From Octopus vulgaris (lineage: Eukaryota): DNA of 64,000 bases. The notes beneath the pieces were generated by a model. It saw nothing but the letters and a program-made list of their open reading frames with translations, was not told the origin of the DNA and did no database searches. Shown here piece after piece: positions 1-64,000 of the stretch; position 1 is the first letter of the stretch; every line of letters starts with the position of its first letter. A program made the translations under genes and the position numbers. The DNA is taken from the NCBI GenBank assembly GCA_951406725.2, contig OX597822.1, positions 31,806,001-31,870,000 of the forward strand, in the 5' to 3' direction.

Positions 1-169
1 TGATGATGATGAACAAGAGCAAAGACAAAAAGAAGGAAATTGAAGGAAACGAATGAGACGACGACGATAATGATGCGCCACAAAGAGACGAGGCACCAAG
101 ATCAACCAATGAGACTGAAACATTACGACCCATTTTTTATATTCCTTCACTAATATAGGCACACTTTCA

Positions 170-650
<481 letters not shown>

Positions 651-858
651 GGAAAACAACTATGAGGAAAATAAAACTGCTGTCGATGCTAACTAAACGA
701 GAGTCTAGGTGTACTTTGTCATTAGGTACACAGCTGTTGCTTTAGAGCCTAACTATTCTCTCACTTCTGCTCGGATGACACGGACGTAAACTGTGTATGC
801 ATTAGAATGGAGGCGGAGAAGTAGGAGAAGTAGGTTTGAAAATAAGCTATGACTCATG

Positions 859-871
859 GTGTATATATATG

Positions 872-929
<58 letters not shown>

Positions 930-1178
930 TATATACACATACATATATATAAATATATATATGTGTGTGTGTGTGTGCGTGTGTGTATGTATTTGTGTGC
1001 ATATATATATATATATATATACATGTTTCTATACATATGTGTATATGTATGTTATATATGTATATAACATTTATACAGTAAGAGAAGCAAATAAATGAGA
1101 GAAAAAAACAAATATACGTCCGTCCTCCGTCCATCCATCCATCCATACATACATACATACACACACAGACAGAGAGAC

Positions 1179-1275
<97 letters not shown>
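859..1275. repeat. Compound (TA)n/(CA)n/(TG)n and (TCCA)/(TACA)/(GATA)n microsatellites
   Basis: Directly visible tandem di- and tetranucleotide tracts. Confidence 0.97.
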
Positions 1276-3642
1276 TGCGTATGTGTATAAAGACTATGAT
1301 AATATACATGTCCGGGTGTATTGGGCTGTATGTATATATATATATATATTTTGTTTGTACACGTATATATTTAGTATACATATATATCTTTATGTATTTA
1401 TCTACACGTGTGCATGCGTCTACTCATGTATATAAGTTACATATTTTTTTTCTCACAGGTTCTTGGTGATAGTCAGACTAATTCGACTCCTATCCAAGCT
1501 ATAAAACCACTTCAGTATTAAACAAACATACTTCAGCGTAAATACTGTCGAATAGCGACACACTTACACACGGATTTGACCCCCCACTCTGCCTAACATC
1601 ATTGTACATAAAGACACACGAAGACAAATATAGCAACAATCACTTAATACTCCAGACAATCAGTTAATGCTGTTAACAATCACTTAATACTGTTCTTTGT
1701 AAATATATGAAGCGGTTCCTATATACTCACTTATGCATCCACATACAAGTACTCACAGCTATACAGATGTTTAGTAATGTATACGTGTATCTGCACTCTA
1801 TTTAGAAACAACGAAGCACGGCTGCGTATACAAACACACACAAACAAAACGCCTTAATAAGAGGTATTTTTGAGATAATAAACGGTTCACTGTGAGCTTG
1901 ATTTTCAAAATCCCTATATTACTTATAAGCATTCGATTTAATCTGAGATACAGCGTGTTTTAAGAAATAAAAATAATTTGATAAAACTCCCCTTTCAGTT
2001 TCGTTTTCTTCTTTTAGCTGCTACACGATGTATGGCTCCGTTTCATTCTGTGTTTTAGTCACGTGATCTCTTTTACGTTTTTGTATTTGTTTTTCTCTGC
2101 TACGTCTGCTAATTGTTTATATAAATGGGTTCTACTTTTTGATAGTCATGGTGGTCTTGATGGAATCTAATATCTATGTCGAAATCGGATTAATTTGAGA
2201 AAGGTTTTTATTGGCAGCCTTTGCAAGCGAAATGCAGTGTATTTCCAAGGAAACATCAGTTTTCGTATCATAAGCTGTAAGGGAGATCGAAGCAAAAGAT
2301 TAAAAGGAAAATTTTGTAATAATTAGCTTGCGCGGAAGTAATGCTCACCATTATAGAAAGTATCCCTATTACAGATGTCTTTCTGGGAAGATACATCAGA
2401 ATCTCCCCTCTATATTTTAGCAAGATTTATTTTTTATTACATATGTAGAGTGGTTAGAAACGTTGTTTATGTATGAGGTTTTTACGCTTGACTTTCTAGA
2501 AGCATAAAGTTTCTGTTTGTTTAAATTAACTTTTTGGAGGTTAAGCTAACATCATACTAGAATTTCAACTCAGGAAAACACTGATAGTGGACAGACAGAC
2601 ACACGCGCGCACGCACATATGACGGTATTCTTTTAGTTTCTGTCTACTAACAACGTCTATAATAGATGTGTACCCAAGTTTCCACGCAGTTGTGCTGCGT
2701 TGGAAAGCAAATCTTCTTACCACACAGTCACAGCTACATATCTGTGTGTATATGTGTGAATGTACTTATAGAGGGGTGGAAATGGAATAGATATACGATA
2801 AAAAAATTTAGAGGGAGAAAAAAAAACGCGAAGTTGTCAACCAAATATCATTACAATTTTGACCCCATCCAACAATACTGTTAATTTTCGTGGCTTCAGC
2901 AACGTAATACTCGAAGAAGGACTAGAAAACGTGGAGACAAAATGAAACAACTTATAAATGCAAGTACAGAGAGAATATTTCTTTCGATTTGTCAAAATAT
3001 TTTATGCAGCTCTTCTAAAATAAGCTAAACTGAAGTATTGTTTACCTTTCGGCCTTGAAGAAAAGGATATGAAGACCAAACAAATCAGAAGCAGTTAAAC
3101 ATGGACTGAGCAGGTGAATGGATTGAGTAGCATGAAGAATACGAAGTAGGAGAAAAGAGACGGTGACAGAGAAGAGTTTGTCGTGAATGTGATCAAAACA
3201 AGGATACAGATGGAGGAAAAGAAGGCGTGATAGAAACATAGACAGCCTTATAAATGGATAAGAAGTAACCAAGTTGGAAGGATAGATTGACGGATATGAC
3301 GACCGAAAGACAGATGGATGTAAACAAGAAAGGCAGGCAAATAAAGAGAGAGAGAGAAAACGAAGGAAAGATTGCTAGACAGAGAAAGCGTTAACAAGGT
3401 AAATAGGGAAAACGGTAGCAAGAATAAGGAGAAAGCGGTAGGTGGATAGGAAAGAAAACGTGTTTGTATGTGTATGTTTGTAAGTACTTGTGTGTAGATA
3501 CGTTGATTGATTCACATAAACATATCTACACGCACACACATACGCACACCACATAAGTATATACATCATACATACATACATACATGTATATGTACATATA
3601 TATATGTATATGTACATATATATATGTATATATATGCATATG

Positions 3643-3695
<53 letters not shown>

Positions 3696-4668
3696 ACAAT
3701 TATATATGTGTCTGTGTCTGTGTGTTTGTGTTCATAATACTTCTTAATGCCTATTTCATTCCCATTTATATAACTTCTCTTCCTCATCATCTCAGTTTCT
3801 CTTTACATCGTTTCTTTTTTATTTTCCTTTTCGTTCTTCTTCGTAATAACGTTTGGATATCTAATCAGATTTTTTAAAATACATTATCATCTTATTTTTC
3901 AATGGCGAAATAAATGATTCCGTGAAGTTGCGTACGTAGATTTTCTTTCTTTCTTTTACATATATATTCATTTTTGTACTGTTATTTTCTTATTTTTCCT
4001 TCTCGTTTTTTGTTTTCTTGCGAGTTATCTAGCTATTTTAAGAAGCTCTTTTATAACGTTCGTCTTACAAGTGTCTAATTTCATTCCACCCCAATCTTCT
4101 GCTTGTCTACCTATCCGTCCCTGTCACGGTTTTCTTCTTCCCCACCCCTTCTCTCTCGATATATCTTTTTCTATTTCATTCAATCTCTCCCTCTTTCCCC
4201 CACCCCCGATTCTCTAGAAAATACAGAAAAAAAAGTCAGAAGGAAAAGGCTTAAACATATATCGATTTCTTACTCAATCACTCGCAATAGCCTGTTTTCG
4301 TAAATAAGTGTAAATTTGAGACTGAGCGATGTTTATGTATTTCTAAAGACTTTTATTTTCTTTTTAATATTGGTAATATGAATGTTAAAAACTTCTCCGC
4401 GAAATAATCTCTATAGAAAACTAGTTCTCTGTTTTTGTTGCAATGCATTAGAGTGAGACATCTATATGCATGTGCGTGTGTATGTATGTATGTATGTATG
4501 TATGTATGTATGTATGTATGTATGTATGTATGTATGTATATCTACCTATCTCTTTACGTGTGTCTTGTAATTTAGGTCACAAAATATGCACGGGTGTGTT
4601 AGACGTATCTCAATTTCAGCAGTGCATGTTCAGGACAAAATGTTTTTAGTGAATTATGCATATATACA

Positions 4669-4733
<65 letters not shown>

Positions 4734-5309
4734 AAACAATCAAGATAGAAAATGCTATATTTATATTTATAGTTTGTCATTTTACTTTTCAACTGTATTA
4801 AATATAAATTTAGAAAAATTAAAAGAAATATCTTTACTTTTCTTTTATAAATTTATATTTAGTTATGAAACGACTGAAATGTTCATAAAATTATTTTAGC
4901 ATTTTCTATGATATATATATACCCTTATATATATATATATATATATGACAAAGTCAGGAAGATGTTAGAAGAAAACATGATGTTGTAACAGAACCAAATT
5001 TTTGGGGCTCTTGATTTTCCAGCAAGTTTGGCTGCCAAAATGAAAGTAATTGAGGTCAACTAGATATCGAATTCCGCTTACGCAATCGACTGGCCAGTTT
5101 TCAAAGAGAAATGTGTAAAAAAATGACCATGAGATAGCACCTAGAAACTCATGAAAGGCCATGCGATTGAACCTAGAAACTTTCCCCCACCTCCAAGGCA
5201 GAAGTCCGGGCAGAGGTTTACGAAAGACCAGCAGTCACCCATGCATAACGACCTCGTCTCTCCACGCCAGCTTGGCACCGTGATAATGCAACACATGTCT
5301 ACAGTCGAG

Positions 5310-5437
5310 GGAACTGGAGCAACGTGAAATAAAGTCTCTTGCTCAAGAACACAACACACAGTGCAGTCCGAGAATCGAACTCTCACTACCTCGTGACTGT
5401 GATCTCCGACACTCCAACCACTGAGCAATTCACACCT
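5310..5437 (-). mobile_element. tRNA-derived SINE family C (CORE-like), 5' part
   Basis: Minus strand TGCTCAGTGGTT (A box), GAGTTCGATTCTC (B box), then TGTGTTCTTGAGCAAGAGACTTTATTTCACGTTGCTCCAG; similar copies at 19555, 24697, 44583, 59965. Confidence 0.75.
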
Positions 5438-5475
5438 TAATATATTCAGTTTGCTAATATGAATGGATGCAACAA

Positions 5476-5706
5476 GGCGGCGAGCTGGCAGAAACGTTAG
5501 CACGCCAGGCGAAATGCGTAGCCGTATTTCGTCTGACGCTACATTCCGAGTTCAAATTCCGCCGAGGTCGACTTTGCCTGTCATCCTTTCGGGGTCGATA
5601 AATTAAGTACCAGTTACGCACTGGGGTCGATGTAATCGACTTAATCCGTTTGTCTGTCCTTGTTTGTCCCCTCTGTGTTTAGCCCCTTATGGGTAGTAAA
5701 GAAATA
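5476..5706 (+). mobile_element. SINE family A, full-length copy with TSD
   Basis: GGCGGCGAGCTGGCAGAA head, GAGTTCAAATTCC B box, conserved TCATCCTTTCGGGGTCGATAAA core, tail ending TAAAGAAATA; ~18-bp imperfect TSD (5457-5474 / 5708-5725). Confidence 0.92.
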
Positions 5707-6840
5707 CATAGGAGTGGATGCAACATGTTAATTACACTGGTAGATATACCTGCTGAATTCAATAAGATTATCTTCTTATCTGACAACGGTAAACGAAGAT
5801 TCTGAATATATTGATTTGGAAATTATATGAAAGAGAAAAAGAAAGAGAGAGAACGGGAGAGAGAAAGAATGAAAGAGAGAGCAAAGTTTAATCCTTAAGA
5901 GAAACTCAAGAAATCCAAGATATATTTAAACAAGGAGTGTATTGGAAATAGTAATTTTTCTTCCTTGTTCAAAAAATCATTACAAGTGTAAATAAATCAA
6001 CATGTTTGAAAAGATAATCGAGACTACGCCAGGAACTTCATTTGATGAGCTAATAAGAAAAACAATAACAAAAACTAGACAGACCTTGTATTGTAGAACC
6101 AAAAAGATTGAATAAATATTTCATTTACTAATTCGAAGTAAGTTCAGATTCACTCCAGGCATTCAGCTGGTGGGCAACTTTGTCCAACATACCACGTTTT
6201 ATCTTACTTTGGAAAGAATTTTAGCGCTTCATTCTTCCAGAGTTTGAGCAGAGGTTGAATGCAGTGGGTGAATTTCTTTCCTGTTGGAATGCCACCCTGA
6301 AGTTCATTGCCATCTGACAAAAACGTCTTCCAAAATACAAAAACAAAAAGAAATTTATACTGCTAAATTTATCATATGAAATATAATTATTTTTCAAACT
6401 CTAATCAAGTGGTTGAGATTCTGAATATACACTACAATCGCAACTTAAACTTTTGTCTCGAGAATTTCTTCAGATATCCACGTTTTGAAAATAAATGTAA
6501 TAACTTCAATTTCTATGCAGAAATGATACTCCATGTTGGAAGCGCAGGGGTTTAGGAGTTGGGGTATGGAGTTAATGCTTAATCACCAAAACTATCAGAT
6601 TTACTCTGGCCCAGGGTAGTAGTAACTGTTGATGGTGCGAGATATTGGTAAAAATCACAGATCCTGTGACTAAAATGTACATAGCTCGGAGGAGGTGTGC
6701 CTCCTAGAAATGTGTCCTGAAGACACGAAAACCGATCACCCTCCATAAGAGATTATTAGGTCCTTTGATTTAATGGTAACCTCGGTAGAGCAAGAATAAA
6801 CTGCGAATAAATTGGTTATGTGAAAACTGGTAATGGCTCT

Positions 6841-7232
6841 TCTTTTATTTTTATATTCATTTCAGTTTGACTGCGGCCATGCTGGAGCATCGCATTTAGT
6901 CGAGCAAATCGACCCCAGGACTTATTCTTTGTAAGCCTAGTACTTATTTTATCGGTCTCTTTCGCCGAACCACTAAGTTACGGGGACGTAAACACACCAA
7001 CATCGGTTGTCAAGTGATGCTGGAGGGACAAACATGGACACACAAACATATACATACATTTACATATATAGGACAGGCTTCTGTCAGTTTCCGTCTACCA
7101 AATCCACTCACAAGGCTTTGGTCGGTCCGAAGCTATAGTAGAAGACACTAGCCCAAGGTGCCACGAAGTGGGATTGAGCCCAGAACCATGTGGTTGGTAA
7201 GCGAGCTACTTACCACACAGCCACTCAGGCGC
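6841..7232 (-). mobile_element. tRNA-derived SINE family B (CORE-like), full-length
   Basis: Minus strand GTGGCTGTGTGGTAAGTAGC..GGCTCAATCCCACTTCGTGGCACCTTGGGC, internal TA/TG tract; matches copies at 15405, 20881, 44244, 51568. Confidence 0.88.
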
Positions 7233-8347
7233 TGTGGTAACTTTATCAAGAATACAATTTTTCCAGTTCTTGTATGGGAGTCCATGATCGCCGATGGCTT
7301 AAAACGAAAGCGGAACATAAAGATGTGAAGAAAGCGAGCGAGAAAGAGAGAGAAAGAGAAAGAGAGAGAGAAAAAGAAAGAGGGGGACGATTATTCTAAA
7401 TACTCAATTAGATGAAAACAATCATAGAAATGAAATTAAAACTGCAAAATATATTCCAGTGTAAGAATTTTCCAAACGAAGTTTTGCACGCCTCTTAGAA
7501 GCATTTAGGCCTCCCCTCTTATTTTCTTCATTTTAAGGAGTAACTGACTTTAAACTTTGGAATTGCGTTGCATTCTTACCCATTACAGACTTAGGATCCG
7601 AAAGTTTGCTATACCTATTGTGTTAAATTACTAAAACGATGCATAATACTTTTCTAGTTTTGTAGTGCCAATATGTGTCTACGTGAATGGATTAATGGTA
7701 AGTGCTGCTATTAGACCAGTATTTGCTGGTGATGATAGAGAATACAACTTGGTGTAAAATTACTGGCTTCAACGAAATGCAATCGTCGAAATTTATAAAA
7801 TATATAACACCTATGCTAACATGAAAAACAAAATGGATAAAAGACAGCACAACAAAACATAAAAGAAAGAAACACACATACAAAAAGGAAATATAATATC
7901 AAAACCAATATACCTACTACCAATATCAGCCATTCCGTTGGGAAGTAGAAAAGTTATGTTTATTTTGAAACATAGATGTGTAGTAAGCCGTTATGTCATA
8001 CATATTTCTACGCCATTATCAAGTGAATTGAAACAGACACTTTAGACAGTAAAACAATTAAAACAATAGAGTCAAAACCAAGTTGCCATTGGAAAAGTGG
8101 CCAGATAAAATGTCTAACTTTTATCACAATTCTTTTCGGTTACACTTGAAACAAGAGATTAAGCAACACAGGAAGTTAGTCTGCTTAATATATTTCGTAA
8201 GTATAGGTTGTAAAAAGTTAGCATTATCGAAGGCAACTTCACTTCTGGTCCTGAAATACACTGAGGTTGCAAATTCAACGATGTAAAACAAACAAAAGCA
8301 AGAGAAAATTTCTGAAACAAATCTTTGTACCTCTCCCTTTTCTCTCT

Positions 8348-8380
<33 letters not shown>

Positions 8381-8622
8381 CCTCTGTATACATATGCTCA
8401 CCACCCTTATTTATATAAACACACACGCATACTTGTGTGTATGTGTATATATATAAATATAAACATATATATGTATGTATGTATATAAACATATATATGT
8501 ATAAACATATATATATATATATATATATACATACATATATATATATATATATATACATATAAATATATACATGCATATTACATACATATATATATACTCA
8601 CATATATACACATGCATATATA

Positions 8623-8681
<59 letters not shown>

Positions 8682-9377
8682 TGCAATGCACCCCGGCGTT
8701 GCCCTGGTGTTATGACCTAGAGCCACATTGTATTATTTGCTCCTTTCTTATGGGCAGAATTGGCACACGAGGAGTATAAAGCAAACAACTCTTCTTTATA
8801 AACATTTTTTTCGGTCATTTTTCCGATAAACAACCCTGCAGCTTCCGTCTACCGCATTCAGTCTCAGTCACAATCTCTGGTTGGCCTAGGGCGATAGTAG
8901 AAGCAAACTTCTCAACTACACAGTCATTCTTGCATTTAATGTGTGTGTGTGTGTGCGTTTGTGTGTTTGTTCGTTGTTAAATCGAGTATTGTATCCCAAT
9001 ATATCTGAAAGCTAGCAGAGATCTATAAAATAAATGCCAGATTGAAATACCTTCTGAGGTGAGAATGATCAATAAAATTTTTCAAAGTGGTACCCCATCA
9101 CGTGAACAGTCGAAAGCCTGAACCCAGTAAAATAATGTTTAAAGACTTAATGGTTTTAAATTTAAGGAAATGGATTACAGACGACAAAATGATGAGTTCA
9201 AAACTTCGTATTCAACTTCTACTGTATACGATGACACTGTATGTACATCTTACTCTACTTGACTTCCAACGGTTAAGAATTGTGATTTGAAGTTGGATGG
9301 TTAGCAGTAAGACAGATGTCCAGATTTCTTTAAAAATTATTGTGAGAAATATTGTGAGAAAAAGTATTTTTCACAAC

Positions 9378-9462
<85 letters not shown>

Positions 9463-10363
9463 CACATACACAAAGTAACTGAGGTAACTTGAGATGCTAC
9501 AAATAGCAGCGAAACCTCTTAAAATACATCCTTTCATCAAAAGAAAGACACAGGTTTACAGTATTTTAGGAAGAACAAAAAACTCTGCGATGGTTCTGCT
9601 ATATCAGAGGCAACTCTGGGCTAAATAAAACACAGAAAATCATACTTCATATTAAAAGATTATCTACTAAATAATACTAATAATCTATATGAGAAGTACA
9701 AAGAACCGCTGCGCCGAATTCTCCATCGGTCTCAGAGGTAAATATTCAAATGTTCGACCAAATGTTTTTCGCTGCTCGTGAAATTGACGGATACCGATAT
9801 CTTTTATTCAGTAATTCCAAATGGATAAACGCCAATGTTAATGTTTATTATTTACAAGGTTCGAAATTGGAGCGATAAGTGCCACAACGCACAACGGAAA
9901 AGCATCTTATTGATTGCTCAAACTAATCTCATAATTTGCTGAATATATTATCCAAGGATATTCCAACCACTACCATCTGGCTTTTTTCAGGCATTGTGCG
10001 TCTAAAAACCATTATTTAATGTGTCCTTTCTTACACTGAGATTTGTAAGAAATGTGGATGCAAATAAATACTTGATGCTGGCATTGGTATTACTGCATAG
10101 TCCCGTGTCAACGGTGATTAGATAGACCTTTAATAAAAAAAAATTCCATGACCATTCCAGCTATATTTTAGAAGATAACCTTTCCTGGTTTTATATTATT
10201 TATTTAATGAAAGATATTGAAGAGCTGTCTGAAGGAATTTTGCCTGCTAGTATAGAGCCGTCATAAAGAATTTAGTGAAGATATGGCAGTATAATATACA
10301 AACATTACAGCTAACGTAGTAATGGTGGCGGGGAAACAATAGTCAAATATATGGCCTTCATTA

Positions 10364-11672
10364 CACTGGTTAACACAAAGTTTCTAGCATAAGTTTATCA
10401 ATGGTTTTTAGCTAATTTTGGGGCGCGGAATTCAAGTCTAGCATCAGATTTTGTCTATCACATCAGATTTTTGAAATATAAAATCTTTTAATTTTACTTG
10501 AAACAGTTATTTAATGATCATAAAGGAAGAATTAAACAAGCGTAGATGCAATTTTTAATAGACAATGTCTTTTTATAATCTAATAAATCAAAACACAAAT
10601 TTGAGGGACGGAATGCACATTAGCATATCTCTGTTCATTGTAGTCATTCATTCTGATCATATTACTGTAAGAATTTCCATTTTTATTTTTTGACGAGCTC
10701 TTATGCACAGCTCCTGGAATGTCTCTCATCCAGCAGTAATCTGCCATCATGTTTGAGTCACATCAGCTTTGGTAGCGTTCTTCCATTACTTTTACATCTT
10801 GATGAAAGCGTTCGCCTTGTTCTTCGCTAACGTCACCCAGCTTCTCTGGAAAGTCCCCCAAGTGACTGTATAAGCAGTGCGATTTAATGCTCATTTTTGA
10901 TCCAAGTGCTTGCAAACTCAAGAACAGCTCCTCCTCAATTTCTTGACAGTTGTCAGCTTTCCTGTTTCCAAGTAAATTCCGCACTACATCAAAGAAGACA
11001 TTCTAAGTTCTAGCCTCCGCCGCACTCATTGTTGTAACAAAATGTGGATCCCTGAGGAATGTTCTTATTTGATGCCCATCAAATATTCCTGCCTTCTCCT
11101 CGTGACTGAGATTTGGAAAAGCTGTAGCGAAGCAGTCTCCACTGTAACCAAGAGCTCTGATGAATTGCTTCATCATACCAAGTTTCAACGCAGGTTTTCT
11201 TCTGGTCTCCAAGTGCTACTAAGCAAGATACACCTTCTTGACAAAATTATTAATGTTGTGCCTTTGAGCATGTGGAATGAAGTTTCCGCGCCTTTGAGCA
11301 TGTGGAGTGAATTTTCCCCAAATGTAACAGAAAATATCGGGGTCATTACAGCATGTTCTCTTTCATGTTGTATCCATAACTAGATCACAGATTCAGTTCA
11401 CACCTGAAAAGAAGAGGAAGGGTTTTAAAGCAAAACTCAGCTTGAACATATTCAAAATTAGCAAGACAATCCAGCCAAAATTCCCGTATATAGTGGTGTA
11501 AAGTTAACTTTTGGTATGCTCCAGGTAAATAAATGTATATATCGATGACACAAAAATGTGATGTGATAGAGCAAATCTGATGTCAATTTTGGAAGAAGCA
11601 CCCAAAAACTAGTCTAAAAGAGCTCTAAAATTTTATAGCAAGAAAATAAAAGTTCTAATTTGATGACTAGTG
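10364..11672 (-). mobile_element. Chapaev3 (CMC superfamily) DNA transposon, internally deleted
   Basis: CAC...GTG termini, TTA TSD on both sides, imperfect subterminal inverted repeats (CATCAGATTTTGTCTATCACATCA / TGATGTGATAGAGCAAATCTGATG), transposase remnants inside. Confidence 0.85.
10700..11200 (-). pseudogene. Disrupted Chapaev3-type transposase C-terminal region
   Basis: ORF pieces KLGMMKQFIRAL, KAGIFDGHQIR, LGDVSEEQGERFHQDVKVMEERYQ and MMADYCW, broken by stops and frameshifts. Confidence 0.85.
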
Positions 11673-11877
11673 TTATTAATGAAGTCAGGAAAACCAAGTT
11701 TATTAATAATACACATAGGTCGAAGAGAAACTAATTTTTAGCTTTAATAAGGACCTTTCTATTACTACCATTGGTATTTTGAGAAGGGAAATGTGGAAGA
11801 AGAACAATATAACTACTCTGTTCAGTACTCATGTTGTGCTTCAGAAAATCCTACGTGAACCTAATTTTATGGTGAGA

Positions 11878-11909
<32 letters not shown>

Positions 11910-12155
11910 CGACTGATAAAGTTATAAAGACTCATGCATAGGGCTGTTTCAAGTTTCTATGTCAAGGTTACGATGATCGCTGCCCTACTTCAGCTGCCAC
12001 AAGTCAGTTGCGAAGACGAAAATTTTTGCGTGTTTGTAATTGAATTGCGACAGCGGAAGAAGTGTAACGATTATCCTGTTTATGAGTCTATATAACCGTA
12101 TCATTCAATGAATATTGTCTGCTATCTTGAGCGACATTGAGGTCTATATCTTTTG

Positions 12156-12218
<63 letters not shown>

Positions 12219-12223
12219 GTATA

Positions 12224-12440
12224 TATATAGTTAATCCAAACAAGAAAACACAGAAAAACAAAACACAGCAACGCGAGTACGTGGAACAATTAAAGTATTA
12301 TTTGACGCTCAGGAAAGAAGGGAAGGAGGGTTTAACGTTTCGAGCGGAGCTCTTCGTCGGAAACAAAGGGAAGGAAAGATCCCGAGAAGGGAAGACAGAG
12401 GAAAAAATTTTTTTTTGCTGGTGGTGCTCAAGAGATCACA
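12224..12440 (-). mobile_element. Penelope-like pLTR fragment in (TA)n
   Basis: Between (TA)n tracts, homologous to 53303-53495, carries an HHR-like motif. Confidence 0.65.
12330..12364 (-). ncRNA. Minimal type I hammerhead-like motif (core CCGACGA, U4C)
   Basis: GTTT-CCGACGA-A-GAGC TCC GCTC-GAAA-CG-TT-AAAC. Confidence 0.55.
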
Positions 12441-12860
12441 TGTTGAATATATATATATATGATTGTGTGTGAACGTGTGTGATATATATATATATATATA
12501 TGACAGAATATTCCTTTATTTATTGTATGCAGCATATGCTTATTACATGTACCAACGTGAATTCTTCTATGTAGTCGTTTGAATAGGAACTACACATAGC
12601 AATCAAATCTCCTATTTATATTACATATTTAATACTGTAACGTATTTATTTGTATTTACTGCTGAATGCTCTCTTGAACTCTTTTTCCTCAGCCAACTCA
12701 GCGATATTCACGATTTATTTCTGAATATATTGATCACCCTTCGACTTACCAACAAATGAGAGACTTATACTTCACGGAAAAAAACCTAATAAAAGCAATA
12801 CATGATCCTTAGTTTCTCCAATGGGTTTAAAGGACAAATCCACTCACATACTGCGTGTTA

Positions 12861-13256
12861 CGGATCTTTTCGGTTTGAACGGCAGTTTTTAACATAATTT
12901 CTATGTAACTAAAAAAATGTTAAACTTCGTATACTGGTAGAATGTGTTTATAAAAGGCTTTATTGAGAAAATTCTATTTGTTGTTGTTTTTCTTCAATTT
13001 CTGCAATTTCAACCAATCACTGACGTCTATTGAGGTAAAAACATTCTGTGCCGTATGAATATGTCCCTCGTTTAAGAAACAGATTGGGTTTATTTACATT
13101 TGTGAAGAAAAAAGATACCCTTCCCCCCACCCCTAACCTTAACCCTAACCCTAAAACAGATTGAAATGCAATAGATCCATACTAGAGTCATAATTATGGG
13201 TGACAATTTCATATGACACCGCTAGAAAAAACTGCCGTTCAAACCGAAAAGATCCC
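12861..13256. mobile_element. PIF/Harbinger-like MITE
   Basis: ~28-bp TIR GGATCTTTTCGGTTTGAACGGCAGTTTTT and its reverse complement; TTA flanking both ends; non-coding interior. Confidence 0.85.
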
Positions 13257-13955
13257 TTACATTTTTTCCAAATATTTCAATTAACTGCTTGCTCGTTTTA
13301 GAATTTGAACGTACCGCTCGGCGGAGTTTCTGATAACGCATTGCATGGATATTCTTAGTTAATCCAGGTTTTCCAAAAACATTGTCTTCTATACTTAAGT
13401 AAAACCTATCGTATTTGTAGAATATAAAAAGAGACTTGAAATGAATTGATTTCAAATATTTATAGAGTCCTGTTCGCTGACGTCTTATAAGGATTAATGT
13501 CTGAATGAGATAAAAATAGGAAGATGAAGGAAAAGTACTTAAGTGGAGCTATAACTTAAATGTAACTACAATCTAGTGTTGTCAGAAGCGCTGACAGGAT
13601 TACAAAGGTAGCCGTATTCTGAATACTCGAAATGTTTCTCTGATCCACTTTACTGAGTTTGTCTTTTCCGGTTTTTTTTTCTTTTACTCCATATTGTGAT
13701 TATTTTTTAAACTCTAAATCTGTTTTCAACGCAGTGCCTAACCAAATCTGTTAAAAAATGTTTTCCGCTTTTGTTGTTGTTTAACGCCTCTCCGTTTCTA
13801 TAGATGCGAGCAGGCATATACAAAAACATTCCAACTGTGACCACCACTGTCGTGTTTTACAGTAGTTCATGTTTTATAAGGCGCACGAAATTGTAAGACG
13901 CATCGCAGTTTTGACTAGCCCTTTCTTGAACCAACATTTTCCGGTAATTTTATAA

Positions 13956-14369
13956 TCTTTATATCTATAAACGGCAAAATGACTGTGTATCTGTGTGTCT
14001 GTGTGTCCTTTATACAAATCCACAGTTTTTCACGTAAAAGGCTCGCATTTTCTATGGGCTTTCAAAACTGTCTGAGGGAGGTCATGAAGATCTTTTCATT
14101 TCCCCACTCACCCCAGAAAGCCATTAAAAAAACTCGATAAACCGATCCCTTATTCCCATAAGTTATGGGCATATGGGCATTGCCGAAGTCCAAGGAATAT
14201 CAATTACTCTCATAAAAAGCTCCAACTAGCCCATAAACAACAAAACTGGCCCGGGCTATAATGTGATAAGAAACTTAGCTCTTGATTTAGTGAGAAAATT
14301 TTTACTGCGATCCGGCAACGAAGAACAAGCACTAGCAGTAGACCCGGCCAGGCCGGGTCATAGTGCTTG
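13956..14369 (+). mobile_element. Non-autonomous Helitron
   Basis: A|TCTTTATATCTATAAA 5' end; 3' hairpin GACCCGGCCAGGCCGGGTC followed by CTTG|T (degenerate CTAG). Confidence 0.7.
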
Positions 14370-15082
14370 TTGCAAATGAAACGGCATCACATGAGGATCT
14401 CTATGTGATGTAGTTTCGTTTTCGGGACAAGTTGTGCACGAAAACTGGTATGCTTTACAATATGTAACCAACAAAATTTTCAACAGAAATCTAATTTTAA
14501 GATGATAGGGCGTGATATGAGGGATTGGCAGTTAATTCTAGGAGATTGAGCGACCGTGTAGAAGTTGTTTCGTAGGTTCACGAAATTTTATGTTTTTCCA
14601 GCATGTATTAATGCATTAACAGTAAGTATAATTCTAATATCAGTGCTATAGATGTGGCACATTTACACCATTTGTCTCCATTATTCGCTTAGATCAATTG
14701 TGCGGTTTCCTTTGATAAAGCTATTGATTCCTCAATTCACAGAGACTGATTGATGTACAACGTACAGGTCACTGGTGGAACAAGTGAAATCAAGCTATTT
14801 CAACCGAGAAATGAAATATGAATGCAGATCTTTGGTCATGCAACTCTGTCTTCCCTATGACCCTCAAAAGTTTACGAATTTTAAGGCAAGCCACAGAAGA
14901 TATGATCGATCTCAGTATTCGACAATAAATGTTATCGAATCTGGAGATGAAAGAAAAGTAATTTAGGATCATGCAGGGTTTCAACTCAAAGCGTACCTAT
15001 GCCCAGCTGATAGCTAATCCGGTAACATTCAACTCAGCCGGCCTTGTTTATTCTTTGGTTTTCTTATCGTTGAATAATATTA

Positions 15083-15390
15083 TTTTCTACTCTTGGCACA
15101 AGGCTCAAAATTTTAGGGTAAGGGGCAAGTCGATTAGATCGACCCGAGTACGCAACTGGTACTTAATTTATGGACTCCGAAAGGATGAAAGGCAAAGTCG
15201 ACCTCAGCAAAATTTGAACTCAGGATATAAGGATAGACGAAATACTGCTAAGCATTTCGCGCGGTGTGCTAACGTTTCTAATTTTTTTACTGCCCACACG
15301 GTGCTACACACAGAGGGGACAAACAAGGACAGACAAACGGATTAAGTCGATTATATCGACCCCAGTGTGTAACTGGTACTTATTTAATCG
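15083..15390 (-). mobile_element. SINE family A, two tandem units with different 3' tails
   Basis: Reverse-complement core and both tail types visible. Confidence 0.85.
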
Positions 15391-15404
15391 GAAGGTATAT
15401 AGTA

Positions 15405-15788
15405 TTGAGGCTGTTGGCAAGAAGTTTGCTTCTCAACCACATGGTCCCGGGTTCAGTCTCACTGCGTGGTACCTTGAGCAAGTGTCTTCTACTACGGCCT
15501 TGAGCCGACTAAAGCCTTGTGGATGGATTTTAGGAGATCGAAAATGAAAATAGCCCATCGTGTGTGTATGTATGTGTGTGTACGTGTGTGTGCGCATGTG
15601 TGTGTCTTTGTGTCTGCATTTGTCCTTACCACCGCTTGACAACCAGTGCTGGTGTGTTTACATCCCCGCAAGGTAGCGGTTCGGCGAAAGAAACCGATAG
15701 AATAAGTACCAGGCTTTAATGGAAAAGGTACTGGGGTTGATTCATTTGACTAAAGTCCTTCAAGGCAGTGCCCCAACATGGCCACAGA
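15405..15788 (+). mobile_element. SINE family B
   Basis: GGTTCAGTCTCACTGCGTGGTACCTTGAGCAAGTGTCTTCTAC ... ACCGATAGAATAAGTACC. Confidence 0.85.
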
Positions 15789-15892
15789 CAAGATAACAGA
15801 CAAATGAGATTTGAACAAATGCCACGAAGTAATTTTGCTCAAACATTTACAATTCTGCTAGCACGACGCCTTCAAAACAACAATAATCATTG

Positions 15893-16323
15893 ATTCAAAA
15901 TTTTGCACAAGGCCAGCTCTGTTAGGGGAAGTGGTTAGTCAAGTACATCGACTTCAGTATCTGATAGATACATAAGGCGGCGAGCTGGCAGAAGCGTTAG
16001 CATGCCGGGCGAAATGTTTAGCGGTTTTTCGTCTGTCGTTACGTTATGAGTTCAAATTCCGCCGAGGTCGACTTTGCCTTTCATCCTTTCGGGATCAATA
16101 TATTAAGTACCAGTTGCATACTGGGGTCGATCTAATCGACTGGCTCCCTCCCCCAAAATTTCGGGCCTTGTGCCTAAAGTAGAAAGGTATTTGACTGGTA
16201 CTCTTATTTTACGTGTCATGAAGGAATGAACGACAAAATCCACTATAGCGAGATTTGAACTCCGAACATAAAGCCTAAAGAAATACAGCTAAGCATTTTT
16301 GTTCGACGCGCCAAAGAGTCTGC
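15893..16323. mobile_element. Young SINE A (+, 15976-16186) nested in an older SINE A (-)
   Basis: Minus-strand copy interrupted at its GTATCTGA/GTATTTGACTGGTAC segment by an intact plus-strand copy. Confidence 0.8.
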
Positions 16324-19294
16324 TTATAGTTTATCTCCAGTTGTGCTGTACTGACTGATGGATAATAATTCTTAGTCATTACGAACAATTTGGAGATGCG
16401 ACCAATATCTATTCCTCGTAACGCAGCTGGACAGGAACTGCGATCGTTAAATATAATGCCAATGTGTTTGGCATTTCTATAATAGACTTGGTCAGTTACA
16501 AATCGACAATAGCGCTAAACTTTATTCTTTATCTGATTGAAATGGTGGAACGACTGAAAATTGAATTTTCTATAATAATCCTCTCTGGAACGGAACTCTT
16601 CACCACCGCCAAATTACGATGCCTGATCTATCTAGTAATCAAATTTTCCAATAAATAATATAACAATATTAGAAAAACAAAACACACACAAGTAAATGTA
16701 CATCATGTTATATAACACACAAAATACCATAAAAAAACAAACAAAAACAAATTACTTAAGGGACAAACAAAATTTGTGATATCTATATGTATATGACTGC
16801 GTGTATAATTGAGTAGGTGTTTAAGTATGTTTGCGTATGCCTGTGTGATTTTTCACTTTTCGATCCATACACATTGTTCCCATGACAACAAATATAATTA
16901 AGCTATGTACAAACATTTGCTCTGCGCCAAAAGCTATTTTTGAAACGTTTTAATTGTTTTGGGTTTTGGACATTTCATGTGACTTATTTTTTGATAGCTT
17001 GCATATATATGTTGTTGTTGTGGTTGTTGTTGTTGTTGTTGTTGTTGTGTTGTTGTTTATTATTATACAGTAGATGAGTATGTATGAACCTGCGTATGTG
17101 TATGGGTAAGTAGTTTGTTTATATATTTTCTCTGTGTTCATGCTTGTAGTTAAAGTGTGTAGTCTGATAACATAATATATTATTGTGTGTGATGCCAGTG
17201 TATATTAAGTTCATACACAATCTATGACGGTTCATTGTTTATGGAGAAAGACTAAAGTTATGGTTGAGATAATAAAATGAAAAAGAATGGAACTAATATC
17301 GAAATTCGTGACAAGTGTAAGTATTATCTTATATTGAAAAGTTCCTGGTAAATTTCTTGTTATAGGATTTGTTAGCATGTCGATAAGTCGACACGAGTTC
17401 AGTACTTTGAATTTGGATTAGAGTGATTTAGGATTAATTAGAACTGACTGTGGGAATAAGAGCACACCAAAAGATCAGAAATCTCAGTAGCCTAGCAGAA
17501 TGAGTTCCGTTTTGGTGAAGAAGCGATTAACTGGAATATCTAGTTAAATTTATGTTAGTTACATACAGCTCTAGGTTTTGTATCGACAAAATACACAATG
17601 CTGTTTTAGTAGTAAGAAACATCTCAATAAGTATAAAGAGTGGCGGTGGAAAACGTATCCTAAGATACAAAGTCCACGACAGACTAACAATAAGTGGGTG
17701 CATTATCACATGATGCAATGTGTTTATAACTTTTAGTTAGTTCGAATTATGCACATTGGCGTAATTTCAAGTAATTAAAATATTTTGGCTCTCTACGCTA
17801 AATATATTAGCGCCTACGTTACTATTAGTTTTCCATGCAGGTGGCATCCCTTGGTGTTCCTCCCTCACCATGCAGTGTTTTATGTTATCACGGCACTCAA
17901 TGTTTGTTTTCTCAAATATTGAAATGTAATACAGTGTGACTAACTGATTCTGATGAGGTCTCATGGCACTGAAACATTTACCATGCTCCCAAAGATCGAA
18001 TTTACTTCCGCAATTCTATATAAATAAAATCTTAATTGGTTCCAATTATGGGATGTTCTCCCTTTGCTTTTCTTAGCCAGAATAAATCATTAAAGCATTG
18101 ATTGTTCTTTCCTGAGCAGAAGTGAAATTTGATTCATTAAAAATTTATGCTCTTACTACATGAATTAAAGCCATATATATTTAGCTCCCGTTTTACTAAA
18201 AAAGCATACTTTTATGCTTCTAAAAGAATTACTTTAAAATCTAAATTATTTTTAATTAACTTAGATTAGACATTTTAAACACATGAATCGAGAATAGAAA
18301 ATTATGAACAAAGCAGCCCACATCCTCTAGATTTTTCGAGCAATTCTTTTAATATTACATTCGTGTTTATAATTTCTAACTTAACTAACTCTAATGCGTA
18401 TAATTGAAAAGCTTAACCGTATTCCTTTAACATACGCTAGTAACAGTAATATACAGTAGATCCTTTAAATATTATAACACTATTTTTGTTTCGAATGTGA
18501 AACCTTATATTTAATCGTGAATAGAAAATAAAACGTGAAATTATCTTTATGAATTAACCAATATTGTTAAACATATTAACGTTTGCTAGACATCCGAAAC
18601 GTAATAAAACTTTAAATTAAAAAAATATTTTTTGTGTGCTTCAAAATTAAATTTTTGAATGTTTTTCTTTGCAGGGAGGAAATAATAATATTCAGGGGAG
18701 GTAATAATGCTATATAATTCTTACTGTTGCATAAAGATTTGAATTTTACTACATTGAATTATGCTTGTATTATATTTAAAATTTTTTAATATTTTATCGA
18801 GTTTGCAATTTTCCACATTAGTTGAAATAAATTTGTCAGAGTGCTTTCTTTTCTAAAACATCACACATTAAAAAAAAAAAAGTGTTAATCACAAAAATAT
18901 AGTTACAATTGAAAGAAGAAAAATAATGTTTAATTCTTTACAGATATTTGTCTGACTTTATTTTACTGCAATCTTTTACAGAGGCTTTAAGTAATTTTCA
19001 ATATAAAATGTAATTATCATTTATACTATGCTTCCACAGGCCTTGATATTTCTCTTCAATATAATGTTTCAGTGAGATTGTTCACCTTCTTCGCTGCACT
19101 TGACACACTTCTCTGTAAAATAGTCAAGATGAGAATGTAGAAAGCGAAACTTCACACTGAAACTTGCATCCAAGTCGATGAAAGATATGAATCATGGTTT
19201 AAACCAATTGCTTGTTATCTGAGAATTTTAAATTTCCAATTTTTCGAACTAGAGATTTAAGAATTAAGTGACATTCAAACTTTTAACACTGGTT

Positions 19295-19392
<98 letters not shown>

Positions 19393-19554
19393 TGTGTGCG
19401 TGTGGTTTCTCGTAATCCGAGAAACACAGTTCTGAAATTTCTTATTGAAAAACCCGTAGATATGACTTGTTTATAGTGATCAAATGTTTGTCGCTCACTC
19501 ACGTTGCTTGAACAGATTCACATGGTACCACCCGTCGGTTGTCGAGGGGATTAG

Positions 19555-19674
19555 AGAGCAACACGAGATGAAATATTTTGCTCAAGAACACAACGTACTA
19601 GCCGGTTCAGGAAATGAAACTGCGACCTCGCGAGCGCGAGTGTAACACCCTTAATATTATGCTATGCGCCTCCA
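19555..19674 (-). mobile_element. SINE family C, degenerate
   Basis: TTTGCTCAAGAACACAAC ... GCTATGCGCCTCCA. Confidence 0.6.
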
Positions 19675-19952
19675 TGAGTCAGACTTACTCTTGCCTTAAT
19701 TAGCTTCCATCGCATGTTTTATTTTTTTCATATTTCGTTCAAGGATATCAGTTTTTAATTTTGTTAAAACCGATAAGAGACCAAAGCATTTGAATGCTCT
19801 CCCCAATTATCGAGGAATTTTACAAATATTTTTCATTCATCCTATATTTATATTACCTCCAAGTGAAACTGTAATGCTTGTAATTGCATCCAAGGAAGAA
19901 AATCTTTTATAGTGGGAGAATTATTCAATATATATCGTCACGTAATAGTCAT

Positions 19953-20260
19953 ATTGTTATTTGTTCCTTCTCGAGCCATGCCTGGCTCATAAGGGCCGGT
20001 TTCCCGGTTTCATTGGCGTATAGGCTCCCCAGCTGGACGAGACGCCGGTCTGTCGCAGATGAGCTGCTAGATGCAGGAGAAAAGTGTGAGTGAATGTTGT
20101 GGCGAAAGAGTCAGCAGAAGTTTGCCATTACCTTCTGCCGGAGCCGCGTGGAGTTTGGGTGCTTCGCTCTTAAATACACACATCGACCGGTCTGAGATTC
20201 AAGCTGCGATATACCGATCGCGAGGTCCGCTGCTCTAACCACTAGGCCATGTGCCTCCAC
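19953..20260 (-). mobile_element. tRNA-derived SINE family D with TSD
   Basis: Head GTGGAGGCACATGGCCTAGTGGTTAGAGCAGCGG; 9-bp TSD AATAGTCAT (19944-19952 / 20261-20269); related fragment at 53063-53255. Confidence 0.8.
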
Positions 20261-20815
20261 AATAGTCATGCTAAAAAATGCTATAGAGTTTTAAAATTTT
20301 GTTCATTTTTAATCCCATCTGTAAATCAGCTGCACTTAAAATTATCTAAAGTTTCACATGGAATTTCACATCCATGCTATCACTTGTTTTTGTCAGCAGC
20401 ATAGAATATCATGTAGAAATACAAGGCATTAAAGCGCATTTATAGAATAAGAGTATCCTTCGTAGTATCACAATAATCTCTGCTCATATACACTGTAAAA
20501 ACTTGTGTTTAAAGTAAGTCGTAAATGTTTCTAACACGTCTAATTTTAACAAATATTTTAAAGGTGAAGTGTGAAAAATAAATATAAGAATATCCTCCGG
20601 GGTTTTTTTTAATTTCAAAAGTAGACGCACTCCTACAAAGCTAGAGTATTTTCATAAACATCACAGAATGTTATACACTGTTGAAGATAATATATATACA
20701 TTCATATAGAAAAACAGATCATTTGAAAGCTTATGTAATTGTATGTGCGAAATATTTTGTATTTTTAACAGCATTTGGGGAAAAATTTTCATTGGTCCAA
20801 CTTTTAAATAAAGGC

Positions 20816-20880
<65 letters not shown>

Positions 20881-20884
<4 letters not shown>

Positions 20885-21091
20885 TTTTACTTGTTTCAGT
20901 CATTTGAATGCAGCCATATTGGAGCACCGCCTTAAAGGGTTTTATTCGAAGAAATCGCCCCCCAGGACTTATTCTTTGTAAGCCTAGTATTAATGCTACC
21001 GGTCTTTTTTGTCGAACCGTTAAGTTATGGGTACTCAAACTCTCCAACATCGCTTTGAAGTGATAGTAGGAGGACAAACACAGACACAAAG

Positions 21092-21185
<94 letters not shown>

Positions 21186-21200
21186 TATAACAGGCTTCTT
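20881..21200 (-). mobile_element. SINE family B, 5'-truncated
   Basis: CTTTTACTTGTTTCAGTCATTTG ... GGACTTATTCTTTGTAAGCCTAGT with internal CA/TA tract. Confidence 0.8.
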
Positions 21201-21627
21201 TCGTGTTTCGTGAGTGAAGCTTGTTACACGGCTACTGTTTAGAAGCCACCTAACTGGAACTTTATCTCTCATTTGGAAGTCCAGACCTGTCACATAGTTC
21301 GTGTTACATGTATCTGTGGAATATTCGGCCACTTCGCAACATAATTCAATCGGTGAATTGTCAGAGTCGTTAAAGCATTGAACAAAAATGTCTTACATAT
21401 TTATTTCGGTACTGTACGTCCTAGGCTAAAATTTAGCTTAAATTATCTTCATCTCCCATCATACAGAGGTTCAGAAATGAAAATACTCGTCCAGTCTTGC
21501 TGACGATACAGCCCGCAATTCCTCTCACTCCACATAAATTTCTGGCCCTTGTATGTAGCAGAAAGCAATTATTATGAGTTGGCAGTAAGAGCAATCGATA
21601 TTAGAAGGGTTAGATATCTTAGGAAAC

Positions 21628-21661
<34 letters not shown>

Positions 21662-22425
21662 ACTCACTCTTCCTTTCTAACTCCCAAAACAACTGTAGGT
21701 GTCCACAGCAACAGTTCCCAGTCAAAATTTCCCACGTAAGAGCATTTATTTATTCCTTACCTGGTTGTTTTTGTCTTGTATATTTATTTTTGTTTTTATT
21801 TATATATTTTAAATATTCACTTAAAAGAAAAATTAACTTGAAAATATTTACATGAATATATAAATGGAATTGTACAATAAATAGAGTCTTCTCCTTCAGG
21901 ATTTGAATTAAATTATGTATATGTATTTATATACATACATATGCATCCATGCATATATATATGTGTGTGTGTAAGCGTGTTTATATGCATATATATGTGT
22001 ATATATATATTTATATCCATATACGTATAAGTGTATACACATGCATATAAATTGAAGTGAGCGAGAGAAAGAGAGAGAATTTCATCATTAGGAGCCGCAA
22101 GCTAAGAAAAGCAAACAAAATAATGTATTGAAAAGTGAACAATAAACAATTTTTAATAAAGAATTAATTGTGATAAAAGTACAATCAGTTTTGCATCCGG
22201 ATGGAGTTGAAGCACCCATTAATTGAAAGCGTGAATAGATTTCTATGCACAGACTTTCATGTGAGGCAATAAAAACGAAGAATGGAGAATGGGGCGTGGT
22301 AGTGGTTAGTGCAATATAATCAAAGATATGGGAGTGATTATATAAATTTAGGAAACACTTATACGCTATTAGTATTGTGTAAAAATTTCCACGTTGTGAT
22401 GTACGTAATCTTTTCGATTATAGTC

Positions 22426-24337
22426 TCAAGGCCTGAAATTTTGAGGGAGTGTGTACGTCGATTGCATCGACCTTAGTGGTCTACTGGTACTTATTTCATC
22501 GATCACGAGAGGATGGAAGGCAAGGTCAATTTCAGTCGAGTTTGAACTTAGAAGGTAACGATGACCGAAATGCTGCTAGGCAGTTATTCCGGTGTGCTAA
22601 CGAAACTGTTTGCACTCCGTCTTTAAATCATGGCACGAAGAACCGAAAGAACTGCCGCTAACATCACCTCCTTAAAAAAAGGCCGTTGTACTTTGGGCAC
22701 AAAGCCTGGTATTTTGGGAGGAGGTGACCAATCAATTACGTTGAGCCCAGCACTTGACTGGTATTTATTTTGTTGACCCTGAAGGGAGGGAAAGCAATGT
22801 CGTCCTCAGTGGAATTTGAACTCAGAACGCAAAGCCGGAAGAAATGCTTATTTCATTACTACCCACAAGGGGCTAAACAGAGAGGACAAACAAGGAGAGA
22901 CAAACGGATTAAGTCGATTATATCGACCCCAGTGCGTAACTGGTACTTATTTCATCGACCCTGAAAGGATAAAGGGCAAAGTCGACCTCGCCGGAATTTG
23001 AACTCAGAACGTAACTGCAGATGAAATACCGCTAAGCATTTTGCCCGGAGTGCTAGCGATTCTGTCAGCTTTTAAAAACGGTTTCAAAGTTTGGCACAAG
23101 GCCAGCACGTTCGGGAGAGGCGGTATGTCGATTACATCGTCCCCGATCTTCAACTGGTACTTATTTTATCGATTCCGAAAAGATGAAAGGCAAAGCCGAT
23201 CCCAGCGGAATTTGAACTCAGAACGTGACGACGGATGAAATTCAGCAAGGTGACAATTATGATAATCATATGTATTGAACATATTAGACTATATTTGTTC
23301 GGATGGCTTGGTATATTATGCAAGTTGATTCGAAAATAACGCATAGGTAATTAGAAGTAATTAGAAGTATAAGATGGCTAAAAATAATCGCTTTTTTTAT
23401 ATAAAAAAGCCAGTAAATAAAATACTGAGTAATTAGGAACTGAATATGAATAACATTAATCAATAATGAAATTTAATATTTGCTATTGTAAAAAAGCAAA
23501 GTTTCAAAAATAGAGATGAACAAGTGTTAATGTGTGTTGAGGTTGTAAACAGATACGCGTACGAACAAGTAAATATTCTTGTTTAATAGGTCCATGTATT
23601 AATTTTGTAATTTAATATTTCTTTCTATCATAGGCACAGGCCAGAAAATTTGGGGGAGGAGAGAGGAGTCGATTATATCGACCCCAGTGCTCAACTAGTA
23701 TTTTTATTTTATCGAATCGGAAAGAAAGAGAAACACAGTCGGACTGGGCGAAATTTGAACTCAGAACATGAAAACGGACGATGCGCCACGAAGCATTTTG
23801 TTCAACGTGCCAGCTCATTTATCTATTCTGCCAGCTCACCGTTTCAAAACTGATGAATGATAAGGGCTTCACATTTGGCACAAGCTCAACAAATCCGAAA
23901 ATGTAGATAATAGATTACATTGACCCCAGTGCTCAGCTGGTACTTATTTTATTGACCCCGATAAAATAAGTATCAGCGAAATAAGAAAGGCAAAGTCAAC
24001 CCCGGTAGGATTTGAACCCAGAACGTATAGATGGACGAAATGTCGCTAAGCATTCTGTCCGGCGGGCTAACGATACTGCAAGTTCGTTGCCATATATCAT
24101 ATATATTGGTTTCAAATCTTAGTACAAGGCCAGATATTTCGGAGGAGGCGGATTAATCGATTACATCGATATCATTGCTCAACTGGTACTTATTTCATCG
24201 ACCCCCAAAACGATGAAAGTCAAAATCGACCTCAGCAGAATTTGAACTCAGAACGTAAAGAAATGTGTGCTAACCATTCTGCCAGCGTACCGCTCTTTGG
24301 TAAGTTAATATTGATTTCAGATTTTGGTACAAGGCCA
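22426..24337 (-). mobile_element. Cluster of ~8 same-orientation SINE A copies
   Basis: Repeated GGCACAAGGCC..GTCGATTACATCGAC..CTGGTACTTATTT..GGAATTTGAACTCAGAACG units near 22426, 22692, 22849, 23081, 23620, 23867, 24108, 24313. Confidence 0.88.
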
Positions 24338-24696
24338 AATATTGGTATGTTAATATTGAAAAAAGATATATGAAGGATGTGATGTGAGAGAAATATATCT
24401 TAGCCAGTTAGAGTTTGCAATAATATAATGGATTGTCAGTTATGCGGTTATTTATTGCAAGATAATGTGTAGAACATACGTAAGGAAGTACATATTGTTC
24501 AGTTAATAGATATGAGAAATTCTGGAAGCTGACGTTTACTCTCTGTCTGTCTGTCTCTCTTTCTCTGTCTCTCTCTCTCTCTCTCTCTCTTGCCCTCTCT
24601 CTCCCTCTCTTTTTCGCTCTTTCTCTCACTGAAAATAGCATTTATACAACAATCGTATATACACGCGAGTGTTTGTATGTATATGTGTGTGGAGAG

Positions 24697-24935
24697 TGAG
24701 GCGCGTGTGTGAATGGTTAGGACGTTGCACTCATGATCGTTAGATAGTGGTATCGATTCCTGAACCGGGCGATGCGGTGTGTTCTTTGGGCAAGACAATT
24801 CATTTCATTTTTCTCCAGTCTATTCAGTTGGCAAACATGAGTAACCCTACGACGAACCGTCGTTCTGTCCAGGAAAAAGGAGTAAAATATAAGCTACAGA
24901 ATCCGAGAAACTTGTCTTGTGATCTTATGTTTCGG
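24697..24935 (+). mobile_element. SINE family C
   Basis: GAGGCGCGTG..GAATGGTTAGG..ATCGATTCCTGAACCGGGCGATGCGGTGTGTTCTTTGGGCAAGAC. Confidence 0.7.
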
Positions 24936-25006
24936 GAAGGACCTTCGATATTTCTGGTGTATGTATTTATGTGTGTATGTATGTATATTTATATATGATA
25001 CATATA

Positions 25007-25222
25007 CGGGGTGGGGTTGAGAAGCTCCTGGCTTTCAAGGGTGTTGCGTTAGGCAAGATAGGTGGCTAAACCTTCCGAGTTTTTTTACAGGGCTTAGAAA
25101 AACTGAAAGACCACCGCAGTGAGTGAGTGAATCTGACAGGGGAATATGTTGAATAAAATCATAATTAAGTGATCTGCTTCTATTTATCAACCCAATGCCA
25201 AGACCTTTTCAGCACACCCTCG
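25007..25222 (+). mobile_element. Tc1/mariner-derived MITE
   Basis: TA TSDs, ~28-bp imperfect TIRs, residual mariner C-terminus GLEKLKD..VNLTGEYVE*. Confidence 0.8.
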
Positions 25223-25819
25223 TATGTTTTTGTATGTGTGTGTGTAAAGAATATTTCAGTGAAATGTCTTTAAAGAAGGCATAAGTTGTGGCACTCGGCT
25301 CTAGATGTAAAATTACTTATGGCCAGAAACAAATTTTGACATTCATATGTTAATAAATATCAAGCTTTGTACTAAACTGTTGGTTTACGTGACAATTAAA
25401 TAAATTGAATTTTTACGACTGGTTATTATTACAGCTATGGCTAAGGGAAGCATAATATATACATGTGTACGTGCATGAGTGTGTGTGTGTGTGGGTTTAA
25501 GTGCAGACGTGCCAGTGCGTTTCAGTTGATTGCTCTCAAAGCCTGATATTTTATTGACTACTGATTTAATCGTGACGGGCAAAATCCGCAGAGTCACTAA
25601 CATCTATTTTTCTTTGTAATTTATTTTCTTGTCCTTGAAATATCTTCTGTAAAAATAAAAAGCAAATAATAATGCGCTTTCGTTCTGGCACAATTATATA
25701 GTTTATGGCAGTTTTTAAAGGCATATTCTGGTATCAAATCGCCTGTTTTACGCGAGGAAGCGTGAGAAATGTTTCGATTGGTATTAATATTACTGTTATT
25801 ATTTTTACATCAATGCATT

Positions 25820-26031
25820 GGCAGAGAGCTGGCAGAATCGTTGCCGTGCCGGGAAAAATACTTTGCGGCATTTCATCCGTTTTAACGTTCTGAGTTTAAA
25901 TTCTGACGCGGTCGACTTTGCCTTTGATCTTTTCGGGGTTGATAAAATAAGTACCAGCTGAGCCCTGAGGTTGATGCAATCGACTAGACCCCTCCTCCAA
26001 AGTTGATGGCCTTGTGCCAAAATTTGAAATC
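25820..26031 (+). mobile_element. SINE family A
   Basis: Head, core and GGCCTTGTGCC tail. Confidence 0.85.
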
Positions 26032-27225
26032 ATTATTTCATCAATGTTAGTGTTATCACAAAGAAGTGGATGTTACGCTTTTAAATCCCACAGTGACTTC
26101 ATTTCGTCCTTCCGTGTTCAATAATTTAATTTCCATTTAAAGACTTAGATCAATTGATTCGATAATATCTCCTCTCCTTATCAACAAAAATTTATGGGAT
26201 CTACATATGTCGCAAATCGATAATTACATTAGTAATTTTAGATCACAGATATAAAAGTTTTGGGATTTGATTTTGCCACATTATAGACGTTGTATTATTT
26301 TTTTTTAGTTCCCACCTGTCATTCTGGTTTTTTTTTTTTCTTTCTTCAGTGTTGATATGACACATAATGACACAGGTATTCTTTATTGTGGAAATACAAC
26401 TACATAAAACATATTACTAATACTAGGTTTCAGTGTCTAGCTACTCAATTAAAAGACACCTCCGCATTTGATTCTGTAATTTAAATGGTACGAACAGTTT
26501 AGAATTACAGAAAAATAACCCCAGCACAAACGGAAACTGCTTCAATTTCACTTTACTTCAGCGAGTGATTACGCTTCCAATACATCACCAATGCCCGTGA
26601 TGAAGGCATGAACGTCACAATTCTAACTGCCTGTCTTCCTTGAAGTCAATAAGTCCAGTTTAGAATACAGCATCTCTGAATATATCTATTGATTACCATT
26701 GATTACAAAGCTTCATCTGATTCGTTCTATTCATCGTACTCGCGTGTGATAAATAAAATATTGATTTATTGATTGCAAAAGCGATGGTAAGCTTGTGCGT
26801 CTTACTGTTGCTCTGAATGTTATTTGATGTTTAATGAATTCACTATTACCACAAACATTGTGTTGGGCGCCATACAACAAATGGTGAGATGGCGGGAAGG
26901 AGAAACCTTGACATTTTTTTTTTAATCGCCGATTCAAAGTCATTTTACATTACATTTATAATTTAATGGCTTAGTCAGAGAATCGAGGGCAGCTTTAATA
27001 ACCCTTTCAAGATTTTGTGATTAGGTGAAGAAAGTTATCTTCAGGCCGGAGACTTGGTCAGAATGCTTGCAACAGAGTGGAAAACTACTAGACCAGTGGT
27101 ACGTTAAACCTTTTGTACAATGTTGAGGGATTTTACAATGAAATAGATATTCTGTTTTAAATCTAGAAAAGTATGCAAACATTGAACGTATCAAAAACGA
27201 AACCAATATTTTTACACGAACTGAG

Positions 27226-27438
27226 ACGGAGAGCTGGTAAGATCGTCAGCACGCTAAGCAGAAAGTTTAGCGGTATTTCGTCCATCGATACATTCTGAAT
27301 TCAAATTCCGTCGGGAATGACTTTGCTTTAATCCCTTCAGGGTCGATAAAATAAGTATCAGTTGAGTAGTGGGGTTAATGTACTCAACTTACTCTCTCCC
27401 ATGAAATTGCTGGCCTTCTGCCAAAAATTGGAAACCAC
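27226..27438 (+). mobile_element. SINE family A
   Basis: Head, core and GGCCTTCTGCC tail. Confidence 0.82.
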
Positions 27439-28124
27439 TATTTTTACACCAATATAGCTTTTAGTTAGTATTAGTTACGCTAGAGACTACTTTTACTATT
27501 CCACACAGATTTTTAAACCAACGCATGCGCAGCACTTCTTTCCTAAGATTGCACATTACTCTTCTTAAATTTAAGGAATTTGTATTTTCTGTAAGTTAAT
27601 AAACACTGATCTCGATTGAATGAATGAACACCTCATTCATAATACTTTACTCACATTCTAATAAAATATCAAACAGTGAGTCTCTGATGCAAAGTATGAA
27701 GTCTATATATATTTTATGAGTATGTCTATAACTATTCAAGGCTTCACTGCATCATTTCAAGACTTGCTTTAACATATTTATGCCCAAACCAAGTTAAATC
27801 TTGCTTTGGTAGATTAATTATAGTTATGTTGATACTATTTTGGACACTGGTATTGATTAGTAATTATTTTATCAACATTGATCAAACAGACCAACGTTCA
27901 AGAATATTCCAGTCTTGACCATTGTATCTTTTCTCAAACTTAATATATCCAAGGCTGGAACATTTAAAGTATCATCTATTTTATAGCTTTTCTTTTTTTA
28001 AACAGCAAAGTGCTGCCTTTTGATTTGGCTGCTATTTCTAGTAGGTCGAGCGATGAAATAGAAGCTCCTTCGTTAATTCTCGTGGTGGGTTGTGTAAGCT
28101 AAAATACAACGTTTCAATATTAAT

Positions 28125-28283
28125 TATTTACATTATTTATATTAGACGGATATTTGTCCTCATCTTGTTTGTCGTTAACACAACATTTCGGCTGATATAC
28201 CTTCCAGCCTTCTTCAGGTGTCTTGGGGAAATTTCGAACCTGGGTTCTCATTCCTAAGGTATTTTTCGATGTTATTATTGTCG

Positions 28284-28315
<32 letters not shown>

Positions 28316-28388
28316 GTTCAGGTTACTGCTAGGAGTCGAACTCGGAATGTTGAGGTGAATAGCCCGCGCTCTTAACCACTACGCCATA
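28125..28388 (-). mobile_element. tRNA-headed SINE carrying a hammerhead motif
   Basis: A box TGGCGTAGTGG, B box GAGTTCGACTCC, triplet linker, HHR at 28177-28222, AAATAAT tail; TSD TTCAATATTAAT (28113-28124 / 28392-28403). Confidence 0.78.
28177..28222 (-). ncRNA. Minimal type I hammerhead ribozyme motif
   Basis: GACAC-CTGAAGA-A-GGCTG..CAGCC-GAAA-TG-TT-GTGTT. Confidence 0.68.
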
Positions 28389-28414
28389 ACATTCAATATT
28401 AATGTTATTCCTTT

Positions 28415-30205
28415 AGGCAGTGAGCTGGCATTTCATCTGTCTATACGTTCTGAGCTCAAATTCCGAATGGTTCGAACTATGCCTTTTGTACTTTCGGGTC
28501 GGTAAAGGCTGAAGTTGATATGATCAACGTACTCCGCCTCACAAATTACTGGACTTGTGTCAAAATTAGAAATCGATACTATTCATCTCTTTAAGGCGGC
28601 GAGTTGGCAGAAACGTTAGTACGCCGGGCGAAATGCTTAGCGGTATTTCGTATGCCGTTACGTGCTGAGTTCAAATTCCGCCGAGGTCGACATTGCTTTT
28701 CATCCTTTCGGGGTCGATTAAATAAGTACTAGTTACGCACTGGGGTCGATATAATCGACTTAATCCGTTTATCTCTCCTTGATTGTCCCCTCTGTGTGTA
28801 GCCTCTTGTGGGTAGTAAAGAAATAGGTATTTCGTCTGCCGCTACGTTCTGAGTTCAAATTCCGCCGAGGTCGATTTTGCATTTTATCCTTTCGGGGTCG
28901 ATTAAATAAGTACCAGTTACGCACTGGGGTCGATATAATCGACTTAATCCGTTTGTCTGTCCTTGTTTGCCTCCCCCCACCTCTGTGTTTAGCCCCTTTT
29001 GGGCAGTAAAGAAATAGGTATTTCGTCCATCTTTACGTTCTGATTTCAAATTCCGCCGAGGTCGACTCTGCCTTTCATCATTTCGGGGACGATGAATTAG
29101 TACCAGTTGTGTATTGGGGTCGATTTAATCGACTGCCCCCTCCTCCAAAATTTCGAGCCCTATGCCTAGAGGAAAAAGGAATATTATTCATCAATTTTAA
29201 GTCGAAGAGTCTGGCATATTCATTTGCTTGGCAGCATTTCTTCTAGCTTTACATGCTGAATTCAACCGTTGCCACGATCGATTTTGATTTTCATCCTTTC
29301 AGGGTCAATAAAACAAGTACCAGTTCAGCACTCGCGTTGATATACTTGACTAACCCACTCCAACTAAAACCGCTGCCCTTGTATTGGGTGAGCAAGAAAA
29401 TCGTTAGCACGCCAGCCAAAATGCTTTGCGGCATTTCTATCTTCTTTACGTCCTCAGCACAAATTCGGTCGAGGTCGACTTTGCTTTTCATCATTTTGGA
29501 GTCAGGGGAAATAAGTGCTAGTTCATAATTAATTTAATCGACTCACCCATCCTCCAAAATAGCAGCACGTTTCCCAGAATTTGAAACTAATATTGTCCAT
29601 CATTTTCCGCCAGAATCTTAAACATGCCCGACAAAATACTTAGTAACATTTTTCTATCTTTATCATATCATCATCATCATGGTCGAGACAATGGAATTTA
29701 CTATGTTCCACCAGACTTCATACCCATCATAGCATTACGGAGGTCCTGTTGCTGGATGCCTGTATCCCTGGAGATTACATCAGGGTAGGAGAGTGTGCGC
29801 TCTCTGGTATCACGAGTAGATGGCTTCCAGAGAAGAGTAGAAATTACCTCGTTTTCAGCTCGACAACAATGTCCAGCAAACTGGACTCTTCTACCTTTCA
29901 CAAGAGATGATACAGGAGGTAGTTTCCCATATATTTGTACTTTGGTTGGATGACGCTTCCACGAGAGATTTTGAGCTCTCATGAGGAGGTGAGTGTAAGT
30001 TCCATCCAACCGCCTCTCAAACTTTTTTGGTAACGTCCAGGTTTCTGAGCCACATAGTAGAACTGGTTCTTCTATCTTTATATTCTGAGTTCAAATTCCG
30101 CCGAGGTCGACTTTCGAGATTAGATAAAATCAACACTGGTTGATCACTAGGGTTAATGTAATCGACTCATCATCAAACCCGAAATTACTGGCCTTGTGTG
30201 AAAAT
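28415..30205 (+). mobile_element. Cluster of plus-strand SINE A copies including a tandem trimer (28594-29180)
   Basis: Units joined by AAAGAAATA|GGTATTTCGTC; further degenerate copies at 28415, 29225-29590 and 29610-30205. Confidence 0.85.
29664..30069 (-). mobile_element. RTE-type LINE 3' fragment inserted in a SINE A
   Basis: Peptide VLLCGSETWTL..RRLDGTYT..RRVQFAGHC; (TGA)n tail; 12-bp TSD TTCTATCTTTAT (29652-29663 / 30070-30081). Confidence 0.85.
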
Positions 30206-30905
30206 TTTTCCCAAAACTCCCGGACCAACCTCTTACACCTAGATATGTCTCCAACAATAATAACTCTTTGCTAGAGTGCGCTCTGGTGTCCCGTATATGA
30301 CTGAGGTGTGAATCACGATCTAAAAGACTTCACCAGGTGGTGCTCTGGCCGAAACCTATCTACGTTAATAATAATGTTATATCTTTACGTAACAGAAAAA
30401 TGCATTTTCGCCTGATACGTATTTAGAAGTAGCTGAACATATCTCTTACGAATTACATGTTGGGGAGACAGTAGACGTATCGCAGTACCACACATGGCAC
30501 AATGAAATTCATTTTACATTCAAACACGCTATCGATTCTGTCAGGCTATGTTCTCTATCTGGTCGTGTTTTAAGAGGTTGATATCTTTACAAGTATGCGA
30601 TGTAAAAGCTTTCTAGAAGAGTTGGGAATAAACAGCAGAATAAAAAAGTAATAGCCTGGTGGGATTTAATATAGATTACTGACAACAAATCTATAAGAAG
30701 ACATGCAAATTCAGTGAGCTTTAGCGGTTCACTGGCACCAACAAGTTATGCTCTAACGATTTAACATATTATAACAGGTTATACGACCATATGGTAATCA
30801 TTGTACAGATTAGTCGTCTTAGGAAAGTGTTCACTCAAAAGTGTATTAGGAGGGTCTTCCATTCTGACGGAGGAAAAGGCGATGAAAAAATCGCGACTGT
30901 AGTTG

Positions 30906-30942
<37 letters not shown>

Positions 30943-31071
30943 ATGTGTATATACTTATATATGTGTGTATTTCTTTTCAATACTAGTTTCAGCTCCAGAG
31001 CTGCGAGTGGTCAAATCTTCTTCAAATTCCCCCTCTTCTTTGTCAACATACATAGATTGATAGATAGTCAA

Positions 31072-31148
<77 letters not shown>

Positions 31149-31205
31149 AAGACAGGCAGGTAGGCAGATAGATAGATAGATAGATAGAAAGACAGGCAGG
31201 TAGGC

Positions 31206-31246
<41 letters not shown>

Positions 31247-31247
<1 letters not shown>

Positions 31248-32070
31248 GTTTCTTTATTGGCCACACAGGGCTGCACACAGATGGGACAAGTTACAAGGTA
31301 GAGCTTTTCTTTTGGGGGATGAAAAAAAACAAAAAACAAAAGAAAAAAAAGAAAAAAGGGGGTGGCGTAGGTTTTCGATCAAGAGGGATCGTAAAAGGGA
31401 AGAAAAGAACAAACAAAAAAAATAAATAAATAAATAAAATAAAAAATAAAAAGAATAAAAAGAAAAAAAAAGAAAAGGAAAAAAGAAAAGAGAAATGAAA
31501 AAAGAAGAAAAAAGGGGAAAAAAAGGGGAAGAGGAAAAAAAGAACGATCAATAGGGATCGTGTATCACAGTGTTATGATATATGGTGTAAAGGGGAAAGC
31601 AAGTAAGGTTTATCCGTGGGAAGAAAAGCCTACGAAAAAGACCACGGTAACCTTGGTCAATATTGTTATATGTTACCACATTTGTTTGCAAGTGGGTAAC
31701 CCTCTGTTTTCAATTTCTGGGTTCATAGGATTATGCTCAAGGTGGCTTCGTCATTCATACGTGCCATCCTTGCTACATTCACCCATCTTTTTTTAAAACA
31801 TTCGCTAGACAAAACTTGCCTCTCTACTCTCACTTTCTTTTCAAGTGGTACTTGAAGAAGTTGATGAGAGATTGACCAGAGAGGAAAGTGTTTGTCTCCA
31901 ATCCTTTCAGACGCGTCCACCAGATACATTCTTTCGCCATAGCCACAAGGATGATGAAAATAGCTCTTCCTTCCCGTTTGAAGGAAGGAGGCGTAACAAT
32001 ATTGACGATAGACTCAGCTGATAAACCGACTCGTCCCACACGTGACAGCAGTTGTTCCACATAAGCCCAG
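31247..32070 (-). mobile_element. L1/Tx1-like LINE 3' end embedded in (GATA)n
   Basis: ORF2 C-terminus-like [35 protein letters not shown]; T-rich 3' UTR; AATAAA; flanked both sides by GATA repeats. Confidence 0.75.
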
Positions 32071-32087
32071 ATAGACAGGTAGGTAGG

Positions 32088-32162
<75 letters not shown>

Positions 32163-32176
32163 ATAGACAAGCAGGC

Positions 32177-32242
<66 letters not shown>

Positions 32243-32360
32243 GTAGATAGATAGACAGGTAGGCAGATAGATAGATGGTTGTATGGATAGATAGATATCC
32301 GCTGTTTGTATGATTGTGTATAGAAGAATATATTAATGAAATTCCAAATAAATCTGACTG

Positions 32361-32554
32361 AAACGTTTTAATATTTGCAATTTTTCCAATTTTACAATAT
32401 TGAAATAAACAATTACTTTCATGTATTACGTAATTGACACTTGTCATTTATACAACACAGCTGTCACTGCATAAACCTGATGATTGCGTAACGCATGAAA
32501 GTATTAGTTTATTTCAATATTGCAAAATTGTAAAAATTGCAAAGAATAAAACGT
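32361..32554. repeat. ~70-bp-arm inverted repeat overlapping an HHR
   Basis: 32361-32434 is an imperfect reverse complement of 32483-32554. Confidence 0.8.
32471..32512 (+). ncRNA. Minimal type I hammerhead ribozyme motif, canonical core
   Basis: ATAAAC-CTGATGA-T-TGCG TAA CGCA-T-GAAA-GTAT-TA-GTTTAT; stem I 6/6. Confidence 0.7.
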
Positions 32555-32606
32555 GAAAATGAGAGTTGTAATTCCATTGAGTAACATATATATATATCGT
32601 AATATA

Positions 32607-32701
<95 letters not shown>

Positions 32702-32745
32702 ATGAGAGAATGGAGTTGAATGACGATTTAACAAATTTCCTTTAT

Positions 32746-32826
32746 TCTCGACATATGTTTCGAAGACTGCATATTCCTAATTTCGAAGGAATAAGGGGTG
32801 CATTATGCCGCCTTCTCACCAGGAAA
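32746..32826 (-). ncRNA. Type I hammerhead-like motif with extended stem II
   Basis: TTTC-CTGGTGA-GAAGGC...GTCTTC-GAAA-CATATG-TC-GAGA; lies in a (TA)n-flanked segment 32701-32985. Confidence 0.6.
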
Positions 32827-32982
32827 GACAAGGAATTTATAAAAACACATAAATTTCCACACGAAAGCAGTTGATCTATGCCCTTGGCATGTAGCTTCAA
32901 CCGTGTTTTTCTGACGTGAATTTGCTACTCGGGTATCGGTTAACCGAATTATCCATACTAGGATAATTCATTCAACTACTTA

Positions 32983-33027
<45 letters not shown>

Positions 33028-33029
33028 TA

Positions 33030-34441
33030 TCTAATATATAAATCCTGTTCTGTCGGTCTGTTATGTTGTGCGCTTATAACTCGAGTATTATTCATCCGAT
33101 CGCGCTGAAATACATGAGAGCGGGGCGTTCCCTAATCTAAAAAGATTTTCGAAATTGTCAGTTTCAAAGTGAGAATCGCTATTTTTGTAATCATTCTGTC
33201 TTGTTTCTTCCGCCATCCTGTTGTTTTAAACAATTCGTTTCTACGTTTTCACATTTTAATGACAGATATATGTAAATAAAGTTTGCTATTTGTAAACAGA
33301 GTCTCATTTTGATTTAAATATTAGACCACGAACAACTGTATTCATTTCTGTGTTTTTACACGTTTGAAAACGGCTAAAAAATCGATATCACTCCAACTTT
33401 AATTAACTGTAATCAACCACATGCATTCGCGTTCAAATGTGTTCTTACGACCGTTTTTCGTGCAATATACCAGCTGATATGTAAAACTACTAGGAAAAGG
33501 CAGTTACTTCAAGTGAGCAAAATATGGAAATAAAGCAAATAAATAACTGGTGATGACTCAATTTTCTGAAGATATTCTCAACAAAATTCAATTAAAAGAA
33601 GAAAAGACAAATTGATTGCTTAAAAAACGTGAATAATTTGGTGGGGTCACATCTAAAACCTTGCCTAATTTTTCTCATCCAACTTAAAAAATAAGCGGTA
33701 TTGCTCAATTTTTGAGATAAAATAGATTTGCAAAGAACATGCCTTATGTTATTTTATTGCACATTGTGTTATTTCACCCCCACGTTTCAACTCTTTTGTG
33801 TCAGTTTTTGGGAGAAGAGAAACTTTCCTAAGCATTTTTACACCTTTATTGGGTAGCAGTTTCTGTTTGCCTGTCCATCGGATGATTATAACTTCCATTG
33901 ATATTTTTATTCGAAACTAATGTTACTTATCCCGTAGTTAAGACCACTTCGCCAGTGAAAACCGAAATAAAATACGTAAAGCAACAGTCGTCAAATGCAA
34001 AAGTCAAAGAACTGTTTATTGCTTAAATATCTCTTGCAATATTCACTTTGGAGATAAAACAGCGTTCAGTCTGACGTAGAGGTGTCAACATGAGGTATGT
34101 ACTATGGAAGAGTACATTGTGCTTATCCTAATGTGAAAGTGTTTGAGTGCAAAAAGTTTAAAGTTAATTATGAGGACCGATTCCACTGGAAGTTGTACTT
34201 ATTGCAATCCTTCGTTTTATTGGCCTTATGACAATTTTGAAAAGGTTCACTGTGTTAAGATTCACTATCGATGAATTTTCATTATTTAGAAAATACACTC
34301 AAAAGTTTTAACGTCTCAGGAATCTTTTATGCTCTAACCAAAAGTAAAAATCCCCATACAATCACCAAACATCACAACACCATCCAAGTTAACTCTCTTC
34401 ACCTATACAAACCGGTCAATAACGGACGGGGGCGTTTGCTA

Positions 34442-34442
<1 letters not shown>
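33030..34442 (+). mobile_element. Probable non-autonomous Helitron
   Basis: A|TCTAATATATAAAT 5' end; imperfect hairpin CCGGTC..GACGGG then CTAG at 34439-34442; linkage of the two ends is inferred. Confidence 0.5.
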
Positions 34443-34485
<43 letters not shown>

Positions 34486-34502
34486 ATATATATATATATA
34501 TA

Positions 34503-34727
34503 ACGGCAATCTGGCAGAATCGTTAGCACGCTGGGCGAAATGCTTAGTGATATTTCGTCTGAGGTTACGCTTAGTGATATTTCGTCTGAGGTTCCGCACA
34601 GGTCAACTTTGCCTTTCATCCTTTCGGGGTCGATTAAATAAGTACCAGTTTCGCACTGGGGTCGATATAATCGACTTAATCTCATTGTTTATCCCTTCTA
34701 TGCTTAGCTCCCTGTGGGCAATAAAGA
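34503..34727 (+). mobile_element. SINE family A with internal duplication
   Basis: GCTTAGTGATATTTCGTCTGAGGTT present twice; tail GGGCAATAAAGAA. Confidence 0.82.
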
Positions 34728-34794
<67 letters not shown>

Positions 34795-35833
34795 TGTTTT
34801 TCTCTCACAAGGTTTTGGTCACCCGAAATTACAGACACTTGTGATCTCCATGTACTTGGAGATCAAACTCCTTACCATACAACCGTATCTGTATGCCTAT
34901 TTTTTTTTTTATATTTTCCCTCCACACCAAATATTTCTGCTCTCCTTATCTTAACTTGATTCCTGTGTCTTAGTTTGTTTTGGGATATATATTTGTTAAG
35001 CTTGTATTCGTAAATTTTTCAGGCAAGCTAAGGTGATTAAGTAACCTTATGTTCTATTGTAGGTGGAACATGATTCTTTAAAAGTACCAGTCGACTGCTT
35101 TATTATTCTTTTGATATTTTGACGATAAAATAAGGTTTCTTTTTTATTGATATTAACTATGAAAATGTTAGATTTTTTTTTTTTTTTTCAGAATGCGAAT
35201 GATTTTGGTATGCGACTGTTTAGTATTCTGCCTCCGGGATATACAAAGTAGTTTTACAACTATATTTTGTGAAGAGAAAAATAATAATTTTAACGTCTGT
35301 GCCATCTGCAAAGATTATAAACATCATCGTGTGTTTCATGCTTAGGTGTACAACAACCTAATTCAGTCATAGAACTGCGGCCAGGTGGGGCAATCGATAA
35401 AAATATTTTTTGTCTTTCTAGTTTATTAAGAATACTTGCGTTTTCCCACCCTTAAAATTGTTGAAATAGTAAATGGTTACACTGTAGAATTTTGTCATTC
35501 CCTTAACCGAAATAAGTGGTCTCCCTTTTGATCTATGCTTACACTTTCTACTGCATTAATATCCTGTAAAAAAAACTTTCGTTAATACACCACCAATTTG
35601 TTTCTCATTATTTCTGAATAAATAAGAAGGTTTGAAACATTAATAATCATAACGCAATATATAAAAGTATCAACATTCTGTTCCTAGGTTAATCGGGAAC
35701 ATAGATTGCCGGGCTACTCATAAACCTTCTCGGTAGTTCCATTATTTGGTGAAAAAATACCACCAAAGAATCTTAAAACGTCCAGAGAACGGATACGTTT
35801 GCTACCATAGATCGATATATATATACACACACA

Positions 35834-35887
<54 letters not shown>

Positions 35888-35966
35888 CATACAAATATAC
35901 ATACATACATATATATATTTACATATATGTGTGTGTGTGTAGAAGATTGAAAAGGAACAAACGCGT

Positions 35967-36020
<54 letters not shown>

Positions 36021-36096
36021 GTATGTATGTATTTGTAGATTTAAACGCCATATTCTTTTAACGAAACAAGTTTTAAGGCATGTATTTCAAGGAAAT

Positions 36097-36110
36097 TATT
36101 ATCATTATTA

Positions 36111-36165
<55 letters not shown>

Positions 36166-36200
36166 CATTATTGTTGTTGTTATTGTTATTATTGTTATTG
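36097..36200. repeat. (ATT)n/(GTT)n microsatellite
   Basis: Directly visible. Confidence 0.95.
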
Positions 36201-36839
36201 CTACAGGTGGTCTTATCTTCTTGTATTGTCCTTTGAGTATGTTTTTTCATATTTGTTCATCGGAGCATACAAATCTAATAACATCACACTACCATCCTTG
36301 ACCTTATTTGGAATAAAACTAATATAGTGAATGGGATAGATTTAGTGTATATCTCCGTTAACAATTTCATATAAATATATGATACAAACTTAACACATTA
36401 CTGTATCTAATTTGAATGGTTGATAGATACTCACTAGTTCTAACTGGCTTATGTTTATATTCTCTCAGGAATTCATATTTTATACTATTTATAAGAATAC
36501 TAAGAATATTTACACGTGGCGGCATTTGGATTGCCAGAATTGATGGAGAGACGCATAAGGTACCTGGTAGTCTTTGGCTAGATCGCACTAAATTCTGTGT
36601 TCGATTCCCACTGCATCCCTTTCGAAATGATACGCAACTGTAGCGGACAAATTCTATAGGGTTTCCGTCATTCAAAATTGACCCCGCATCTACTTATATA
36701 CGAACAAACCTAGGAAAGACTGTTATTTGTGTTTGGAAGACTAACCTGCATGTTTCCTTCTTCTTTCCACTGATTTTTAACCAAAGGAATTGTTGCCAGT
36801 TTCAACCGCTACAGCTAAGCGTCAGTGTTGTTGCAAAAG

Positions 36840-37195
36840 TTCCAGGCAGATCGCAAAGAGTCGGAGCTAAAACTGCAAAGAACCTAAGTTGTTCCCGGGT
36901 GATATTTAAAATCAGACTGCAGAGAATTAGATCAAGTATTAATGCTCAAATATCTGTAGCATATATACTCGCGAATACAAGCGTCCAAAATGGGGTTATT
37001 GCGAAAGACCTCTGAAGTAACGTTACCCACCAAGATACTTTCGAGATCGAGTTGAAACCTCTACACACTGTGAAGGCACAGCTCCAGTATTACGATCATG
37101 TGATTAGAATGTCGCAGGAAAGAATCCTTCAAACCGAGCCAATTGGTAGATGCCAGAGGATCCGCCAAGAATGAAATGGTGGACAATAGAGGACA
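36840..37195 (+). mobile_element. Decayed RTE-type LINE fragments
   Basis: Broken peptide SRIQASKMGLLRK..QLQYYDHVIRMSQERIL, typical of the RTE ORF C-terminus. Confidence 0.6.
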
Positions 37196-37370
37196 ATAAG
37201 TATATGTACATATATATATTTCACAGAATGGATAAAAGGAACAAAACAGACGACTGAAAAATTTAAGACAAACTTAACAAACGGTGAATTTATCGAAACC
37301 GTAGTACATGGAAAATTCGTAGCTGATTCCTCATCAGTTAACGTCATATATAAGTATGTATATATATTTT

Positions 37371-37559
37371 ATAGGGAGAGTTTACGAAAAAAACAAAAGA
37401 CGAAGACAGGTGGTGTACAAAATAAACAGATGTATTAGTATAACGCTCAGGAATAGAAAAAGTATTTTACGTTTCGAGCCTACGCTCTTCTACAGAAAGG
37501 GATACGGAAAAAACAAGGAGAGAAACAAGGAGGGAAAAAATGTGTGTAGTGGCTAACGA

Positions 37560-37560
<1 letters not shown>
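37371..37560 (-). mobile_element. Penelope-like pLTR fragment, copy 1, with HHR-like motif at 37465-37498
   Basis: Nearly identical to 47451-47650; next to TA/TG tracts. Confidence 0.7.
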
Positions 37561-37591
<31 letters not shown>

Positions 37592-37880
37592 CATATATGT
37601 ATGTATACGATTGAGTAAACAAACGAAAGAAAAAGAGCATTCAACACCTTTAGTAGGAGTTACATATGTTATATAAAACAGGTTCATTTGGCTCTAACAG
37701 CTTAAAATTTCGCAGTAAAATTCGGTTACTAAGACACGATGAATTAAGTTTCTATAAGAAACCAGTGAAACTTTAGTCGCATTGAGCCGAATCAAGCAAT
37801 TTTACATACTGTGTGGTAGAGGAGTGTGTATGTATTTGTGTATGTGTTTATGTGGTGCATGTGTGTGTTTGAAGGTGTGC

Positions 37881-37881
<1 letters not shown>

Positions 37882-37973
<92 letters not shown>
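37882..37973. repeat. (GT)n microsatellite
   Basis: Directly visible. Confidence 0.97.
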
Positions 37974-37975
<2 letters not shown>

Positions 37976-38273
37976 GCATGTATGATCTAGCAACTGTGTT
38001 GAATAGAGTCAGCTAGCGAGGCGGGGTGAAGAACAGACAAACAGATGATTGTCAGTAAACTTTTATTTAACCCTTGTTCCATATCTTTGAATTTCGCGCT
38101 AACCTACGTGCATCTCTGCATGTATATATCTGTGTTTTGGGTGGTTATATATACACGGTTGTGTATATAATCAAAGTCAAGCTCTATACAAAATGTCAAA
38201 AGTATTCTATGTATGCGTAATAAATAACTGGCAAGTTTCTGTCAGCAGAGCTGGCTATGACCTATGTGTTTGT

Positions 38274-38311
<38 letters not shown>

Positions 38312-38524
38312 AATATAATAAAATACAAGCACCTGTCAACGTTCATCAAAAAAATATTCAAACATCCATCAAAAAATATTTAGACCAGTTGATTATTTAC
38401 CTATAAATTACGTTTACCCAGTTTCTTTGTCATATACGTAAATATGTGTCAATGTGTGTATGTATGTATGTATGTATGTATGTATGTATGTATGTATGTA
38501 TGTATGTATGCATGTATCAATCTG

Positions 38525-38572
<48 letters not shown>

Positions 38573-38806
38573 CTCTGAAAATAATAAGGGTAGAAAATTT
38601 AAAAACATTTTCATACCGGTTGTCAATAGACAACATAGTTTCATATATAACAGTGTATAAACAATTCAGGTATTTATACACGAAAGAGGTGACAATGACA
38701 GGATACCTTCACCTCACATGTTAGAAAGGGCAGTCAAAGCCCAAACCACGAATAAAAGTAATTTCAAAGGGGAATGAAACAAAAAAAATATTCTTTAGTT
38801 ACTCCC

Positions 38807-38861
<55 letters not shown>

Positions 38862-38884
38862 GAAATCTTTTTGTGTAAAGCAGC

Positions 38885-39310
38885 CATTCATCTATTTTCT
38901 CCGAACACTTTTCCTAGAAGAGTTGTGGGGTAGAATCCTCAGGAACCTCTATTCTAGGATCTTATCAGAAGCACCTGTCACTGCCCTTTCAGGCTGGATT
39001 TCCGAGTGTGACAATCTGCGACTAAGGATATTATCTATCCATCTTTCTTTTCTTTTTCGTGTACCCCTATGTTTCCTGCCGGTTAGCTCGACTGGAAGTA
39101 TCCTTCTTGCGATTCTCTACTGCATCATATTGCCAGAGCTATGACTCCTCAGAGTGGAAAAGTAGCGGCTCAACCTGGCGAGATTCTCCGATCTCCGAGT
39201 TATTCACTCAGTCGAGTAACGCTACTCCAGAGACATCACAGAAAAACCGCATTTCGATCGCTTGTATTCGCAATCCAAGCATTTCGGTCATTTCCAATAT
39301 TCATTAGTAA
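38885..39310 (-). mobile_element. Decayed RTE-type LINE 3' fragment
   Basis: Broken peptide RIQAIEMRFF..VALLD*VNNSEIGES.QVEPLL..RWIDNI; similar to 36965-37195. Confidence 0.7.
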
Positions 39311-40668
39311 ATGGCTAGTACCTTAATATATCAAGAAATCAGATCATGGTACAATATAAGAACAAATTCATCCAAACCGATGAAAAGAAGAAGCATCAGC
39401 AATTAGAAGTATAGAAACGACACATGTAGTAAAAACACTATCGTTACAGCATGGTTATAAATATGTTATTAAAACACTCATAAAACAGATTACAGTATGT
39501 ATGACACCTAACTAAAATCTCATAGCTGAAATATATTACGAAAACGCGGGAATTAAAAAATCCTGTTTCTCAACAAAAAAGCTATAAACTATCCAAGCAG
39601 ACAACGTAGCTCATACAACGAATGTTTAGTATGCTGAGGTAAGAAGATTACACTTTCAGCTTGGCACATATTATGTGGGTGTATGTATATGTACGCGTTT
39701 GTGAGCGCTCTGTTACTTATAAATATATCTAACAAAAGACATTTTCTTTTAACCGAAGACACATCATTGACTGGTTAGTAAACAAAAGTTGAAGACCGTA
39801 TATAGGCTGGAAGCTTGATAGGTAGATAAGTAAAAAGCTAGGTGAGGTGAAGTTGGCTATAGTGATAGGAATAAACGGGGCGATGCTGTGTAAAAGTAGA
39901 AATTCTATCCTCATCACGACCTACAATGAATACCATGACCATCACTCTTTAATCACTTATACAGTTTCTACTATCACCCCACCTATCTCTTCGTTCCTTC
40001 TTTCTACCTAAACTGGGTAAACTGCCACCGATGTGTCTTCAAACGAAATAGTATGCCTTTTTCTGGTTTAAGTGTCTTTAATAAACCATATTAATGCTCA
40101 CTCCCAGGTATTTGAGTTCTTTAGTGTTAAGTGGCTTAATCAATTTCATCTGGACAGGTACTCTCAAGAATTATTTACAAAACCACATACGTGCGCACAT
40201 ATACATTATTATGCATAACATAGGCTAAATCAGAACTGAAATATATCTAAACATTACAGAATCACTATAAATTAAACATGGATGTATAAAGAGAAATTCT
40301 TATTTTGCACGTTAATAGCACAGGAACAATATACTTATGCCCTTATTTGCCAAACGTAAAGGTTTACATGCACGTATTGAGTGGAATCATTGATGTAACC
40401 ATAACTTTCTGGTGATCTAATGTGCTAGTTTTCTTTATTTGCATTTATTTTTTAATATATAGTTCTATCTTATGAAGCAAAGGCTGAATATTAATGCAAA
40501 CATACGAGCATAATTTCTTCTACTCAAAAATTCTTATGACATGAAAAACGGTGCGAAACGGCCGTAATCCAAAGAATATCAAGTGATAAAGCAAATATAT
40601 TCACCTCTCATACACCCGGACTTTTCATGATTTGTATGCTTACATATATATATATATATATACACATA

Positions 40669-40732
<64 letters not shown>

Positions 40733-40899
40733 ATATACACACACATATATGTATGTATATGCATAATTGCACATATATATATTATTTATATTATATATAT
40801 ATATACACACACTCGTACATAAATATATATAGGTAGAAATAAGAGCAAACCCTCATATATGTGTGTGTGTGAATATGTTTGTCAGAGACCATTCTAGTA

Positions 40900-41110
40900 T
40901 TGATTTCAAATTGTAGCACAAGGCCAGCAATTCAGGGGTGGTGTAAGTCGATTACATCGACCCAATTGTTCAGCTGGTACTTTATCGATCCACGAAAGGA
41001 TGAAAGGCAAAGCTGACCCCGGTGGAATTTGAACTCAGAGAGTAAAGACGGGCAAAAATGCTTCTAAGCATGTCACCCGGTGTGCTAACGATTCTGCCCG
41101 ATCTCCGCCT
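40900..41110 (-). mobile_element. SINE family A
   Basis: Reverse-complement head, core and tail. Confidence 0.85.
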
Positions 41111-41127
41111 GAATGATCATTCTAATA

Positions 41128-41524
41128 TCTTTATATATAAAAGTGAAGTTGTGTGTCTGTCTCCTACGATTTAGATTCCTAACTACTCCCACATTTTGCG
41201 GTGCAGTGTAATCAAAAGCGGGTATCTTATAGTCGTGATTCATATCGAGCCCTTCTGGGTATTAGCGCGCGTCTACGATGAGTCTACGATTTTTAAAATA
41301 ATTTACCATCATTTTTTTCCATTTTAATGCATTTTTTCGCTATTATATAAGGGAAGTAATTCTCTAAAAATGTCTACGATGAGTCAACGATTTAAAAAAA
41401 ATTTACCATCATTTTTTTTCCATTTTTAATGCATTTTTTTGCTATTTTTTGGCTATAACTCTCTAAAAATGCTTATATAGTTATTTCCCTTACAAACCCG
41501 AGCAACGCCGGGTGATACTGCTAG
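41128..41524 (+). mobile_element. Non-autonomous Helitron with ~100-bp internal duplication
   Basis: A|TC start, hairpin CCCGAGCAACGCCGGG, CTAG|T end; direct repeat 41271-41370 / 41372-41470. Confidence 0.88.
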
Positions 41525-42545
41525 TTTATGATAAAGATTACGTTATCGCGGCTTCAGCATTCCAATAGTATTATCCAATATGGCGCAGAAGAAACAGTAA
41601 CACTACGAATAAAATACACTAAGTAGACTAACCTATATTCCTTGCGTTTACTCAACTATGTTTCACGTTTCCAGGAAACATAATATAATTATTAGTTTGA
41701 CTCCCTTAACTTGCAGACTCCCTAGACTTCTATTAACACTAAAAACCTCCAAGGTAAGATTTGGTTATATATTAATCATCATAAATAAATAGCAGTTTCA
41801 AAATCTGAAAAGCTCGTCGTTTGATTCTTAATAACATCCGATAAATCTTTCTTTTAAGTTAATAACATGATAAACAAAAACTATAGTCCGAATGTGAGGT
41901 AGGCATGAGTTATTTTGGACACGTATGAAGAAGTTTGGGAGAAACCAAGCGTTTTAACAATCCATGTAATATCGTGTATTGTGTGTCTGTGAAAGAAATC
42001 TGCAGTACCTTTCAGTTTCCTTTCAACAATAATCAGAGGGATATTTCCTGTATTAAGAAATAAAATATTCATGTCTGGAGAAATAAAATCAGTTGAAACC
42101 ACGGAACAATTCTTTCTTTCTTGTATTTAATGATCGTCTATAAATTTGTTCTCTTCGTGCACAGCAAGGCTTCTATTAGCGATAATGTTTTCAAATCATT
42201 CCGATTAGTGAAAGCAGTAATGCTCAGAGAAGTTTGTGTTTCTCAAATTGTAATCTGTAATTTCTAATTACATGGAGCCTGAACTATTTATCTTCGCCTA
42301 GGAGATGTAGTTATTTGACATTTCGTAAATACCAATATATATTGAAATTTCATTAGCCCTGTGGTGTAGTCATGGTCTTGAAAAGAAGAGTGCTGAAAAC
42401 TGTAATAAGGTAAACTGAAAAACAGCTTTCTGAAACAGATGTCGTTTGATTAGAAGACTACACATCAAGATTGTTTTGCAAATGGCCGTTCCTATAAGAC
42501 GTCAGCTTACAAGCTAAAATATCAAAGTTTCGTATTATATATAAT

Positions 42546-42755
42546 GGTTTCAAATTTTGACACAAAGCCAGAAATTTCGGGAAAGCGTCTAAGTCGATTA
42601 CATCGATCCTAGTGCTCAAATGGTACTTATTTTATCGATCCTGAAAGTATGAAAGGCAAAGTCGACCTTGGTGGAATTTCAGCTCAGAATGTATAAGCAG
42701 ACGAAATGTCTCTAATCATTTTGTCCCGCATGCTAACGATTCCACCAGCTCGCAC
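42546..42755 (-). mobile_element. SINE family A
   Basis: Reverse-complement head, core and tail. Confidence 0.85.
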
Positions 42756-42816
<61 letters not shown>

Positions 42817-42880
42817 TTATTTATATATATATACATAAATAATATATAAACATATGCATATATACATACATGTACATACC

Positions 42881-42935
<55 letters not shown>

Positions 42936-42941
<6 letters not shown>

Positions 42942-43817
42942 GAAATATTAAAATTACTAAGTCTCTCTAAAAGAGAACAACGGCAGCGTTCCCGGAAAAT
43001 ATTAGTTATCGCCATACTAATATGGCATTCTTATAAAAATAAGAATAAAGCTGACTGCTTATTAGCTCCATGAGGCCATCGCCTTAAGTTAGCTATTTGA
43101 TACACAAACTGTATCCATATAACCTTTGAACAAGGAGGTCAGTCGCTCCACACTACTTGCCGTTGTTCTCTTTTAGAGAGACTTAGTAATTTTAATATTT
43201 CTATTATTGAAAACAAGTGGGTGTATTCCACCGAAGCTAGGTAAATAAAACCTTTGAACAGAGATTGTCGAAGCGACACCTACTGGTTTGGAAGAAACGC
43301 GTCTGTAGCTGCCGGCCAAGGAGCGACTGACCTCCTTGTTCAAGGTTATATGGATACAGTTTGTGTATCAAATAAACTTAAGGCGATGGCCTCATGGAGC
43401 TAATAAGCGGTCAGCTTTATTCTTTTTTTATAAGAATGCCATATTAGTATGCGATAACTATTTTCCGGGAACGCTGCCGTTGTTCTCTTTTAGAGAGACT
43501 TAGTAATTTTAATATTTCTATTATTGAAAACAAGTGGATGTATTCCACCGAAGCTAGGTAAATAAAACCTTTGAACAGAGATTGTCGGAAGCGACACCTA
43601 CTGGTTTGGCTACGCTGCATTGAAAAGGGGCAATACCCCGAAACGCGTCTGTAGCTGCCGGCCAAGTAGTGTGGAGCGACTGACCTCCCTTGTTCAAAGG
43701 TTATATGGATACAGTTTGTGTATCAAATAGCTAACTTAAGGCGATGGCCTCATGGAGCTAATAAGCGGTCAGCTTTATTCTTATTTTTATAAGAATGCCA
43801 TATTAGTATGGCGATAA

Positions 43818-43819
<2 letters not shown>
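42936..43819 (+). mobile_element. Penelope-like/retrozyme-like element: ~360-bp unit in tandem plus an inverted partial copy
   Basis: Direct copies start at 43159 and 43476; 42936-43158 is an inverted permuted copy; (TA)n on both flanks; no ORF. Confidence 0.8.
43614..43655 (+). ncRNA. Minimal type I hammerhead ribozyme motif, U3-A8 variant
   Basis: GCTGCA-TTGAAAA-GGGG CAATA CCCC-GAAA-CGCG-TC-TGTAGC; predicted cleavage after C43649. Confidence 0.75.
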
Positions 43820-43888
<69 letters not shown>

Positions 43889-44243
43889 ATATATACATGC
43901 ATGTATGGGTACAGGACATAAAAAAAAACACAATGAGAAACAAAAACATAAAAACAAAAACATGGAAACGAACTTTTTACGAAACAACGAAAAAACTGAG
44001 AAACGAGACATACAACATAAAGAATATTCCCCTTCTTTAGTTGTCCCTGTTTCATCTACTCCACGTACGAGGGTAAGGACAAGACGCGACTTCATGGAAA
44101 CAGTCCTTCCCGCAAAGCAAATTAAATAAGATTTGGGATTTTTTGCGGAGGGTGAAAGTGGTAACAAGAACAGGACAGTGAGAACAAAACAGTAAAAACA
44201 AACAGTGAGGGATGTTAAGCCAAGACTACAGAAAAATTATTAT

Positions 44244-44710
44244 TGGTAGACGGAAACTGAAAGAAGCCCGTCGTGTATATGTATATATATATATGCATGT
44301 GTGTGTTTGTGTGTTTGTGTGTCTGAGTTTGTCCCCCTAGCGTTGCTTGACAACCGATGCTGGTTACTTAGCGTTTCGGCAAAAGAGACTGATAGAATAA
44401 GTACTGGGCTTACAAAAGAATAAGTTCCGGGGTCGAGCTGCTCGATTAAAGGCAGTGCTGCAACATGGCCGCAGTCAAATGACTGAAGCCAGTAAAAGAG
44501 TAACTATTATATATATATATATATATATTGAATTTTGTCTATGCCGGTGTATACCAACCTTCAAACAACCGTGTTTTATTGTGAAGAGGCGAGTGACTTA
44601 ATTCTGAGTGTGTTAGGCTCATGACTGTAAGATTATGGATTCACTTCTTAGATTAGGCGATACCCTGTGTCTTTGAGCAAGGTACTTTATTTCACGTTGC
44701 TCCAGTCCAG
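44244..44710 (+). mobile_element. SINE B 3' part (44244-44502) and SINE C 5' part (44583-44710)
   Basis: TGGTAGACGGAAACTGAAAGAAGCCCGTCG..GTAAAAGAGTA; TTTGAGCAAGGTACTTTATTTCACGTTGCTCCAGT. Confidence 0.78.
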
Positions 44711-45382
44711 GAAAACTTAGAGTGGACGCCTAGGCCTGATGCTGCATTCCCCACTTCCAGTATTTTCAAACGCTGTGTATCACGCTGGTCAAGAGGAATC
44801 GGCTACTTAGACACTTAACCAGTTAGCGAAAGCATTTACTCGTTTGCGAGTGACGACTGTTGTGATTTTTGCACCTGCTTTCTCTCAATGGAAAAAAGCT
44901 AATTATTTCATTAACGAATGCTTCGTATGCATTCAGTGTCGTTTTCAATAATTTGACGTAATCATGAAATACTTAATCACCCTAGCTGCGCACAGGCCGT
45001 GTTGCTAATGTAAAGCTACAGTGGCAGCGTAAAAATTAACATATCATTAGTCTCTCTTACTGATATCTAATATTCATGCAGGAATGTATTAGGGAGAGAG
45101 AGAGATAATGAGAGAAAGCGAGAGACAGATTCTGAGATGGCTTGAAACAGTCTGATGTCACCGGAGAATGCATCAATAACATACGCTCTTATGGAATTCC
45201 CTAAACTATATTTATTCATCACACAATATTGTTATCAGTTGATTTAATTTGTATTAAACAATCAAAAAGCAAACAGACATCACGTGAACTTCTATATAAT
45301 TGATGAACGCCTTAGTAACATCTGCTACATAACTCAGACGTATATGCATGCTTAAGTTTACTTAATTGAGTAATATTGAATT

Positions 45383-45743
45383 TATTACCTCCGCCATCGC
45401 TAAGACGAAGGTATTGTTTTCAGTCGTGTTTGTTTGTTTGACTGTGGACAAGATATCTCAAGAACTGCTGGATGGATTCGGATGAAACCTTCAGGGATGT
45501 TTGGCTTCGTGACTGGCACGAACGGATTAGATTTGGAGATCGATTCGGTACAGGACAAGAATTCTGGAATTTTTTCCTGTTCTTTGTTTTTTTTCAATTT
45601 ATTCTTGAGAGCGGTCGAGTTCATTATTAGTATTCTCGTTTGTGAGAGCAGCCGAGTTTCTTTCAGATATTCTCATTTTAAAAATCATCTCTGGTCATTG
45701 GTGTTGTCTTGGCGGAGGTTTGCACTTCCTGAGTACTCTTGTT
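45383..45743 (+). mobile_element. Helentron-associated non-autonomous element (HINE/DINE-1-like)
   Basis: Subterminal inverted repeats ACCTCCGCCA / TGGCGGAGGT, (GTTT)n tract near the 5' end, short 3' hairpin, T-rich flanks. Confidence 0.7.
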
Positions 45744-45861
45744 GTCTATTCATTTTCGTTGCCAACTTTGCTTACAGGAAGAAATTTAGGAAAATTCCTT
45801 ATATTAAAATTCTCACATTGAAATACATAAAAAAAGACGGTAGTAGCTATACAAGCCCCCA

Positions 45862-45920
<59 letters not shown>

Positions 45921-45922
45921 AA

Positions 45923-45974
<52 letters not shown>

Positions 45975-46028
45975 CATATAAATATATATATATATATATA
46001 TCTGTGTGTGTATGTGTATGTTCATATA

Positions 46029-46260
46029 TATTTCATTACTGCTCACAAGGGGCTAAACATAGAGAGGACAAACAAGGACAGACAAACGGATTTAGTCGAT
46101 TACATCGACCCCAGTGCGAAACCGGTACTTTATTTATTGACCCCGAAAGGATGAAAGGCAAAGTCGACCTCGGCGGAATTTGAACTCAGAACGTAACGCA
46201 GACGAAATACCGCTAAGCTTTTCTCCCGTCGCGCTAACTTTTCTGACCGCTCGCCGCCTT
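46029..46260 (-). mobile_element. SINE family A, full-length
   Basis: Near-consensus reverse complement. Confidence 0.9.
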
Positions 46261-46267
46261 ATGTGTT

Positions 46268-46305
<38 letters not shown>

Positions 46306-46464
46306 GAGTGTATGTGTTCATGTGTATATGTATCTATCTATATTATATATATATATATGTATGTATGAATGTATATGTTCATGTATGCAGGTATGTACCT
46401 ATCTATCTAGGTATAGATAAATAGATAATACATACATACACACATACATACATACATACATACA

Positions 46465-46533
<69 letters not shown>

Positions 46534-47417
46534 AACACATACATAGATATTCATACATATACACACACTCACATACATATATATATATATACACACACGC
46601 GATAGAATATTCTGACGAAGCTGAAATTCGTTGAGATAATGAACCAGTGTTTTGAAGCGCTGTAAATTTATGCAATAAATAGACAAAGGAAATCATTTAT
46701 AAAACACGGAATTTCCACGAATTCTGTGTCTTAATAATATTAACTTCAGAAGAGTAATTACTAAACCATCCGGCCTAAATGTCTGATAATATTATCCACA
46801 ACTAATGCATTTAAATATCGAATGACTCAGTTCATTTATTTGTAATTTGCAATCGACAGTACAAGCTTAAAAATTGTTAACATATACTAACATAATTGAC
46901 AAAGTGTCGCCGTCGCTCTCACTTTCTCTCTTCGTCTGCTTCTTATATATTTTTTTTGGTTTTCTCTCTATCTATTTCTGTCTGTCTCCGTCTCTCTCTC
47001 TCTCTCAGTTTCGTCGCCCCACGAACATGATCAGCAAAGGCGATTTGCTGTTATGATACTTCTAGTATAATTATATATTTCGCTGAAACGCTGACAGGTC
47101 ATTTAGTTACCTAAACGCTGCGTAAAGATAACACTAAGATCATCAATTTGTATATAAATTATATGTGCACGTACATGTTTGTGTATTCACGAGCGCCTGT
47201 GTGTGTATGTGTGTGTAGGTATGTGTGCTTGTGTGACTATGTGAGTGAGTGTGTGCATGCGCACGTTTGTAAATAATTTTATGCATGTTTTAATATTTAA
47301 ATAATGACAAAGAGCAAAGTGTATTTTGTTTAATTAATTCTCCTAAATACCGTTTGCCGCAAGTAAATAATTATAAACCTGAATATTTGTCATCGACTAA
47401 CTTTCCTCGGGGATCCA

Positions 47418-47450
<33 letters not shown>

Positions 47451-47455
<5 letters not shown>

Positions 47456-47650
47456 AGAGTTTACGAAAAAATCAAAAGACGAAGACAGGTGGTGTACAAA
47501 ACAAACAGATGTATTAGTATAACGCTCAGGAATAGAAAAAGTCTTTTACGTTTCGAGCCTACGCTCTTCTACAGAAAGGGAAACAGAAAAAACAAGGAGA
47601 GAAACAAGGAGAGAAAAAAATGTGTGTAGTGGCAAACGATCTATCATGGT
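47451..47650 (-). mobile_element. Penelope-like pLTR fragment, copy 2, with HHR-like motif at 47543-47578
   Basis: CTTT-CTGTAGA-A-GAGC GTAG GCTC-GAAA-CG-TA-AAAG; directly after (TA)n. Confidence 0.7.
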
Positions 47651-48068
47651 GACTAAAAGCACCAGCACGGAAAGTATCCTAAGATGCTGGCTGACGCTAA
47701 GTCCATTTGGTAATTTGAACCACCGAATCACACACTACCATTTTAAAATGACAACAAATAGAGGACACCCATAAATATACATCTATATGAACATAAAGCA
47801 AATCTGTGATTACAGTTCCACTCAGCAGGGTCTGATCTCGGTTAATCGCCAACTGTTGTTATCTTTGCTTCTGTAACATGATGCGTTATGAGATTCATAA
47901 TATTCCAATTAATGAAGCTATTAAGTTTGTGTAAAGCAGCGGTTCTTATATATATATACTGTAAATAATACTAATCATTATTATAAGCTTTCAGCTTATA
48001 ATTATTATTATTACAAAATTCTCACTCGTTACTGCTTCTGCGTTAAACATAGGAAACACAGATATGTG

Positions 48069-48069
<1 letters not shown>

Positions 48070-48116
<47 letters not shown>

Positions 48117-48137
48117 AATATATGTACGTATATGTAC

Positions 48138-48168
<31 letters not shown>

Positions 48169-48190
48169 CACAAATATATATATGTACGTA

Positions 48191-48222
<32 letters not shown>

Positions 48223-48241
48223 CACAAATATATATATGTAC

Positions 48242-48280
<39 letters not shown>
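48070..48280. repeat. Minisatellite built from a compound microsatellite unit
   Basis: (TA)n-CAAATATA..TGTACGTATGTGTG unit repeated ~3 times. Confidence 0.85.
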
Positions 48281-48281
<1 letters not shown>

Positions 48282-49509
48282 CGTTTAACCTTTTAGAAAA
48301 TCTCTTCCTGCCTATATTGTCTCTAGTTTTTTTAACTTGAAAATTTAGTTTTAATAGCAAAAGATTGGCCACATTCGATTTAGATCTTTACATCGGTTTC
48401 AGTCAATATTAACATCGCAATGTTTTTAGTGGCCGGTGTAAGACAGCAACCAGTTTAACACTACCACCTCGATCGGTCTACTACAATTAGCAGCTAAATG
48501 TCTTTAGAATCATAAAATTTTGTCTTAAATAAACCATAAATGAAACAATATAGTCTATAAAATAAAATAACTGGATGTAACAACTTAAGCACGTTGATCT
48601 CTTAAGTAAGCCGTCTCAAGTGAGCCTGACCTGGAGTTAAACAATGACAACTAAAGCAACAATAACAACGACTATAGTTGTTTTAAACGAGAATTTTTTT
48701 AAAAATATAACTCGTGTGATCCGATGACTTATGAGACTCACATCATTATATATGCGAGTGTTCCACAATTAAATCGATTTCTGGGAGTCAGAATGTTTTA
48801 TATGCAAGAGGAACGGGATCAAGCACACAGTATCAACAGCATTTAATGCTGAAACAATTAAAAAGCAATCACATAAAACTACGCAAAACATAGACATTTC
48901 CCACAACAAAGACCTAATTATGGAGTTCATTATGAGAATCGAATCAACATGAAATACAAAATAAATAAATAAATGAATGAATAAATAAATATGATGTGTT
49001 TGTTATTTTGTGATTAATATCTGAAATGCAATCTAATAAATGAAATTAATCCACTTTTAATAACGAGGAACAAAAAGGATTTTGATCAGGCCTGGATAGC
49101 CGTTTTGTAGCAACGGGATTTATAAGATGCGAAGCTCATCATAAACTGATCACTGATATCTCAATAAACACTGTATATAATACAGATGAGGAAAATCCAG
49201 AGAAATCCTTCGGTACCTGTCACATCGATCATACCCAGTGGTCAACGATAGACCTTACTCAGGATACAGACGATACAGTCTTTACCAGTCTATCCCGTGC
49301 TCCGAGAATGTACGTGGGGCTGACTTGAATAAAAAGCAACATTGAAGAAGGATCATAACACAGAAGTACCCAATCTATAACGGAATCTTTCTTTACCTGC
49401 TGTAGCCAAGCCTGCTTGAATCGTGGCCCCGTCATCCACTGGCGAACATGCAGTATATCAAAACTACCCTTCATGAATCTTTCAGTGCGAAACCAAGTCA
49501 TGAGATACG

Positions 49510-50019
49510 TTTCAAACTTTGGTACATAGCCGGCAATTTCGTGGAAGGGATTAAGTCGATTACATCGAATTGATCCCTCTTTTTTTTATCACCCTCAAAG
49601 GATATTTCTTTACTACCCACAAGGGGTTAAACACAGAGAGGACAAACAAGGACAGACAAACGGATCAAGTCGATTAAGTCGACCCCAGTGCGTAACTGGT
49701 ACTTATTTAATCGACCCCGAAAGGATAAAAGTCAAAGTCGACCGCGGCGGAATTTGAAATCAGAACGTAACGGCAGAAGAGATACCTATTTCTCTATTAC
49801 CCACAAGGGGCTAAACATAGAGGGGACACACAAGGACAGACATAGGTATTAAGTCGATTACATCGACCCCAGTGCGTAACTGGTATTCATTTAATCGACC
49901 CCGAAAGGATGAAAAGCAAATTCGATCTCGGCGGAATTTGAACCCAGAACGTAGCGGCAGACGAAATACTGCTAAGCATTTCGCCCGGCTTGCTAACCTT
50001 TCTGCCAGCTCGCCGCCTT
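49510..50019 (-). mobile_element. SINE A tandem multimer
   Basis: Same unit order and a similar junction (AGAAATA|GGTATCTC on the minus strand) as 28594-29180. Confidence 0.85.
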
Positions 50020-50782
50020 TAAGGTCAGAAGAAATACCACCAAGCATGTTGTCCAGCGCAGTAGTCATTCTACAATTCACCGCCGTAAACGAAGCCATGA
50101 TATAATCACGGCTGTGGATTGGTAGAATCAGTGTGTCAGAAGTGTTTTGCGACATTTGTTCCGGCGTCCTACATCTGAGCTCTAATCCTGCCCATATCCC
50201 ATTGATAGTATCATGTTTATGAATATGCAATGTCGATATGAATACAAAATTAAGCTTCTAGACGAGACGAAATAAATGTGTTTTATGAGATTGTAACACT
50301 AAATTTGTTAAGAAGAAAAAGTAGTAGATAATAAGCAAAATATAAATAAATGACTGGATGAAAGGAAAATACATAAATAAATATGATAATGTTACTGATC
50401 CTCAGTCGTTGTCGACGATGACCAGGAAATCACATGGGAAAAGAAAATGGGTCACAGTGCGTCCGGTTGTGGCCGATTTGGCCAATGCCTTTCCGCAAGT
50501 TTCTGCGGCAGGTCGGATATTGTTATCTACTGGGAAGGCGAGGAGTTGGCTCTGGACGTGAACTTATCAAGTAAATAAATAAATAAACAATAACGAAAAA
50601 ACTATCTTCAGGTCTTAATTATGAATGTGTTGTTAAGAATATCGATTCGCAAGCATGTGGTTTCAGGTTCATTACTGCTGTGCGACACCTTGGACAAGTA
50701 ATTACTCCTATAGCCCGTGTCGAATAAGAATGCTCTGTAAGAGTTCTGACTGATGAAAACTGTGGAAGCTCGTAATATATCG

Positions 50783-50866
<84 letters not shown>

Positions 50867-51046
50867 TGACCAGAAAATTCGGTCCCGGAATATTCGGTCC
50901 CCAAAAATATTGAGCTTAGGCGTTAGTAAATACTTCTCATGTAAACGTTGATTTTACTAATAAAAAAACAAAATAGAATAATAATTTTATTAATAAAAGT
51001 CACATGTATAAACCAGCAGAAAAATAAGGGTAACTCATGTTTAAAA

Positions 51047-52828
51047 TTAAACCGAAAATGTTAATGAATGAGCAATTGCCTTTAGGAAAGCTAATTTATC
51101 GTTACTCTCATAAGATTGCACAAGGTCTTTTATCCGCGCATCTATTGACTGGTCTTTTCTCTTTTTCCGTGGATTGACTCCTCTTTGGGCATGAAATATT
51201 TTGATCTGTGTAAGAGTTCCTTCTTTTCGAAGAGCATTAATAAACTTCCAGATGTTTGGGTGCTTGCTTGTTATTGATGTGTGCAATGCTGAGTTTGTCC
51301 GAGGCAATTCCTGTATTACTCGACAGTAAACATGCCAAAAATTTATAGGGTACAAGGGTTCTTCTCGTCTGTCACGTCTTCCTCTCTTTGATCCAATGTA
51401 CGTCAGCTCGAAATAGCTTATAGAATCTATTGTAACTGATTCGTCCTCAAAGAGATCTTCATAATTATCAATTACTTCTTCTGGTGGTAAAAATGCAACT
51501 GCACGGAACATTTTTATTTTAGTGGTAAAAGAACCATCAGCACTATATTGAACTTTATATCCGAGTTACTCTTTTACTCTTTTACTTGCTTCAGTCATTT
51601 GACTGCGGCCATTCTGGAGCACCGCCTTTTAGTCGAGGAAATCGACCCCAGGACTTATTCTTTGTGAACCTTGTACTTATTCTATCGGTCTTTTTTGCCG
51701 AACAGCTAAGTAACGGGGGCGTAAACACACCAGCATCCGTTGTCATGTGATGTTGGGGGGACAAATGCATACACATACACGCACACATATATATATACAA
51801 TACATATACATATATACGACGGGCTTCTTTCAATTTCCGTCTACCAAATCCACTCACAAGGCTTTGGTCGACCCGAGGCTATAGTAGAAGACACTTGTCC
51901 AAGGTGCCATGCAGTGGGACTGAACCCGGAACCATGTGGTCGGTAAGCAAGCTACTTACCACACAGCCACTCCTTGGCATAATTTCCTAGAAACTGTTTG
52001 GCATAATTTCCTAGAAAAAGGAAATAAACAACCTACGATGGTGCTTCCAGTAAATTTATTGTCACAGTTGTTACGAATTGCTCGTTCAAAGTCAATCAAT
52101 ACTTTTTTTTTTTTTAATTTCAAGAAAGGTCTTGTCATATGTTGCTTGTGTTTTGTCCGGCAGTAGAATGAAAGCTCGAGCAATTATGACAGCGTGAATG
52201 GTGGAAAGCTAATACCATACATCTGCTGATGATTTGAATGCGCTATCTATTCCTAAAAATGAGCTGTTTTCCAATTGTTGAAGATCATCGTTAGAGGCAA
52301 AGATTAAAATCCTCTTTTCATCATTACTGCCTGTGTCGCATTGCAGGGACAAATTACTGCCTTACAAGTATTTAAAAGGATCAGCCAATTGAAATCCAGT
52401 TCGATGAAGAGGCAACGGAGGAGCACCAAAAGCTTTCTTTCGCCAGTTTGTAATACTTCTAGAAACTGTTTGCAACAGTGGGAATTGATATTTCCCTTTC
52501 TCACTAATATTATTCGTAGCTTCAGAAATGATCACTCGAGTACTTGTTTCAACTCCATCTTGCAACGTTTTATTACTGCTGAAGTGGCGAATCGTGCTTC
52601 TACAGCATTTGATGTTGGTTCGTGATCATGACTATTGATTGTTGAAATAATTATAGGTTCACCTGGTTTATTCTCTGTATGAACACGAGCACGAGATGTA
52701 TAGCGAATCTCACAGCGCCACAGTTTCCTTATCTCATCGGAACTAAACTCATGAAAGTCTTAAACATAATTAAATTCATCAATCAATTTGTCTTGGTATT
52801 TCACACTTTTAAAATATTTTGCAGCCAT
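51047..52828 (-). pseudogene. Disrupted FLYWCH-MULE transposase
   Basis: WRCE..RARVHT..HDH zinc-finger-like N-terminus, DSAFK, IDFERAI, GCLF, YFELTYIG, PRTN, HPNIWKFI; stops, frameshifts and a SINE insertion. Confidence 0.85.
51568..51973 (-). mobile_element. SINE family B inserted in the MULE transposase
   Basis: Full-length near-consensus copy with (TAAAAGAG)n tail. Confidence 0.9.
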
Positions 52829-53031
52829 ACCAGGGTTTCTTAAAATTGAAAATATTCGTTATCCTGTGCGCGAAAGGACGTGTGGGCGAACGGATTCCAT
52901 AGCGGGCGAAATGACGAGATACTGATTCGCAAAAATTGTCCGGGACCAGATTTATTGGGACTGAATTTTCCGGGATTGAATTTTCCTAGAACCATATATA
53001 TATATAGGTGTGTGTATGTACGTATACATAA

Positions 53032-53062
<31 letters not shown>

Positions 53063-53066
<4 letters not shown>

Positions 53067-53254
53067 CCTCACCATCACGTGACTGACCAGTCCATCAGAT
53101 GTAGTTACACATCGCCGGTCACAATGCGTTCGCATTGTTTTAGCCTTCGAATGACGCCACCCCGCTGGCTAAGCGAGCAGGCCAACTGAAGAAAGAGTGG
53201 GAGGAAGAGTGGTGAAAGAGTACAGCAGGGATCACCACCCACTGCCGGAGCCTC

Positions 53255-53255
<1 letters not shown>
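53063..53255 (-). mobile_element. SINE D-related 3' fragment
   Basis: GAAAGAGTACAGCAG..CTGCCGGAGCCTCGT resembles 20104-20150. Confidence 0.55.
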
Positions 53256-53302
<47 letters not shown>

Positions 53303-53309
<7 letters not shown>

Positions 53310-53495
53310 ATCCGAACATGAAAACACAAAGAGAAAACGCGAGAACGTGGAACAAGTATAGTATTACTGGACGCTCAGGAAAGAAGGAAAGAAAGAGGGT
53401 TTAACGTTTCGAGTTGAGCTCTTCGTCAGAAACATGGGTAAAGGAAAGATCCAAAGAAGGGAAGACGGGGGGAAAATCGCCAGCGGTACACACAC
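53303..53495 (-). mobile_element. Penelope-like pLTR fragment in (TA)n
   Basis: Homologous to 12224-12440. Confidence 0.68.
53399..53433 (-). ncRNA. Minimal type I hammerhead ribozyme motif, canonical core
   Basis: GTTT-CTGACGA-A-GAG CTCAA CTC-GAAA-CG-TT-AAAC. Confidence 0.68.
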
Positions 53496-53604
53496 GATAC
53501 ATACATATAAAGATATCTATATATATATATCAGAAAAACTAAATTTCTAAATCTCTCGTAGAGACATGTACGGTGGTGGGGCGATAGATTGACAGTATAC
53601 AACT

Positions 53605-53644
<40 letters not shown>

Positions 53645-55139
53645 AAATTAGTATAGACAGCTGTGTGCTTTGTATTACCAAAAAGGAAAACTATAATAAT
53701 CGCTAAATATGATTAGGGTGTTTGAACACCTACATTGCTAGAAATAAGAGCAGCCTCTCCTTACATACATACGGAGAAGTTACATTTGTATCCCTTCTGC
53801 TTGAGAAGCGCTGTTGGCTGGTTTACATTTCCGTAACATAGCAGTTCAGCAAAGACAAATGACAGAATTGTTGCCAGACTTCCAAAACAAATTAAAGCTT
53901 AGAGCGAATTTGTTCGACTAAACTTATGAAGGCGGTGCCCCAGCGTGGTCGAAATCGAATGACTGAAACAAGTAGGAGAATAATTGACCAAAAAAATTAA
54001 TACGATGATGTCGTGGAAACGTCGACTATTATTTATTAATGACGAGAAACAAACACTGTAGGATTAAATGTCTTGTATAAAACTAGATTAGATAAATTAT
54101 AAGGACAACGACAACGCCAGAGCGTAACAAAAAGTATGTGACATCGCGTGTATGGGGTGGGAGCTGTGGTAGAAGAAGAGGATGTCACATATACTTATTG
54201 GAATTGGTTGAGTGCTTCATAAGACAAATAAATTGTAAGTTAAGCCGTTTGACATCGACCAGTCAAATGATCGGGTAAATAGATTGTGTTATTGCAAAAG
54301 AAAGGCATAAATAAATATATAATGTAAAAGAAAAAAAGAAGGAAGAGAGTGGGTAGGAAATTCTGAAAGAGAATGAGAGTGAGAGTGTGTGTGAGAGAGA
54401 GAGAGAGACAGAGACAGGATGGATCAATAGAGGCTATTGATTTGCTACTCAATGCTCCCATTATGTGTAATAATAAATGATCAGATAATATTTTGGTGAA
54501 AAATAAAATATGCATACGCGGCTGGTATGATACAGATTTGACAGCGAAACTCAAAACAGATATTAATGTTATTGCTTCCCATAATCTCCACCGAATTTAC
54601 CACTCTAATTGTATTCAATTACACGGTATTCATTCATGACCACAGTCTCATTCCTTGTAATTCGTTCCGTTTCATTCGCATCTATTTCGTTTCATTCCAT
54701 TTCGTTTTCCACTTTGAACACGGAATAGCAGCAATTATGCTCTCTTGGATCTCAGTCAGTCTTTATAACTTCTTTTCATCTAAAGAGATTAACTTAACGC
54801 CATTCTAGGTCTGATGATTTTAGTCTTTACTTAGAAACAAATAATTCGTAACTTTGACATCAGAAATCTAAAATAATATATAACAAAAGTATTATATTAA
54901 AATGTGAAATTAACCTGTAAGTGTTATCAAGCTGTACTGCTTTAACAAAGATTAGAACTGAAGAATCTAATAATCAAGTATGGGTACCCCTTAACAGCAA
55001 GCATTTTGCGTGTTATTCTGAGAGCATTACCTGAAATATAATCAAGGGAAATTGAGCTGTACGTTTAACAATGTGTAGGATGAAGGACATTGATCAGGCA
55101 TGGGCAAGACATTTCTGTGATACCTGATCCCTAGTGATG

Positions 55140-55285
55140 TTTTTTTCTTTTTTCTTTCTTTTTTTACGATCCCTTTTGATCGAAAACCTAACCGCCCCCT
55201 TTTCTTCTCACCAAAAAGAATAGCTCTACTTTGTAATTTGGCCCCTCTGGGTTCAGCCCTGTGTGGCTAATAAAGAAACATATCT
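55140..55285 (+). mobile_element. Second 3'-end fragment of the Tx1-like LINE
   Basis: TTTTACGATCCC..GATCGAAAACCTA..AGCTCTAC..CAGCCCTGTGTGGCTAATAAAGAAAC matches the reverse complement of 31247-31400. Confidence 0.78.
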
Positions 55286-56141
55286 GCTGAAATACCACTA
55301 AGCTGTTAGCACTTCGGTTTTACGTTTCAAATTTTCTTTTCAATTTACTTTCATTTCACTTCAATAGTAAGGAAAACCAGTGGTTTTCAACCATTTTTCT
55401 GCCTCTAAGTCTCTTTCATTCTTATTTTACTCTACTAGACGCTCATAGACATCTGATGTTTAAAAAGATCTTGTATTTTTACAATTAAATATTATTAGGA
55501 ATTATGTAAGAAAGTTGTTAAAATATTTTGTATTTTGTTTATTGCGCATAAACTTTAACAACAAAATCCCATCGCAAGTTATCCTTAAATGGACTCCCGA
55601 GGGTGTTCTTTATAATCAATATAATGGATCCTTGATAAATGGACGCCCGAGCAGCATATGGACCCCAGTTGAGAACCACTGCCCTAAAATAACACTTGAG
55701 CTAGATTTATTTATTTTATAGTTTGTTAAATATTACCGAGGTTGAATAATAAAGTTTCAAATGTCGACAAAGTCGAGTTATCTGGAAATGAAAATTAATA
55801 CATGGAAACAATTTCAAAATGAAATGAACTCACCAGACATTACAAAGCAATTTAATATAAATGATATACCTACTAAAGTAATTAAAAGAAATGACTAGAA
55901 AAGAAAAACAGAACCAGTATAATTGCCACAGCTTGTCAATGACTGTAACATACATAGTAAGATTATTAAAACAAAGAGATAAACTCTTATTCTAGAGAGA
56001 AGATTAAAGACAGTGGAGAGCAAGCTGATTCTTCGAAGTCATTGTAAAGATTTATACGTAGAATTAATGTTTCAGTTTAATGTTAAATTGTTTTTATAGA
56101 TTAAAAGCAAAAATAAACCAATAAACATTAATATATATATA

Positions 56142-56373
56142 TATTTCTTTACTACCCACAGGGGGCTAAACATAGAGGGGACAAGCAAAGACAGACAAAG
56201 GGATTAAGTCGATTACATCGACTCCAGTGCGAAACTGGTACTTTATTTATCGATGCCCGAAAGGATGAAAGGCAAAGTCGACCTCGGCGGAATTTGAACT
56301 CAGAACGTAGCGGCAGACGAAATACTGCGAAGCATTTCGCCCGGCGTGCTAACGATTCTGCCAGCTCGCCGCC
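56142..56373 (-). mobile_element. SINE family A with TSD
   Basis: Near-consensus; AAACATTAATATA on both flanks. Confidence 0.92.
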
Positions 56374-56819
56374 TTTAACAAACATTAATATACATACACA
56401 CAAGCATACATACGCAAACCAGGCACACACACACACATATACACGCGTGCGCACACAATCAGTAATTTAACTTAATCCCTGTTTCAATGAAGAATTGCAA
56501 AAATATATCTTTGTGTCCATCACTATTAATAAAACGGAACCTTGACCTTTTTGGGGGCGGTGGGGCCCTAAAAGAAGACAGCAAGAGAGAAAGTTACCCT
56601 TAAAATAAAGAGCTGTCCGAATTACTAGCTAAACGAGTTGAATTCATTAAATGCGTCCCGTAGGGCTGATGTTATGCATTGTTTTATATTGTTGAAGGTC
56701 AAAGCAGAACATTGGAGGTGATCAATGTGACAGATATCAAAGATTTTATTTGAGAATCCTATTTGTTTTCAAATACGACGCTTGTTAAATACCTGTCAAC
56801 TGGGTTTTACACGATTCCG

Positions 56820-56883
<64 letters not shown>

Positions 56884-57031
56884 GTGTATATGTGTATATA
56901 TACGCTTTGCTTTATATTTTGAGTTCTGTTTCTCATGTTTGTAAAACCCGCCATATATGTAACATAGTACACATATATATTTATATATATACACACATAC
57001 ATATGCATTATATATATATATATATATATAT

Positions 57032-57106
<75 letters not shown>

Positions 57107-57929
57107 TTCATTTATAAATATATATATATAACAAATCTCAATCAATAGGTGTGCTACAGCAAAATATATTTTCTTTCGCCTGAAAAATTCGTTAAACACG
57201 CACACTCTCATATGCATACTTACATACATCTATACATCTATGTGTGTGCGTGTGTGTGTGCATGTGTGTGTATATAGTTCATTTTCCCAATATATCTGTT
57301 TTTCCATGTTTGCTGAAATACTTATGTATGTGCGATCCAGTAGTTGCGTGTGTGTATTTGAATGTACGTACGTATGCATGTATGTATATATGTATGTACG
57401 AAATGAATGCATGTATGTATGTGTAACTGAATTGTTGTGTAACTCACAGCCATATCGAAAGTTCATATCATTATTTGCTAAAATTTTCATTGCGTTAAAG
57501 CAAAGTGATGTATAGCCTCCAACACTGGTTATTTGAGTCAGTCCATTTCAACTTCTTGCTACTAATGGTAATGTGTCGACCTGATGTGTCTAGTCGATAT
57601 TTCGATTGAAACAAAAGAAGACCTTGAAGAGAACACAAAAAACATTAAAAAGAAAAAAAAACAAGAATAAAATAAAATAGCATTAATGTTTTCACAGAAT
57701 GTTTATAATATATGCTATAGCAATGAAATATCTTAGCAGACTTGTTGATCGACTTGTGTTTGAAAGAAGTTGAGAGACTGACAAGCTTGACACATATGCA
57801 TATCATTGACTTTAGTAGAGACAAAACAGCATTTTATTAATGACACTTCAACCGTAACATACACCAACCTCTTGATTTTGATTGGCTTTTGCTGCTGCTG
57901 TTGCTGCTGCTATTGCTGCTGCTTTGTTT

Positions 57930-58110
57930 GTTGAGCGAAGCGGTCTTCTTCCCAGAGCTCACAAGATCGCGCCTCAGGAGAAGTCCGAAACGTGGTCCTT
58001 AGCTATTCGTAAGACCCGCAGAAGAGAAAGCAGGTCGACCCCCGACACCGAGAGCATCGACGGATGGATGAATGCGCATCCAGGCTCAGCGGTTGCGTAG
58101 GAAGTCAGAG
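57930..58110. mobile_element. Unclassified GC-rich insert between (GCT)n/(GTT)n tracts
   Basis: Compositional contrast and triplet-repeat flanks; probable retroelement fragment, family not recognised. Confidence 0.35.
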
Positions 58111-58429
58111 ACTGCTGCTGCTGTTGTTGTTGTTGATGTTCTTCTTCGACTTCAGTCTCTATGGTTGACTTGCTATTACGGTTGTTTTTTGTTGTTATTG
58201 TTATGTCTGTTGTTTAGAAAACTACTGGTCCGTCCATTAGGCCGGGAATTAACTTTCCTTGCGTTTAACGAGCTGAGAATATAAAGGAGTACACGGCTTA
58301 CTCTTCTACGCTCAACAGGATGCCAGACCACCGCAGCGGTAACCTTCTATTTTCAGCTATCATTGATGCTCATTTTCAGCTGAGTGGAGTGAAAGAACGT
58401 GAAATGAAGTGACTCACCCATAGATACAC

Positions 58430-58721
58430 TACAAAGAGGAAGAATATTTCTTCCTAAGAGAAACATGAGAGATATGAAGTGCAAGTGTGATTTAAAGGGC
58501 TGGACCTTAAGGAAGCCATCATCCTTAAGGGGATCAGTTCCTAGAACCCATAAGGAAGGCCGAAGGGAGCATGCCCTAAAATCAATGGGAAACGGGGTAT
58601 TGAGTGAGAGCTGAAAATGCAGGGATCAAGAAGCAGAAGATACTACCCATAGTTGAGAGCAGCGGAGGAAAATCGTCGAGGGCCTATACTGCATAGAGAG
58701 AGAAGAGTTTAAGGAGTAAGT
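58430..58721 (+). mobile_element. Decayed RTE LINE 3' end inside a SINE C remnant
   Basis: GWTLRKP..GRPKG..RKIVEGLYCI; SINE C pieces at 58300-58425 and 58722-58815. Confidence 0.6.
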
Positions 58722-59469
58722 ACTCATAAACACAACAAGCACTCCGTTCAAGAATCAAACCTACGACTTAACGGTTTTGAGCCCTACACACAAACCATTC
58801 CACCACACGTCCGCACTGTTGTATAAACCCAAATCAAATCTGATACAGTGGAAGTTAAGTCCAACGTAATCCGTTTGTAATCATCCTTTGCAAGTCAAAC
58901 CCGGGAAGACACAGCATTGTAACAAGGGTTCTCAGTACTTCGAAGTTAAGATACTTTTGATGATCCCACTTTGATTAACAGGTATGATAAGCTACAGAAT
59001 AATTTCACCTGTTTTTGACCCCACTCTTGCTACTTTTCTGCAGTAGTCGGTAACCTTAACCCTAACCCGGCAAATGGATTATGATCATAATGGAAGCCTT
59101 TAGCTTTTTTCACATATTCTGTCATTCTGTTTCTATCTGAGAATTAGTATTAGGTTAAATGACCAAGTAACCGAAGCCGACACGTCAGATTTGGCACCAC
59201 TGGTGTCACCACCACTGCCGTCACCACAAACGAATGAAAACGAGAATATGGAATGTGTTACAGCTGAAGTGTCATCAGGAATTATTGTTTTGTCTCTAAA
59301 AAAGTCAATCATATGCGTTAGTCTTAGACGTGCTTCTCGAATTGTTTCAAAAGACTAGTGGCTTACTAAGTTGGCCACTGATGCGTTAATAACCGGTGGA
59401 GGTTATTAAGACTACGATACTTCTATTTAAGACTGTAGGGTGTGATGATGACGAAAAAGAAGAACTACT

Positions 59470-59503
<34 letters not shown>

Positions 59504-59697
59504 GGATCCACTGAAGTACTTCACTTGTTCTTTATCTAATCGGTCCCAGATGGCTGAAATGTAGAGTCGATCGTAGAGAACCGGAACAAATGTTGCAAAA
59601 TATAAAATATCGGCTTGCTGTGAAGAAGAGAAAATGTCTTAGCTTTCAGACGTAAAATTTCAGGGAGCCAAGGAGGAAAACCAGAGAAGAACAGAGC

Positions 59698-59873
59698 GAT
59701 ACATACATACATACATACATACATACATACATACATACATACATGCATGCATGCATGCATACATACATACATACATACATACATACATACATACATACAT
59801 ACATACATACATACATACATACATGCATGCATACATACATACATACATACATTCATACATACATACACATGTG

Positions 59874-59937
<64 letters not shown>
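59698..59937. repeat. (CATA)n/(CATG)n/(TA)n compound microsatellite
   Basis: Directly visible. Confidence 0.97.
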
Positions 59938-59938
<1 letters not shown>

Positions 59939-59964
59939 CAAGGCAGAGAGAGTGTGAGAGAGAG

Positions 59965-60100
59965 AGAGACTTAGCCAAGTAGTTCGGTTGTCGCACTCAT
60001 GATCTAGGGAAGGTGGGTTCTATTCGCAGACCAAGCAAAGGGTTTTGATTTTGAGCAAAATATTTCATTTCACATTGCTCCACTCCACTCAGCAGTAAAT
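59965..60100 (+). mobile_element. SINE family C, degenerate
   Basis: TTTTGAGCAAAATATTTCATTTCACATTGCTCCACTCCACTCAGC. Confidence 0.6.
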
Positions 60101-60179
60101 GGTTAACACTGCAACGGAAGTGCATTGTAACCAGCAATGTATAACAACATCTGATAGTCTGGTTGATCACATAACCATC

Positions 60180-60263
<84 letters not shown>

Positions 60264-60658
60264 CTTATTGGTGGCGGTAAAACTCGAAGCGAATAAAGCT
60301 AAAGACAATTGAGCGTAAATATCGCATTAAAACAGCCTTTGGATAGAAAAAGATGATTGCTACCCGTGAGATCTGAACAAACATCTTTTGTAAGCTTTAG
60401 CCTAACTGTGTGTGTGTATGTACGCGTGTTCTGTTGGTCTGGTGGCACAGAATACTAAGACTGAATACGAAGGAGAGAATAAGAACAAAATGAAAGATCA
60501 GTGAGAAATAGAAATCATAAAGTGGTACATGTCAAAGGACATAAGTCTTATTCATGGATCAAAAACAAGAAAAGGAATACAAGCAGTAAAAAACCTAGAA
60601 ATTAGAAAAAAAAACGTCAAGGAATGTTGGCGGGAACGATTGTGTGACGATTAAATTA

Positions 60659-60887
60659 GGGCGGTGAGCTGGCAGAATCGTTAGCACGCCAGGCGAAATG
60701 CATAATGGTATTTCGTCTCTCGCAACCTTCTGAGTTCAAATTCCGCCGAGGTCGACTTTGCCTTTCATTCTTTCGGCGTCGATTAAATAAGCACCAGTTA
60801 CGCACTGGGGTTGATGCTATCAACTTAATCCCTTTGTCTGTCCTTATTTGTCCCCTCTATGTTTATCCCCTTCTGGGCAATAAAAAA
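60659..60887 (+). mobile_element. SINE family A
   Basis: Head, core and tail GGGCAATAAA. Confidence 0.88.
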
Positions 60888-62803
60888 AGATTATCAAAAA
60901 GAATGCTTGCACATTTGAAAAAGATAGGTAAGAGATTCAAAAGCGCTGGGGGTGGGATTCGATGGGGACTTGAGTTAGAAGTAGTGAGGAAGAAAGATAT
61001 ATAATAAGGGCTAACAAACTTCAAACATGTTAAAAAAAGGAAAGACCAGCTTGGAGAATATGAGACGTTCATTAATACTTTCGTGCTAGGATGTTGCTAG
61101 ATTGAACATGGGTAATTCATATGCTATTTAGAGCGTTAAAATTAAATACGACACAAAAATTCAATGAAAAACAGCGTACATGCTTTCATCTTATTCTGAC
61201 ATTGTCATCGAAGGATCCTCTCTCTTATTTTCCATTGTTAAAAGCAGTATTTAAACGTTTTATAATTTAAAATTTAAAAGCCAAACAAGCGTATCAAAGA
61301 CGCGAGTCATGCGTATTAACATTTATGCATATAAAATGCAGGTGTATTTACGTGTGAGTGAACAATAAATATTTGTTTGTTTGTTGGGTAATAGGCCATG
61401 ATTTCATGAATGAAGAAATAAAATGTTGTGATCATCATGCATTTCCCCGGGTGAAGGAGAGATGTAATTAATGTGAACTCAACTCAAACAAACTTACAAT
61501 GCTTAGAGTCAGTTGATCTTGACGAATGAACGATTTCATTCTACTTACTCGACGGCTGTCGCCACTGTAGCCAGAACAATGAGACAGCCCTCAAAGTGAA
61601 ATGAATAAATTCGTCTGTTTACTTATCTAATCAGTTGTTTCACTAATATCACATTTAGCAAATGACCACTATGTACTATGCTGATAAACTGACTTCGACA
61701 GATTTATACAAAGTTACTTGGCTGTCAGATTATAAGAAGAAAAAAATCAATGCTTGTTATAGACCACTATAATGATAAAAATCAGAGTCATTCTTAAAGG
61801 GATCTTAATGTAAACAACTGCCATGGAGTTTCTTTATCGGTCTATTATTATTTGCGTCTGAGCAAGTTTTCAAAATGGCTGACGGGCTATTCTTCTGCAT
61901 ATTTGTCTATTTGTATAATTGTATTTATTTTACAGACTGTATTTGCTTATCTAGTGGCTGGCTATAAAATATTCAAGTGGCTTCTGCTTTCGTTAGTTTG
62001 TCTGCAAGGCACATATACAAAAGGCATGTTATATTATTAGTATGATTTGACACGATCAAAGCAGGTAAAGATAATGCGCTCGTGGAGCAGGGTCATGTGA
62101 TGGCATTCTGCTGCAAGCATTCTCTTCTGTGTATTTGTACAAGATCTTAACTCGTGTGTGTGTGTGTGTGTTTGTGTGTTTGTGCGTGTATGTATGTATG
62201 TATGTATGTATGTATGTATGTATGTATGTATGTATGTATGTATGTATGTATGTATGTATGTATGTATGCATGCATGCATGTATGTATAACCTACGGTTTA
62301 AGCTACACTCAGACACCATTGTTTGCATGATTTACAATTTCTATTTTGATTAGTTTAGCAATTAATTTTTTTTTAAATCAATAAATAGCATCGTTGAACA
62401 ATCTTTATAAACAAAACCTAAGGAGAATATTGCAAAAGCTAGATTAAGACATTCACTCTATACTTTTCCACGATAAGAAAAATTTCCAAGCAGGCTAGTT
62501 CTTCAGAAACTTTTAATAAAAATTTCAACAACTCTTGCACTCCAGGCAGGTCTGCATCACCAGAATACTTAAGAAGAATCTGTGACTATCCATCAGGCTA
62601 CTTCTTTAAAGAATGTCTAAAAACCACAGTAAAGAGAACCCAACTCCTGACACCCAACAGCATCTTGTTCGGCTGGCCTTGCTAATTTCCAGCAGAAGTT
62701 CTGCTGTCAGACATTATGCTCTACACCCAGTTCTGAAAGTAAACTTTCTTTGATGCCAATCGGTGTCTGACTTCGCTTAACTTGATTGTGATCATGGAAT
62801 ATA

Positions 62804-62911
62804 GTATGTCTTCCGTGTGCTAGCGTGTTGCTATTTAACACACTAGCAAACGGAAGACATACCTCTCAGATCCGCTATTGCTCCTCATCGAGACAATAAC
62901 GGATCTGAGAG
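62804..62911. other. Two abutting long hairpins
   Basis: 62804-62862: 24/26-bp stem, 7-nt loop; 62863-62911: 17/18-bp stem. Confidence 0.8.
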
Positions 62912-63647
62912 ATAGACTTCATCGATACGAAAGCCTACTGACTCAAGAACTCAGATATGATTATTGGGACTCTAATCTAGTATGGTTTTAATTGACGTTT
63001 CAGCGACTTGAATGTTTTCTTCGTTTTGTATTGCACAGTTATTAGGATAATAGATTTAACTTCACACTGGAACGGTATTACATTATCCAGAAAAATCTAG
63101 CATTTTCCTTGAAACAGAACACGAAATTAAGTGCATATCTTAAGAAGCTGTCCACTGTAAATTAAGTAGATCAGAATAACAATGAAAAACAAAATCCTAT
63201 TATCTAAATGACAGATACTAGAAAGGCAGAAAACTCTTGTCATATAAGAAACAAATGTTATTTACTTTACGAATGTGGAATCGGAAATTTGCAATAACAA
63301 ATCTCTTCGTTATTTACAATAGTAATTGAAAGTAATGGTAAATATATAAGAACGCACAGTTGTCTGAAACTTGGTTAAGTAATGAAAGGCCCTTGTATAT
63401 TATTATGCATCACAGCATCTCACAATGGTGCTAACTTTTGTGAGTAGCTTTCTCCAGTATCCTTTTTTTAAGTCTGTTCATGCCGTGTCAATATTCACTG
63501 CCCTTTCTTATGTTGAGATTATCAATAGCCAATAGACCCAAGAGCTTAAAATAGATAGAAGAGATACATGTTACTCGAAATTCCCATCATGCTTAATACT
63601 TAATGTTAATTGAGATATGCCTCTTCAAGAAAGCAGTATATAACTAT

Positions 63648-63875
63648 GGCGAGCTGGCAGAAACGTTAGCGCGCCGGGCGAAATGCTTAGCGGTATTTCG
63701 TCTGCCGTTACGTTCTGAGTTCAAATTCCGCCGAGGTCGACTTTGCCTTTCATCCTTTCGGGGTCGATAAATAAAGTACCAGTGTCGCACTGGGGTCGAT
63801 GTAATCGACTTAATCCCTTTGTCTGTCCCTGTTTGTCCCCTCTGTGTTTAGCCCCTTGTGGGCAGTAAAGAAATA
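63648..63875 (+). mobile_element. SINE family A with TSD
   Basis: Near-consensus; TATATAACTAT / TATAAAACTAT flanks. Confidence 0.92.
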
Positions 63876-64000
63876 TAAAACTATTTACTTTGCAAGATTA
63901 GGCCTACAGAGCTTGTTTTCCTCTCTTCGGTAATTTTGTTTTATAAGTACAAATCTTACAGCTAGATTTGTACTTGAAACTTCATAGAATCTTTTTTAGC

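What the first reader, a model, noticed from the sequence alone, without database searches (positions are those of the whole stretch)
42936..43819. Retrozyme/Penelope-like ~360-nt tandem unit with a compensatory U3-A8 hammerhead ribozyme
Seen: a non-coding unit occurs as ~2 direct copies plus an inverted permuted partial copy, all inside (TA)n. The second copy folds into a complete minimal type I HHR: 6-bp stem I, GGGG/CCCC stem II, palindromic ACGCGU stem III and a GUC site. Its core reads UUGAAAA instead of CUGANGA, so the C3-G8 pair is replaced by U3-A8. The first copy lacks the core and stem II. Established: minimal HHRs with palindromic stem III occur in Penelope-like pLTRs and animal tandem retrozymes and cleave as dimers; tandem and 5'-inverted structures are typical of Penelope-like elements. 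Inference: covariation suggests selected activity, and a tandem transcript from intact family members could be processed to ~360-nt monomers or circular RNA. Standard CUGANGA searches would miss it.
Basis: partly seen in the sequence, partly recalled or inferred. Interest (0 to 1): 0.85.

Follow-up and report, generated by a model that had tools for sequence, protein, structure and literature searches.

The report
U3-A8 hammerhead retrozyme with paired ends
This is one copy of a 363-base non-coding repeat with about 2,000 ribozyme-bearing copies in this animal genome, carrying a predicted self-cutting hammerhead ribozyme with a rare but published core swap, and its insertions end at two fixed points that are paired one-of-each in 76 of 77 inverted copies, which likely records how a borrowed Penelope-type reverse transcriptase pastes it into TA repeats.

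Summary
Observation confirmed. The locus is one insertion of a young, dispersed family with a 363-nt unit: 792 exact hammerhead matches, 2,084 across subfamilies. U3-A8 is fixed (99 of 100 listed; N7 varies freely), while a distant sister family in the same genome has C3-G8 and another palindromic stem III; 9 of 17 pairs show double changes. The fold is canonical type I, not minimal. U3-A8 is already published (PMC3088659, PMC4209133), as is the idea that retrozymes are non-autonomous Penelope-like elements (PLEs). What goes further: insertions have two fixed 3' ends 63 nt apart (the PLE 'tail'), mostly in (TA)n, and inverted insertions pair one end of each kind in 76 of 77 classifiable loci. 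Both arms share one haplotype (340 of 349 sites), and in 14 of 53 loci neither arm contains the other, which points to two primings on one template source. Intact Neptune-type PLEs exist here, one with a U3-A8 hammerhead, but none tested shares sequence with the unit. Cleavage, circles and expression are untested. The window's deletion-rich middle copy is an outlier. The scan noted a similar ribozyme-free architecture in another genome (e1-7881736).

The parts
42758..42935 (.). left (TA)n-rich target microsatellite
   Evidence: TRF; sequence
42936..43159 (-). inverted arm, unit 194-363 then 1-55; its 3' end (42936) is fixed end B
   Evidence: blastn; end B at unit 49-56 in 50 arm ends of 60 loci, 34 exactly at 55
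42936..42998 (-). 63-nt 'tail' between fixed ends A and B (unit 356-363 and 1-55), with predicted stem-loops ending at B
   Evidence: hairpins are predicted, kept in outline in sister family F
43158..43159 (.). head-to-head junction of the two arms' 5' ends, 2-nt overlap
   Evidence: overlaps of 2-4 nt in 43 of 72 junctions
43158..43469 (+). 5'-truncated, deletion-rich unit copy (unit 6-363) lacking the ribozyme core and stem II
   Evidence: 10 deletion events, the only such unit of 130
43470..43824 (+). intact unit copy (unit 1-355) ending at fixed end A
   Evidence: 100% identical to 11 other genomic copies over 350 nt; end A at unit 348-360 in 48 arm ends, 28 exactly at 355
43565..43701 (+). 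predicted long hairpin whose tip is the hammerhead (extended helix I)
   Evidence: RNAalifold on 14 subfamily copies, 41 pairs, 5 with double changes; circular fold
43614..43655 (+). type I hammerhead: stem I 43614-19/43650-55, core UUGAAAA 43620-26 (U3 43620, A8 43625), stem II 43627-30/43636-39 with CAAUA loop, palindrome ACGCGU 43643-48, predicted cut after C43649
   Evidence: sequence
43797..43812 (+). predicted hairpin GCCAUA-UUAG-UAUGGC just upstream of end A
   Evidence: fold; a homologous GCCA/UGGC hairpin precedes the (TA)n junction in family F
43820..43878 (.). right (TA)n target microsatellite
   Evidence: TRF

Best explanation
This is a dispersed, non-coding 363-nt tandem retroelement (a non-LTR retrozyme) that is likely copied into (TA)n by the reverse transcriptase-endonuclease of an autonomous Penelope-like element, with a hammerhead predicted to cut tandem transcripts as a dimer. 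Shown: family size and youth, fixed U3-A8 core, covarying stems, two fixed 3' ends A and B 63 nt apart, TA flanks, one-A-one-B pairing in inverted copies, one haplotype per insertion. Inferred (about 0.9): both strands of (TA)n are cut, one DNA end primes cDNA at site B and the other at site A, the cDNAs grow toward the RNA's 5' end, stop at variable points and join head-to-head by 2-4-nt microhomology; if only one priming succeeds a single arm results. Inferred (about 0.85): the ribozyme is active, needing the ACGCGU palindrome of a neighbouring copy to form helix III. Inferred (about 0.5): cut monomers are closed into circles and rolling-circle reverse transcription yields the 1-5.5-unit arrays. 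Partner probably a Neptune-type PLE; not identified.
For: Family. Core kept across subfamilies 79-90% alike with only N7 free; sister family F has C3-G8 and ACUAGU; 9 of 17 pairs double-changed, slid controls 0-1. Ends: 85 of 98 A/B ends are followed by alternating TA; 76 AB, 1 BB, 0 AA, 11 with one end unclassified among 133 loci; 39 of 39 in the set not chosen by its ends (p = 4e-12 against 50%). Arms agree at 340 of 349 diagnostic sites against 0.47 heterozygosity between loci. Neither arm contains the other in 14 of 53. Ten locus-private changes are in all copies of their array, e.g. four in all 5 units of L079 and G207T in both arms of L121. Intact Neptune-type ORFs of 781, 777+ and 884 aa, ending in (TA)n; the 781-aa family carries a UUGAUAA hammerhead with palindromic ACAUGU. 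Literature: tail = span between two RT start sites, both strands cut and extended (PMC11167929); tail often at one end only (PMC8557442); circles from 350-390-nt mollusc retrozymes (PMC7229834).
Against: No cleavage, RNA or circle data: one search gave contigs only, RNA status guessed. 5' ends show no spike at the first base after the cut: of about 75 junction-type hits among 100 listed (read by eye), 181 has 7, against 10 at 183, about 10 at 189 and 9 at 194. Some arrays have unit-specific changes shared by both arms (L093, L128, L133), which a monomer circle cannot give, and L125 looks like a DNA-level unit duplication. The in-register test is null overall (4 of 93 against 5 of 159). No autonomous family tested shares sequence with the unit. 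In PMC11167929 uncleaved RNA was the dominant substrate and start sites did not differ between strands; in the 2026 preprint 8 of 9 tested retrozyme dimers did not cleave. The tail is 63 nt against the 30-40 nt reported. The three F rows are one evolutionary event.
Confidence: 0.65

Rival explanations
1. Same PLE-type mobilisation, but the template is the uncleaved linear tandem transcript; the ribozyme cuts rarely or only trims ends, no circles are used, and arrays are renewed by template jumps or DNA-level duplication.
For: Unit-specific changes shared by both arms in L093, L128, L133 need a multi-unit template; L125 fits a local duplication. No 5'-end spike at the cut site. Hammerhead mutants did not affect insertion by the anole PLE in vitro (PMC11167929).
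Against: 5' truncation shortens arrays at each round, yet 47 of 60 loci have an arm over one unit and 5 over three, and arrays are homogeneous for private changes. L020 (C,T,C,T) and L012 (T,C,T) alternate with period two, as a circular dimer would give (two cases only). The core and palindrome are kept by covariation.
Confidence: 0.25
2. The inverted arm arises from one priming event: the cDNA folds back, copies itself, and is then resolved at the other fixed site.
For: In 39 of 53 AB loci one arm is contained in the other; this would explain the shared haplotype; many junctions sit at the palindromic TTCGAA near unit 224. Self-priming was proposed for rotifer Penelope (PMC3846280).
Against: In 14 of 53 loci neither arm is contained in the other, and single-arm loci end at either A or B (5 and 9 of 60), so each site starts insertions alone.
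Confidence: 0.06
3. A DNA-level repeat (MITE-, Helitron- or satellite-like) spread with its inverted structure ready-made; the hammerhead is a passenger.
For: Inverted termini, microsatellite targets, no ORF (longest ATG frame 77 aa, antisense).
Against: Junctions differ from locus to locus, 5' ends are variable and 3' ends fixed, as in target-primed reverse transcription; covariation is specific to the RNA fold.
Confidence: 0.04

Closest known systems
Metazoan non-LTR retrozymes (Cervera and de la Pena 2020, PMC7229834; Li, Clavereau and Pollet 2026 preprint 10.64898/2026.07.22.740005)
   Same: Non-coding tandem unit of 150-450 bp, GC under 50% (41% here), one canonical type I hammerhead per unit with short palindromic helix III, self-paired predicted circle, co-occurrence with PLEs.
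   Different: U3-A8 core; dispersed arrays of 1-5.5 units in (TA)n with two fixed ends and paired inversions, features not described in the sections read; circles and cleavage not shown here; no pLTR homology to a PLE found.
Endonuclease-bearing Penelope-like elements, Neptune clade; anole Poseidon PAc mechanism (PMC11167929, PMC8557442, PMC3846280)
   Same: Partial tandems, 5' truncation, head-to-head inverted copy, optional tail at one end, two start sites downstream of the hammerhead, AT-rich or (TA)n targets.
   Different: No ORF; tail 63 nt rather than 30-40; near-strict one-A-one-B pairing is counted here, whereas PAc in vitro showed no strand difference in start site.
U3-A8 hammerheads (Perreault 2011, PMC3088659; Schistosoma Cercyon min-HHRs, PMC4209133)
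   Same: Same compensatory 3-8 pair; reported active in vitro according to PMC3088659.
   Different: Here it sits in a canonical-architecture retrozyme, is fixed in about 2,000 copies, and has a homologous C3-G8 sister family in the same genome.
L1 twin priming (recalled; seen only in search listing)
   Same: Two target ends prime two cDNAs joined head-to-head with microhomology.
   Different: In L1 the second primer anneals at variable internal sites; here both starts are fixed and the arms overlap in template coordinates.

Membership tests
Type I hammerhead ribozyme | Core C3/U3-U4-G5-A6-N7-G8/A8-A9, G12-A13-A14, A15.1-U16.1, H17 | tested here: met
   UUGAAAA...GAAA...UC; 3-8 pair covaries U-A/C-G between families, N7 takes all four bases
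Type I hammerhead ribozyme | Helices I, II and III with compensatory changes | tested here: met
   93.4% of cells paired, 9 of 17 pairs double-changed, slid controls 0-1 (rows are related, F counts as one event); helix III only as short or intermolecular palindrome
Type I hammerhead ribozyme | Self-cleavage after N17 | not testable with these tools
   no assay; genomic 5'-end proxy inconclusive
Type I hammerhead ribozyme | Loop 1-loop 2 tertiary contact | tested here: inconclusive
   CUAC before stem I and GCAA in loop II are kept between families A-E and F (one D variant); likeness to the Schistosoma loops is recalled, not tested
Non-LTR retrozyme | 150-450-bp non-coding tandem unit, one type I hammerhead per unit, no LTR-type features | tested here: met
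   363-nt period, arms up to about 2,000 nt, no long ORF, no tRNA gene in 4 loci scanned
Non-LTR retrozyme | Expressed as monomeric linear and circular RNA | tested here: inconclusive
   only contigs from runs guessed to be RNA; contigs cannot show ends, strand or circles
Non-autonomous Penelope-like element | Partial tandems, 5' truncation, head-to-head inverted copy, optional tail | tested here: met
Non-autonomous Penelope-like element | Autonomous RT-GIY-YIG PLE present and recently active in the genome | tested here: met
   many near-identical copies with intact ORFs
Non-autonomous Penelope-like element | Sequence shared with the pLTR of a specific autonomous partner | tested here: inconclusive
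   none with the three intact families or 30 GIY-YIG loci examined; only 150 of 6,136 GIY-YIG candidates were scored and 30 fetched
PLE minimal hammerhead (min-HHR, PMC4209133) | Long helix II (7-8 bp), short helix I, extra base after A9, no helix III | tested here: not met
   helix II 4 bp, helix I 6 bp plus extension, no extra base, 6-nt palindrome

The most novel reading that the evidence does not exclude
The near-strict one-A-one-B rule is the genomic footprint of an asymmetric Penelope RT-endonuclease dimer that primes both broken DNA ends on one RNA template, a circle or a pair of units held together through the ribozyme's palindrome, each subunit locked to its own start site. The PLE tail and inverted pLTR would then be one coupled double-priming event, and this 363-nt RNA a minimal substrate for studying it.
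Probability: 0.4. Interest if true: 0.75.

Novelty: new variant of a known kind. Interest (0 to 1): 0.52.

Why it matters
How Penelope-like elements make their tandem and inverted insertions, and whether retrozymes are really moved by them, are stated open questions (PMC8557442, PMC11167929, 2026 preprint). This family gives hundreds of near-identical, short, fully assembled insertions whose ends can be counted, and they show Penelope signatures directly, where published support rests on co-occurrence and pLTR similarity. It also shows that searches for CUGANGA miss a 2,000-copy ribozyme family, and offers a natural C3-G8/U3-A8 pair of homologous ribozymes for side-by-side assay. The core swap alone is not new.

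Tried and rejected
Partner hunt: two hammerheads 5.3 kb apart on C7 were a segmental duplication, not a PLE; the RT fragment beside L160 led to an intact 884-aa Neptune-type family without similarity to the unit; two more families (777+ and 781 aa) likewise; tight patterns for other U3-A8 or C3-G8 hammerheads with ACGCGU found old families and point variants only. A full-length copy of the 781-aa family was not obtained, so its 5' end and second terminus are unexamined. 5'-end pile-up at the cut site: suggested by three loci, not borne out by 100 genome-wide hits. In-register sharing of variants between arms: null overall. 5' ends cluster at unit 218-232 (28 of 144), at the base of the long hairpin, but a TTCGAA palindrome there offers a microhomology explanation, so it is not counted as proof of RNA structure. 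Rfam: only microsatellite-driven noise in 40000-47000 and nothing on the ribozyme. ARAGORN: no tRNA in 4 loci. Sequencing runs: no RNA holder listed on record; contigs of 4 runs cover the unit but say nothing on expression. Paper searches showed no description of this family or of the end-pairing rule; subscription journals, Repbase and Dfam were not searchable, and the supplement of PMC7229834, which may list related elements, could not be read.

Full report
Observation. The region is as described. Taking window 43470 as unit position 1, the + strand carries a 5'-truncated, deletion-rich copy (43158-43469) and an intact copy (43470-43824); the - strand carries an arm from unit 194 through 363 to 55 (43159 down to 42936). 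The two arms meet head-to-head with a 2-nt overlap and the whole lies in (TA)n. The intact copy folds as a type I hammerhead at the tip of a long hairpin, with predicted cleavage after C43649. Rfam does not detect it.

The family. The unit is 363 nt. A DNA search gave 1,206 candidates; the 40 scored held many copies 99-100% identical. An exact 32-mer over the ribozyme occurs 792 times, reversed control 0; a looser 20-mer covering related subfamilies occurs 2,084 times, control 0. Sixty loci from contigs C1 and C2, chosen only by the ribozyme 32-mer, are mostly 93-100% identical to the window unit and fall into 17 haplotypes among 74 fully covered loci of the pooled set. Subfamilies 79-90% alike were found through. 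The window's middle copy has 10 deletion events, where no other of 130 near-full units has more than 3; it is local damage or an error and does not represent the family.

The ribozyme. Of the first 100 matches to a pattern that allowed C or U at position 3 and A or G at position 8, 99 are U3-A8, one is C3-A8 and none has G8, while N7 takes all four bases. No family copy was among the 16 CUGANGA hits. A profile of 39 diverse segments found a distant sister family, F, at E 1e-15 to 3e-7; it has CUGAUGA and the palindrome ACUAGU in place of ACGCGU (5 of 7 fetched loci show both exactly, 2 carry a point change). On an alignment of five U3-A8 subfamily copies and three F copies, 93.4% of cells pair and 9 of 17 pairs change on both sides, against 0-1 when partners are slid. 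The rows are related and F counts as one event, so this is support by quality of pattern, not a probability. By the definitions in PMC4209133 (parts 1-2 of 4 read) the fold is canonical, not minimal. U3-A8 is known: natural and active according to PMC3088659 (passages), and about 1,300 hits in Schistosoma PLE repeats (PMC4209133).

Insertion anatomy. In ribozyme sense, arms have variable 5' ends and two fixed 3' ends: A near unit 355 and B near unit 55, 63 nt further on. In the 60 loci, 85 of 98 such ends are followed by alternating TA. Inverted loci pair the two kinds: 39 AB, 0 AA, 0 BB and 5 with one end unclassified among the 60; 16 AB and 1 BB among 22 best hits; 9 AB among 26 loci of a diverged subfamily; 12 AB among 25 further loci. 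The best-hit and subfamily sets were selected by parts of the unit and may be biased; the first set was not chosen by its ends. One B+B locus with a 118-nt spacer (L254) and one A+B locus with a 26-nt spacer (L158) fell outside the junction rule and are not in these counts. Single-arm loci end at A or at B (5 and 9 of 60). Either arm may be longer (A in 24, B in 15). Junction overlaps are 2-4 nt in 43 of 72. The two arms share a haplotype at 340 of 349 diagnostic comparisons, against 0.47 heterozygosity between loci, so they come from one RNA or one source locus. In 14 of 53 AB loci neither arm could be a copy of the other, which argues for two primings.

Template. Units within a locus are homogeneous (18 of 614 site-locus pairs discordant) and 10 of 148 locus-private substitutions are in every copy of their array, which fits repeated copying of a short template, as on a circle. 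Two arrays alternate with period two. Against a pure monomer circle, three loci have unit-specific changes shared by both arms and one looks like a DNA-level duplication; the aggregate in-register test is null. 5' ends do not pile up at the cut site (read by eye). The runs laid were contigs with guessed RNA status. Circle use is therefore open.

Partner. The genome holds at least three young PLE families with RT, a CxxxxCxxC linker and GIY-YIG domain, read here as Neptune type from the description in PMC8557442. All abut (TA)n, and the 781-aa family has a UUGAUAA hammerhead with a palindromic helix III. None shares significant sequence with the unit; only a small share of candidates was examined.

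Mechanism. Most likely, tandem transcripts are cut by ribozyme dimers to monomers that may circularise (as shown for other retrozymes, PMC7229834, parts 2-4 of 6 read). A PLE protein binds the stem-loops downstream of the ribozyme, cuts both strands of (TA)n, and primes one end at B and the other at A; the cDNAs stop at variable points and join by microhomology. This extends the in vitro findings for the anole element (PMC11167929, parts 1-2 of 4 read): two internal start sites define the tail, both strands are cut and extended, and a dimer is predicted, although that study saw no strand difference in start site and no need for ribozyme cleavage. That the tail is often on one end only is known qualitatively (PMC8557442, PMC3846280, passages).

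Novelty. The class, the core swap and the proposed PLE link are published (also the 2026 preprint, parts 1-3 of 5 read, which covers vertebrates, three insects and a coral). A 2026 octopus repeat annotation does not mention hammerheads or retrozymes in its main text (PMC13282606, term search). My searches found no description of this family or a count of end pairing; Repbase, Dfam and one supplement were out of reach. PMC6155905 and PMC12602865 were seen as passages only. An earlier AI note from this scan describes a ribozyme-free 334-bp tandem element with PLE-type ends in another genome; not checked. Verdict: a real, new variant of a known kind; ordinary as a ribozyme, useful as a natural record of Penelope-type integration. 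Interest 0.52.

Noticed in passing
L270-L276, L069:876-1081, L261:679-889: Older sister family F of about the same unit size (2,839 first-look candidates, best copies 88-95% alike) with canonical CUGAUGA core, ACUAGU palindrome and homologous end hairpins; several copies beside (TA)n.
   Followed up: partly
L216, L221, L228 (G000 C16, C13): Young Neptune-type PLE with an intact 781-aa ORF, a U3-A8 minimal-type hammerhead near its 3' end, ending in (TA)n.
   Followed up: partly
L200-L206 (G000 C10:97.80-97.83 Mb, C16, C3): Very young Neptune-type PLE (884-1008-aa frames) in 6.2-kb tandems with a long (CA)-rich non-coding part and a hammerhead-like motif reading CCGACGA.
   Followed up: partly
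L208:21-3000: Third Neptune-type family (777+ aa) with a hammerhead-like motif and AGUACU palindrome, directly followed by (TA)n and another PLE.
   Followed up: partly
L138, L140, L150, L164, L038; L036, L041, L146, L148, L152, L154: At least two old repeat families whose hammerhead cores occur as both CUGANGA and UUGANAA, suggesting repeated switching of the 3-8 pair in this genome.
   Followed up: no
L020, L012: Single-base variants alternate unit by unit (period two) along arrays, as a dimeric circular template would give; two cases only.
   Followed up: partly
L254: Symmetric insertion with both arms ending at B and a 118-nt spacer; an exception to the A-B rule that fell outside the junction criterion.
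   Followed up: no
window 40941-41103, 42587-42751, 46089-46252; 184-nt tandems at 28642-29134 and 49603-49969: Several copies of an abundant SINE-like repeat, twice in tandem form.
   Followed up: no
window 51047-51565 (-): 172-aa open frame that resembles a DNA transposase fragment (impression, not searched).
   Followed up: no
runs of coded organisms A, B, C, E: The family is present in contigs of four coded organisms; loose ends show TA repeats after both ends A and B in several of them.
   Followed up: partly
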